Origin: Botryllus schlosseri
Lineage: Eukaryota
Direction: 5' to 3'
Assembly: GCA_051294905.1 (NCBI GenBank)
Contig: CM119372.1
Location: 28,212,001 to 28,276,000 of the forward strand
DNA: 64,000 nt
Positions within the stretch are counted from its first letter, which is position 1; every line of letters begins with the position of its first letter. Below the pieces are notes generated by a model. That model was not told where the DNA came from and did not search any database. It worked only from the letters and a program-made list of their open reading frames with translations. Position numbers and translations under genes: made by a program. Shown piece after piece: positions 1 through 64,000 of this stretch.

Positions 1-725
1 GTAATGGTTTTTTCGGTGTTGGTATAGAACAGACATGGGGTAATCGTGATTAGTAATCGTAATCGATTACGGCGATTACAGCATTTTCAAGTAATCGTAA
101 TCGCAATCGATTACATTCGAAAAAATTCCGAAGTAATCGTAATCGTAATCTACTACTTCCCATATCTAATCGATTTCTCTGTGAAAGAACGATTACTTTT
201 TATTTGTACAAGGATTATGACATAAACTGAACATTCGTGAACAAGGAAAGATGTTATACCAGGCTCGTGACAGCACAAACGTCTGGTTTTCAAACGCCAC
301 CGCTCATTATCATCATCATCATCATTGGTTCATTATTACGTCAGAAGCAGCCTATTAGCTTTGCGCGTCATTGTGTAAGAAGTATCCACAGTAAATAGAT
401 ATTCGATGTACCTACGTCGTCCATTAGTATGATTATAAGAACACCCGCCGTGCTGTATATCAGGTTATCAACGCGTTCCACACGCCTACCTTGCAGCAGT
501 ATAATTTATCTCCGCTCTGCCTATAGTTTAAAATAGTAACTTATGTGTTGATGTTTGGTTATGCTTATGCTTAGTTAAACGCAGTTTGACCGTTGCTGCT
601 TGGCGAGCAGTAGGCCTATCCAGTACGTACGTACACCGGACAAAGATTTGAAATTTTCTACTCGTCAAATAAAACATTGCGGTTTCCACAACGAAGCAGT
701 AAAAATCAACAGCTGGTGATATATA

Positions 726-2810
726 CACTGTAAAAAATCTGGTAGATATACTGGGAAATCTCTGTAAATTTTACAACGAATTACCGGTCGCAGCCAATAA
801 CTGTGCGTATAGCTTGTAATTTTATATTTTGATATGTAATATTACCTTAGTTTAGCTGTGAAGTCAAGTTACCAGAATTTCTTCGCAAAATTACTGACAG
901 TTACTCGTAACTGCAGTTTACCAGGCTATTGGGAAGATTGATTAGCTTCATAATCGCTGCAGCCAATATATACGTGGAAATGAATGTTACTGATATATCA
1001 TTCTCGTGGTGATTTGACTTGATTCAACCTCGTTCGCGAAACTGGGGTCTGTCGTACGGAAATTGTTGGCCCTAATAGCAATTTCAGTATAGTACATAGT
1101 AGGGTACAAGAAACAACTGACAATCGTAGCTAATGTGGTTACGCCATAGCCATTATATTATATTATAATGCTATATGGCTATACGGCCGTTCTCGCTGGT
1201 TACATTCGTTGTTACGGATAGGGCTGATAAGTTAGGAAATCAGTTAACGTTATATAATATTGTTCGGGAAACTAGAAATATCAGCACCGCATGCTCAGTT
1301 GACCATTTGCTAATGGCGGACAAGGCGACCTGTAATAGGTTACAATAGGTTACCGTTACGCGTTACTGGTTTTCTGAGATTCGTAGTAAACAGCCAACGC
1401 ACAACTGTGACATCACAAGCAGCGTCTCGTTTAGTAAGTACAGTAAGTAGTGAACAACACTTGGGATAAATATCTATTTATACGAAATTAGATGGAAAAG
1501 AAAGAAACTGTATGTAATGATAAATGTTTCTGCATGAAAGAGAAATAACCCAAGTCAAACATTATAACGTGGCCAGTAAATATTATTGGTGGTATGTCAG
1601 CGGATGAATACGACTTATTTCGAAATCCTTCGAGTATAGAAATTAATTTCTATACTTCGAGTGTCGTATCGTTGTCTGGCCATTATTGAGATTTGAGCAA
1701 AGGGTGGGGCGAAGCTTGTTGTACTTGAAGAAAGTGGACACGATCGTGGAAGATTCCTAGGAACGCTGAATGGGATACGCATCGTAAAAGGTACAGTACT
1801 ATATAGTATTTGCTACCGTGAATATCCGCGACTGTGCAATGTGCACACCACTTTGATTTCATTCTCCGCATTCTCTGTTCTATTTTGGGATATTAGTCGA
1901 CTTATATAGTGACCTGTGACACCACATACTCCGTCGCGGAGGAATTTAAACTGTTGGCTTGTTTATGTCATTTTCGGGCCATAGCATAGAGATGTTTTCA
2001 TCCACTGCTGGATTTGTTTGGCACACATGCCACCTCAAATGAGGAACCTTTTGCTTCAATACATTAGATAAAGTAAGTCATGAATCTCTGCTATATCATG
2101 TACAAGGCGGAGCCTTCATCACACAATGTACCAGTACAGGTACTTCAAAACATGTTACCGTATATTCTTGTTAGCCTATTTGTCTTAGTAGTCTTTATAA
2201 TGTCATGTCTAGGCTAGGAACTTTGCTTTATATAGCGACTTACTCATGAATTCTTTTTAGTGGAACTGCAAGATACTAGTTACACAGAAGGAATGAGGAA
2301 GAGAAAAAGAAACAATTGGAAGTTTGGCAGGTGGTGGAATTAATTCAAATTTTCTTGCGACCACTCGTGTTACTGCATGTCTCCTAAAGAAGAATTAGAC
2401 CTCCAGCAGCAATACCGTACTTTTCCATCGATTACCACTTCATCGTGATATCAAGAATGAATATACAGTTTGTTCCAATGGCGTTTTGGGAGTGTGAAGA
2501 AAATTTTGCGATATTTTAGCATCGTGTTGCTTTGCGATAGGTATGGATGTGCGTGAATTTACAAGCTGGTATGTAATCCTGATTTAGGTAGGTAGGTAGG
2601 CGGTCTCGGTCTCAAATGTACAGGAGAACATGTAGATTGGATATACCGGAGGAGACTGTAACATTACAGTCTGGGGTGTAAAGTGAGATTACCGGACGAG
2701 TGTAAGTTGAATTTGCATTGACTAACGGTAATGTTAGATTACCACGAAATGTCTGGCTACCGTGCTTCCAAACATTTCGCGGTAAATCGAGGTTTTTATT
2801 TTTTACAGTG
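726..2810. mobile_element. Non-autonomous CACTG-terminated (EnSpm/CMC-like) DNA transposon
   Basis: 13-bp TIR CACTGTAAAAAAT (726-738) / ATTTTTTACAGTG (2798-2810), flanked by TA on both sides; CACTG termini with a 2-bp TSD are typical of animal EnSpm/CACTA elements. Confidence 0.7.
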
Positions 2811-3192
2811 TATATCATAAGCGAGCCGTTTTGCCATTTCTCGTAACGGCAGCTTGCAAGACAATTGAAGGCTGAATTTTATGTTCGCTTCGTGTCTTAT
2901 TCTCATACGACTAACTTGAAACGGGCGCCTATCTTTATTTCATAATTCTTTATTCAACATTGGGACCTGCCGCCATGGTCATGGGCTTAAATATCATGTT
3001 AGCGTGGGTTGTAGCTGGAACCAGGACCAAAACAGCAATTCGTCTCCCAGTCCAGACGTTGGTCTTTGGCCCCTGTAGGGTGGTAATCTCAAGTTGAAGA
3101 CTGAATTTCGTCAAAAAATTTAGTGATTGCAATATTTTACTATTAATTTTTAATCCCCTCTCAGCCCGCGACAGTCAGATATACCTGTAGAG

Positions 3193-3478
3193 TTTATTTG
3201 TTTGAGGTAATCATGGTGTTTGTCGACTACCACATGACATTTACACCAGGCCGATTCTATGCATTTTTGATTCCGTATCTGCCGACTTGCAGCATGGCCC
3301 ACTTCTAAGCTTTTTGTAAGACACCGCTTACGTGGATGAGGCGGCGAGGAGGAGCCTTGATAAACCTCCAACACTTAGGTAGGAATACCGAAGTCGACCT
3401 CGTTCAGACTCGAACCCGCAACCCACTGGTGTTGCAGCCGTGGATTATACCACTGCGCTATCTCGCCACACAATTACC
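3193..3478 (-). mobile_element. tRNA-derived SINE, full length
   Basis: Minus strand reads GGCGAGATAGCGCAGTGG (A box) ... GGTTCGAGTC (B box), followed by a non-tRNA body; 11-bp TSD TACCTGTAGAG at 3182-3192 and 3479-3489; the body recurs at ~61561-61682. Confidence 0.8.
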
Positions 3479-3823
3479 TACCTGTAGAGCTGGGGCAACG
3501 TAATTCGTGACCTCCGGTTTGTTATATAATCGAAAGATATTGTAGTGGCTCAAACGTAACAGACTAAAAGAAAAACTTTCTTGACACGCATAAACAAATT
3601 GTCATGTCTTTATATCTGACTGCACGTCTAGCAACTCAAGTTGTAAATTACTATAGGGTCAGCGGCCACATTAACTACAATAGGACTTAAAAACATTTTC
3701 ATCATGGTAAAAAAGCATTCATTCAATGCAGCCGTTGAACTTAACAATCAAGTCAAATAATTCATTGGTTTGCTCGTCAGATAGCGTTGTAAAACGTGTT
3801 GTAACACCACCTGCACTTAATTA

Positions 3824-5089
3824 CAGAGGTGATCAGTAACGAAGTACTTCTACTTTTTGGAAGTACTCAAGTAGTTTTCCTCTACTTCTGGTACTTAGTC
3901 AAGTAGATCTGATTTTCTCTACTTCTACTTCGTAATATTTCGTGATCTAATAACTTACTTTTCGCTATTTTCAGTTTGTCAAGTAGAAGTAGTTTAATCT
4001 CCCAATACGAAAGATGACCTGAGGAATTTCGGGGCTGTTTTCACGGAGTACCAACATTTAATATTCATAAAAGTCAATTAAAGTCAAAAAAATTTGTTGC
4101 GCTTCGCGCACAGTAGTTATGGAGTGACACACATGTTTCCACGAAAGTATCAGTGAATATAATTTACGTACCGGTTCTTGGTTCCGCTCACATCGTATTC
4201 TCGGCCATATCAAATATTTCATCACAGTAAATATGGCCCACCATAACATTTGAAAATACCGTTTCGCAATCTAGCAATTACCTATCATATCGTAATCTAG
4301 CAGCCCATGACGTATCCTGCTAATCTGGAAATACGGCTTTTTTTTAACGTTACACCTGTTTTAGCAGATCACCTTTGAAGATTTATGGACAAAAGACATG
4401 AAATATATTTTTCGCTTTTTAGAAGTGGTATTTGTATTTCACTTCAATTCCAAGTATCATACTTTGAGTTCTAATTACTTTCAGTTCTTTTGTCTGCAGT
4501 ACATACATGTTGAAGCATGTGTAGTAATGCCTCTATTTTCCTAAAATAAACCTACACTCAAATATAAATTTTACGATACACAATATTTGTTATTAACGTA
4601 TACTGATCGCGTAAAGTGTTGAAACCGTATCCGACACAACTTCGTCTTATTGCTCTTCGCCTAAACTTGGGGCCTTATATATAGGGGTAGGGCGCCTTGC
4701 CATGATATCCTCTAAAACGGGGTCTTCTAGTAAACAGAGGGTTGGTATCGCATTTTCATATCAATACTATAATTTGCATCCCATGATGCGGAAGAATGCT
4801 TATTCTGTCTGAAATTGATACCTACTGGGATGCATCAATACGAATCAAGCTCTCTGCACCTTCAGCATAGCTCAATTTGCAGCTTTTGACAGTCCATGCG
4901 TACGAATTAAGACGGTTTTCAAAACTACTTACTTACTTGAGTAGATTTAAATTCAGTCAATTCTACTTCTACTTCAAGTAGTTTTAGGTTGCTTGTGGAA
5001 GAAGTACTTCTACTCGTACTTGAGTAGATTTTTCGTCGCTACTTCTACTTCTACTTGAGTAGCTTTCTTGACTACTTTGACCACCTCTG
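3824..5089. mobile_element. Non-autonomous hAT-type element with TACTTC/GAAGTA subterminal repeats (copy 1)
   Basis: TIR CAGAGGTG(A/G)TCA; exact TSD CTTAATTA at 3816-3823 and 5090-5097; inverted homologous copy at 48345-49598 and an interrupted partial copy at ~34840-37310. Confidence 0.88.
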
Positions 5090-5889
5090 CTTAATTAAGT
5101 CTGGTGATGAGCAGACTTAAATTTGAGTGCCGATCAAGACGCATTTGAATGTGAGCATACTTTTTGACGTGAGTTGAGTAACGAAATCGTTGCTGAGTAG
5201 AGAATCGCTACTCGAAACCAAAGGAATTGGTCTTCACCCTAAATTATAAACTCCAGATTCCAAGCAAAGCAAGTGAAATTTTTGAATATCAATTTTTTTG
5301 TTATAGATTGATTTTTTATTATTTTTTTTTTGGATTTTCCAACGTCAAGGGGAGCCGCAAGTTGGCTAGCTGAGAGCCACATGCGGCTCTCGAACCCGCG
5401 GTTGGCAATCATTATGATCTAGAGTGGATTTTCAAGTTAATTAGATCTCTCGAAAATACTCTATATCTTATGTTGGTTTACGAAATACTTTTTGAGTCCC
5501 CTTCGATCTCGCTCTCCACCCTATTGGAAAATTTGGGGTGCGGCAGTTATGGCCCTGGCAAGAATGCAAATCGTTGGGCGCGATAAATTGACCTCTATGA
5601 AAATGGGCAATGGATGCATTATGACGTAACGAACAAATGACGCATCTTTTTTAAAGGGAGTTTGTTGTCTCATTAGGCCTTTTCAGCGCAATCCATATAT
5701 TGTCTTCCAACATAGCTTCTAAGATGCCAAATACATGTAATCGTGAGTAATCGTGATTACTTTTCCAATGTAATCGTAATCGACTACTTCCTGATTTTGC
5801 TGTAATCGTAATCGTAATCGTAATCGCGTCATTCAGAAGTAATCGTAATCCCAATCGATTACATTCATGAAGTAATCACCCCATGTCTG

Positions 5890-6035
5890 GTATAGAACCA
5901 TCTCGGCAGACTAGGGCCGCGGGGGTTCTATACCAATACCGAGAAAACCATTACCGAGAATGCATGCGAGAATGGAACTTACGCGTAGAAGCGAGAAGAC
6001 TTGCATTATCGGTATTTACGCTGTACTCAACCCTA
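5890..6035. repeat. Palindromic repeat element interrupted by the 30-5889 insertion
   Basis: Window start GTAATGGTTTTTTCGGTGTTGGTATAGAAC is the near reverse complement of GTTCTATACCAATACCGAGAAAACCATTAC at ~5925-5954; the distal part (~5985-6033) matches ~61687-61732 in reverse complement. Confidence 0.65.
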
Positions 6036-6289
6036 ATGATTTGATATCTTGGTAAATTTGGGGTACCGGGCTTATCGAACGTCTTGAAATCTTAATTAAG
6101 GATTTCGCCATGTGTTGATTGATCAGAGAGAAGACATCACGGCGCCTCTATGACAATGGTGTTCTCAAATCCACATGGTCTTCGTCATTATCGACAAGAA
6201 ATGGCTTTGAAATGACATTCCTGTCGTTACAATACATTCATTACATGCGATTTATTCCTTGAATATTTCAATGACTTTTTTACCTCGGA

Positions 6290-6762
6290 ATCAAAAGCGC
6301 ACAAGTACAACACACGCGCGTCCACGTCGTCCAAATATCATATGATCGGCCGAAAAGATCATCGCTCCATCAAATATGCCGGACCCGATGTGTGAAACAG
6401 TATCCCGCCGGCCATCCGACAGTCGACGAGCATGTCCACATTCAAGTCGAAATACAAGCAATTACTACTAAGTGAATATTAATTAGTCCATCCTCAACAT
6501 TACCGGACCACGACAGACCTATCGATCTCGCCTTCCATGACATGCCACCCCATTTCTTGCTACTTGCCTTTTTTATACTTTACTTCTTTACTTTTCATTC
6601 AGTGTGCATGCCTCCTCTTTACATTGCCTAGGCCAAGGTGGGTGTCTGATTCAATAGACTACTCCATGTCACTTCGAGACCTTCCTATCTTTTCTTTGTA
6701 TCGCATTTTTGTGGTGTATTGAACCGGTAAAATTGCTAATAAACCAATGATGATGATGATTG
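6290..6762 (+). mobile_element. 5'-truncated CR1/L2-type LINE 3' end
   Basis: Translates as AHKYNTRAS...SIKYAGPDV*NSIPPAIRQSTSMSTFKSKYKQLLLSEY*, the typical RT-ORF C-terminus with one premature stop; followed by a 3'UTR, AATAAA and an (ATG)n tail; the 3'UTR recurs at ~29054-29304. Confidence 0.75.
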
Positions 6763-7328
6763 TATATGTGGATAAATGAGCGAATAATGTATGGATTCAG
6801 CTATCCGGCCCGCCAAGTACTCAATTTTCCAACATCCGGCCCACCAACTGGAGATGTTGCCCGCGCCTGACCTAAACCGATAGCCTACTTGTAACACATC
6901 TGAATAAAGTATTGTTAAGTGTCTTCATTTTCCTTTTGTGTAACAATTTTCGCTAGGTGTAAAAAATGTGGATGGTGCTCAAAAAGCACTGGCATAACGT
7001 AATGAAATTCTAGTCATAGTCTTGATGAATGCCAAATAAAATGTTCAGGATATGGTTGGTGGAGTTTGAAATGGAATATGGAAATCGTTTTCGCCATAAA
7101 TATATGGTCAAAAGCTAGCCATTGTGGGAAAATATAATCTTCGTATGAGAGAGATTTTTTGTGACTATTCCTCATGGATAAGACGATTTCGACATGGAAA
7201 CCTGAGTTTATTTCGTACATGTCTGAATTCCAGTACAACTGAATAATATATTCATATTGAAATACACCCGAATATTTTCGGCTGACACTCGTTTAATTAT
7301 CATCTCGAAATCAACAAGTCAATTCTAA

Positions 7329-10300
7329 TTATTGCAATTTAAACATCACTTTAGCCGCGGTCCCAGTTTTCAGTGATTTCAGCGCTTCCTCGTATTCCTT
7401 CAAATCAAACACTCTCACTCCCAATTTGTCCAGGTTCAATAGCTCCTTGCCCTTGAGATCTTTCAAAAGGTTCACCGCTTCCTCGAAGCAAAACGGGTTG
7501 ATAAACGACCCTGTGATGCGCAGTTCCTTCCAGTAGATCTGAAACGGCTCCACTTCAATTTTTTCACCTGCTGGACAACATCCAAACATCGATATGAAGG
7601 CCCCCCGCCGCGCCAACTCGATGGTCTGCGAAACGAAGTCAATGGTTCGTAAGTAGATGGATGTGCAAAATGTGCCGAAAACGTTACAGCGGGATCCTCA
7701 CTTTGCGCGCCGCCATATTATTGGCAAGTCTGATGAAGGTGGTACTAGTTCTGGAATATGCAGTCAAATGCCTACAGAAGTACAAGTATGGCCACGGGCC
7801 AGGATAAAAATTTGATGCGCAATTTTTTTATAAATACTGGCGTGACGTCACGAACTTCAATTCTGACGCATCGAAAACGAATGACGCCATAATGGGAAAG
7901 TCGTTTCTTCCCCTGTATTTTCATGAATTTGTTTATTGACAACAACATGCGCGGCGTGCACTGCACACGCATCGGCGTTTGGCGCACCACCCACTCATAT
8001 GAATGAACAATAATTACCATTCGTGACAGCTGGATAAAAAAACATATTCAGCAAATCATTCAGTTGCCTATGCTGAATACTATAACATATAAATATCGAC
8101 GAAACACATTGAGTGATGAAACCAAATCAACGCCCGGAAAGAAAATATCGATTATGGTAACGATTATGGTAAGTAGGCCTAAACAGATGTAGAAAAATGG
8201 TTGGAGAATATATAGTGAGGTGGTTCTCAACCTTTAATAACCGCGGAACCTCAAACTTTCTCAGAATCAGAAAAACGAAAATCTACCACATTAAACATCT
8301 CACTTCACATATTATACAATACATTACTATATATTACTGGTGCACAAAATGAACTGCGCATATCAACAGAGTGTTTAAAGAACAAAATCATTATAGTATG
8401 AATTTTACTGAATACGAATAAATTACATTAAATATCTATTGCAAATCAGCGTGGCTAATTTTGCTATTCTCTTTTATAGACCAGTTTGAAATGCGAGGCT
8501 TCGTTTTAGCAAGTGCCACCGTATTGTTCGGTCGAAACGCAGCAAACGCAACAGCGTGATACCTTGCCTAATTGCAAATGAGCTAATAAATATTGGAGAT
8601 AGAACAGTATTTCGGAAGGACGATCGAAACCCCACCTCGAAGAATGCCTGACACTGGTTCATGGAACGCCTGGGATTCCCGTGAACCACTGGTAGTGGTT
8701 TTAAAGAAAAGACCCGTCGAAGGACCAATACCAGAAACGGAATGATAAGAGCCATAGGAAATCGCCAAAATGGAAGACAGCGGAAAGATAGGGCTATTAC
8801 CACTAGTAGGCGGGTGGGAATATGACATGTTGGATCGATAAACCATATTCTGTAGTTTCGAGATCCTCAATTCCTCATATCTCATGAGTTCTTAAACTGC
8901 GGTCCGACAAGGTCAACGTTAAAGCTACAACTATAAAACTATATTTTTCTTGTCCATATTTAGACTTATCTCTCTATTCTTTTCAATGCTCACCGCCGGC
9001 CACACGGACGATGCACGATGCATACTCGGTCGACACTTGCTCTCCAACTGGCAATCAGACTGTGATTAGGGGAAAGTGATGACCTCTAATTTAGTCATCA
9101 GCTTACCAAATTTAGCGGCAAGGACAGCAACTGAGAATTGTTCGCTGTGCTTAATTTTTTTCGTAAACCAGATCACAACAGTGGGTCCACGCAACCACTC
9201 AAAAAATTTAGGGGCCATATCCCTCAAAAAAGTTTTAATACCCTGTTACTGTCTTTTCTATATACTTTCCACCGCATTTGTGTTGTGTGTCGCATTTTAC
9301 ATCTTATACGTGTGTCTTGAGTGGATGGAAGTATTATAATCACTGTTAAGTATTATGAAAATTTTGTCTGCCTCGTAATTTCATATGATGCATCTCGTCA
9401 TAAATATTCTGAAAAATGGCTATACTAGGAAATTAGTAGTTCCCCACTGGTGCCCCACAGCCATAGGTGTTCATAAGCGATTTCAATACATATAGGCCTA
9501 TATGCAGCCTACAAACCGTTTGTACCGCCTTGCAATTCCCGGTGCAATCATAGATTACATCGAAGCCGTCGGAGTCAGCATCTTTTCCTGACATGAGGAG
9601 ACCGAGCTCTTGGGGGTGGATGACATCATATCCGAGACCTAATGCTGGATGTTGCAAATAGAAGGAATTATACCGACTCGAATACACCGACGATAATGAC
9701 ATAATCAGATTTACCGGAACACGTCTTCCGTCTACCTTCGTGTGGCTCGCTGATAGTAACATTATTGTACCCGTTCACGTAAAACAAACACGCAAACATT
9801 GATCCGATTATACCAGCTCCTTGAATTAACACTTTCGACGATTTTAAAGGGAGCTTGTCCATCATCTTCCAGCCCCGTAAAACGCATGAATATGGCTCGC
9901 TTAGAGCACCGGCGTCAAGAGGTACTTCGGGAGGTAGCTGGTAAACCTATCACGCAGTAGACTAAATCATAATTACAACCTCGATTTCGTAAATGAAGAT
10001 TTACCTACCGAAGAATCGGGAACGACGCAGTATTCTGCCCATCCGCCGTTTCTTTTCACTCCAATCGCTTCATTCTTTTCGCAAAAATGTGGAGTTTGCC
10101 GACTAGCCCAACTACAAACCCCGCAGCATGCATTTGGATCTATAGATACATGGTCTCCCACCTATACAGAAATTGTCTGAGGCATTATCGCGGCCAATTA
10201 TTCAAACAGATGCACCTACATTGGGTTCGTGAAAAAAAAATTGAAAAGTAAATTTGGCTGGTTGGTTGGATGACGCGATGAGTAGGCTAGCCTAGTTTGC

Positions 10301-11157
10301 TGGTGTTTTTGAATGCCAGACTAGCAAAATCAGGTGATCTTTTCCATCCCTAACTGCATTTGGTATGTTTTTTCATGATCGGGAATATGTTGGCTTTAAA
10401 AAAGAAACACTTACAGAAGCAGCGTCGTTATGATCGAATAGGTGTGACTTTTTCCCGCTTGTAGGGGACTGTCGTGGGCAACACAAAATCGTCGTAACGC
10501 GAGCGGTGCTTTTACCAAGAGTTTAAGGATATGGAATATATCAAAGGTAGAAATCCATCAAGAAATCCGGAAAAGGAAAACACACTCGGAAAGAAGTATT
10601 TTAACACGACACAGTTCTTCCGTAAAAATGATTCGTTCGGTAAGTCTTTTATAATCCTAAAGCCCCCTAAAAATTCTAAATCTCACCTAGTGGGAATTCT
10701 TCCAATTGGAAACCACTGTCGTAACCAAATGTCATACCTAGGGTTTGCTGTATGGAATTAAGGATTAATAACTCAGTGTTGTAGTTCATTTTTTGAGTGA
10801 TGGTTACATACCTTAAACTTGCCCACGTTAGATCCTACTTCGACGACAGTTCCCGAAAATTCGTGGCCAAGTACGACTCCGTCCTGTTTCGGTGAGAACT
10901 TGCCCATTTCATTTGACATGAAGTGAAAATCAGAGCCACAGATCCCTGAAATATGCAAGTATTTTGGAAATGTCGCAGTTGCTGCTAATTGTATCACTGT
11001 CATAATCGCTTATTTGGGAGCCTATAGCGATATGAATAAACTTGCCGGAAAACGCAACTTTGATTTTCACATCGTCCGGCTTTTGTACGCTTGGCTCCTC
11101 AATATTTTCAGCATAAGACAATGTCTTGGAATCGCCTTGCCACCATAAAGCTCTCAT
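7329..11157 (-). CDS. Zinc-dependent medium-chain dehydrogenase (polyol/threonine dehydrogenase-like), 6 coding exons, ~351 aa
   Basis: Exons 11157-11046, 10945-10812, 10161-10009, 9946-9715, 9644-9517, 7625-7329 join in frame (1056 nt). Motifs GICGSD, LGHEFSG, structural-Zn loop CCGVC...HFC, GAGIIG, DCTG, KELRITGSF. Confidence 0.92.
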
Positions 11158-11772
11158 TGTGCTGTACAGGTATGAATTCAGCCCGCACGATTCGCTGCAT
11201 ATGCGACTTTACAGTTGTTTTTGCTTGGATGGTCGTGGTCCTGGTCACGTGATCTCTGTTGATCATTAACCCGGCGCAGGCGCATTGCCGACGATTTGCA
11301 GCAAGCTGCAGCTTCATTTGGAAACCACGGGGCGATCGCAATCCAGCATACGTTCAGCTCATTGCTCATCAAACGTAATAAATGCGGGAGTGTCCCCGTG
11401 CAGCATTTTATAGTATAATGCGAAAGCCGAGTAGACTCAGGATTACTAGACTGACTTGCAAGTAAAGCACAAAATGCGCCTGCTGTGTTAGCATATATAC
11501 ATCTAGTACGACACCTCGAATACCCTACATGAGTGAGGATTATTTGTGTCTACCTACGTCGGCAGAGAGCCGATCTTGATATCAGATATCGGAGCTTTGC
11601 AACGAATTTATTGCTGTTGTTTGGTCGGCAATTTGAAACGATTCTCTATCTCTCCCTCATCGAAACCCAATGTCGTTTTATGCCAATATAACATACGGTA
11701 GAAACCTGTAACACGTATCTACTGTTATTTATTGTATTTTCCTGTTATTTTTCGTAGAATTACATCTTAATC
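11158..11772. promoter_or_regulatory. Putative bidirectional promoter / 5' region between divergent dehydrogenase genes
   Basis: Start codons face away from each other only 615 bp apart; no repeat insertion is evident in the interval, unlike the surrounding introns. Confidence 0.5.
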
Positions 11773-14700
11773 ATGTTGTCCAATAGAACAATTTCGCAGT
11801 TATCTTCGCGGGGAATTGTGAAAACTGCCGCTAGGTCATTGTCGAAGAGCACGCCGACTCCTGCAAAACTAGATGGAAAAGTTGCAATCGTTACTGCCTC
11901 GACAGAAGGGTCAGGAGTTACTCAAAATCTCCGCAACATCATGTGAATAAAATTTCTTTTGTGCAGGATAGGATTTGCCATAGCGAAGAGGTTGGGTCAA
12001 GATGGAGCTAAAGTAGTAATCAGTAGCCGCAAACAGAAAAATGTTGATAAAGCTCTGGACGAATTAAAGAAAGAGAATTTAACGGTGTGCGGTACTGTGT
12101 GTCATGTCGGCAAATCGGATCACAGGAAGGCACTGTTGGAAAAAGTGAGATACATTTTTTGATATATTGTTACTAAAAATTTTCATGCAATCGCAGTTTG
12201 TTCGACAATATACTTCCCATAGTTCCAGTATGCAATTGGTGTCTGTGGCACCTGGAACTCACTATCATGTGGACTTCTTTTGAATCGTGCGCTAAAAAGC
12301 TGACTAAGTAAATGTCGTCGAATGCATTGATTTCAGCATGCATTGATTGTCGACTATGGCTATTGCGTGCCGTTACGTAGCGTTATCAAACTAGCGCATC
12401 GCAAATGCCAGTTTTCTCATTCGCCTTTAGTTGATATTGTTTTGTCGTTATGATGGAACTGGGTTGACTTCTATCCATTGAAAAATCATCACTTTTGCCT
12501 GACAAATGTTGAGCAGATGATTTAATGAAGCCAATTTCACATACTAAAATACCAATTGTCATACAGTTTCTAGGGTTACCCGACGTATGAGCATGCGACA
12601 CAATGAAAAACGACAGATCAGCATGTTTCACTTTAGCACCACTTTGGCATGTGGTTTCGCAACCCCAAATCTTACCCTAGCCCGCACCCTAATCCCGAAA
12701 TCAACATTTATATATATCCTAACCCCAAACCTAGCCCAATCCTCAATCTAAACCATTCCCGACCCTATCCACATATTTTACCCACACGCTCAAATGTTGC
12801 ATGCCCAATTGTCGCATGCTAAAGTGTCGCATGCTATTATGTCCACGGACCAGTTTCTAGTTCCTAGTCACACCGCAAATTGGCTCTGTCGGCCGGGGGA
12901 AAATCCTGTCACCCTCAATTGTGTATGATGTCTTTTAGGAGAGCAATCCCTGTCTAACTATCTTAATTTGACCTGACCTTAAATATGGATGTGTATAAGA
13001 GTTGAGTAAATGCAACATCAATACGTTAGCTTGCTTGCTTATGTATTTCAGGGTGTTTTTGAGTGTGGCACGTGTAACTAGATATTGATAGATGATGTTT
13101 TTTCAAGATCATTTATCAGATACCCTAAGCTAGGATAAAGTCGATTGCAGTGACCTGTTTTGCTTCATGTCAACATATTGGAATAGGCATTGCTACATTC
13201 CTTGCAATTTTATTGGGCAGGAGTGAAATTATAGAGATTCCTAAGTATCTCACTATATTGTAGCCGAGCAAACGCTACTATAGTGATATGATTATAATTA
13301 TAAATCATGCCCTACATATGACGCTATGTCATGCGTGATTTTGTATTGGTGACTTCATATCAAATCTAAGCAATAATAAAACAGCACAAAATGTAACTTA
13401 ATTAAGGTGTTAGTTTTAGTGTAAGTGTGTGCATGTAAGTGCCAGATTGTAGTTGAATTTGATCGCTGTGATTCCATCCCAGATTGGAGAATGTGATCCC
13501 ATTTGGTGCGTTCTGGTCAGAATAGGCTTCCGGCGGTATGTATTGGTTCATTTGAAACAGGTTTGTAACCAAATCACAATGTTACGAGTCACAAGTCAAT
13601 TTGACTTTTACAGTTTTGACTCGAGTGAAGTCGAGTTATTTTCAACTCACTACTGAGTCCTAGTCAAGGAGCAACCGGTCGAGTCCAAGTCATAGTTTTT
13701 ACTGTTTGGTATCGAGTTCAAATCATGGTTTAACTCACTCAGACTGGAAAACTCCTGGGTGGATTTGAAGGGGTCGGATTCATAATATAGCTTTTTATAG
13801 CGTTTTTCTCACTCTAAACATGTTTATTCAAACAGATAAAAGACAGTTTCTTGGCCTATTTTTCAATTATATCAGTCCTGATAATATGAAACTGGAGTAA
13901 GTCATATAGAATTTGTCTAATCATTTAACTTGTCCGAATCAAGCGCAATGACTTGAGTAGCCTACAAGTCGAGTCAATACACAAATTGACTCGTGTCGAG
14001 GCATTTATCATTTTTAGGAAAATGACTCGAGTCAAGTCAATAAAAAATTGTCACTCGAGTCATTGTAACCCTGATTTGTAAGACTCAATGCTTGTGACTT
14101 TGATTCTGAACTATATGGTCGTTACGCAATGATACCAGTTTTTCTTGAATTCACAATATCCTGAATATTGGAACACTTGACCGCTGATAGGCAGGCCGTG
14201 TTATTTTTGGCATTTCAGGAGCCAGATGCCAAAACTGCCAAAAATAAAAATTTGAAAATGCCAAAAATAGGCAATTTATGGCATATGCCAAAAATAACAC
14301 GGCCTGCCAAATAGTGTATTTCGTTCATGGTGTTGTGTTAACAGGACCGCGTTACAAGCGAGAAGAGCGTGTGTGAAAGGCAGGTTTCTTAATCTGGGTC
14401 CAGCCCACCCATTAGGGGTGAAAGCATGGTGTCCTAAATGGTGTGAGCACAGCGTGATTGAACGGCTGACTGCATTTGGTTTACGTCATACTTTCCATTT
14501 GTCCAAAGGCAATTTTACGACCATTTTGGACCGGCTTGTCGAGCACTAAATTTGATAAAACGGGTATCAATGAGAAGCTGCCGCAGTACTGATTATTAAA
14601 ATATAAATTATATTCTGCTCATGGAGCTGGAACCCCCAAAATCAACCACGATTTTTGCATTGTGATCGAGTTGAACATTGTGACGCAACAAACTGTCTGG

Positions 14701-17700
14701 CTATTTCTGAGCTGCATGGTCTCGTTTTGCCAGACAGTCTTGTTGCGTCAATGTTCTTAAACAAGCTAACCTTCCCCGGACTCTTCCATGCGAGTTGGTA
14801 ATATTAAAGCCACCTGAAATGACAAAAGTCCTCCGAATATATATCGGTAGACTGAAGGAGAAATGATAGTCGGGCTACTAAATAGAATGTGTTGAGAGAC
14901 AACACAGGAAACTCCTGAAAAGGATCGGGAAGAAAATTCCTTCCGCGATGAGATCGATGGCACTGGCGAAGTGATCTCTTTTCATGATGCATGGAATCCG
15001 GTTCGGCTCTCCAAAGATTTTGAAGCTCTTAAAACCTTTTGTGGATGACTGGCAACATTCTTTCCCTCAACGGCTACTGTTGAAGCCGATATTTCTCAGA
15101 TTCGGTGGGCGAGATATGAATTTAGGAGAAACTTAGCTGACCTGAGCTTGGCAGCACTGTTAACAGTGCAAACGATTTAAGTCTATTCAACAGCTGTAAC
15201 AATCAGCTGTTGAGCGTGTTTGTTAGGCTTTTCTTTTTTTTTTTGCTTATTGGCACCGAGTCCGATGGATACTGCACATTTTGTGGTTTCGTTTGATATT
15301 ATTAACCTATGAAATCGTTAGGTTTTTTCTTCTTCTTATTGTTTGTTGGCACTGATTATACGTGGATGCTGCACATTTTGTGGTGTCTTTTGATAAACTA
15401 GCCCAAATAAAGTGTTTTTGTGACTAATTCGTGGCTGAAACTATCTATTTAGAGGACGATGCCAAAACTGCCAAAAATAAAAATCGAAAAATGCCAAAAA
15501 TAACTTATTTTTGGCAGTTTTGGCATATGCCAAAAATAACACGGCCTGCATAGGCCTATTGACGTCGAAAATCTGGCTATAAATCTTCAACCCTTCATTT
15601 CACAGGCTGTTGCCGAATACGGTGGAATCGACATACTGGTATCCAATGCTGCCGTTAATCCGTTTTTTGGGACACTGTCCGCTGTATGTAATGTTTTCTC
15701 TTTTGATGGAATGCATTTTCTACTTGTATTCCAATGTCTCGTTTTAGACTCCGGAAGCGTCCTTTGATAAAATAATGGAAATCAATGTGAAAGCGGCTTT
15801 TATGTTAGTGAAGGAAACTGTTCCATACATGGAAGAGAGAGGGTAATGTATGAATTCTGTATTCTATATCAGGCCTGTGCAACCTTGCCCAGCCCTAGTG
15901 ATGATACATAACACAGAGTACCGTAATTTTCCATGTATAATGCGCAAAATTTTACCGATTTTTTGCCCTAAAATGGGGGGGTGCGTATTATACATGGGTA
16001 CAGCAAGCCTTGAAAAAAATCTCCCTCGATCAAAAACTTGAAATCACACCTTTCGTCATGTTTGTTTCCAATCGTGCATCACCTCTAGCCATCGTATCCC
16101 TTAATTCGTATTATAGAGTAGGCCTATAACGCGCTGCCAAATAGAGAAGCGTGTTGCCAATTAACGAAAAGCGTGTTGCACAGCACGCGATCTCCTGCTG
16201 AGTTAGTTTGCTGTTTGTACGCGAGCGAAATTAGGTCGCTGATTGCTACAAGCATGCGCGGCAATCCTTGCTGATTCATCGCGTCAACGACAGGCCTTAC
16301 CGTTACCAATCGCATGATACACAAGAGGCCATGTGCGCAAGATATAATCGCTTGCGTAATCAGTCGCATCTCCAACAGGACTGGTGCGCCCGACATAACC
16401 GTTGGCTTGAGCAATCGCATCTGTAATTGTAATAGGCCTCGTGCGCAAGATGTCTGGTGTCGCTTGCCTGAACTATCGCGTCGCCGACATCGCAGGCTTT
16501 GGCTACTATCTACTCTCGCTTAGTGACAATGCCATTAATTGTATTATGATTAGCGATCGTTATGTCATCATTGTTCGACAGTGACATTGCAAAACAGAAC
16601 AACATCGTGTACTAAAACACAACTATTCATGTACTGTACTACGAATGCAAGGTGCGTACTAAAGATGGGTACAGGCTTTTTCCCAGAATTTACACGCCAT
16701 TTTAAGGGTGCGTATTATACATGGGGGCGCACTATATTCGGAAAATTACGGTATGCTGCACATCTGTTTTTGTCTTGGTTGCTGCCCAAATCTATCTTTT
16801 TGGGTTTAATACAAACATTAGGACTGTTAAAATGTAACTTTGTAAACAAATTACTGGCTCCCTGATAAAATTGTTGTGTTGCATAATAAACGCTGCACAT
16901 TCAATCTGGCTCGATTCCAGCCTGTAGAAGCATTGCTACGAGATCATAAAACTTTGGATTTATAGAGGAAAAATGAAAAATTCTCAAATTTTCCAGCACA
17001 TGAAATTAACTTTACGGTTACCTCATTAACAGCCCTAATGTAGTTTGCATATGCGTATACGAATAGTTGAAGTATGCTGGTAACGGGATAAGTTATCTTG
17101 CTTTCACAGCCAAGGATCGATATTGTTTGTATCTTCGATTGGTGGGCTGATTCCATTCCCGATGCTTGGAGCATATTCAATAAGCAAGACTGCTTTACTT
17201 GGTAAGATTGGTTTTCGTTAAATTAGTGAAAACCACAACAGACACACATAACGGCAGAAAAAAGTTAATTTTTTGAATATTTTCAAGTACACTGAAGGAA
17301 ATAATAACGTCAAACAACTTTAATTTGACGGATCAAATGCTGGGTTGTAACAAGGCTCCGAGTCAGGAGTCAATCTCACTTTTATGGTTTTGACTCTAGT
17401 GAATTCGAGTCATTTTCAATCCATCACCGAGCCCAGTCCAAGTCAGAGAGTCAAGTCAGAGTCATGGCATTATGACTCGAGTCCGAGTCCAAGTCATTGT
17501 GTTGACTGCTTAGTTTCCAGTTAAACTTTTGTTGAACTCACTTTTTATAACTCTGTCTGGTGATACTAACTATCCTCACTTCAGCCGTTTGTGGTCGCAT
17601 TTTCAAGTACAAGTACCAATAGACGAAATCCCAATAGTGTGGCTACTTAACTATTCATCGAAATTACAATGAAATATCGGTCCTGGCGGTGTGAGTGTCG

Positions 17701-20700
17701 AGTCATATGACTTGGTTCGATTCATACGCAATCACTCGAGCCCAAGTCGAGTCAATACACTGATTGACTCGTATCGAGTCAGTTCCGTGTTTTGAGAAAA
17801 TGACTTGCATCAAGGCGAGTCATTAAAAAATCGTGACTCGAGTCATTACAAGCCTGATGAAATGTAAAATACGTCATACACGAGTCGATTCAACTCCTGA
17901 ACCTAAATACACTTGCATTCTCAATTCCCAAAAGCCGCTTCTTCTTTGTCATTTGGATGTTTCGGAAGCAAGAATTGCCAGTAATCCGCATTATAGTTTG
18001 ATTTTCGATATGTTGCGCCCGGCGCCTTCCTACCTAAATTACCCATTTCCCTGGACTTGTGACTAGCACTGAAATGAATTATGCTCGCTAGTTGTTGGGT
18101 TTTTGTTTGACGTTGGCGATTTGGTATGAACCCAGGCATGTGAATTGCAAAACCAATACACTAACTACCGAACTACGTTGGTTATCCCAAGTCTTGCACT
18201 AAAACTGGCTCAAGCTAATACAACTCGAGGAAAAGCCCAAATTTAATCAAGCAACAATCTTCATATCGTGTTACTGAATTTACTCTCAAGTTTAGGCATA
18301 GCTTTGTGTCAGCAACTGTACCGCATCAATTTCATTCCAATGAAAATCTTTTTGTTGTGCACATAATTTTTGCGTTTGCTCATTTCAGTCTGTGCTTGTG
18401 AAGTAATTTCGATCCGATATGAAATCAGGCCAGGTTTTTTTATCTTCTAGTTGACACTTGTCGAGCTTGAACCGGACCAGGAATTTCTTTAATTTGTTTT
18501 TTTAAACTGTCTTTGCGTGTAAATTGTTGTAGAATCTTAAACAAATTGTTTCGCGCAAAAATCAGGCTAAAAATTCAACTGCAATATTCAGGCTATGACT
18601 AATCAGCATAATTCCCTCTTGCTTGTATTGTTTCCAACAGATGGGTGCCAAATTCTTTTTCTGCTCGACCCACATCAGCATAATAGCGATTTTGCATTCC
18701 TGGCTGCCTGAGAACTCAATTGTGGACGATAGGTCTATGCACTGTCTGAAGCAGTGGTTCTCAACCGCCGTTCCGTGGCAAGTTTTCTGCCAGTCCTCCA
18801 AATTTTATAGATTTTTCTGTCTTAATTCTAAAGTGAGAGAAGTATGTTTGTTGATTAAGTAGAGAAATAAAACATCCATTTTCAAATCGCAACATATTGT
18901 TCTGCATCATGCCATAATAGAGAGTTCATTGTCTGCTTTCTTTGGACATACGTCACAATGGTGCATGTGTTGTGTGAATCTGTGTAAAAGTAACAACTCG
19001 TTTCGGGCATTTTCTGCGGAGACCTTTAAACAAACTTTCCGACAGTGCTATTAAGCGACACTTAGCCGTATAATAGAGGCTATTGTAAACAGCAAACTCG
19101 CATTTCCTTGCAATGATACAGAATAATCACTCTCAGTCTACTGCTGGTCTATGCAGGGTTGTAAACAAGTCACAAGGTTTCGAGTCACAAGTCAATCTCA
19201 CTTACATAATTTTGAGTCATTTTCAACTCGCCACCGAGTCGAGTCTGAGTCCCAAGTCATTGTGTTCACGGTTCAATTTTGAGTTCATTCCCGTTCAACC
19301 CACTTTTTTCAACTCTGCCCGAGTGATATAGAATGGCTCGCATTCATATTACCGTAATTTTCCCCATTCCCAACAGTTTCTGGCCTTATTTTCCAAGAAT
19401 CAGGACTGATAAACGAAATACCAATAATGTGGTTATGTTACTATTCTTTGAAGTTACAATGAAATGTCTGTCTTGAGCGTCCTAGTCTCGAGTCATATGA
19501 CTTGGTTCGAGTCATGCACAATGACTCGAATACAAGTCGAGTCAATACACAAATTGACTCGAGTCAAGTCGAGTCATGACTCGAGTCATTACAACCCTGC
19601 AACTATGCGACATTTGGCAGTATAATGGAGACTATAGTATTATAGTAAACAGCAAATTCGTATTTCTCTCCAACAATACTGAATAATCACTATCAAGTTA
19701 GTGCTGGGCTGGTCTATAGCATGATGTTGCGAGCTTCTAAACTTCATTAGGACCACTTGCAAATGTCTTGCATCAAAAAGACTGCATTAAATAAAATTTC
19801 CAATATTACATTGAGTTGCATTGTAGCTAAAATATTCACCGGTCCCGAGGTCAACAAGGTTGAGAATCACTGGTCTAAAGGATATTGACATTACGCTTTC
19901 AGCCTCTTATCTCAAAATTCGACCATGTCCATGCTGCTAAAAATTGTCTTTAATGGTTCGAAAATACTTTTGATTTCACACAATTAAAATGTATGTGATC
20001 GGTATCTAGGTAAAGATGCAAAAGTGCTACAAGGTGATGCTATGTGAGTGAGCAGAGAAAGCTTAAACCGTGGTCTGGTACTCCGTCATATTTTCGAGCC
20101 GGACGTTGTGAAGTGATGATGTTGTTTAAATATATTTTCCTCCCCCAAATACTCATCCTGGCTATTCCCAAAGGTACTGGTGCTTTCTTATGATTATTTC
20201 TTTCATGTTCTCAAGGTATGACCAAGGCATTCTCCGTGGAATTGGCGCCGTCTAATATCCGAGTGAACTGTCTAGCGCCTGGAATTATCAAGACCAAGTT
20301 CAGCGGCGCAGTAAGAGCTGAATCTTTTTATGTCGTCATTTTCTAATGCCTGATGCTGCTTTGTTTCAGCTGTGGGCCAATGAAGAACAGAGGCAACTCG
20401 CAGAGTCAACAAATCCAATGAACAGGTGGGGCTCGTTATTCTATTTAAATATGAAACCCCATTTTTTTCCCCAATTTCCAAGTCTCTGTAAATGTATTCG
20501 TAATCTGGGCCCAACCGATTCGAGTCGTGTAGTGAAAATCTATTTTCATCTGAATTAAGTAGAGAAACGGCTTTGTCCAAATTAATCGAAAAATCAATTA
20601 TGTTACAATGGTCATGCATAAAGGCAGACAGCGCATTGAAAATGCTGTTACGTTTCGTATTTAATGAATTGCTGCTGCGCTGTATTGCAGTAATTGGCAC

Positions 20701-22780
20701 CGATCGCATAAAACTCGCAAGAGGTATAGCTTCAGGTTAGTTGTATTGTACAGTACCGTACTGTATTTCGATTACAAACTTTCAAAAATTACCATATACT
20801 ATTTAGTATAGCCTATTATTGTGTCAAACACACATATTGGGTTAGAGTAGGTCGGTAATTCTTCAAGGGCTGAAAGACTATTTTCTCACGATAAACGTAC
20901 TCCACAAAACAAAAAACCGTTTAGGCAGAAAACTAATCTGTACCATTGTGTTTTGCAAGAAGGATGCAATTTTACCGAAGTAAGAGCCATGGCTTTCTAT
21001 GAGCTCATTGTCGATTGTTAATGGGTTGATCGACTTTGTTTCACCATAATCATGTTATTCGACCGAAGTACTGTTTGTTGCAGGGGTCTCAAACTGAAAT
21101 GTGCTCGTGGGCTAATTTCCTAGGTTTTGTTGACGTCGCGGGCCGCAGCATCATTAATAGGGGTACTTAATGTATTTCCAAGTAGGCCCCATTTGACGGC
21201 ACCTTGTAGACTGGTATTTCACACACACCGTGAAAATGTGATGTGCTATCGTATTATTCAAGCCTGGCGCGAAAAGAATCACATTTTTAAATATTCGAAT
21301 AAAAGTGTTGTTGTACTTGGCATTTGTCAGAATAATAAGATATAGACACAATGCAAGGGTACGAATGCATCATGACATCGTAAAAGCTGTCGCGTGACAT
21401 TTTTGCAGCTAGTGGACATTTGACTTGCCACAATTGTAGGTAGAATATTTTAGAATTTAACAAGGGTTGATCTGATGTCAGTGCATTAGAACAACGTAAC
21501 CCAACCCAGGTTTCGGGCATGCTCTTGATAAGTAGGCTATTGATCACGTCATTGCCAAAGTCAAATTAAATCAGCGTTAGATTAACCTTCGAATATTGGA
21601 ACAGATAAATAACAACATGAATATAAAATTAGTGTGTCATAGTAAAGAAATGTCTGACGCCTAATAATCCATTGGTGTTACCGCAAGAGTACCACTTTGT
21701 CAATCGCCACATTAAATGGCGATAATAACATGGATAGAGACACGCAAGATGTAACTAACTATTCATCAAGGAGCCAACAGAATGTCCTTGGTTGCCACGC
21801 CGACCTGGTTAGATAGCGAAATTGGCTACGCTACACGCAACGCTTGTGTGGGCCTTTTGATATATTACTATACCTCATGATAGTTTGTTGCGTTCATGGC
21901 TTTACCAACTCACGGCGTTCCAAGTCACAAGTCCTTCTCTGATATAACGTTTGAATCGACTCAACTCGAGTCAGTTTTTTTATCAGCCAGTCTGTATGAG
22001 TTCGGGTAATTTTACGAAACATCGGGCATAAGTCGTAATCACGTCACGAATCATCAGTGGGTCATGTTTTATCATCGTGAACAAGTAATGTGACGTAATA
22101 GCAGATCTTCAACCGCATGGTAGTTTTTAAAAAGTGTTGCGATATTGAAATTTGGTGAGTAATTCAAGGTTTTTTGGACCACTTTTGGAGTGAATTTCAA
22201 GTTCTCAAATCTAAAAGAGATATGTTGCAGTTAAATACTGTTGAATACTTGAAAATCCAAAATGCCCATGCGGCCCGTGCAAAGTGTTCTCCAGGGCCAT
22301 GTGTTTGAGACCCCTGGTTTATTGTGGCATAGCCTAATGATAACAATTGCGAGCCTGTGTCCGAATTAAGTGAAGAATTTTTCGAATCCAAGCATTTTGG
22401 CCGAATATAGAGTTTGTCCAGGTTATCCAGTGTTTGAATTAAGCGAGGTCGACTGTAGAACTCTTCATGCCAAGTATTAATATTTTAACAACTGGTTTAG
22501 TGGCTCTGTAGGCTGAGCTCCCTTTTACAATCATATGAAGTGAGTTTCGGTATCATTATATATTATGATGTGATGAAAGTTCATGAACAAATGGTATATT
22601 CAAATTGGTAGAAACGTTCTTTGTCAGCGCTGCCATTCTGAATATGCCAAATTGCACTTTTCCAGGCTAGGAGAACCAGATGAGTGTGCCGGTAGTGCTT
22701 CCTTCCTGTCCTCCGATGACGCATCCTTCATCACAGGAGAGACCTTTGTTATAGCCGGTGGTGCTACATCAAGACTTTAA
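11773..22780 (+). CDS. DHRS4: Dehydrogenase/reductase SDR family member 4-like, 8 coding exons, ~281 aa
   Basis: Exons 11773-11909, 11967-12144, 15606-15683, 15748-15842, 17110-17201, 20216-20310, 20370-20425, 22666-22780 join in frame (846 nt). Motifs [29 protein letters not shown], catalytic [22 protein letters not shown]-terminal SRL (PTS1). Confidence 0.95.
12574..12851. mobile_element. Small MULE-like MITE with degenerate telomere-like (CCTAAC/CCTAGC) core
   Basis: Exact 9-bp TSD AGTTTCTAG at 12565-12573 and 12852-12860; imperfect termini GGTTACCCGAC / GTCCACGGACC; subterminal GCATGCGACA / TGTCGCATGC inverted motifs. Confidence 0.65.
13558..14073. mobile_element. hAT-type MITE with GAGTC/GACTC repeats (copy 1)
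   Basis: Termini CAGGTTTGTAA / TTGTAACCCTG; TSD ATTTGAAA/ATTTGTAA (1 mismatch); homologous copies at 17340-17856 and 19154-19599. Confidence 0.75.
14192..15548 (+). mobile_element. Deleted hAT element with decayed transposase C-terminus; right end present twice
   Basis: 22-bp TIR CAGGCCGTGTTATTTTTGGCAT at 14192, with reverse complements ending at 14306 and 15548; ~14765-15180 translates, with stops and frameshifts, to [14 protein letters not shown]...SFHDAW...[26 protein letters not shown] (hAT dimerization-like). No convincing TSD. Confidence 0.7.
15921..16751. mobile_element. Tc2/pogo-like (Tc1/mariner superfamily) MITE
   Basis: TIR CCGTAATTTTCC / GGAAAATTACGG flanked by TA on both sides; repeated subterminal motif GGGTGCGTATTATACATGGG. 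Confidence 0.75.
17340..17856. mobile_element. hAT-type MITE with GAGTC repeats (copy 2)
   Basis: Termini CTGGGTTGTAA / TTACAAGCCTG; TSD ATCAAATG/ATGAAATG; homologous to 13558-14073. Confidence 0.75.
18752..19872. mobile_element. hAT-type non-autonomous element containing a nested GAGTC MITE (19154-19599)
   Basis: TIR CAGTGGTTCTCAACC / GGTTGAGAATCACTG; TSD GTCTGAAG/GTCTAAAG; nested element has termini CAGGGTTGTAA / TTACAACCCTG. Confidence 0.78.
21081..22316. mobile_element. hAT-type non-autonomous element (copy 1)
   Basis: TIR CAGGGGTCTCAAAC / GTTTGAGACCCCTG; TSD GTTTGTTG/GTTTATTG; inverted homologue at 35384-36922. Confidence 0.82.
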
Positions 22781-24841
22781 TTTTGATGCTACCAGACTGT
22801 GCTAAATGCAATCTGTAAAATTTTGTTCCACTGTTGCTATTTGAAATCACCCTTCTTATGCCTTTTACATTCTGACCTACGGAGTGAAGGTATGGTAACA
22901 TGTCTTCTGATTATTCCAGGATTAAAAGTATTCAGCATTGATACTTAATTGCAAGTACAAGTAGCCATTTCCAAGACATGCCAAAAGTAATCAAGAATTT
23001 TTAGAAAGTAGATTTGGTCCATAGATCGCATGCATTTAGCAGTTCATCGGAGGTGACTAATTTCGGAATTGCAAGATCTGACTTCAAGACCAACGTAAAA
23101 TAACTGATGACACTACAAATAGGTGCAGTTTTTGGAAATTTACAATTGAACACATCAGTGATGCACTTCAAAGCTACTTTAAGATTGACTAAATCCAAAA
23201 CCCCCAAAGTTAGTAGTTTTGACAAAAAACAATTCGAGTGGAAACAATAACGATCCTAAAACGTAACCGCTTGAGTAAGTAGACTATGCCGACTTGAGCA
23301 CTCCAAAAATATGCGCCGAAGTACTTCTTTACTGAGCACGTTTTTCGGGATGACATTTTCCTGTAGATCCATTGCCTGCGACTTTAATTCGGCAAACATC
23401 TGTTGGATAATCCGATTTGTGCGAATAATTATCGAGACGACCGATTTCGAATCGTAGGGCGAGGTCGCTCACAATTCCATTTGTGTGCCTTGGAATCAAC
23501 TTTTATCAAAATACACCAACCAAAACTCTGTCAACAAAAGGAGTTCGTGTACCACCTAAAAATAGTACATTGAACGCTCTCTCTTTCATGCTGGTGACGT
23601 CATATTTTGTGATACGATTGTTGATATACAATGTTCTTTCCAATTCTCTACTAGTTGCTGACGATTACCCCTGACGAGTGTCAGCCGAAAAATATTCGGG
23701 TTCATTTCAATATGAATATACTGTTTATTTGACTTTAATTCTGTATAGACCTTGTTTGAGAGAGAATATAACATCAGTTTAATAATATTTCTTGATGTGA
23801 TGTAATGTGTTTTTCTACTGATTTCAATAACAATATCATCACATGATATTCTGGCTTTAGCATTTCTGGTTTGTGGTTAAATTTGTATAGTCCAGGGACC
23901 ATGTGTACACGACTAGTGCTCTGACGCCATAGGTGTCGAACTCAATTCGCTTCGCAGGCCGGATTCGAGCCTTTCGATCGCTCACGGGCCATAGCAGTCA
24001 TGTTGTACCAAATTAGTAGTTCCGAATCCATACCTTTATTCAGTGGGATGCTTGATTAGCGAGCATTTTATACTTGATGTATTGTATTACAGATCGTTGT
24101 GGCTCTATTCTAGCAACGCATATATTCGTAAAAACATGGTTGGATATAAAATAGATAGATGGATCCATTCATTGGTCACACCAGTGCAAATATGGTACGT
24201 ACAAGGAATGCGACGAGGAACCGCAAGGCCTTAGTTTGGCATTGTGACGCGACAATGTGGCCTGGCAGCTCAGGAGCAAGTGCTGCGCACGAGAGAGAGT
24301 GAATGCTCAATCGGTTGCGCAACAATGGCCAATACGCTTGCGGTTTGCGCAGCTTCTCACTTGCTCCCCGACGGCATGGTTGCGTCACAATACCAAACTC
24401 CGTTACAATGCAATATTCGAGGCTGATTTTGGGGGGTTCTAATTTATATTTTCGCAATCAGTACCACGGTAGCTTTCGACTGATACCCATTTTATCAAAT
24501 TCAATGCTCGGCAAGCCGGTCAAAAATTACCGTCAGGCGTTCGTAAATTAATGAACTGCTCATGCTCATATTCTGCAAAAAGGTTGCTTGGTTCATTGCT
24601 TTCAAATTGATTAACTACCCATCTAAAGAAGTTGTTAACCGGAAAGTCATATTGCAGATTGCAAGTTGAAGTCCAGACAATGTGCTCATGATTTGTGGGA
24701 CGAATTTCTGTTTAAGAGTTGATTCATTAAGAGCGCGAAACGAATCAAAGACTTTTAGAGACATCAGCCCAATTATATAACTTGTCCATTACCTTACTCT
24801 CATCGACAATCTCATGATTGGTTTCATGGCCATATGGGCAC

Positions 24842-26610
24842 CAGAGTTGGATCAATTACATTATTTCAGTTCAATTACAATTACAATTACAATTACTTTC
24901 ATGAATGTTTCAATTACATTACAATTACAATTACTCCATGCTAAAAATATCAAATTACAATTACAATTACAATTACTCCTTGCATGTTTCAATTACATTA
25001 CAATTACAATTATATTTGCTGCTGTTGAACATGTGATTTAATAATCATAAATTCAACCGTGCTCTTTGACAACCGTAGCGTCGTATTTAACAACAATTCA
25101 AGTCTAGTTCAGATTGTGTTGTAATAAATGCGTTTATGTGCGTACATAGTATGCTATGTGAGATGTCATTGTGGCGTAATATAAGCGAGTTTTGAATGCT
25201 CGGTAATTATGGCTCACGTAATTGGAAATGTACAATGTAATTTACGTAATTTCCTATGGGTTAGGATCAATGCTCCCTCTAATTTTTGATGGGTCTGCGC
25301 AGACTCACCAATTCACTGTGCACACCCTTGGAAAACAGTGCGTAACGACTAAAAAAAAGGTCATCACTTCGGACTTTCTGTGCGCAACTTGGATTTTCTG
25401 TGCGCAGAGACCGTAAAAGCACTGCGCATTTGCGCACGTGCGCAGCTTAGAGGGAACATTGCTTAGGATTAAGGATAGGGTGCAGTATGTCGTTGAAAAA
25501 GTATTATAATATATGCACGTGTTGGATTTGCGTCTATAGTATATAATTAAAGATATAATATTATTTTTATCGAGGGACGTAGGAATTAGGATGAGGAGTG
25601 AAAACAAAACCGTGCTTTGTCAGATAAGACGTTATATAATATCCAGTGGTATGGTTAGTTAGCCAGACGAACTAACGATGCAGCATCGTGATCTGAAATC
25701 GTATTGTAGATTGCCAACCCACTGATAGATGCGCAAGATGTGAGTCACAGATGAATGCACCGACAAACATACTGCAGAGCCGGCTAAAAGCACCAAACTT
25801 TGTAGTCCTAGAGCTGGCGATCCATGCGTCCAAATTTGATGCATCTGGTCTTTATCGTAAGCTATTGATGTACTAATTCCGAAAATACAAAATAAAATCT
25901 CGTCAGGGCAATGTAACTGCTTCAAAATAGCTGTTTAAGGCCGACTGTTCTGAAAAGTGAGAGCGCTGCAGCAGCATGACCACAACAATTACCAATTACG
26001 CCCAGCGATTGTTCAGAACAATGCCGATTCCCAGACTTTCACGACTATTTTGGGATGGTACCATTGCCTGGAAATATACTTTTATTGCGGAATCAGTGCG
26101 ACACTAGCTTTCGATTAGGTCCATACATATAAAATTTCGACGCTTGGATCGCCAGCTATGCGAATATCAATTCTGCCGCTTTTAGCCGGCTCAGCTGTTC
26201 GCTTCTCGGCGTATTCAATCGTGAGTCACGTGTTGCGAATCCATCCGTTGGTTAGTAATATAAAAATTGTATACAATGGCAGCCGAGGCCAGCATAGCGG
26301 TAAAAATATTGAAAAAAACTTCGCCCGCAAGGGCGCAGTCAAGGGCTTCCGCGAATGGATCCACCAAATTACTTGTCGACATTTAAAGAGAATGCATTAT
26401 AAGTCAATTGTTTTAGGTTGTGCTTGTCAGGTCTCAATAGCAATTTAATGTAATTGAAATTGTAATTGAGCAAAATTTTTGTCAAATTACAATTACAATT
26501 ACAATTACACAAAATAAAAATGCTTCAATTACAATTACATTACAATTACATTGAAAAATGTAATTAATTACATTCAATTACAATTACAAATTACAATTGA
26601 TCCAACTCTG
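24842..26610. mobile_element. hAT-type element with CAATTA subterminal arrays
   Basis: TIR CAGAGTTGGATCAATT / AATTGATCCAACTCTG; exact TSD ATGGGCAC at 24834-24841 and 26611-26618; (CAATTA)n arrays at both ends. Confidence 0.9.
25268..25461. mobile_element. Small nested hAT-type MITE
   Basis: TIR CAATGCTCCCTCTAA / TTAGAGGGAACATTG; TSD GTTAGGAT/CTTAGGAT. Confidence 0.75.
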
Positions 26611-26622
26611 ATGGGCACATGT

Positions 26623-28649
26623 CAGGGCTGTGGAGTCGGAGTCGGGGTAATTTTCGCTTGATGGAGTCGGAGTCGTGAAAACTATAATAGCTGGAGTCGG
26701 AGTCGGTGGGAAAATACTGACTGGAGTCGGAGTTTGTGAGAATGACTATGATTTCGACTCCGACTCCGACTCCAACTTCTCTATCATGAAAACATTTGCT
26801 TTCAAAGAATTTTAAATATAATTTTTATGTACCACCAATCACTGTTAATATTAACCATACAGATCAGGTGCGGCCAGCCCGTAGCACGCAGGCCAAATTT
26901 GGCAGACGAGAAGGTTAGGTGTGGCCTGCGAGGTTATTCTCGAAATTATTTATGACATCAGGTACAATTGCAAGGCCAACCAAAATTTGGTTAGCATGAC
27001 CGCGAAATTTGATGATGACTAAAACAACAGTTCTGAGGCATTGACGTATCCAGCGGTCAGCCACATTTATCCCAGATCTTCGTATATGACCATGAAGTAG
27101 AATATTTCATAGCAGATTTATTTGACTTGAAATTTTTCTCGGTACTTCGCATGACTTATTGTCACTAGATTTCTTGCATTCAGTATTTGAGCCCCCTTTT
27201 GAAAATTATAAATACATATTCTTCACAGAATTGAGTCTAACTATATTCGCAATTAGGAGATACGGCTTCGCTTGTGCACTCGCAGCGAGATCGTCGACAA
27301 AACATTTGCACAAAATGATAGAGGCATGTTCACTGCTACCGTCGATTTTGCTATGTCTTAATGTCGAATAATCCTGTCCTTGCCAAATGAGCCCAGTGGT
27401 ATACAGATGCGACCCAAAATGTATGTTAGCGACGTATTTATTGATATAGCTATAGCCTAATTCAGTCGTTATCTTCCAAAAATATTTCGCGCTTCGCGCG
27501 ACCAGGGCCTGATTGCGCACTGCACAGTTGGATGACATAATGTTATCAATTTTAGAGCGTAGTAATATAAATATATGTCTTGTTTGCAATGTTTCATAAT
27601 TCGGTTCGCTCCTATCGACGACTAAAAAAGGTTATCAACATTCCCGTTGCCCGCGCAATGGTTCGTAAATCTCAGGTGTCCCTTTCGCCGAAAAAGTTGC
27701 CCACCCCTGATATAGATAAAAGACATTACTTGCAAATTACAACTCAGTTGCAGAGGGGGAGAAAATCGCAAGATGCGTTTTCGCGATGCAGTCAAAATTG
27801 ATGCAAATTTTGGAATTATACCATGATACTGTGACAGAGAAAATGCATCGGCTGGTTTTGTAAATTTGTAAAAATATGTAAATATGACCAAACGATGCTT
27901 CCCATTTGACAAAATTAAAAATAGTTGTAGTGTAGCTTAGCTGTTTGGGTCGAACAAATGATTAAGAAAGACTGCAAGTCCCAGTCCTTGAATACTTGAT
28001 TAAGTACATGTAGACTCGACATAGGCTATGGTCTTTGACTAGTTAACTAAATTCCATTTATGACCAATGTCTATTACTAGTAGTAAGAGTGTTTGTGCTT
28101 GTAATCAGGATAGTGTGTAATGACAAAATTAGTAAGTTCAATTTCTTTATTAGTTGCCGAGTCATACACAAGAGCTACACTTGGATTTTTTATCTACATT
28201 TTTATTATACAGGATTGGATATCTGCCATATTTGAATGATTCATACATTTCGGGATGTTAGAGAGTCCATGTTATAAAAACTTGAATAAGGAAGGATATT
28301 TAGCAAATCTTTATTTCATGTTAATTGCATAGTGGATAATTCGAGCTGTGCCACAATGAAACAATTCAGCATGCCACAGTTAATCATAGGTTTGCATATG
28401 TTTAATGGTTGTATGATAGTCATTCAACCGACAATGTGGCATATAATTTTCGAGGTAAATTGGTAATAATGCTGGAGTCGGAGTCGGGAGTCGGAGTCGG
28501 TACGTTTAAAGACCCAGGAGTCGGAGTCGGAGTCGGAGTCGGTACGTTTAAAGACTCAGGAGTCGGAGTCGGAGTCGATATATTGAAAATGTGTGGAGTC
28601 GGAGTCGGAGCCGGAGTCGGTGGTAAAATTTACCGACTCCACAGCCCTG
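26623..28649. mobile_element. hAT-type element with GGAGTC subterminal arrays (copy 1)
   Basis: TIR CAGGGCTGTGGAGTCGG / CCGACTCCACAGCCCTG; exact TSD GCACATGT at 26615-26622 and 28650-28657; full-length same-orientation copy at 58578-60605. Confidence 0.92.
26865..27709. mobile_element. Older hAT-type MITE carried inside the GGAGTC element
   Basis: Degenerate termini CAGGTGCGGCCAGC / GTTGCCCACCCCTG; TSD ATACAGAT/ATATAGAT; homologous to 31672-32358 and to ~58856-59700. Confidence 0.65.
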
Positions 28650-29053
28650 GCACATGTAAGCATTTATCAGCTATTGAAGCAGTCGCGGCGCCAAAAGTAG
28701 TATGTGTTGGTCTGCGTGTCTTATTTTAAATAATAATACGAAATTCAAAAACGATTCACGGCACACCTGAGATTATCTTACTGGCAGCACTCTGCTGTGC
28801 TGCGGCAGTTAGTTCGGGAATCACTGAATTACTCAATGATTGTGCGTTTTACCTAGCCTCCATTATGTTACAAATTAATTGACCGCAAAAGCAGTGATTG
28901 GAGATTACCAGCTAACGCGTTTTCGTAAACAAGTAGTAAAGTGATATAATATCAATGTATCTGTGTTCTATAAACTACTCAGTGCTCACAGTACCCACTA
29001 CCCAGTGCATATTTAACAAACCGTATTGTATGATTTACTGGTCAGCCGGCAGG

Positions 29054-29304
29054 ATTACCGGACCACGACCTAACATCGATCTCGCCTTCCGCCGCATGCC
29101 ACCTGATTTTGTCGCTTGCCTTTTATATTCTCTGCTTCACTTTTCATGCATTCCTCTTCTTTACTTGGCCTAGGCAAAGGTGGGTGTCTGATCTCAAAGA
29201 CTACTTCAAGTCATTTCGACACCTTCCTATCTTTTCATTGTATCGCAGTTTTGTGCTGTTTTGAAATGATGAAAATATTAATAAAACTGATTGATTGATT
29301 GATC
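29054..29304 (+). repeat. CR1/L2-type LINE 3'UTR fragment
   Basis: Matches 6499-6762 (ATTACCGGACCACGAC...ATCGATCTCGCCTTCC...AAGGTGGGTGTCTGAT...ACCTTCCTATC); ends AATAAA plus (GATT)n. Confidence 0.7.
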
Positions 29305-29569
29305 TATATCCAACAAATGTCGTTTATACGTTAATATTAATCACCAACAATTCGAGCAGGCTTAAATTGGACATGTAGGTGGGTGTTGTTTTGCACCATA
29401 TCATTTTTCAACTTTTCTATGTTCCGTATTCTATCCTGTAATATTATAGACTGCGGCTATACACCGTCACTTGTGTAGTTTAAAAGTATATATATACATA
29501 TGCGTGAGCGATACAACGCCTTTTTGCGTGTATTGATTTAAGAAAGGATAAACATAAAACGGAGCGACG

Positions 29570-29910
29570 AAAATGAATGATGCATGTGTGGGTCGGCGAG
29601 GTCGATATGTCAAATTGTGGTCCGGTAATCTTGATGGCTAACTAGGATTGATTCAGTAGAAAGTGTTTGTATTTCGATTTGAATACGGATAGCCGGCGAG
29701 ATGCTGTTCCATACTGCAGGCCCGGCATACTTTTTATGACGATGCGTGTCTTTGTATTCCGTCTTGATCATTTGTTCTTCGAGGACCCGTGTATGCTGTG
29801 ATTGTGCGATTCCGAGGACTGATACATAAACTTGGCAATTTCAAGCTTCCACATATCTTGTATGTTTAGAACACAAAATCTTTTGAGTTTTGAATAGCGA
29901 TTTATCAGTT
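29570..29910 (-). mobile_element. CR1/L2-type LINE fragment
   Basis: Minus strand encodes LNIQDMWKLEIAKFMY... and KYAGPAVWNSISPAIR...FKSKYKHFLLNQS*, followed by ATTACCGGACCAC as in the 6290-6762 copy. Confidence 0.7.
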
Positions 29911-30299
29911 GCACATCCAGGCCCCCTTCGGGCCTTGGCAACAATACGGAGAATGCGTTACCTTGATGAGATGGCCGCCTCAAATTACACTCGGCGGCCC
30001 CCTTAACACATACAAAAACACGAGTTTACCCCTGACTTCAGTAAACAAATATTCTGAGCGCCAAATTGTCTTTGAATTTCAGCCGTCAGCATCCGCCTTA
30101 CTTTTTGAAATTTTTTGGATGACGATAGCCACTGATCAACATTGTCTTACTGATTGACTTGATTCGCAAGAAAGGGATTTGGAAAAGTATGACGTGTAGT
30201 TATTTAAAGGACAGGCCGCGGTGTATTAGGCAGCCTACTTTCGCAATGACAACAAACCTAGGTTTGAACTATACTGCATGGAACCAGACTGGTACAAAC

Positions 30300-31259
30300 C
30301 AGTGTTGGGATCAAGTCACTACCTTCGAGTCACGAGTCATTTCGAGTCATTGCACATTTTGACTCGAGTCAAGTCAAGTCAATCGATTTTCGAAGGTGAC
30401 TCGAGTCAAGTCAAGTCACTCGATTTCTGGAGGTGACTCGAGTCAAGTCGAGTCAAGTCAAGTCAAGTCACGAGTCAAGTCATAATTCAAGTCAAGTTGC
30501 CTTTTCAAAGTATGAGGCATGATTACGTCATTGTCTTTTGCTAGCTGCCTGAAATACAGATTGAGTGGTCAGTGTTTCTGAACCGATGAACGAATATATA
30601 GTTGAATATACACGCAAGAAGTCATCGATCACATATACGTAGAACTGCTTAACTATGCAAGTAATTGCATAGCCTCAGTTTATAGTTACCAGCCAAAATA
30701 AAGAAACGAATTGATAAGATGCAATACACCACCCTTTTACAAATTGATATGATACAATTCGAGCCTTCGCCAATGGTTGAGGAATATATAAACTATATTC
30801 GAATTTAATTTCATTAAAACAAGAGGTTTTGTTAAGGTAAGAACAGAGAACAGAAATAGACATTTTGCTATTACATTACTTTACTACTAATTTAGGACAA
30901 CGTAAGCTGTAAGCTTCGATTGCATCGTTTGCGGTCAATTCATTTGTAAGAGAACGATGGAGGCTAAGTAAAACGCAGGATTATTGATTGGTTGGTCGCA
31001 CTCATGGGTTACACCAGCGTCTCGCGAGCAATCCGACATATGCAAGACACAGTGATTTTTATCGACACCGATTACTTGATGACTTGAAATTGACTCGTGC
31101 ATATTGCTCCGAGTCACAAGTCAATTCACATTTTTGATGCGCCGAGTCAAGTCAAGTCAAGTCATTTTAGCAACGTGACTCGAGTCAAGTCAAGTCATAC
31201 GAAAAAAGTGACTCGAGTCTGACTCGAGTCAAGTCATGACTCGAGTCATCCCAACACTG
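30300..31259. mobile_element. hAT-type element with GAGTCAAGTC arrays
   Basis: TIR CAGTGTTGGGAT / ATCCCAACACTG; exact TSD GTACAAAC at 30292-30299 and 31260-31267. Confidence 0.9.
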
Positions 31260-31267
31260 GTACAAAC

Positions 31268-32795
31268 CAGGGCTTTGGAGCAGCCGTAAATTTAAACGGC
31301 TCCAGCTCCGGCTCCGGAGCTTTCTTCTATCATACATTAGCTCCGGCTCCAGCTCCGGAGCCGCATTATTACCACTGCTCCGGCTCCAGCTCCGGCTCCG
31401 GCTCTGAAATTATCGAATGGGCCTGTGTGCAACTTTGCATTTATTGATGATGATGATGATGATAATGATCAAACTGAAATACAAAAGAACAGTTGCATCG
31501 ACTAGCCTAATCCCTATTGCTCCAACAACTCACAAGACGTGGGTGCTAATACATACATGCACGCACGTCGCATAATCACAACAACAAGAAGACAAGAACG
31601 CTCATGCGTTTAAGGAAACTAGTAGAGAGAGAGTGATAGCAGCAAGAGATATTCACACAGCCTGTCTATATCAGGGGTGGCCAACCTGCGGGCCAAATGT
31701 GGCCCGCGAGAGGGTTTTGCGTGGCCAGCGAGGTAATTTCCTATTATATTATCGAAAATGAATTGCTCAAATTGTGAAATTGCAATGCCAACCAAAAATT
31801 ACAAGTCTGACTGCGACACTTGGGATGTTGATGACTAAAATATCAGTTCCGAGGCATTGGCAGATCCAGGGTCCAGTCACATTTTCAGCAAATCGTTGTA
31901 CATTACAATAAACTAAAATAGTAGCGAAATTTTTCTTCACGCTTCGCGTTTATAATTGTCACACGATTTCTTGCTTGGTAGCCTACCCCTACTGAAAATG
32001 GAAAAAAAGCCTAATTTACCCGATTGAGTCTAACTTAATTCGCAATTACGGGAGAAAGTCTTTTCGCGTTTGCGCTCGCATAAAGATCGTCGACGGTGAA
32101 ATATAGGCACAAAATGATTGTCGCATATTATCGGAGACCTTCGATATCGATGTGGCCAGACGCCGAATAGTCGTGTCCTTGCAAACTGAGCCTAGCGGGC
32201 GGTATACAGTAGACCCGCAATATACTCAAGTAATAATATCATTGACCTAGTTTATTTATAAACTTTGAATATTTTTACCCGCTTGGCGCGGCTAGTGGGC
32301 TGCGCACTCCTTCGTCAATTGCATGTGCCCCTTTAGCCGAAAAGGTTCGCCATTCTTAGTCTATATAGATTACTAATCTACCCCTTGGTTAGTTATCTAT
32401 AGTAATCTAGACTAGAGTCTGTCAGCCGTCAGTAACATCCGATGTAGCAACAAAGACATAGGTGCCGCCGTGCTGGCTTGTGACGTCATACTTGTCAGTT
32501 GTCGATAACATCATAGTTGTACTAGAACGCACTTTACTCTATATGCCATTGCTGTGCACTGCATTAAAATTCAGGCCGGCTGTTCAATTACGATAAATCA
32601 GCAGATGTGGTTGTTGCATAATAGCATTTTATGAAATACGTCGGAGCCGGAGCTACTCCTCAAATAACTGGCTCCGGCTCCGGCTCCGGCTCCGGCTGAA
32701 TTTTATTTAGAGCTCCGGCTCCGGCTCCAGCTCCGGCGAAAATGCACTGCTCCGGGGCTCCGACTCCGGGCTCCGGCTCCGGCTCCAAAGCCCTG
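31268..32795. mobile_element. hAT-type element with GCTCCG arrays
   Basis: TIR CAGGGCTTTGGAGC / GCTCCAAAGCCCTG; exact TSD GTACAAAC at 31260-31267 and 32796-32803. Confidence 0.9.
31672..32358. mobile_element. Nested hAT-type MITE
   Basis: Left TIR CAGGGGTGGCCAACCT, degenerate right end AGGTTCGCCATTCTTA; exact TSD GTCTATAT at 31664-31671 and 32359-32366. Confidence 0.75.
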
Positions 32796-34227
32796 GTACA
32801 AACTAAACATTTAGTTAGTTGATGGTCATCTAACTAACGATTTTTTGAGTAGTTCTATAGTTATAGTTATAGTTGCAGATTTTGAAAATTCAGTAGTTAT
32901 AGTTGCACATTTGAAAGAAATATTAGCTGTCGAACAACTAAACAACACGTGTCGTGGTTTTGGGCGAATTGAGATGCCGGTGTTCTGTTGAATCATGTTT
33001 GTGCACGTGCAGCCATTGCTTGCACAGAGCCATCACTGCTAACAGTGGCGTAGCCGGCGGGTTCCATCTTGGGGTCGAAATCTCTCCCATTTCAAACTCG
33101 AAACCCCCTTCTTTTGAAAAATCGATTCAATGTATGATATTTCGGATAAAATAAAAATTAATGTGTTGACTAGAATGAAATCCAGTTCACCGCGGTTCTA
33201 AACCTTTAATGACTTGGGAACCCCTATACGTCACAGATGGGCAACTATTTTCTGAGACTGACATGCAGGAAATACGTTGGCTAGCTAAGTCAGAAGTTTC
33301 GCCTATATTCGGCGGAGTATGTATTTTTAATAATTTATGAATTGAAAGCAATGAATTACGTGGTTAACACACTTCCTATTGTTTTGGTAGTTTCGATGGC
33401 AGGTTTTCTGAATTGGTCTTCTCGCCGCTTCAGTCAAATGAATGCTTATATCATAATCCCGATTGAATTAATCCATGTTATATCGATTTGATTATAAATA
33501 TAGAATACGCCAGAGGTCGGCTACCCGTGGCACGCGTGCCAAAAGTGGCGCGCAGGATGATTTTTCATGGCACGCTGAATGATTTGATGAGCATTATTAT
33601 AATCAAGTTTCTTGCAAAAAATGGAACAAAAGTTTTCAAAATGGAAAAAGCTCCAAGGTGACTCCAAATTATTTCGTAAATCAACATGAAGTAGGGTCTT
33701 TTGGGCCATTTTTTCATCCGCATTTTCCACGTATAGTCCTAATTTGGCCCGCGGGCCGTAAAATGCCTAGGTCTGTCCTACGCTAATCTACAAGGCTTCG
33801 GAGAACCCTTAATTTTCAGTGAGTCACAAAACAAAAGTCTACCACATGTGGGCATACCATATGTGTGTAAAATTATGCACTAATTCTGTAAATACTTTCC
33901 GCAAAACATGTTGTATGAACCTACGGACAATTACCAGCCGATATAGCCGACGTATATCGGTACGGGATGGTTGGAAACCTCAAAATAGTCGGTCCAACAG
34001 CAATAGGACAGATATTTCGTCAAAGGAGCGATATTAACCACCAATTGTTACTGTCAATCCAATATGATGTAACAATTGAATATTTGTGACGTCATGACTA
34101 AAAAAAACAATGAAAAATACATGTTTTAAACAAGGGCCTTGTTTTAAACATGCTTGTTTTAAATTGATTTTTGTTTTAAATGCAACCCTATAGTTGTAAT
34201 CTGTAGGACTCAGTAAAGCTACTCTGG

Positions 34228-34551
34228 CAGACTTGTACAAACTACCCATTTAGTTAGTTGATGGTCAACTAACTAACGGTTTTTTGAGTAGTTCTAGTTG
34301 TAGCTCTAGTTGCTGATTTTGAAAATTGAGTAGTTGAAGTTCTAGTTGTAGTTGCGGATTTTGAAAATTGACTAGTTTTAGTTGTAGTTGCGGATTTTGA
34401 AAATTTGGTAGTTCTAGTTCTAGTTGTAGTCGCGGATTTTGAAAATCGGGTAGTTCTAGTTCTAGTTATGGTTGCGAGTTTTAAAACTTGAGTAGTTCTA
34501 GTTCTAGTTCTAGTTGCGCTTTTTGAAAATCCAGTAGTTTGTACAAGTCTG
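34228..34551. mobile_element. MITE with TAGTT(C/G) arrays
   Basis: Perfect 18-bp TIR CAGACTTGTACAAACTAC / GTAGTTTGTACAAGTCTG; internal tandem units of roughly GTAGTTCTAGTTGTAGTTGCGGATTTTGAAAAT; no clean TSD; a second left end lies at 30285-30299 plus 32804-32915. Confidence 0.75.
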
Positions 34552-35383
34552 CTTGTGACTTTTATTGATACGACATATTGTTGGCTTTATGTTGAGACTG
34601 GAGCTGGACTACGTATACGACAGGCTTCGTAATCCTGGACTCCGGGTGCATGAATAAACACTAAACAGGCTTCAAAGTAAAATATACCTGACTCAGCTTA
34701 TACGCCAATGGTTTTGGTCCTAAAGTAGGTTTTATGTTCTTCATTATAAGTAACATTTCGCGGGCTGATCGGAATTTTGTCGCGGGCCGCATTAGCCTGT
34801 GATCCGTAGAATGTCCAGGTCTGACTTAGAGGGAGGGACCGAGCAATTTCGGGGCTGTTTTCACGGTGTTCCAACAATAATTTAATTTTCACAAAAGTTA
34901 AGAATCAAGCCCACAATTTTCGTGTAGTGCTTCGCGCCGAGTGTCAAATATATTTTCACGAAAGTATCGATGAATATAATTTAGGTAGCGGGTTGCGTGG
35001 TTCTGTTCACACCACATTGCCGCCCATATAACATCTTTCATCGCAGTAAATATGACTCATCAAAACTTTTGGAATAACCGTTTCGCAATCTAGCAAGTGG
35101 TCTCGACTTATTTTAGCGTTAGCAGACCACCGTTGAAGTTTTTTGGACAAAAGAATGGAATATATTTTTCGCATTTTGGAATACTATAGGCTAGGTATTT
35201 GTATTTCTCTTTCAATTCGGAGTTACCATTACTACGAGCTATTTAATTTCAGCTCTTCTGTCTGGAGAACATATATTGAAGTTTAAAACCAAGTGCTGCC
35301 TCTATTTTCCGGCAATAAAATTGAATAATATATCATTTTTACGATCTGCCATATTTTTTTTACCGTATACCCATCGCGTAAAG

Positions 35384-36922
35384 CAGAGGTCTCAAACACG
35401 CGGCCCGCGGGCCGCATGCGGCCCGCGAGAGTATTTTGTGCGGCCCGCGACGGCATTTTGGAATTTCAAGTAATCAACAATATATTTAAGTGTCATATAT
35501 CTTTTTAGATATAAGAACTTAAAGTTCACGCAAAAACTACTATGAAAATCACTGAAATCCCAACAAACATCACTATCACATCACTTTTAAAAGCTACCAT
35601 GTGGTAGAAGATCAGCTATTACGTCACATTTCTAGTTCATGATGATAAAACATGACCCGTTGATGATTCGCGAATGAAAATTGTGATTTGTTTTGGTGCG
35701 ACCTTCTCGTAAAATTACTTGATTTCGGATTGACTGGGTGATTAAATAAAAATGACTCGAGTTGATTCGGGTCAAACGCTGAAATCGGAGAAGGACTTGC
35801 GACTCGGAATGGGGACTTGGTAATCCTACGGACGCATCAATCTATGCAACTTTCATGGGGAATAGTAATACATCAAAAGGTCGTAGCTTGCGTTGCGTAG
35901 GGTATTTATCATATTTAATCAGGTCAGTATGGCAACCATGGGTATTCTGTTACCCCCGTGACGTATATAGTTGGTTAAACGCTGCGTGTTGTTTTTTCCC
36001 TTTATCCATGTAATTATCGGTGGCGAATAAGGTGGTAGTACGCTCTACAGCTGTAACACCAACGAATTCTTCGCCGATTGGACATTTCTATTTCAGGGGC
36101 TCTTAACCAGGGCTCGTAGACCCCATCGGGGTACGAAGCACCATCATCAGGAAGTAAGAGATGCATTGAAGAATTTGTAGGCCCATATGCTGTGGAATCT
36201 TTTCTTGGCCAATTTATTCAACTGGAAAATAGTCTTCGCGCTGCGCGCGATTTTGTGAATGATCTTTCTGATTTAAATAGGTACCATCAGAAATTGTGTT
36301 GAAAATGGACAGGGGCAACGGGAAATCTTATTGGAAGCACAAGGGGTACGATCACTAAAATGGTTAAGAAGCAATGCTATTACTATGGCTCAATAATGAG
36401 TGTATTTAAGCTGTTATTGATATATCGAAGGCAAAATCTTATGCTTACTTAATTTGTGTTTGGCAATGACAGTAACAATAGCCTATAATTACCACGACGA
36501 TATCAAAACCATAGGATTAGGCTACACCGCTCAAATGCTCTGATATCAGATCAATCTTCATTAAAATAGTCTAAATAAAGTTGTTGCTCGTCATAGGTCC
36601 ACTAGCTGCAATATTATAACCCGACAGTTTTACGACGTCATGAATGCATCCTCTCACATGATGTCTATAACTCGTTCATTAAAAAAATTCTGCCCGGCAC
36701 AAAAACAATTTTATTCAAATATTTGAAAATGTGATTTTTTTCCGTGTCAAAAAGCGTTAATAGTACAATAGTAAATTACATTTCCACGATGTTTTTGGAA
36801 TGCCTGTCTGCAAGGTCCCGTCAAATAAAGCCATTAAATATCCCTATCATTGATACTGCGGCCCGCGGCGTCACCAAAACTAGGAAATTGGCCCGCGAGC
36901 ACATTTGAGTTTGAGACCTCTG
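35384..36922. mobile_element. hAT-type non-autonomous element (copy 2), inserted in a TACTTC-family element
   Basis: TIR CAGAGGTCTCAAAC / GTTTGAGACCTCTG; exact TSD GCGTAAAG at 35376-35383 and 36923-36930; has an extra ~280-bp insertion (~36093-36375) relative to 21081-22316. Confidence 0.88.
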
Positions 36923-37589
36923 GCGTAAAGCGTTGACTCCGTATCCGATAGAACTTCTCCGTATTGCTTTTCATGTAAATCACGGGCCTTGTACTACGGG
37001 GGGGGGGGGGGGAGGGCTCTGACATGATGCTCAGGTAAACAAAAGATATAATTCGCTTTTCGATTGCAAAACTTTCATTTGCATCCCAGGATGCGGTCGA
37101 ATACTTGTATGCTGTCGAAAAAGTATACCCACGGGGACGCATCAATATAAATCATAAGCTCTCTCCACCTTCCGCATACCTCAATTAGCAGCTTTTGACA
37201 GTCCAAGCGAACGTATCATGACTGATTTAAAGACTACTTACTTACTTGAGTAGCTTTTTGCGTCGCTACTGCTACTTCTACTTGAGTATTGCTATCTTGA
37301 CCACTTTGACATATCATCTTGCGCCCGCGCAATTACCTATTCCAGCTAGCTCGTGGATCGTGTAATGCCGGACTTTGTTCGCTACGGAAAGGTTGAATTC
37401 CATGTGTAAAGGGCACTGGGCAGTGATGAAATCTTCCGTGAAGTATGGGAGATCTTAGGGGAAATGACCCCCAGTAGTTGTGCTGCTCACCCTACGGGGT
37501 TCATTTTTTTATGAGGGAGTTTCATATATTAACTCATCAAATATTTGACTACCTCCACAGCCCCACAGTCCCCCCACCCAGGGCCGTAA

Positions 37590-38260
37590 CAGCACTTCGT
37601 CAGCCCCCCCCAAAACGTTGGCCTTGGGCCCCCCATAGGGTGATAAACATAACTTCTGGGGGGCTGCTTCGCCCCCCAGACCCCCCTTCGGCTATCCGCT
37701 TTTTGACGCTATTTCACTTGAGCATTGGGTATCCGTTTTGTGGGTCAGCTTTTCCCGCCTAGACGCGCGAAGCGCGAAAAATTTCAGTAAATCATGATTG
37801 AATCCGCCAATATGATCGGGAATTACATATAGACTGCTATCAATTTTGATCCTCTCTCTACTCACGTAATCAGATTTACCGGTAGAGCTGAGCGAGGTCT
37901 GTTTTAAAACGTAGGACCGCCCAATAATAATTAGACGTCTTCGGGCGTACCCGTTGGCACGAACGAAACAGCACTTCATCAGCCCGCCCCCCCACAAAAA
38001 TTGGGTTTTGGGTTCTCATAGGGTGATAAACATCACAGTGTTCGCTTTTGCCACGAAATTAGCTGCACTGTTTAGTGAGCCAGCTCGAAGCGCGAAAATT
38101 TTCGATAATTCATTATATAATCGGTCAATAAGATCGGGAATTGCAATAATATTGCTATCAATATCTTGTCCTCTCTGCTCACGTTATCAGATTTACCGGA
38201 AACTGTAGGGCCCGTAAATAATAATTAAACATCTTCGGGCGGGCGGACCCGTTGGTATGA
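37590..38260. repeat. Diverged tandem duplication (two units)
   Basis: Blocks GCACTTC.TCAGCCC, CATAGGGTGATAAACAT, CGAAGCGCGAAAA, GATCGGGAATT, ATCAGATTTACCGG, TCTTCGGGCG and ACCCGTTGG occur in the same order at ~37590-37960 and ~37970-38260. Confidence 0.75.
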
Positions 38261-40021
38261 CTTCGTTACATGATTTTATTTCGTGACCTCCTGTCTGCTA
38301 TATCAAAAATATAGAATCGCTTAAACGTACTAAACTAAAAGACGCACACGATTTCAAATTGCTATTTCTTCACTGGCATATATTTTTCCTGCTGGATGGT
38401 ATTTGTTTTATGAGGTTCAGATTGCCAAGGCAGGAACATATGGCGCCAGTCATTTAGGCGCCTATGGACAATTAAACCTATTATTTTGTATATATATAAC
38501 GAAGTTTTCGGTCTGCGTAAGGGCAGTCCGTTTCGGCCAAGCTTTTCGCGCTGCCGATCGTTCTGGCACACTTCTTGGAGTCGCATGGAATAAGCTCTAA
38601 ATCGTTATATATCTTGGTGCGTAGTGGCGTGTTAATGGCCAACGCCGACATGTCCATTTCTATAAATCTTGCGTGTTTTTTCATGGGGGAAAAGTACCAA
38701 ATAATCAAGATATTTGGCAACTTTAAATCGCGCGCAGCGCGAAAAATTTTGGAAAAAATTGCATAAATTTTCAAAAAATACTCTATAATTTATGCTAATT
38801 CTCGAAATTATTTGGGGCCCCCTTCGAGCTCGGGCCCCCCCAATTGGGGGGTTTGGGGTGCGGCAGTTACGGTGCTGCCCCCACCTACACCCATTTTCAC
38901 GACTTTGCCACTTCTCAAAGCATAATAAGATCGTGACGGTGGGAATGAACTGAAGACCTTGGTGGAGATTGCAAATCAAATGCGCACCTTGACCTAGTCC
39001 TATACTTACGACGATTAGTTATAAAATATTTTCGCACCTCGTCCGAAATACAAAACAATAATAAAATGTAGATAAGTTGCAGCTCGCGAGCTGTCGTCGA
39101 AATCGATATCTCACAAACGTGAGCCGGTCGCGCCGGCTAGTATTTATTTATACGTACAATCGATTAGATACTTTGCATTGTCTCATGTCGGAATAGTGGT
39201 GAGCCGCAACAATTGCCCCATGTTCATGTAAGTGAAAGGTCGTCAGAAAATGTTGTGAAATGAGTTTATTGAAGAATCCCGATCTATATCTATTTATATC
39301 CTCTTTCATTGCAAACACATGGGCAGGTTACGGTGACTTTGCATTTTTTGAGGATCCTTGTCGTTGTGATCCTGACGTTACATGTTTGATAATTATTAGC
39401 CCTCAACACCAGCAGTTTATACACGTTTCAGTGGTGATATGTTGATGCTATGGACTGATCGCAGAAGAATAAATCAATCGTTTATCGATGTTGATGGGAG
39501 TGCTGCATTCACGTGTTTATAAATTTTGAGAGAACCATGCCATTTTGCAAACTAGAAGTGTTACTATGTTGGTTTTTAGTTGTGCACGACATTATCATAA
39601 GACAAAATGCTGTCTGTGGAAAATTACCCTTTACATTCCTAAATTTAACGATTTATATAACACGGCGGGATCACGCCGCAAAAGCGTGATGAGAAAAGCA
39701 TGACGAAATACTGCTTCGCTTGAGTGATATTGTTTCTCTCTTTCAATCAGCTGTTTCATTCAAAGCATCAATTATGACGACAAAAGTCTTTGCCGCTTTT
39801 CTCTCAGAGCATTTTATATAAAAAAAAACATTTGTGAAACTTTCGTCATTTGTTTGTAACCATCTTCTCTGAGGTGATGGTGAGGAAGCAGCAGTAAGGT
39901 CGCTTGGAACGCCGAAAGCTCAGCGTTTTTCTATATATCACCTCTCGTAATCGAATGTTTTTGACAGGATCAATCATCTGTACCGTACTGTATAACGTTT
40001 ATAAATCTCACTTGTGAAAAT

Positions 40022-43000
40022 ATGGATTGTTTAAATCAAAGGAACGGTTTGCTCAAAGCTGCTGCTGGTAGAAAAGTCAATTTCAATGCAGGACCATCGA
40101 AATTACCCTTGCCGGTAAGTACCATACGTGGTCGAAGTCTTTCCAGGAATGTAATGTAATCATTGGTTCGTAGGTTCTCGAGAGAGTGCAAGTCGAAATG
40201 ATGAATTTTGACGGGAAAGGTCTCAGCGTGCTCGGTAAATTCGCTTAATTTCAAACGCAATGATTGTATCGCTTACCGTTTCTTTCGTTTAGAAATGAGT
40301 CACAGATCGACAGAATTTGCCGGAATACTAAACGACGCCAAAAACTCGCTGAGAACGCTACTGTGAGTACGCCCTGAGCTAAGTGAACGCGTCATCATCA
40401 TGCTGCAATCTCGCTGTTCTCGTTTCAAACAGTGATATCCCCGATAACTACAAAATCATCTTCCTACAAGGCGGTGGCTGTGGGCAATTCAGCGCAGTCG
40501 CGATGAATCTAATTGCGAGGAAACCAGGCAGAACCGCTGATTACATCGTCACCGGCACTTGGTCAGCGAAAGCTGCTAAAGAGGTGAGCTTTTCCTGATT
40601 AAGTAGGTTACCAAAAATGACACCGTGCATTTCTTCTGCAGGCCGAGAAGTACGGCAAAGCCCGAATCGTTCATCCAAAATCAGATACCTACACAAGTAT
40701 GCATTAAAATGTTATGTGTAATTGAGAGGGTTGTTAGAATGCTAAATGTCGGAATTTTTCAGAAATACCGCAATGCACTTTCAATGAAGACGCTTCGTAC
40801 GTATACTACTGCGCAAACGAAACAGTACACGGTGTCGAGTTCGTTGATGTACCGGACACGAAGGGAGTGCCTATTGTCACAGACATGTCTTCAAACATTT
40901 TGTCTCGACCCGTCGATGTGTCCAAGGTATACTGTAAACTTATAACAACTTTTCGACTATCCATCTCAATGTTGTGCAATGTCTCGTTGCAGTTCGGCGT
41001 GATATTCGCGGGCGCGCAGAAAAACATCGGGTGCGCTGGTGTCACTGTTGTTATCATACGCGAGGACTTGTTAGGCTTAGCAGTGCCGGAATGCCCGTCA
41101 GTTTTGAATTACAAAACGCAAGCCGACGCTAACTCCCTCTTCAATACGCCATCGTGCTTCGGGTAAATAACGTCCTTCAGACCATGTTTCCATCACGCGT
41201 TTTAACTCGCTGCGATGTTATTGACATCAGGATTTACATCATGGGCCTCGTGTTGAAATGGGCTTCATCTTTTGGAGGCGTCTCTCGGTTATACAAGCAG
41301 AATTGCATCAAAAGCGATTTGTTATATTCTGCCATCAACAACTCAAATGGATTTTACAGGTAAATGAAATTTGCAAGAGTGTCATTGCGTAGCTTCCCTA
41401 ATCCGATAGCAATGCGATGATGGCTTATCACGGCAAGTACTGGCGTCGTAATTAGGAATTACCAATCAACCCAACCACAATGTCTAGACGGGTTGTATTT
41501 ACCTCGCTTTGCATGATATATGGACCACCTATGTACTAACATTATTTCTGATCACGAAAGTGCCAAAGCTGGATGTGTCTTCGGATCATTCTCACTCGGC
41601 GAGTTTTCCGTTGTATATTGAACATATCGCTGGGTCTCTGCGCTTAGATGAGCGGAAGTTTTGAATTCAGTGCGTACTGCTTAGCCGTACAGTACTCAAT
41701 AACAGTTTCTGCAATAAATTATCTGCTGAGTCATCTTGACACCTGCTTACGAAATACGCAACTGCGTGCGTTTTATTCATGTACGAATAAGTAGTGAAGC
41801 ACATGTCGTCGGCCAGAGCTGAACGGATGTAATATTTCCAGTCATAAATCCAGAAATATTTCCATTATCCGAATCCGCTCACGGCAAATCCAAATCCTTG
41901 CTCACCTGTGCCATAGACGCCGGAAGTAATACGTATTATCAACACACGGACGGTTGTTATGCAGTCGGCCACGCTTCAAAGCGCTCCATTTCCGTACGGC
42001 ACTTTGTTTACCTCCATCCCGTGACGTATCGATGTTACCGGCGTCGCCGGTAGTTCAGTTCAGTTCAATGACTGACATCATTAACACCTCTGGTGCTACA
42101 TCGCGCCAGACCTAAAGGCTCGTTTTCACATTGTAGCTTCATTTTAGTCCGTTACGTCAAATGTTTACGCCGACTAAATATATTAGCAAATATTTCAAAC
42201 GAAAAGATTATAAGCGTATTTGTGACTCAATGCTATTGTCGGGAAGAGTAAGCTAAGACTTCTGCAGATCGTTCATTCAAAGTTTTTTTGAATGCTGAAG
42301 GCAAAGATTATTTTGACCATCACTGTAACACATTCCGCATTCGTGACGCCACGTTATTGCTGGTTTATGTAGGCTATGTCCCTAGTGCAGGGATGCGCGC
42401 GGATTTTAATTTTTACAAACCAATTTAAAAAATTTTGCCGTATTTGAATTTACTGTTATTGGACGTGGCATTTTTCGATAATTGGTAAATTTCCATGCTA
42501 CTTTCAAGTTATTCCGAGTAGTTCGATGATGAACTCGGGCTGGACTTTGCTATGACATTATTACCAGGTTTGGATTCGTAGCAGGGACCATATTTAGATT
42601 CAAAGTATTGAATTCGCCCGCCTTCTGCCCTGCTGCTAAAAATGTCATTCTGTATTCACCCTTGACCAAGAGCTTGGTAATTTTGACACGGGAAGTATTT
42701 TAACGTCTGTGACTGTTAAGCTAGGCGGGGAGATTAATCATATAATGCGTTGTTATAGTATTCGTGGTTTATAGACATCAGCGGTCATTTTACACCAGAC
42801 CGAGATTCTCCATGTTTGATGGGCGGTCGCATTTTGGCATTACCTCATTTTGCTGTGGTCTAGGGAAACGAGGAGCATCAATATACCTTGAACAATCAGC
42901 GTAGGGATTCTGGAGTCGATCGAGATGAAAATGCAACCCAATATTGTTGCAAGGTGCGGCGGTGGAACGTACCATTACGCTGTACTCGACACCGTCATTA

Positions 43001-43673
43001 ATGCGAATATAAGCATAGCTAGGGTCGCGCCGCCGTTGACCGTGTAACCCGTTATACTGAAAGAACTATTGCGTTCAGCTGCCCTGTCGATGAAAACTGT
43101 CGCAGTATGATGAACGTACCTTTTCGCATCAATGGCGGAGACGCGGCCCTTGAGAAGAAGTTTCTGGAGGAAACAGACTCCGAGAATATGATGGGGCTGA
43201 AGGGCCACCGGTGCGTAACGAAGCATTTATAGATACTTTTTCCTATGACTCTAGTGTTGAGTTTTCCTGTGCGTACTAGGAGGTTGTGTTTTAGAGTACT
43301 TCCATTTCTATTTTTGGAATATACATGCATAATTTTCTTGATGACTGAGCGAAAGGGTCCCCTGTATCGCAATGACTGAATGTATTTTCGAAAATTGCAC
43401 CTACTTGTGGCGTCACGGTTGCATCTACTTGTGATTAAGTAGAAATAGTCGGCGTTGCGGCTACTTCTTGAGTAGCAACTGTGACTCATTTGACCTTTGA
43501 CACTTAGGGACAATCAAATTTCCCGCTGCTGTTGAAATGATCGGAAACCTTTTCCTTTTGTCAGGAGCGTCGGCGGAATCAGAGCTTCTTTATATAACTC
43601 GATAACGATCGAGGAAACGGAGCAATTAGTCGATTTCATGAAGGACTTCCAACAACGCAACTGTGCCTTGTGA
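40022..43673 (+). CDS. PSAT1: Phosphoserine aminotransferase, 10 coding exons, ~377 aa
   Basis: Exons 40022-40114, 40174-40234, 40293-40362, 40433-40583, 40642-40696, 40763-40926, 40993-41162, 41231-41359, 43079-43210, 43565-43673 join in frame (1134 nt). Motifs [49 protein letters not shown] (PLP lysine), [19 protein letters not shown]. Confidence 0.97.
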
Positions 43674-44361
43674 ATTTCATCGCGACCCAAATGTTTGTTT
43701 TAAAACGGTGGATATTTTCTCCTTTTTTCGGTCTTCTTTGTTATGCTCGTCTTAACTAGGAGATTCCCTTCGTTGTGTAATGTACTTATTCTAATCATTA
43801 TATTGTTTTATGACAGTGTTATCGCTGCAATTTGCTGGTGATGTTAGAAATCAGGTAGCCTGAGAAAGATTGTCGGAGTATATATAGGCAGCCTACCTTG
43901 CGTAAGTGGTACACGCCCCGGTCTGGTTAGAGTGCAAGAAAGTTAGCGGATTCAATTTAAATTTTAAACTGTCGAGTATCGACTGATGAAGTTCGGGTCT
44001 TAAGAGAGGATACCGCAGCTTGTTACACCTTTACGACGGAACTGATGAAACGTCTGGCTGAGCGACACGCGGTGGCGATATAGTGTTGTCTAGGATTGTG
44101 CCAGGATCGCGACATAAATTGCATCGGACGCAAAACTTCAGCCTCACAGTCACAATGCAACTGATTCCTGATCCGATGCTGCGAATGCTACGAGGTAAAG
44201 CCGAACAAAAATGAGAGAATATTAATATAATGAAATATTGGATTCAGTGCTTTTACCACGATGGGGTTAGTGGTAGAGGGTAGGTAGACTGTGCCGGCTA
44301 TACGTAAATTTTGTAAACTGTGATATAAAATAATGTACATAATTCTGTTGTTACTGTATAG

Positions 44362-45994
44362 CAGGGGTCGGCAACCTTTTGCTAGTCGCGGGCCAAATTC
44401 CGAGTGCACAACTTTTCGGCGGGCCGGAATTTTTCTTGATACTATTTTTAACGCTCACGTCGGTTGAGTACCCTACATTGCTACAATCTCAATCATACAA
44501 ATCACAAAAAGGGCAAAACACATGTATTTACACTTCAACAACGCAGCATAAATGTGACACTTGGCGCAGCATGCTTTGTGAAAGAATTTCAACTTCTAAT
44601 AACAAGTCAGATGAAGCAACAATCAAACCACATTCTAAATGGGCATTAGAATACGTGATCTTAGCTTGCTCTTCGTGAATTCCATTGTTTTAAACTATTT
44701 TTCACATGCGTACGTGCTATCAAAAGTCGATGCCATTTCTTTTGCATTGTTGGTCAAGCTGGGATAAAGACCCATTTCAAGAACGTACTCTTTGTCAAAG
44801 TCATGCAGCGATATGCTCGTTGTGTGAAATTTGTCTTTCAATTCAACTCCATCGCATTTCAAAAGGGCCCATTTGAAATTTTCAGGCAACGGTATTGACG
44901 CTGACATTAAACCGAGTACTGAGTAGTCAGAATTTATTTTGTACAGAACGAATGTCGGAAAAGTGGGTGGAAATTCAGTAATTAAATTTCGTATCACAGT
45001 TACAAAGGTATACTAGTGCTGGTACTAAAAGTTTACTCTCCACCAGTATAGGAAAGTGAGCATAATTTTCTTTTTACTGTTGACATTCCCAGAGTCGCAG
45101 TTTTGTTTCGAATGCGCCTCAACATCTCATGTATTCAGTTATTTCCTCCTGAAGTTGCAAATTCAATTTGTTAGATGTGACGTTAAATGTACTACGAACG
45201 CAAGATTAGATACCCATTTTCGATGACAAGATTATGAGTCGGCGATGTTCGTATTTTCAAGGAAAGTTGCTAATTCGTTTCTCAGTTCATACACTCGTGC
45301 AAGGATAGCGGCTCGACTTAATGTGCGAACATGGCAGATATACAGGGCATCGCCATATTGATTCTCTGCTTCTAGCAATATATGGGGTAGGCTAACTGTC
45401 GGTGATCAAGTTTGTGAGACATAATCAGCTTACCCCACTGTGTCCAAAACACTATTCAGGTTTGTTGTCTTGGCGTACAATGTCTTCTGGTGAATTAAAC
45501 TGCAGATGACCAACCTACGGAGGCTGGTTATCTCAAATGAAACGGAAAGTTTAAGATTTTGTCATTGCGTCTGAGATGTTCCAAGCGTTTTTGAAGCAGA
45601 GGAACTGCACCTTTAATGTCGCACCCTATCAGAGTGGCAACCCCTTAAAAAGTATGGTATACCTATGGTTTCGCGATACACACGCTTTATAAGCACTGGT
45701 CTAGTCTACTCTACATACATTCTCCATCTCCTACTTTTAGTACGAGATAGGCGACTAATCAACAGCCTTCGCATCAGTTTTATGGCGTAACAATAGACCA
45801 ATACGACGTAGGATACTTACATCGTAGCAATGCCGCATTTTTACCAAGCAGTGCTGCAGTGCTGCACTGCAGATTGGAACTCATTACGAAATGGCGGGCC
45901 GTATTCTTGTGGTAACTAATTATTTCGTCGCGGGCCGGACGATTTCGCTTGGCGGGCCGGATCCAGCCCGCGGGCCGTAGGTTGCCGACCCTTG
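44362..45994 (-). mobile_element. Deleted hAT (Charlie/Buster/SPIN-like) element with decayed transposase
   Basis: TIR CAGGGGTCGGCAACCT / AGGTTGCCGACCCTTG; exact TSD CTGTATAG; minus-strand remnants CSLIHQKTLYA, YGDALYICHVRTLSRAAILARVYELRNEL and YPSLTNNAKEMASTFDSTYACEK*FKTM..TKSKLRSRI. Confidence 0.88.
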
Positions 45995-46076
45995 CTGTAT
46001 AGGCCTATATGCTAGTTCTGGAATATGGTGTCCCGGCTATGCACCGTAATTTACTATTCCTCATCGTGCCAAGCGG

Positions 46077-46454
46077 AGGGTTACCATACTTCGGGATCCG
46101 GACTAGAGAAATACTGATCAGGAATTTTCACGGGAAATCCGCGTGTGCTGACTAAAAAAGAGTCGTTTCCCAACTCTACTCCCGCATGACCTATTTTTAT
46201 AAAAATACCCTTCTGTTGACTAAAAAGTAAAAATCAAAAAGAGCCTCTCGAATATTCACATTACAGATTTCGCGTCATTTAGGGCGTTTTTTGTTGTGCC
46301 TGTGTGGCCTGTTGCCTCACTGTCAAAGCTATAAAGGCAGACAAATTGCCAAAAGGAGGACATATAGGCATTATCGATGGGCATTTTCGATTTTCTTAAA
46401 AAGAAGGACATATCCTCCTAAAAGAGGACAATTACAGGACATATGGTAACCCTA
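46077..46454. mobile_element. MITE with AGGGTTACCATA termini and AGGACA repeats
   Basis: AGGGTTACCATA / TATGGTAACCCT inverted termini; TSD not clear; related to 46596-47499. Confidence 0.6.
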
Positions 46455-46595
46455 CTACCAAGCCAAGTATTATAAAAATTGGAGCACTCGCCCGTCCTCG
46501 TTTTTCTGATGTCAAATGTGGCATCAATCACAGGAATACAGGATAACATACACATAATTTACTTCTAACCGCAATGATGCAACTTTATTGTTGAG

Positions 46596-47499
46596 TAGGG
46601 TTACCAAATTTTAGGTATCTGAAAACAGGACACTTTTTCAAAATTTTCAGACTTACAATATACCGTAGTTAGGGTTGCATTTAAAGAAAAATCAATTTAA
46701 GACAAGCGTTTAAAACAAGGCCCTAATTTGAAACACGTTTTTTTAAGCCATGACGTCCCAATATCCAATTGTGACGTCATAGGGGTTTGACATTGACAAT
46801 TGAAATATAAGGTAAATATAGCTCCTTGGACGAGATATCTGTACTATTAATGTTGAACCGACTATTTTGCGGGTTCCAACCATCCCATATCGATATACGT
46901 CGGCTATATCGGGTGGTAATTGTCCGTAGGCTCATACGACATGTTTTTTGGAAAGTATTTACACAATTATGACATAATTTTACAACTTGAAAAAAGGCCT
47001 TTATTTAAAACACTGTTTAAAACAGGGGTCACCAACACGCTACAAAATTTGAAAAGTGGCCCGCGACCCGTTTTGAGTTGGCGACCCCTGGTTTAAAACA
47101 TGTTTTAAACAAAGTGTTTGCTTTAAATGCAACCCTAACCGTAATGAAATCCGGAAAAATTGGTAAATTTATTCCGAGATTGTGGTTGGTTGACTAAAAA
47201 AAAGGTCACGTTTCCGGCTAAACTCCAGAAATACCCGCTTTTTATTACATTTCCCGTTGGTTGACTGGTTGACTAAAAAAAGATCATCAACGCAGCAACT
47301 CCCGAAAGACCCGACGGACCGTTACTTCAGTACTGATTTCCTATATCTCAGTCCAATTTCTGCATACATTTAACCGAAATTTTCGAACAAGAGGACAAAT
47401 TCTCAAAAAACAGGACGTTTGGGCCTCCTCTGAGGACGTGTTCAAATAAGTAAGAATAAAAGGACAAATCCTTCTGAAATAGTACGTATGGTAGCACTA
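46596..47499. mobile_element. MITE (TAGGGTTACCA termini) with two levels of nested insertion
   Basis: TSD TTGTTGAG/TCGTTGAG. Contains 46670-47137 (TIR TAGGGTTGCATTTAAAG, TSD ACCGTAGT/ACCGTAAT), which in turn contains 47023-47090 (TSD GTTTAAAA). An inverted copy without these inserts lies at ~61168-61558. Confidence 0.8.
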
Positions 47500-48344
47500 T
47501 CGTTGAGTATATCACATAATTCACTAACTCATCAAGATTCAATACGCATTTTTGTGGCTCTCACGCACGTCAAATGATACGAGTAATGGCGGAGTAATGT
47601 GTAGGCCCCTATTCTTTTTGTTGCCGAGAACTGTGTCTGATTTTAGACTTCTAAGAAGTCTTTTCGACTATTTCTCATCGTTTCATATCATCACAATTTG
47701 GCCATATTTTGAATTGATCAGAATATTCATCAAAACAGCGAAAGTGATCTTCAAATTTCATAATCAGGCATTGTGAATAGGGGTGCATTTAAAACAAAAA
47801 TCAATTTAAAACAAATATATGTAAAACAATGCCAGTTTTAAAACACGTTTTTTACTGAATGTTTGTTGTTGTTTTAGCCATGACGTCTCGAGTCTTAAAA
47901 TTGTGACGTCACACTGGAGTGCTATTGAAAATTGAAAATATACGGTGAAGATGACTCCGTTGACCAGGAGTGGGCAATTATTTTTCCCCGCGGGCCAAAT
48001 GGAAGTAGAAAATACATTAGCGGGCTGAGTCAACATTTTTTACCTATATTGTGTGGCGTAATAATTGTATTTCTAAATTGAAAGCAGTGAATTACATTAT
48101 TAAGACATGGCGATCAGTGGATATATTGAAATTAGGCAATGAAAAAGTGTCGATTAATTACCAAAATTAATATTTATACTCCGTCATAATTCAAAACAAT
48201 GGTAAGCATGTTACATTTTAAACTTTTTTGAACCCAGAGATGTATTTTTGAGATAGCTTGTCTCAAAACGGATTATTATCAGGTAGTTTGAAGTATCGGC
48301 TTAGAGACTTTTACATGGATAGTGATGTCTATGTGACTTATAAT

Positions 48345-49598
48345 CAGAGGTGGTCAAAGTAGTCAAGAAAGCTACTCAAGTAGAAGTAGAAGTAGCGACG
48401 AAAAAAACTACTCAAGTACGAGTAGAAGTACTTATTCCATGAGCAACCTAAAACTACTTGAAGTTGAAGTAGAATTTACTGACTTTAAAAGTACTCAAGT
48501 AAGTAAGTAGTTGTGAAAACGATCGTGATTCGCTCACATGGTAAAAAGGTGCAAATTGAGCTATGCGAAAAGGTGTCGAGCTTGATTTATATTGATGCAT
48601 GCCAGCAGGTCTCCAATTTTCGATAAGCATTCGTCCACATCATGGGATGAAAATGATAGTATTGATATGGAAATGCGATACTAATCCTCTGTTTACTCAA
48701 AAAGCACGTTTTAGAAAATATCATGGTATTGCGCACTCACCCATATTATAAGGCCTGCAGTTTAGTCGAAGAGCAATACGGAGATGTTGTGTTGGATACG
48801 GTGCAAACACTTTGTGCGATTAGTAAACGTTAAAATGCTATATTGTGTAGCTTTATTTATGGAAATTGAAGATATTACCACACTTGTTTTTCTACTTCAA
48901 CATGTACGTTATCCAGACAAAAGAACTGATATAAATTAGAAATCAAAATATATGGTACTGGAAAATGAAAGTGAAATATAAATCTAAAAATGGAACATGT
49001 ATTTAATGTCTTTAGTCCAGAAAGTTTCGAAGGTTGGTATGCTAAAACAGCTCTAAAACAAAAACAAAAAAAGTCCACTTTTCGAGATTAGGACACGCCA
49101 TGGACAGCTTGATCACAATATGATAAGTAAATGCTAGATTGCGAAACATTAGTTTCAAACGTTATGGTAAGCCATATATACTGTGATGAAATACTTGATA
49201 TGGCGAAGGACGACAATGCGGTGTGAACGGAACCACGCCAATCCGCTACTAAATTATATTCACCAATACTTTCGTGAAATCATACTAGTTACTCCCGCTT
49301 CTCTGCGCGCGAAGCGCGACGAAAATTCTGGGAACAACTCAACTTTTATGAAAATTAAATGTCGATACTCCGTGAAAACAGCCCCGAAATTTCTCAGGCT
49401 ATCTTCCTGATTGGAGGATTAAACTACTTCTACTTGACAAACTGAAAATAGCGAAAAGTAAGTAAGTAGATCACAAAATATTATGAAGTAGAAGTAGAAG
49501 TAATGAAATTCAGTTCTACTTGAGTAAGTACCAGAAGTAGAAGAAAACTACTTGAGTACTTCGAAAAAGTAGAAGTACTTCGTTACTGACCACCTCTG
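48345..49598. mobile_element. hAT-type element with GAAGTA repeats (copy 2, inverted relative to 3824-5089)
   Basis: TIR CAGAGGTGGTCA / TGACCACCTCTG; exact TSD CTTATAAT at 48337-48344 and 49599-49606. Confidence 0.9.
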
Positions 49599-49896
49599 CT
49601 TATAATTGCGAAGGAGTCACTGCGCTCTTAATATGATATGGTCTGAAATCAAAGTTGAAAGTGTGAAAAACATTTTCGCAACAGTCATATATTCCTCAAA
49701 AAGCAACTGTACTCGAAGTGCAGCTAGAAGATTTTCACGGAAGTTACCATTGTGCACTCTACCTATCTCTACCTATCGCTTCTTAAACCCTTGGAAAATT
49801 TCTCGCATGCATTTCTGCACTGTTCTACTTTCGGCGCTTTCGAATAAAATAAAATTCAGTATGGGATCGGATGCGTTTGGCTAGGCTTCCGGCAAC

Positions 49897-50015
49897 CAGA
49901 CTTGGACAACTAGAAAATTTTCAGCTTTTCCAAATTAGATTAGAATTAGATTACTGGCATTTCATTCTAATTCAGTGAAATTAGACAACTAGAATTATCT
50001 AGTTGTCCAAGTCTG
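49897..50015. mobile_element. 119-bp MITE
   Basis: TIR CAGACTTGGACAACTAGA / TCTAGTTGTCCAAGTCTG; possible TSD CCGGCAAC/CCCACAAC (2 mismatches). Confidence 0.7.
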
Positions 50016-50868
50016 CCCACAACAGCTATATCCATCAATATCGCGATACTATACCTGTTTTTGCAAACACCCATGTACGTTGCTCTTTTTGATTATTTTG
50101 TGACTTGACAATAAGGGGCAAGGTTGGAATTTTGTATCGCCGTCAAGGGGTGCGTCTCCAAAAATTTATGAACTACTGGTCTTAATGCATGTGCATTGTA
50201 CATTGTACAATAACAATTCATTTAGCAACTCTGCGTTTGTAAGGCATCAAAGTAACACAGTCGCTGATTGTCATGTGAGTGCACGATAGCTGAAGTACGA
50301 ATGAAACAGAGGTGATAAATGAAGTTACAATTTAAATCGGGTGTGCTAGCTCACACCTTGACTGCGCAAGATCAACTTTCCAAACCCCACTGTCATCTGA
50401 CGGTCAGTCTGCGCAATGTATATGTGGCTGTGAAATTTCCCGTTTAAAAACGTCATCACTTTCGCTCTATCCGTATTTTAGCTCGATCACTAATGATCGC
50501 TGAACGGCCTATTTGGAGCCGGACGCTATTGTAATAATGATAATAACCGTTGGTATCGTATCACCATGGAAAACTGAATGGGATAGAACGGTAACTGCGT
50601 GGCCTGTCAATCATTTCCGGTCGGGTGATAGTGACCTCACGAGTTGAGCAAATTCGCGTCAGTCACAAAACCTTGGCATTGAGAAAGTTTCTGTTTTCTG
50701 TTAGTGATCTTTTGTGGCATTTGACCTTATAGTAGGTGTTTTGCAGATATGTATTGGTGATTCATTACAACTATCGAATATTGGAAATGCCTGGTTTTAA
50801 TACTAGTCGGAAAAATAGTAATTCAATACTGTCATGGGATCTGTCTTATTATTATTATAAATATTTTA

Positions 50869-51834
50869 ATGTATACTCATTTATACAGTATATCTATTGA
50901 AATTATGGCCTCGAAAGTCAGTGATGTTGTTGAGGAATGGTACGATATTCCTCCGGAAATTGTCCATGAACTGCTCTTCAACGACTTTGACGAAAGCAAG
51001 GACACCATATATGTTCCAAATATCATACAGCAACCAGTTGATCTTGCACCGCTGCTGCGCTCATTGGATTTCAAAGACCCGCCAGTACTCTCTGAAAAAG
51101 GTATTGAACTAGCTACGGGTTGGATTATCAGTATGAACTCCAACGGAAATCCTGATGATCTTGTGATGAGTTACAGTAAGGTTTGCGGTGATCCAATATC
51201 ATTCACAAAATCAAAGGACAGGCTTCTCTCTGCCAAATTTTTACTTGAGCTCATGGAAAGAATTATTGATAATGGAATAAAGGCACCGCAGCCTGAGTCA
51301 TTAGTGTCTGCCAGTATTTCTGGAAGGGAGAGTGATATTTTGGAATACATGGCTGGTTTTACTTTGAGAAAGGCGATTCGAAAATTCAATGACCAGTTAG
51401 ACCGATCTTTGCTTGAATATATTACAAATAACACTGGTAAGCCCTTTGGCAAGTTGATCCCCCTAATGGAGCGGAAGGCCAGGGCACTTATTTATCCAAG
51501 CGCTGAGCTGCTCTTTCTTCTTAGGAGAGTCTACAGGGAGTTTACAAGGGAATGCAGCAAATCCCCAAAGTTAATGAACTTTTCAATTTTACAGGACAGA
51601 GTTATCAAAAGTTCGTACGTATTCAACTTCACAAGCAGCATCAACAGAGCGACATGTTCTGATGTCCATTCCAAACTAGTTATAGATTATATCATTAGCT
51701 TATTTCTCAGAGTGTTGGGTCACTCCTTCACGAAGAAGCTAGTTAGTAAACTTCGAAAACGAAGAGAGTCGAATAAAGAAAGCCAGGGTACTCGTGGTGA
51801 TTTAAAGGGAAAACCAATATTGAGTAAAGAATGA
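50869..51834 (+). CDS. Transposon-borne 321-aa protein resembling the C-terminal region of P-element-type transposases
   Basis: By far the longest uninterrupted ORF in the window (alternative start MASKV at 50905); motif ILEYMAGFTLRK...LIYPSAEL resembles the Y(I/L)AG(Y/F)...L..PS signature; basic C-terminus KLRKRRES (NLS-like). Confidence 0.65.
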   Translation: MYTHLYSISIEIMASKVSDVVEEWYDIPPEIVHELLFNDFDESKDTIYVPNIIQQPVDLAPLLRSLDFKDPPVLSEKGIELATGWIISMNSNGNPDDLVMSYSKVCGDPISFTKSKDRLLSAKFLLELMERIIDNGIKAPQPESLVSASISGRESDILEYMAGFTLRKAIRKFNDQLDRSLLEYITNNTGKPFGKLIPLMERKARALIYPSAELLFLLRRVYREFTRECSKSPKLMNFSILQDRVIKSSYVFNFTSSINRATCSDVHSKLVIDYIISLFLRVLGHSFTKKLVSKLRKRRESNKESQGTRGDLKGKPILSKE

Positions 51835-52543
51835 TGAATTGTTTTGTTTGCAATTTCATAGTTATACATTAGCATGTATCTCGCCTTTTAATTACTTCCC
51901 ATCTAGTTTCTATGAATATGACCTAAGATAAGCACCAGTGCCATGGATGCTTTCTAATACGCTATGCATTATTTTTCAGGTTACACGTTCTGCCTGCACC
52001 GCTGACTCCCTCTCTCTCCGGTGCTAACATTTAACATCGCAGGTCATTAAGAAACGTTATTACAAGTATGACGGTTCAATGACGATGAGTATATCAGCTA
52101 ACCCTCTACCATACGAAACGGAGGGCACAATATTACTACATTCCGGCTATGTAGCCATAAGGCATTGTTAACTGCTATTATATCTCACTTCATGCAATCC
52201 TTTCAAGAAATAAACACATTTCAACAGTTATTTGTGGTATTGTGTATTGACCATTTGCTAGATGTTAGCCTGTTATGCAAAACTATCCGGGGCACAACTG
52301 GAAGTGACTGCTTGGTGCATGAAGACACCGTGGAGACCAAAGTGTAAACCCGGTTAAAATGAAAGATCTCCGGGTCGCCGTGACCCTTTCATAGCTAGCA
52401 AATGGGTTTGATGTCAGTGACAGTTTAAAGATATTCATCATCCATCGTTGCATGGTCCGTGGTCTTGCGGCTTGTCAATATTGCCCGTTTCCAACTGCAT
52501 CTGAAAAATAAATATATACGGCAGCACATGGTGTGGTTGTAAA

Positions 52544-53180
52544 TCAGTGAACTGGACAAGGGTTAGGATCGGAGCAAGCCATACGCAGGGCGGAACATAG
52601 GTCGTGGCTCGTGGGGATTACAGTTTTACTACTGGGCGCTGGCTCTTTCCTTGGCGGGAAAGAAAATGATGCAGACTTTTTAGGCAAATTGAGGCAAGGT
52701 GTCGCTCCCAACTTCAGCCGACGTTTTTCAGAAGCACCTGCCGCTATAATATCTTCTGGTCGGAAATGTCGATCACATATTTGGGTTCTTGAAAACACAG
52801 TAAATCGTCCATAAAAGAATCATAGCATGATGCCAGTAACAACAGAGCCTATCAGTCACAGGATTCCAGCTACCAGCTTTGATATCATGCCGGCAATATA
52901 GCCGTACACCTCCCATACCACCAATAGATATATGGTAGATCATATTCTGTTAAAACAATGTAAATACCGTAACTCACGATTCTCTATCGAGCTGACTGAT
53001 TATATTATCTCTGCTATCAGTAGAATCACGCATTGACAATATAAAACGACGTAGTTGCGATCGGTGCTGCTTTTCCTGTTCGTTCTTCGCGAGATCCACC
53101 CTGTAAATGATAAAGAGTGCTGAATTACTATTCTTCCGACTAGTATTACAACCAGGGACGGCACAACGGTTTGTAGGCAT
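52544..53180 (-). CDS. THAP-domain (C2CH zinc finger) protein, 2 exons
   Basis: Exon 53180-52978 (MPTNRCAVPGC...) is spliced via GTGAGT..TCAAG in phase 2 to the exon starting at 52787 (TQICDRHF...LKLGATPCLNLP), restoring C-x4-C...C-x2-HF and an AVPT-like box. The true 3' end is uncertain (possible further acceptor at 52501). Confidence 0.8.
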
Positions 53181-56058
53181 TTCCGATATTCAATTGTTGT
53201 ATTTAATCACCAATACAGATCTGCAAAAGATATAGATATACGGTCAAATGGAGCGCAGCAACGGTGCAAGATCAACTGGTTGTTGTATAATATTTGGAAC
53301 AGATATGGTGTCCTTGCTTTCGTCAAAGTCGTTGAAGAGCAGTTCATGGACAATTTCCGGAGGAATATCGTACCATTCCTCAACAACATCACTGACTTTC
53401 GAGGCCATAATTTCAATAGATATACTGTATAAATGAGTATACATTAAAATATTTATAATAATAATAAGACAGATCCCATGACAGTACTGAATTACTATTT
53501 TTCCGACTATAGTATTACAACCAGGCATTTCCAATATTCGATAGTTGTAATGAATCACCAATACATATCTGCAAAACACCTACTATAAGGTCAAATGTCA
53601 CAAAAGATCACTAACAGAAAACAGAAACTTTCTCAATGCTAAGGTTTTGTGACTAGCGCGAATTTGCTCAACTCGTGAGGTCACTATCACCCGACCGGAA
53701 ATGATTGACAGGCCACGCAGTTACCGTTCTATCCCATTCAGTTTTCCATGGTATCACATTACCTCAGCTGCAAAACTTAAAAGAACTATAACATCAGGGG
53801 TTCTTAACGAGGGGTACAGGTACGAAGCACCAGAGAAGAGGGTTAAAATGCAGTGTAAAATTATAGGCTGTCCATACGGCAGCGTTAACAAGTGCAGTGA
53901 CACAGGTAGAGTAGAAAAATACCAGATTATCTTTAACGTGGTGTAGAACTGTTATTGTTTCCTTTGTGGTCGCATGAAAGGTCGAGCTATCACACGTCAT
54001 CCACATCGCTATGACGTCAAAAGCAGTGACACTCGACTCGAAGCCTAATTCTCGATTAGCAATTGAATCACTCAGGTACTCCATTTCGCCCAACCCAACA
54101 TTGACGAAAATCTACGACAAAAACGCCCTAGTAGGTTAAATTGAATGACTAATTATTATTTGTGTGTTGTGAATTATGTTAAACTTGGCAAGGCCGTTTT
54201 AGTGTGAGCAATGCACATATGCAATTTGTGCATTCAACACGCAAGTTCTAAATACATTGAGTGTTTGTTTTATCACTACAATTGTATTTACTTTTGCCAA
54301 TCATTGTAGACAGGGGGTACCAGAAAATTTCACGGAAACTGAAGAAGTATTATAGCGCAAAACGGGGTGAGAAACACGAATATAGATATAATTGTGGTCG
54401 TTTTCTACTCAAGTAGATGAGGCAAATATATTGCGAAAGAAGACTCGGGATGAATCTGTCACACTCAAAGGCTACCAATAAGTGTAAGCAGAGCAATGAG
54501 CATTGAATAATGAACATGGTAAAATGACAACTTATAAACATAGGTTATCAATTACAGGTCATATTATCATTACAGGAACATTCAGTTTCGTACCACCGCA
54601 GCACAAGTGACGTGCTATATTCAACTATATATATTTAGAAATACCATGGATTTGCTAAAAAGTACAGAAACTATAAAAATAGATCTATCGCGGTTTACAT
54701 AACTATTAGACAACAATCATTCGGCAGATTTCGCCTTGAGGGCACGAGTGACAGACTGACAGTCAGTTGCGTCAGCCAAGAAATCAAAATATTGTTCAAC
54801 GTTACATCACCCTCTACGCCTCTATCCTTCAGAGACACTCGAAAGGATGCGATACGCGAGAGATCAATGACTTCTCTTATGACAACAAGCATAAGTTCAC
54901 GCTGCGATATATGATAGCTAATAGCCTTGTTTCAAGTTTTCTTTCGATTTAGTCCATACTACAGTGTTATATACCGATAGACATGCTATAACACAGTTCA
55001 TCTTTTTTCGAACAAGAAATTATATTATAGGTTTAGTCATTACTATGATGTTATTGTCGCAAGATTATATCCGGGTTACCGTTGCATCGCTGAGTCGAAG
55101 CTGGGAGAACGTTTTGCTAATAGTAACTATAAGCTTCGTCCTGTACAGATAATAGCTAGCTAGCAAAATCAACCCTTCTTAAGCGCACGGGTTTATTTAG
55201 AAGCGGGGCTTCGTCGACCATTGCAGCAATTTGCAAAAGAAGATAAGAAGCCGTCTTGGCTTGGTATTAACTTTAAACATAGGCAGCTATATCTACGGTT
55301 GATTATCAGTATATGGGAATCGCTGAACATTTACAGCAACCATCATTTCGGGCCCAAATCAAGGTTTTTTATTGCATCAATCATAACTATCACAGGTTTT
55401 TATTATAGACCAAGAGCATACCATCCGAAGTTCTTCATGATGGGGTCTTATCTTTATTGTACAAGTAGCCTACATATTCAAAGAGAAGGTATGAAGGTCG
55501 AGATGGAAATTACGAAATGCACTGATCATGAATACTATATGTATTTTCAGCTAAGTTATTGTAAGGAAGAGACCAATTTACTTTTAAAAAAGTATATATA
55601 ACCTGACAAATTAGAATAGTGAACATCGCGAGATATGGGCATGAGAAGATCGGAATCATACGAAAAAGCTCTTTACGCAATTTTCAATTCACGGACATAT
55701 ATGCAGTGCTAATGCAACTAATAGGTTCAATCATGGAATAATAAATCATTCTGGTATTGGATAGCATATGCCTATGTGACACTTAAAACGCGATATAAAA
55801 CTGCTGTAGTTGCGAGTCTGCGGGTAGAACTATCACAGTGGCATATTTCGCCCCTCATACCTCGAGTTTTACGACGTATTTAGAAAAAAGGCCAACCAAA
55901 GACCTTGTGATGGACGAATGTGAGGACGCGGATGAAAATATGAGAAGAAGGGTTTGAAAGAATTACAGGCGAAAGATCCGAAGGTCCGGGCATTCGGCCG
56001 TGGTGAAAGACACCGTACTTCGCCGTTTCGACATCCTTCTATATCTGTTCATTACATC

Positions 56059-57007
56059 TAGGGTTGCATTTAAAACAAATGGTTGTTTAAAACACTTTGT
56101 TTCATGTTTTTAACAAAGCCCTTCTAAAAAACAAAAGAGTTTTTTTAAGTTGCATAATTATGCCATAGTTGTGTAAATGATTTCCGAAAAAACATGTTTT
56201 ATGAGCCTATACAGACCATTACTACCCGATATAGCCGACGTATACCATATGGCAGTGGTCGGCAACCTATGGCTCGCGAGCCATATACGGCTCTTTTGGG
56301 CATAAGATATGGCTCTTTTCGAAATTTTTGTTTTTTTGCTTATAATTTGTCAAAACTGCAGCAACTTGTTATTAAATCTTCAGCACCACCAGCATAATTA
56401 TTCTTATGGTAGTATAAACATGTCTATGAGAGGTTTATACAGTTGCGTATTCAGGGTTTGGGGCTCGAACCCCCTTTCCAAAATCCTCAAATTAAAGCTG
56501 CTGTATCAATATCACTCCGGATTTCGATTTACCCGCCACGAAATCATGGATTGCACGATACGGTGATTGATCAAAGAGACAATAGGAGACATGGCGGCGC
56601 CTGTATCACAGTGCAGTTTTGAAAATAAACATTTTCTTACTGATCTACGGCGAGGAATGAACTGTCGTGGGTGGAAGTGACATTCACAATTACAAATTCA
56701 AATTACTAACAACCCCATAGCGCTTCACGTTATCGATTGATAACGTAGCTCTGTAGTCGCTGTTAAAAAATAGGCGAATGGCGAAACGTTATGTTACTGC
56801 CGAATACTTTGAGAATTCAGAAATCGAATCGAGATCAGTTCGACAATTACATTCGATTAATTTCAGTCATCATAAATTCCAAGATAGTTACGACGAATTG
56901 CGGTGTCATAGGTAAGGCACGGCCCGGCCGTGCCTCACATATGCCTTACCGTACCTCTCCTTTCGCGCGTTTGTTTTAAATTGATGTTTGTTTTAAATGC
57001 CACCCTA
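56059..57007. mobile_element. MITE with TAGGGTTGCATTTAAAAC termini, containing a further insertion
   Basis: TIR TAGGGTTGCATTTAAAACAAA / TTTGTTTTAAATGCCACCCTA; TSD ATTACATC/ATTGCATA (2 mismatches); family members at 46670-47137, ~33870-34189 and ~47778-47965. Confidence 0.65.
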
Positions 57008-58577
57008 ATTGCATATAATTTAGGCTTATATACTGCCTGCTGTAACGGTGTTTGTTCTTGAACCCCCTAAAATATTACCAGCTGCGTGTAGGCCAAAGCT
57101 TCATGTCTTCATGTGTCCTTGCGCGGGAGGAAAGGGTGATCTCCAAATACCATTGCACACCCCTAGACTAAAGCACCCCAACGGTCAACGACGGCGTTAA
57201 GCGATATCAGGAATATAACACTCTTACACAATTGTGATTTAAGTGGATTCATCTCTGTAAATTATTTGTATTCAAAAAATATCGGGTGCAGCAGTTCAGG
57301 CGGCGCCCTTTGCCTTCCTTTACCCTACCCGTGTCTTACCCTATCATCACCCTGGCACCCTACCCTACTACCCTATCACCGCCTACATCACCCTATCATC
57401 ACTACCCTTTCCAGGGAAACCACTGTCAAACAACTCAAACATATATAGGTATGACATTAAACCAATTTGTCTAATAGAAAGGTCAACACACTTACATGAT
57501 CAAGCCTGTGTAGTAACCACTTTTCCTCGTGTCTCAGTTAACGGCTATACAGTGCCCAGAGCGATCTTGTGACCTGTGCCTCAATTCTCCTTTCGCGCTG
57601 TATTTTTTTAATAATAATTATGCAAATTTACGATGTTGGGTGAAAAAATGTTCAAATTTAGTTATTTATGAACATCAATGTAAAATATCAATAAAATCAT
57701 CGACTCATCGAGGGTTTTCATAATTTTCACATACTCACCCAGACGATTGGTGAGGCACTGCCTCACCTGCCTCATTGGGCCGTACATCACTGATACCAAC
57801 GGTGTTCGACCATGTTTTTCAGAATAATCAGTCGGACAAATCTTATCATGAATTCTCATCAAAAAGCCATATTTTTTGCGTGTCTCGCTTATTGGCTACA
57901 GTGCCCAACACATCGACCTTGGATATGTAAAAACTATGGAGGATTTTTGCAACAAATTCAAGAAAAACTACATACATATTAACAGATAACTCTGGCACCG
58001 TGTCGACCCAAAATTATACCCCTTGTGGTCCATATTTTATTAAACCTTGATCGGGTAAAAATTTGCGTAACAGTAACTCGCAAATGTGAGTCTGTAATGC
58101 TGGTATTTACTATACTATCCTCGTGCCTCGTGCTAATCGAACAATTATTACGAATGTATGATGATTGTTTAGCGAAAAAAAGCAGACAGTCAATTTGACG
58201 TCATTTTTTCAGCCTGTCGCAGGCTCAGACGGGCTGATATACTGTATGTCTGCAACTACACCAGCTTCTAAATCAGGCTTTTGGTGACGTAATAATTATA
58301 GTGCGAAAATATTAATTCATTAAAGCGTAGGCCACACGTACAATATTCACTAGCGACATCACTCGCGATAATCTCACTTTTTCACTAAGACCAGTGTTAC
58401 GTCATCATGGGATGGGAAAAGGTTAACCGAGTACAGTACGTATTTCTCGGAACGAGAAACTGCGCCGGTACGGTACTTATTATTTATTACAAAGGTTTAA
58501 CATTGGCCATCATACGAAAAGGTATTCCGCCGTACAACCAAGATATGTTAGCTGACCGGGTGGGTAGAAGTTGAAAC

Positions 58578-60605
58578 CAGGGCTGTGGAGTCGGAGTCGG
58601 AGTCTAGGTAATTTTCGCTTGATGGAGTCGGAGTCGGAGTCGGAGTCGTGAAAACTATAATAGCTGGAGTCGGAGTCGGAGTCGGAGTCGAGAGGGAAAT
58701 ACTGACTGGAGTCGGAGTCGGAGTTTCTGAGAATGACCCTGACTTCGACTCCGACTCCGACTCCAACTTTTCTATCATGAAAACATTTGCTTTCAAAAAA
58801 TTTTCGAAATAATTTTTATGTACCACCAATCACTATTATTATTAACCATACAAATCAGGCACGGACAGCCCGTGGCACGCAGGCCAAATTTGGCTCACGA
58901 GAAGGTTAGGTGTGACCTGGGAGGTAATTCTCGAAATTATTTATGACATCAGGTACAATTGCAAGGTCAACCAAAATTTGATTAGCATGACCGCGAAATT
59001 TGATGATGACTAAAACAACAGTTCTGACGCATTGAGGTATACAAGGGCCAGCCACATTTATCCCAGATCTTCATATATGACCATAAAGTAGAATATTTCA
59101 TAGCAGATTTATTTGACTTGAAACTTTTCTCGGTGCTTCGCATGATCCATTGTCACTAGATTTCTTGCATTCAGTATTTGAGCCCCCTTCTAAAAATTAT
59201 AAATACTTATTATTCACAGAATTGAGTCTAACTATATTCCCAGTTAAGAGTAACGTGTCGTCCAACATGCGGCATCGCTTGCGTACTTGCAGCGAGATCG
59301 TCGACAAAACATTTGCACAAAATGATAGAGGCATGTTCGCTGATACCCTCGATTTTGCTATGTCTAAACGTCGAATAATCCTGTCCTGTCCAAATGAGCC
59401 CAGTGGTATACAGATGCGACCCCCAATGTATATTAGCAACATATTTATTGATATAATTCAGTCATTATCTTGCAAAGAAATTTCGCGCTTCGCGCGACCA
59501 GGGCCAACTTCCGCACTGCACAGTTGCATGACATATTGTTATCAATTTTAGAGCGTATTAATATAAGCCTTGTTTGCAATGTTACTTAATTCGGTTCGCT
59601 CCTATCGGACGACTAAAAAAAGGTTATCAACAAAACAGTTGCCCGCGCAATGGTTCCTAAATCTCATGTGTCCCTTGGCCGAAAACGTTGCACACCCCGG
59701 ATATAGACAAAATTAGGCATTACTTGCAAATTACAACTCAGTTGCAGAGGGGAAGAAAATCGCAATATGCATTTTCGCGATGCAGTCAAAATTGATGCCA
59801 TTGATACTGTGACATAGCAAATGCATCGGCTGTTTTTTTAAAATTGTCAAAATTATGTAAAGATGACCAAACGATGCTTCCCACTTTACAGAATTAAAAA
59901 TATTTGCAGTGTAGCTTAGCTGTTTGGTTCGAACATATGATTAAGTAAGACTGCAAGTCCCAATCCTTGAATACTTGATTAAGTACATGTACACATAGGC
60001 TATGGGTCTTTGACTATTAAACTAAATTCCCTTTATGACCAATGTCTGTTAGTAGTAAGAGTGTGTGTGCTTGTAATCGGGATAGTGGGCAATGAAAAAA
60101 TTAGTTAGCACAATCTCTTTATTAGTTGCTGACTCATACACAAGAGCTACACTTGTATTTTTATCTACATTTTTATTATTCAGGATTGGATATCTGCCAT
60201 ATTTGAATGATTCATACATTTCAGGATATTAGAGAGTCCATGTTATAAAAATTCGAAAAAGGAAGGATATTTAGCAAATGTTATGCTAATTGCATAGATA
60301 GTGGATAATTCGCGCTGTGTCACAATGAAACAATTTAGCATGCCACCGTTAATCATATGTTTGCATATGTTTAATGGTTGTATGATAGTCATTCAACCGA
60401 CAATGTCGCATATAATTTTCGAAGTAAATTGGTAATAATGCCGGAGTCGGAGTCGGTACGTTTAAAGACCCAAGAGTCGGAGTCGGAGTCGGTACGTTTA
60501 AAGACTCAGGAGTCGGAGTCGGAGTCGGAGTCGGTATATTGAAAATGTGTGGAGTCGGAGTCGGAGCCGGAGTCGGTGGTAAAATTTACCGACTCCACAG
60601 CCCTG
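58578..60605. mobile_element. hAT-type element with GGAGTC arrays (copy 2)
   Basis: Same TIRs as, and colinear with, 26623-28649; TSD degenerate (GTTGAAAC/GTTAAGAG). Confidence 0.88.
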
Positions 60606-60654
60606 GTTAAGAGGCTGGTGCGGAGCAGCGAAACCACGTTTGATCGTAGCGCAA

Positions 60655-60920
60655 CAGCGTTTGATGTTTTACAGTGGTTAGTTAATGCAAAGCTACTTGA
60701 TTCGACAACATATCTATGCTCGTGTCTGAAACTTTATCTGACCATTGGTGTTTCAATTGCGAGCTGTGTGAGGAGCTTCTCAAAGCTCAAACTGATTAAG
60801 TCTTATTTACGTTCTAACATGAATGATTATCGACTATCAGATCTATCCATTCTGTCTATAGAAAGAGACTATACGTTCAAAAACTTGAATTTGAGGATAT
60901 TATCGCTGATTTTGCTTTGA
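60655..60920 (+). pseudogene. hAT transposase C-terminal dimerization-domain fragment
   Basis: LKLYLTIGVSIASCVRSFSKLKLIKSYLRSNMNDYRLSDLSILSIER matches the hATC consensus (ERSFS.LK.IK..LRS.M...RL..L..LSIE); a second copy at ~62347-63960 is split by two insertions. Confidence 0.85.
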
Positions 60921-61560
60921 GGCGGCTATTGATTTTCTATTTGCACAATACATTCGTTTGCTATTTCTTGTCTTTATTATTTTTGGCCTTATTAACGTCG
61001 AGACGGTGAGGCTGAGACGCGGCATATTATTTGTAATTATTTTTATTGACAAGATTGCTTGAATATGAATCTATGTCGAAATTTGCTGCGGTCTACTTAG
61101 GGGGGGGGGGGGGGGGCGGCATTTTAGGCGAGAGCCAGGGGCGGCAGCACATGCTGCTACGCCAGTGCTACCATACGTCCTCTTTTAAGAGGATTTGAAC
61201 TCTTTTTTGACTATTTTGAAAGTGTCCTCGGAGGACGCCCAAATGTCCTATTTTTTTTAGAATTTTGGTCAGATATATGGCAAAATCGACTGAGAGACAG
61301 TAAATTAGCACTGAAGTAACGCTCCGGCGGCTATTTCGGGAGCTGAGCTGGAAAGTTGACCTTTTTCTAGTCAACCAACTGATAATGTGAAAGGGAAAAC
61401 GGTATTTTGGGCGCTGAGCGAGAAAGTTGACCCTTTTTTTGTCAACCGACCACGAAGTGGGAAAAATTTACCATTTTCAGGATTTTCCTCCGGTTTTGCA
61501 AGTCTGAAAATTTTGAAAAAGTGTCCTCTTTTTAGATTTCCAAAATATGGTAACCCTACG

Positions 61561-61682
61561 TCTTACAAAAGCCAAGAAGTGTGCCGTGCTACAAGTCGGC
61601 GGTTACGGAATGAAAAATAAGAAATATCAGCCTGGTGTAAATGACCATTGTAGTCGATAAACAGCATGATTTCCACAAACTA
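61561..61682 (+). repeat. 3' fragment of the tRNA-derived SINE
   Basis: Diverged reverse complement of ~3200-3322. Confidence 0.7.
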
Positions 61683-62499
61683 CATTAAGGTTGAGTACAT
61701 CGTAAATGCCGATAATGCAAGTCTTCTCGCTTCGACGAACTTAAGCGTAAGCTCCTCTCTCGCACGCTGCGCATACACGTATATAATAACATACAGTCAC
61801 CGAAATCTGACGTAGTAAGCAAGTAGTGGGAAATCTCGGCATACTGAGGCCGCGAGCCACATTATATCATGTAAGACGGAAAACTGTCCGCGGGACGGAC
61901 AAAATCCTTTCGCGGGCCGTATGTTGCCAGCCCCTGTCATAAAGGATGATGCCGTGTAGTGTTGTGACCCGCAATCTCACATGAACGTTGTATAATATGG
62001 GTTGTTTTGTTTGGAATACATTCATGAACTCAGTACTAAATTCAATGTGACCAAAGATCTCTAGCTCTACCCAGTGGCGTAGCAGCCACTTGGCGGTTCT
62101 GGCTCTGCGCCAGGGGCGGCAGGCTCCAAGGGGGCGGCAAAATGAGGCTAACACAATGTACACAGCTGGTTAAAGCAGCGTATTTGGTAGTCCTATAGCT
62201 GGCGTCCCGTGAGCTAAAATTTAATCAAACTGGTCTTAAACGAAAGCTAGTGTCACGCTAATTCCGAAAACACGAATTAATATGTTAACATGACAATGGA
62301 ACCATTCCGAAATAGCCATCAAGGGCGCGTGTTCCTAACAATGGTTGGTTAGTTAATGCAAAGCTACTGCATGCGACACCTTATATATACTCGTGTCTGG
62401 AACTTCATCTGACCATTGGTGTTTCAATTGAGGGCTGTGCGAGGAGCTTCTCAAAGCTCAAACTGATTAAGTCTTATTTACGTTCTACCATGAATGATG

Positions 62500-62966
62500 T
62501 AGTGCGGAGCATGGACCGGAGCCGGATTGGATATCCGGCCGGATTTTTACAATTTTGGCCGGACCGGATTGGAGCCGGATCAGTACTTTTTCTCTTACGG
62601 CCGGAGCCGGATCGGAGCCGGATCACTACTTTTTTGATCCGGCCAGAATTTTTATGGATAAGCATGACTTTTATATGGATAAGCATGACTTTTATATGGA
62701 TAAGCATGACTTTTATAACTATATAACTACCAACCAACCACACGTAAGTAACCTCCAAGCCAGTGTGAACATAAACGAGGCATATTTATCAATTCACGGA
62801 ACCTCCGTACCGAGTAGGACCGGATTTCTGGCCGGACTTTTTCATTTTTGGCCGGATCGGATTGGAGCCGGATCAGTACTTTTTCGGATACGGCCGGAGC
62901 CGGACCAGAGAATTGAACAACCGGATCGGAGCCGGACCAGAGAATTTGTCGATCCGCCCCGCACTA
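62500..62966. mobile_element. MITE with CCGGA(T/G/C) arrays and an internal 3x21-bp tandem repeat
   Basis: TIR TAGTGCGG / CCGCACTA; exact TSD GAATGATG at 62492-62499 and 62967-62974; the TATGGATAAGCATGACTTTTA unit occurs three times at ~62653-62715. Confidence 0.85.
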
Positions 62967-62998
62967 GAATGATGATCGGCTATCATCTCTATCGATAG

Positions 62999-63902
62999 CA
63001 GTGGTTCTCAACCTTTTTGTCTTCGCGGAACACTTTGACCGCTACAGACCCCCGTGGACACCCTCAATTATCGTGCAACCGCCAACTGTCTCGTGCAAAC
63101 ATTGATTTTAGGTTAGTAATAAACAGCCAGAAAATGAATTTTATTCAAAATAACATCACACTATATATGTCGAAATTGGGTAGACTTTTAATATTTCGAA
63201 ACGAATTCTCCACCTGTATTTATTGTCTTGAAAATTCCCGTCTTTGATTGGATATGAACGAGTGCCGAAAGTCCATTTCCACAAAGATAGATTGGTGGCG
63301 AATGTAATATCAACGCGTAACGCTTCTGCATGACGACAGCTTTTGGTGTGTGTTTGTAATGAACATATCATGTCCATTGTCCACGCAGCCTATATAGTCA
63401 ATTCTATCTAGCATCTCATCTTGAAGGCATTTAGTGGTTATATCACAGAAGAAAATGGACTTCGTGGCGGCGCGGTTTCAATTCCTTCATTGGGACAGAT
63501 CAGGAAACAAGTTCAGGAACTTCTATTTCAAACGAATGTTTACAAATTTGCTGCGACTGACAACTGCAAATCCAAATTGCTATCTTCAACATTTAATTTT
63601 TCAGAAACCTTAACAAAACATTTATAAACAGCAATATATGTTTACATCGGCATGCCATTGGTAAGTTGACAATAAAATGAGTTTGCACAGTCGGATATTT
63701 CATCTCAGACGAACATTTTAATGACGTGAGTCCTAAAGTTTTAGTAATTATGAAGCGAAGCGAAAACTGTCCCATGCTTTTCCTAATTAAAAAATGTAAA
63801 GTAAGTTACTTATGACTTTACAATGACCAGAGGCTTCGTAGACCCCCTGAAAATGCTTCGTGGCCCACCAGGGGTCCGCGGATCCCCGGTTGAGAACCAC
63901 TG
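62999..63902. mobile_element. hAT-type non-autonomous element
   Basis: Perfect 15-bp TIR CAGTGGTTCTCAACC / GGTTGAGAACCACTG; TSD ATCGATAG/GTCTATAG; removing it restores continuity with the hATC fragment seen at 60850-60915. Confidence 0.82.
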
Positions 63903-64000
63903 GTCTATAGAAAGAGACTACGTTCAAAATCTTGAATTTGAGGATATTATCGCTGATTTTTCATCGGCAAAGCCCGAAAAGTTAAGGCTATTGATTTTCT

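Follow-up and report, generated by a model that had tools for sequence, protein, structure and literature searches.

A deletion derivative of a P-superfamily transposon in Botryllus schlosseri points to a family with the transposase C-terminal domain in a separate, convergent gene

The window analyzed here, a 64,000-nucleotide stretch of Botryllus schlosseri contig CM119372.1, contains a non-autonomous element derived by internal deletion from a P-superfamily transposon of 6,608 bp. P transposases have been described as single chains. We estimate a probability of about 0.7 that the element is a copy, shortened by deletion, of a bipartite P-superfamily transposon, whose C-terminal domain (CTD) protein, encoded on the opposite strand from the core, would be a required subunit acting in trans. 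The features of the window copy are as follows.

50558..50564, no strand: left target-site duplication (TSD), 7 bp, GTATCAC, from sequence reading
50565..51062, + strand: left terminal inverted repeat (TIR), ~498 bp, from TIR alignment
50905..51834, + strand: CTD gene in a single frame, 309 aa (321 from the ATG at 50869)
51101..51979, + strand: alternative GT-AG intron, mapped from the RNA joint 655-1531 of full-length copy L068
52544..53180, - strand: truncated 5' part of the transposase gene; exon 2 crosses the deletion junction and stops at 52544
52631..52632, no strand: deletion junction, from comparison with L068
53244..53408, - strand: copy of the 54-codon CTD-gene start in the right TIR, upstream of the THAP ATG
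53251..53750, - strand: right TIR, ~500 bp, from TIR alignment
53751..53757, no strand: right TSD, 7 bp, GTATCAC, from sequence reading

The element spans 3,186 bp (50565-53750), both termini read CATG, and its TIRs of 498 and 500 bp share 488 matching positions. The boundaries, ends, duplication and ~500-bp repeats given in a preliminary description were all confirmed, as were its inward-reading spliced THAP sequence on the - strand and its open 321-aa frame on the + strand. The 7-bp TSDs matched in 11 of the 11 elements with both ends available, which argues against chance. Family ends follow YATRG and close-family TSDs fit RTNNNAY; TIRs combined with a TSD of 7-8 bp, as found here, are characteristic of the P superfamily. 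Within the left TIR lie the presumed promoter, a decayed version of the THAP start (about 50788-50840) and codons 1-54 of the CTD gene. Because these 54 codons lie inside the TIRs, they are present at both ends of the element; the right-hand copy may form an upstream ORF in the transposase message.

On the - strand, THAP exon 1 (53180-52978) is followed by a GT-AG intron (52977-52788), confirmed in a contig of RNA run X3, and by exon 2 from position 52787. Exon 2 alone matched PF05485 with an E-value of 8e-4, below the curated cut-off; both exons aligned with the Styela protein P0058 (E 7e-12 and 1e-5), which itself passes the THAP cut-off, and an N-terminal THAP (C2CH) domain of the P-superfamily kind is present. 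The preliminary description had taken these exons for a stand-alone THAP gene in a family devoid of a catalytic core. Neither claim survived comparison with L068, a 6,608-bp full-length relative with a matching TSD, in which a single spliced gene comprises THAP, HTH, RNase H, GTP-binding and catalytic-Glu exons. The THAP exons of the window are the cut-off 5' end of this transposase gene. The window copy lacks L068 bases 2107-5472 (3,366 bp), which hold the spliced catalytic core and the transposase 3' end, and the remaining THAP gene is predicted to yield a KP-like product of 148 aa. That the window copy itself has no core, as had been noted, was borne out by tblastn with four transposase proteins, which matched the THAP exons only.

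In L068, one exon matched the RNase H family PF21787 with an E-value of 1.6e-10, and the motifs LDEM, ADG, DPSH and QDxxE could be read. This RNase H-like DDE core with DxxH, which the search for longer copies proposed earlier had been meant to find, is deleted in the window copy. The HTH match is weak (PF12017, E 0.004), as is that of the GTP-binding exon (PF21788, E 0.19); two close relatives, P0052 and P0055, exceed the PF21788 cut-off, and P0051, annotated with PF21788, aligns across the GTP-binding exons of L068. A GTP-binding insertion domain is present. Relative to RNA reads, L068 contains a 1-nt frameshift in each gene (places 1225 and 2796), and because both genes are frameshifted no fully intact family copy was recovered. 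A metagenome scan with a core exon gave four weak loci, none fitting either profile.

The full-length transposase stops ~60-70 residues past the catalytic Glu. A stop soon after QDxxE was seen in L068 and in five of six distant loci (L062-L066; L067 was not read to its end). In P0051, P0055 and P0061 the stop lies 64-68 residues past QDxxE, and two Ciona transposases, P0052 among them, have the same end point and no CTD. The CTD, part of the core polypeptide in single-chain P and THAP9 transposases, is encoded here on the opposite strand.

The + strand frame is open from 50761 to 51834, and the ATG at 50905, giving 309 aa, aligns with the starts of homologues. The predicted protein has an acidic N-terminus (residues 1-65), a helical domain (~42-135), a region of P-transposase CTD fold (136-286) and a basic tail, which has been kept (12 K/R versus 4 D/E in residues 271-309). 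The resemblance to a transposase C-terminus suspected earlier was substantiated by the profile of the ORF family, which matched chain 6p5a_B (Drosophila P CTD) at E 1.8e-5, the next match being at 0.059. Residues 136-286 of an AF2 model aligned to 6p5a_B 617-734 with a Z score of 10.9 (rmsd 2.5 Å over 115 residues; next Z 7.2), a value within the chance range for helical domains according to the search tool's own note. Foldseek ranked the same chain at E 0.16 (probability 0.87) and returned no match at E <= 0.001. On the agreement of sequence profile and modeled fold, we assign the C-terminal half of the product to the P CTD fold. Other searches were less informative: Pfam gave no family at cut-off for the window ORF alone, a fold search with residues 42-136 nothing clear (best Z 6.6), and the ESM Atlas no usable match. 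Two unnamed matches were found among 7,588 candidates with the ORF alignment, and Logan and ENA repeatedly yielded homologues 280-330 aa long. A complex prediction run without alignments, pairing the window ORF with the stand-in core P0051 (~64-69% identical to the window family in the 3' exons), scored 0.00, a value given no weight for or against the pairing.

The dN/dS ratio was 0.10-0.13 between three ORF subfamilies and 0.06-0.21 across all three thirds of the CTD protein, values that are not neutral and that mark the ORF as a real gene under purifying selection. Intactness is not general: 15 of 22 near-full ORF copies carry stops or frameshifts, and the other 7 are free of stops over the first 300 codons, one of them with a 4-nt gap. 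The CTD gene end is retained in all deletion copies.

Both strands of the element are transcribed at a low level. Reads from the ORF and joints of the transposase map to opposite strands in run X22, and at least nine CT..AC joints indicate that the transposase introns are spliced. Record 7 of run X3 extends over L068 5918-6318 and is spliced to THAP exon 2. None of the RNA records listed spans the whole unspliced ORF. The + strand intron at 51101..51979, when removed, takes ORF codons 66-309 with it, so that a peptide of 73 aa, mostly acidic, remains. Its joint was not found as contiguous DNA in 69 loci (a subset of the copies), and its acceptor occurs only in the youngest subfamily (pattern search with up to 6 mismatches). 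An RNA peak at L068 1590-2270 covers both strands with many loose ends and was treated as a shared repeat rather than as element expression.

In the full element, the two genes converge, each beginning in or beside a TIR. The two-gene P-type architecture put forward in the preliminary description gains support from selection on the ORF and from its distant homologues, of which 24 of 31 converge with a transposase exon within 25 kb, a linkage seen in this genome, the two protein types being known separately elsewhere. For 20 of the 31 the exon lies within 6 kb; ~0.7% of the genome is that close to such an exon. Another six lack any transposase exon inside 25 kb, and in one the exon is on the same strand. 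Families with no more than 23-46% identity also have this layout. Likewise, in L069, a far more distant, intron-poor P family, the transposase stops short of a CTD and is faced by a CTD-like ORF (HMM E 1.2e-8; hhalign 93%). L069 had been chosen as a conventional single-chain control and proved to be split too. The convergent layout is old, and the alternative of a recently rearranged, non-autonomous family held only in part: the window copy is non-autonomous, by deletion, and the layout is no recent rearrangement.

We consider it most likely that the putative CTD subunit acts separately and in trans. The transposase, spread over many exons and comprising THAP, HTH, an RNase H domain with DDE and DxxH, and the GTP-binding insertion, ends without a CTD, and the product of the ~300-aa single-frame convergent gene, with its P CTD fold, would be a required second subunit docking on the core dimer. 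In Drosophila P transposase, the CTD sits on a flexible, disordered linker and contacts both transposon and target DNA (PMC7776569, in the part available); by analogy, the CTD protein would make these contacts here. The window copy could be mobilised in trans by full-length relatives and may still supply CTD protein. More speculatively, the 148-aa THAP product might act as a KP-like repressor, and excision of CTD-gene codons 66-309 might serve as an on/off switch. The wider proposal, a broad and old invertebrate P lineage with an obligatory, splice-gated CTD subunit (mirroring germline intron control in Drosophila P) and an unpublished layout, is tentative and may well not hold.

Alternatively, the CTD-derived gene could be a dispensable accessory or regulator, the core transposing alone and the second protein tuning target choice, protecting ends or repressing, much as helper genes do in other superfamilies. 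Such a role would suit the ~135 extra N-terminal residues without an assigned fold and the splice form that drops the CTD; selection and linkage fit any useful gene, and accessory genes of Kolobok vary by lineage, some lineages having none (PMC9587614, available portion). We nevertheless regard it as rather unlikely, for the second gene encodes exactly the core's missing domain in every family read, L069 included, and this domain touches transposon and target DNA in the Drosophila structure (PMC7776569, same part). Far less probable is a dedicated coreless element, in which a stand-alone THAP gene and a CTD-like gene would be kept as a repressor or accessory family. The predicted 148-aa THAP-only product and the CTD gene end common to all deletion copies agree with it, and short THAP-bearing P products repress in Drosophila (PMC7776569, as excerpted), but it is largely refuted by the junction: continuity across it was seen in the window copy alone among 40 scored of 322 candidates, so that the amplified single deletion form of a KP-type repressor was not found. 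Other short copies have different breakpoints, several having lost THAP exon 2, and the THAP exons belong to the full transposase gene.

Both genes together make up one complete P transposase domain set, as they would if the CTD were joined to the core by trans-splicing or protein ligation, or if one internal inversion of an ordinary P gene had produced the layout. This, too, is very improbable: the ORF starts with an ATG of its own, its N-terminal half (~135 aa) is conserved, its size class recurs in databases, its layout is shared by divergent families, no strand-switch joint occurs among the 15 joints listed and, as weak evidence, no fused form was present among 3,416 longer-protein candidates. 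The preliminary description had named a single copy, one inversion, neutral dN/dS and lack of expression as the case that would undo its proposal; the data contradict that case on all four counts.

The family shares with Drosophila P (PDB 6P5A/6PE2) and THAP9 the domain set of THAP, HTH, RNase H with GTP-binding insertion and helical CTD (PMC7776569, available part), the Pfam core matches, CTD sequence and fold, and CATG ends; theirs is one polypeptide, whereas here the CTD gene is separate and convergent and has an extra N-terminal half. The usual P TSD is 8 bp (PMC4168063, accessible text) rather than 7 bp. Galileo has long, unstable TIRs that recruit ORF pieces and a 7-bp TSD consensus GTANTAC, and its nearly complete copy is one 905-aa ORF, with no second gene mentioned in the accessible text of the same source (PMC4168063). 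TIR length and TSD are Galileo-like and nothing else is: in place of one ~900-aa ORF within long TIRs, we found a core with many introns and a second gene. The closest named transposases are P-like proteins of Ciona, Styela and Phallusia (44-54% over the RNase H exon). The Ciona intestinalis P elements Pcin1-3 of Kimbacher et al. 2009 reportedly encode a many-exon P transposase. A literature search, to which Repbase and that study were external, found no paper on a second gene in P elements.

Maize MuDR likewise has two convergent genes (mudrA, mudrB), each transcribed from a long TIR, and its deletion derivatives also keep the second gene; it belongs to the Mutator superfamily, however, and MURB is described as a helper protein and not as a split-off transposase domain (bioRxiv 10.1101/2020.01.09.900282, in the part available). 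The KolX/P2X7 ballast fold that defines the second protein of Kolobok Kol0 was not found in the CTD protein, which is helical, matches the P CTD and lacks a conserved Cys set. Kolobok targets are TTAA, and the elements here have 7-bp TSDs. Kol0 is alike as an animal DNA transposon with a second protein, KolX, whose P2X7 cytoplasmic-ballast fold with 7 conserved Cys is unrelated to the CTD ORF (PMC9587614, portion available).

The window copy is an ordinary deletion derivative, and the interest lies in the architecture of its family. A natural split shows the CTD to be separable from the core, so that its role in end unwinding and target capture becomes testable by complementation. For P-type transposition tools, the split provides a switch with two components. 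It would also account for two kinds of entry in invertebrate databases, 'P transposase-like' proteins that lack a CTD and unnamed helical proteins of 300 aa, and P-element annotation should search for the second gene.

The element listed below is bounded by terminal inverted repeats (TIRs) of 498 and 500 bp with 488 matching positions, and holds a long open reading frame, here termed the CTD gene, and a THAP gene on the opposite strand.

Features of the window element (window coordinates)
50565-53750: element with CATG ends and the 7-bp target-site duplication (TSD) GTATCAC
50869 (+): ATG of the CTD gene, 321 aa, single open frame
50905 (+): second ATG of the same frame, 309 aa
51101-51979 (+): GT..AG joint, equal to 655-1531 of the full-length copy L068, removing codons 66-309 of the CTD gene
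53180 (-): start of the THAP gene, with a GT-AG intron at 52977-52788 and a stop at 52544

Homologues of the long ORF start near its second ATG. The preliminary description had regarded the THAP gene as stand-alone and the catalytic core as missing. For the window copy the latter is correct: tblastn of the whole window with four transposase proteins detected no core, only THAP exons. For the family, neither statement holds. A genome search in which 40 of 322 candidates were scored yielded 144 matches; among these scored candidates close copies were interrupted at element position 2067/2068, the window copy alone being continuous there. The 6,608-bp copy L068 (C184), which has its own matching TSD, carries 3,366 additional bases at the window-copy junction, and these comprise the remaining transposase on the minus strand.

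Transposase parts in the L068 insert (-)
HTH: PF12017, E 0.004
RNase H N-terminal part: PF21787, E 1.6e-10
GTP-binding part, in one exon: PF21788, E 0.19
QDxxE catalytic motif

The transposase introns are spliced, with nine CT..AC joints among those listed, the THAP intron included, seen in RNA reads or contigs. Because the extra bases encode the remainder of a spliced transposase, the THAP exons are its 5' part and the family does possess a core; the longer copy sought earlier includes the RNase H N-terminal part and the QDxxE motif. The window copy is a deletion derivative, and breakpoints differ in other short copies. It is incapable of cutting and would depend on relatives; it may express the CTD protein together with a predicted 148-aa THAP fragment. 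Each L068 gene contains a 1-nt frameshift relative to RNA reads, and none of the family copies examined is intact.

The family belongs to the P superfamily, as judged from its THAP domain, DDE/DxxH residues, GTP-binding insertion, TIRs and 7-bp TSD; the nearest named proteins to its transposase are from Ciona, Styela and Phallusia, which points to a probable tunicate host. In L068 and five of six distant loci (L067 was not followed to its end), the transposase stops shortly after the catalytic Glu. The P-like transposases P0051, P0055 and P0061 end 64-68 residues past this residue; Ciona P0052 has a similar end, and the core terminates in a conserved basic segment. A search of 1.84 billion representatives gave 39 members of the long-ORF family at E ≤ 0.001, all unnamed; full-length members are mostly 280-330 aa, and the ten looked up came from Logan and ENA. 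The proposed likeness of the long ORF to a transposase C terminus was borne out by profile and fold. A profile of 25 family proteins matched 6P5A chain B, the CTD of Drosophila P transposase, with E 1.8e-5 (next match 0.059), and had no similarity to the core. In an AlphaFold model (mean pLDDT 81), residues 136-286 align with residues 617-734 of this chain (Z 10.9, rmsd 2.5 Å over 115 residues; next chain 7.2); Foldseek ranked the chain second, at E 0.16. The fold search gave no clear match for the N-terminal domain. The protein has an acidic N-terminus (14 D/E, 5 K/R in 1-65) and retains a basic tail (12 K/R, 4 D/E in 271-309). In P0037 and P0038, which are distantly related to the second protein, the N-terminus has a C2H2-like zinc finger (Pfam E 0.001-0.002, under the cut-off); their genes may be the partners in other P families lacking the CTD, e.g. 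that of P0061.

The convergent layout is conserved among relatives. We compared 31 distant hits (26-35% identity, from 134 rows; 128 of 261 candidates scored) with 66 of 68 and 59 of 115 exon rows, setting aside duplicated fragments and the class of weakest and most distant matches. A convergent transposase exon was present within 25 kb of 24 homologues and within 6 kb of 20; one had a same-strand exon and six had no exon within 25 kb. Positions that near to such an exon make up about 0.7% of the genome. At all six distant loci examined in DNA the two genes are convergent, and in four the fetched stretch includes the TIRs at either end (229-406 bp) with their 7-bp TSDs; the six second proteins share 23-63% mutual identity.

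Selection on the CTD gene was assessed in 27 copies covering >600 nt of the ORF; 26 of them group as subfamilies of 14, 9 and 3 copies, and a single outlier was omitted. Between the majority rows of these three subfamilies, dN/dS by the Nei-Gojobori method, uncorrected for transitions, was 0.10, 0.13 and 0.13, which is not neutral, and each third of the protein is constrained (0.06-0.21). Copies compared with their own majority row gave 0.46, 0.62 and 0.25, and 15 of 22 near-full copies contain stops or frameshifts; such decay is expected when selection acts only on transposing masters.

Both strands show low-level transcription. From 6% of run X24 and 3% of run X22, 361 and 3,815 RNA reads respectively mapped to L068, attributable to the family and not provably to the window copy. 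In X22, most reads lie in a shared-repeat peak, ORF depth is low (0.15-1.2), and ORF reads lie on the strand opposite to the transposase joints, the pattern expected of convergent transcription. The strong peak spans L068 1590-2270 (window about 52020-52630), between the two genes; it has reads from either strand and many loose ends, and is probably a piece common to another abundant repeat. The plus-strand joint within the CTD gene (six X24 reads, two X22 reads, one X3 contig) is absent as DNA from the 69 loci examined and would leave a predicted 73-aa acidic peptide. Its acceptor was detected in the youngest subfamily only, so a regulatory switch is speculative; a cryptic splice is possible.

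The window-element TIRs carry a decayed THAP start and codons 1-54 of the long ORF; older subfamilies have no more than 57-183 terminal bases in common with them. Recruitment of ORF pieces by TIRs is described for Galileo (PMC4168063). The 54-codon copy, placed by TIR expansion at window 53244-53408 (-) upstream of the transposase ATG, is partly included in one RNA-type contig and may act as an upstream ORF. The 406-bp TIRs of the distant locus L065 hold a 76-codon ATG ORF at both ends (743-1136, 5856-6248), and these TIRs overlap the THAP start.

Elsewhere in the window, a small MITE-like inverted repeat (49897-50015; 23-nt arms, 73 nt apart) lies 550 bp left of the element, hAT transposase C-terminal remnants occur at 60543-60920 (PF05699, E 2.6e-9) and 62316-62726, and tandem repeats around 62500-63000. 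Host exons are a class-V aminotransferase at 40738-41166 (+; PF00266, E 1.3e-12), presumably phosphoserine aminotransferase-like, and a weakly matching zinc-binding dehydrogenase at 7329-7697 (-; E 0.006).

P, THAP9 and Galileo have single-chain transposases, unlike the Botryllus family. Maize MuDR and Kolobok have similar two-gene layouts, but the available portions of bioRxiv 10.1101/2020.01.09.900282 and PMC9587614, respectively, do not describe the second gene as a transposase domain. The literature searched, which did not extend to Kimbacher 2009 or Repbase, gave no account of P elements with a second gene, and an earlier description is possible. In Drosophila P transposase the CTD is on a flexible, disordered linker (PMC7776569), a geometry that would tolerate the linker being cut. 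We infer, with a probability of roughly 0.7, that the family encodes an obligatory two-subunit transposase. Its main rival, in which the CTD gene is a dispensable accessory or regulator, appears unlikely beside the CTD-less cores and their convergent CTD genes, which match the two-gene P-type architecture proposed at the outset. L069, picked as a conventional control from a P family that has few introns and is far more distant, itself combines a core lacking the CTD with a CTD-like ORF convergent to it (E 1.2e-8; hhalign 93%), the two genes lying at 351-1556 (+) and 1738-2490 (-), which suggests that the split architecture is deep and wide.
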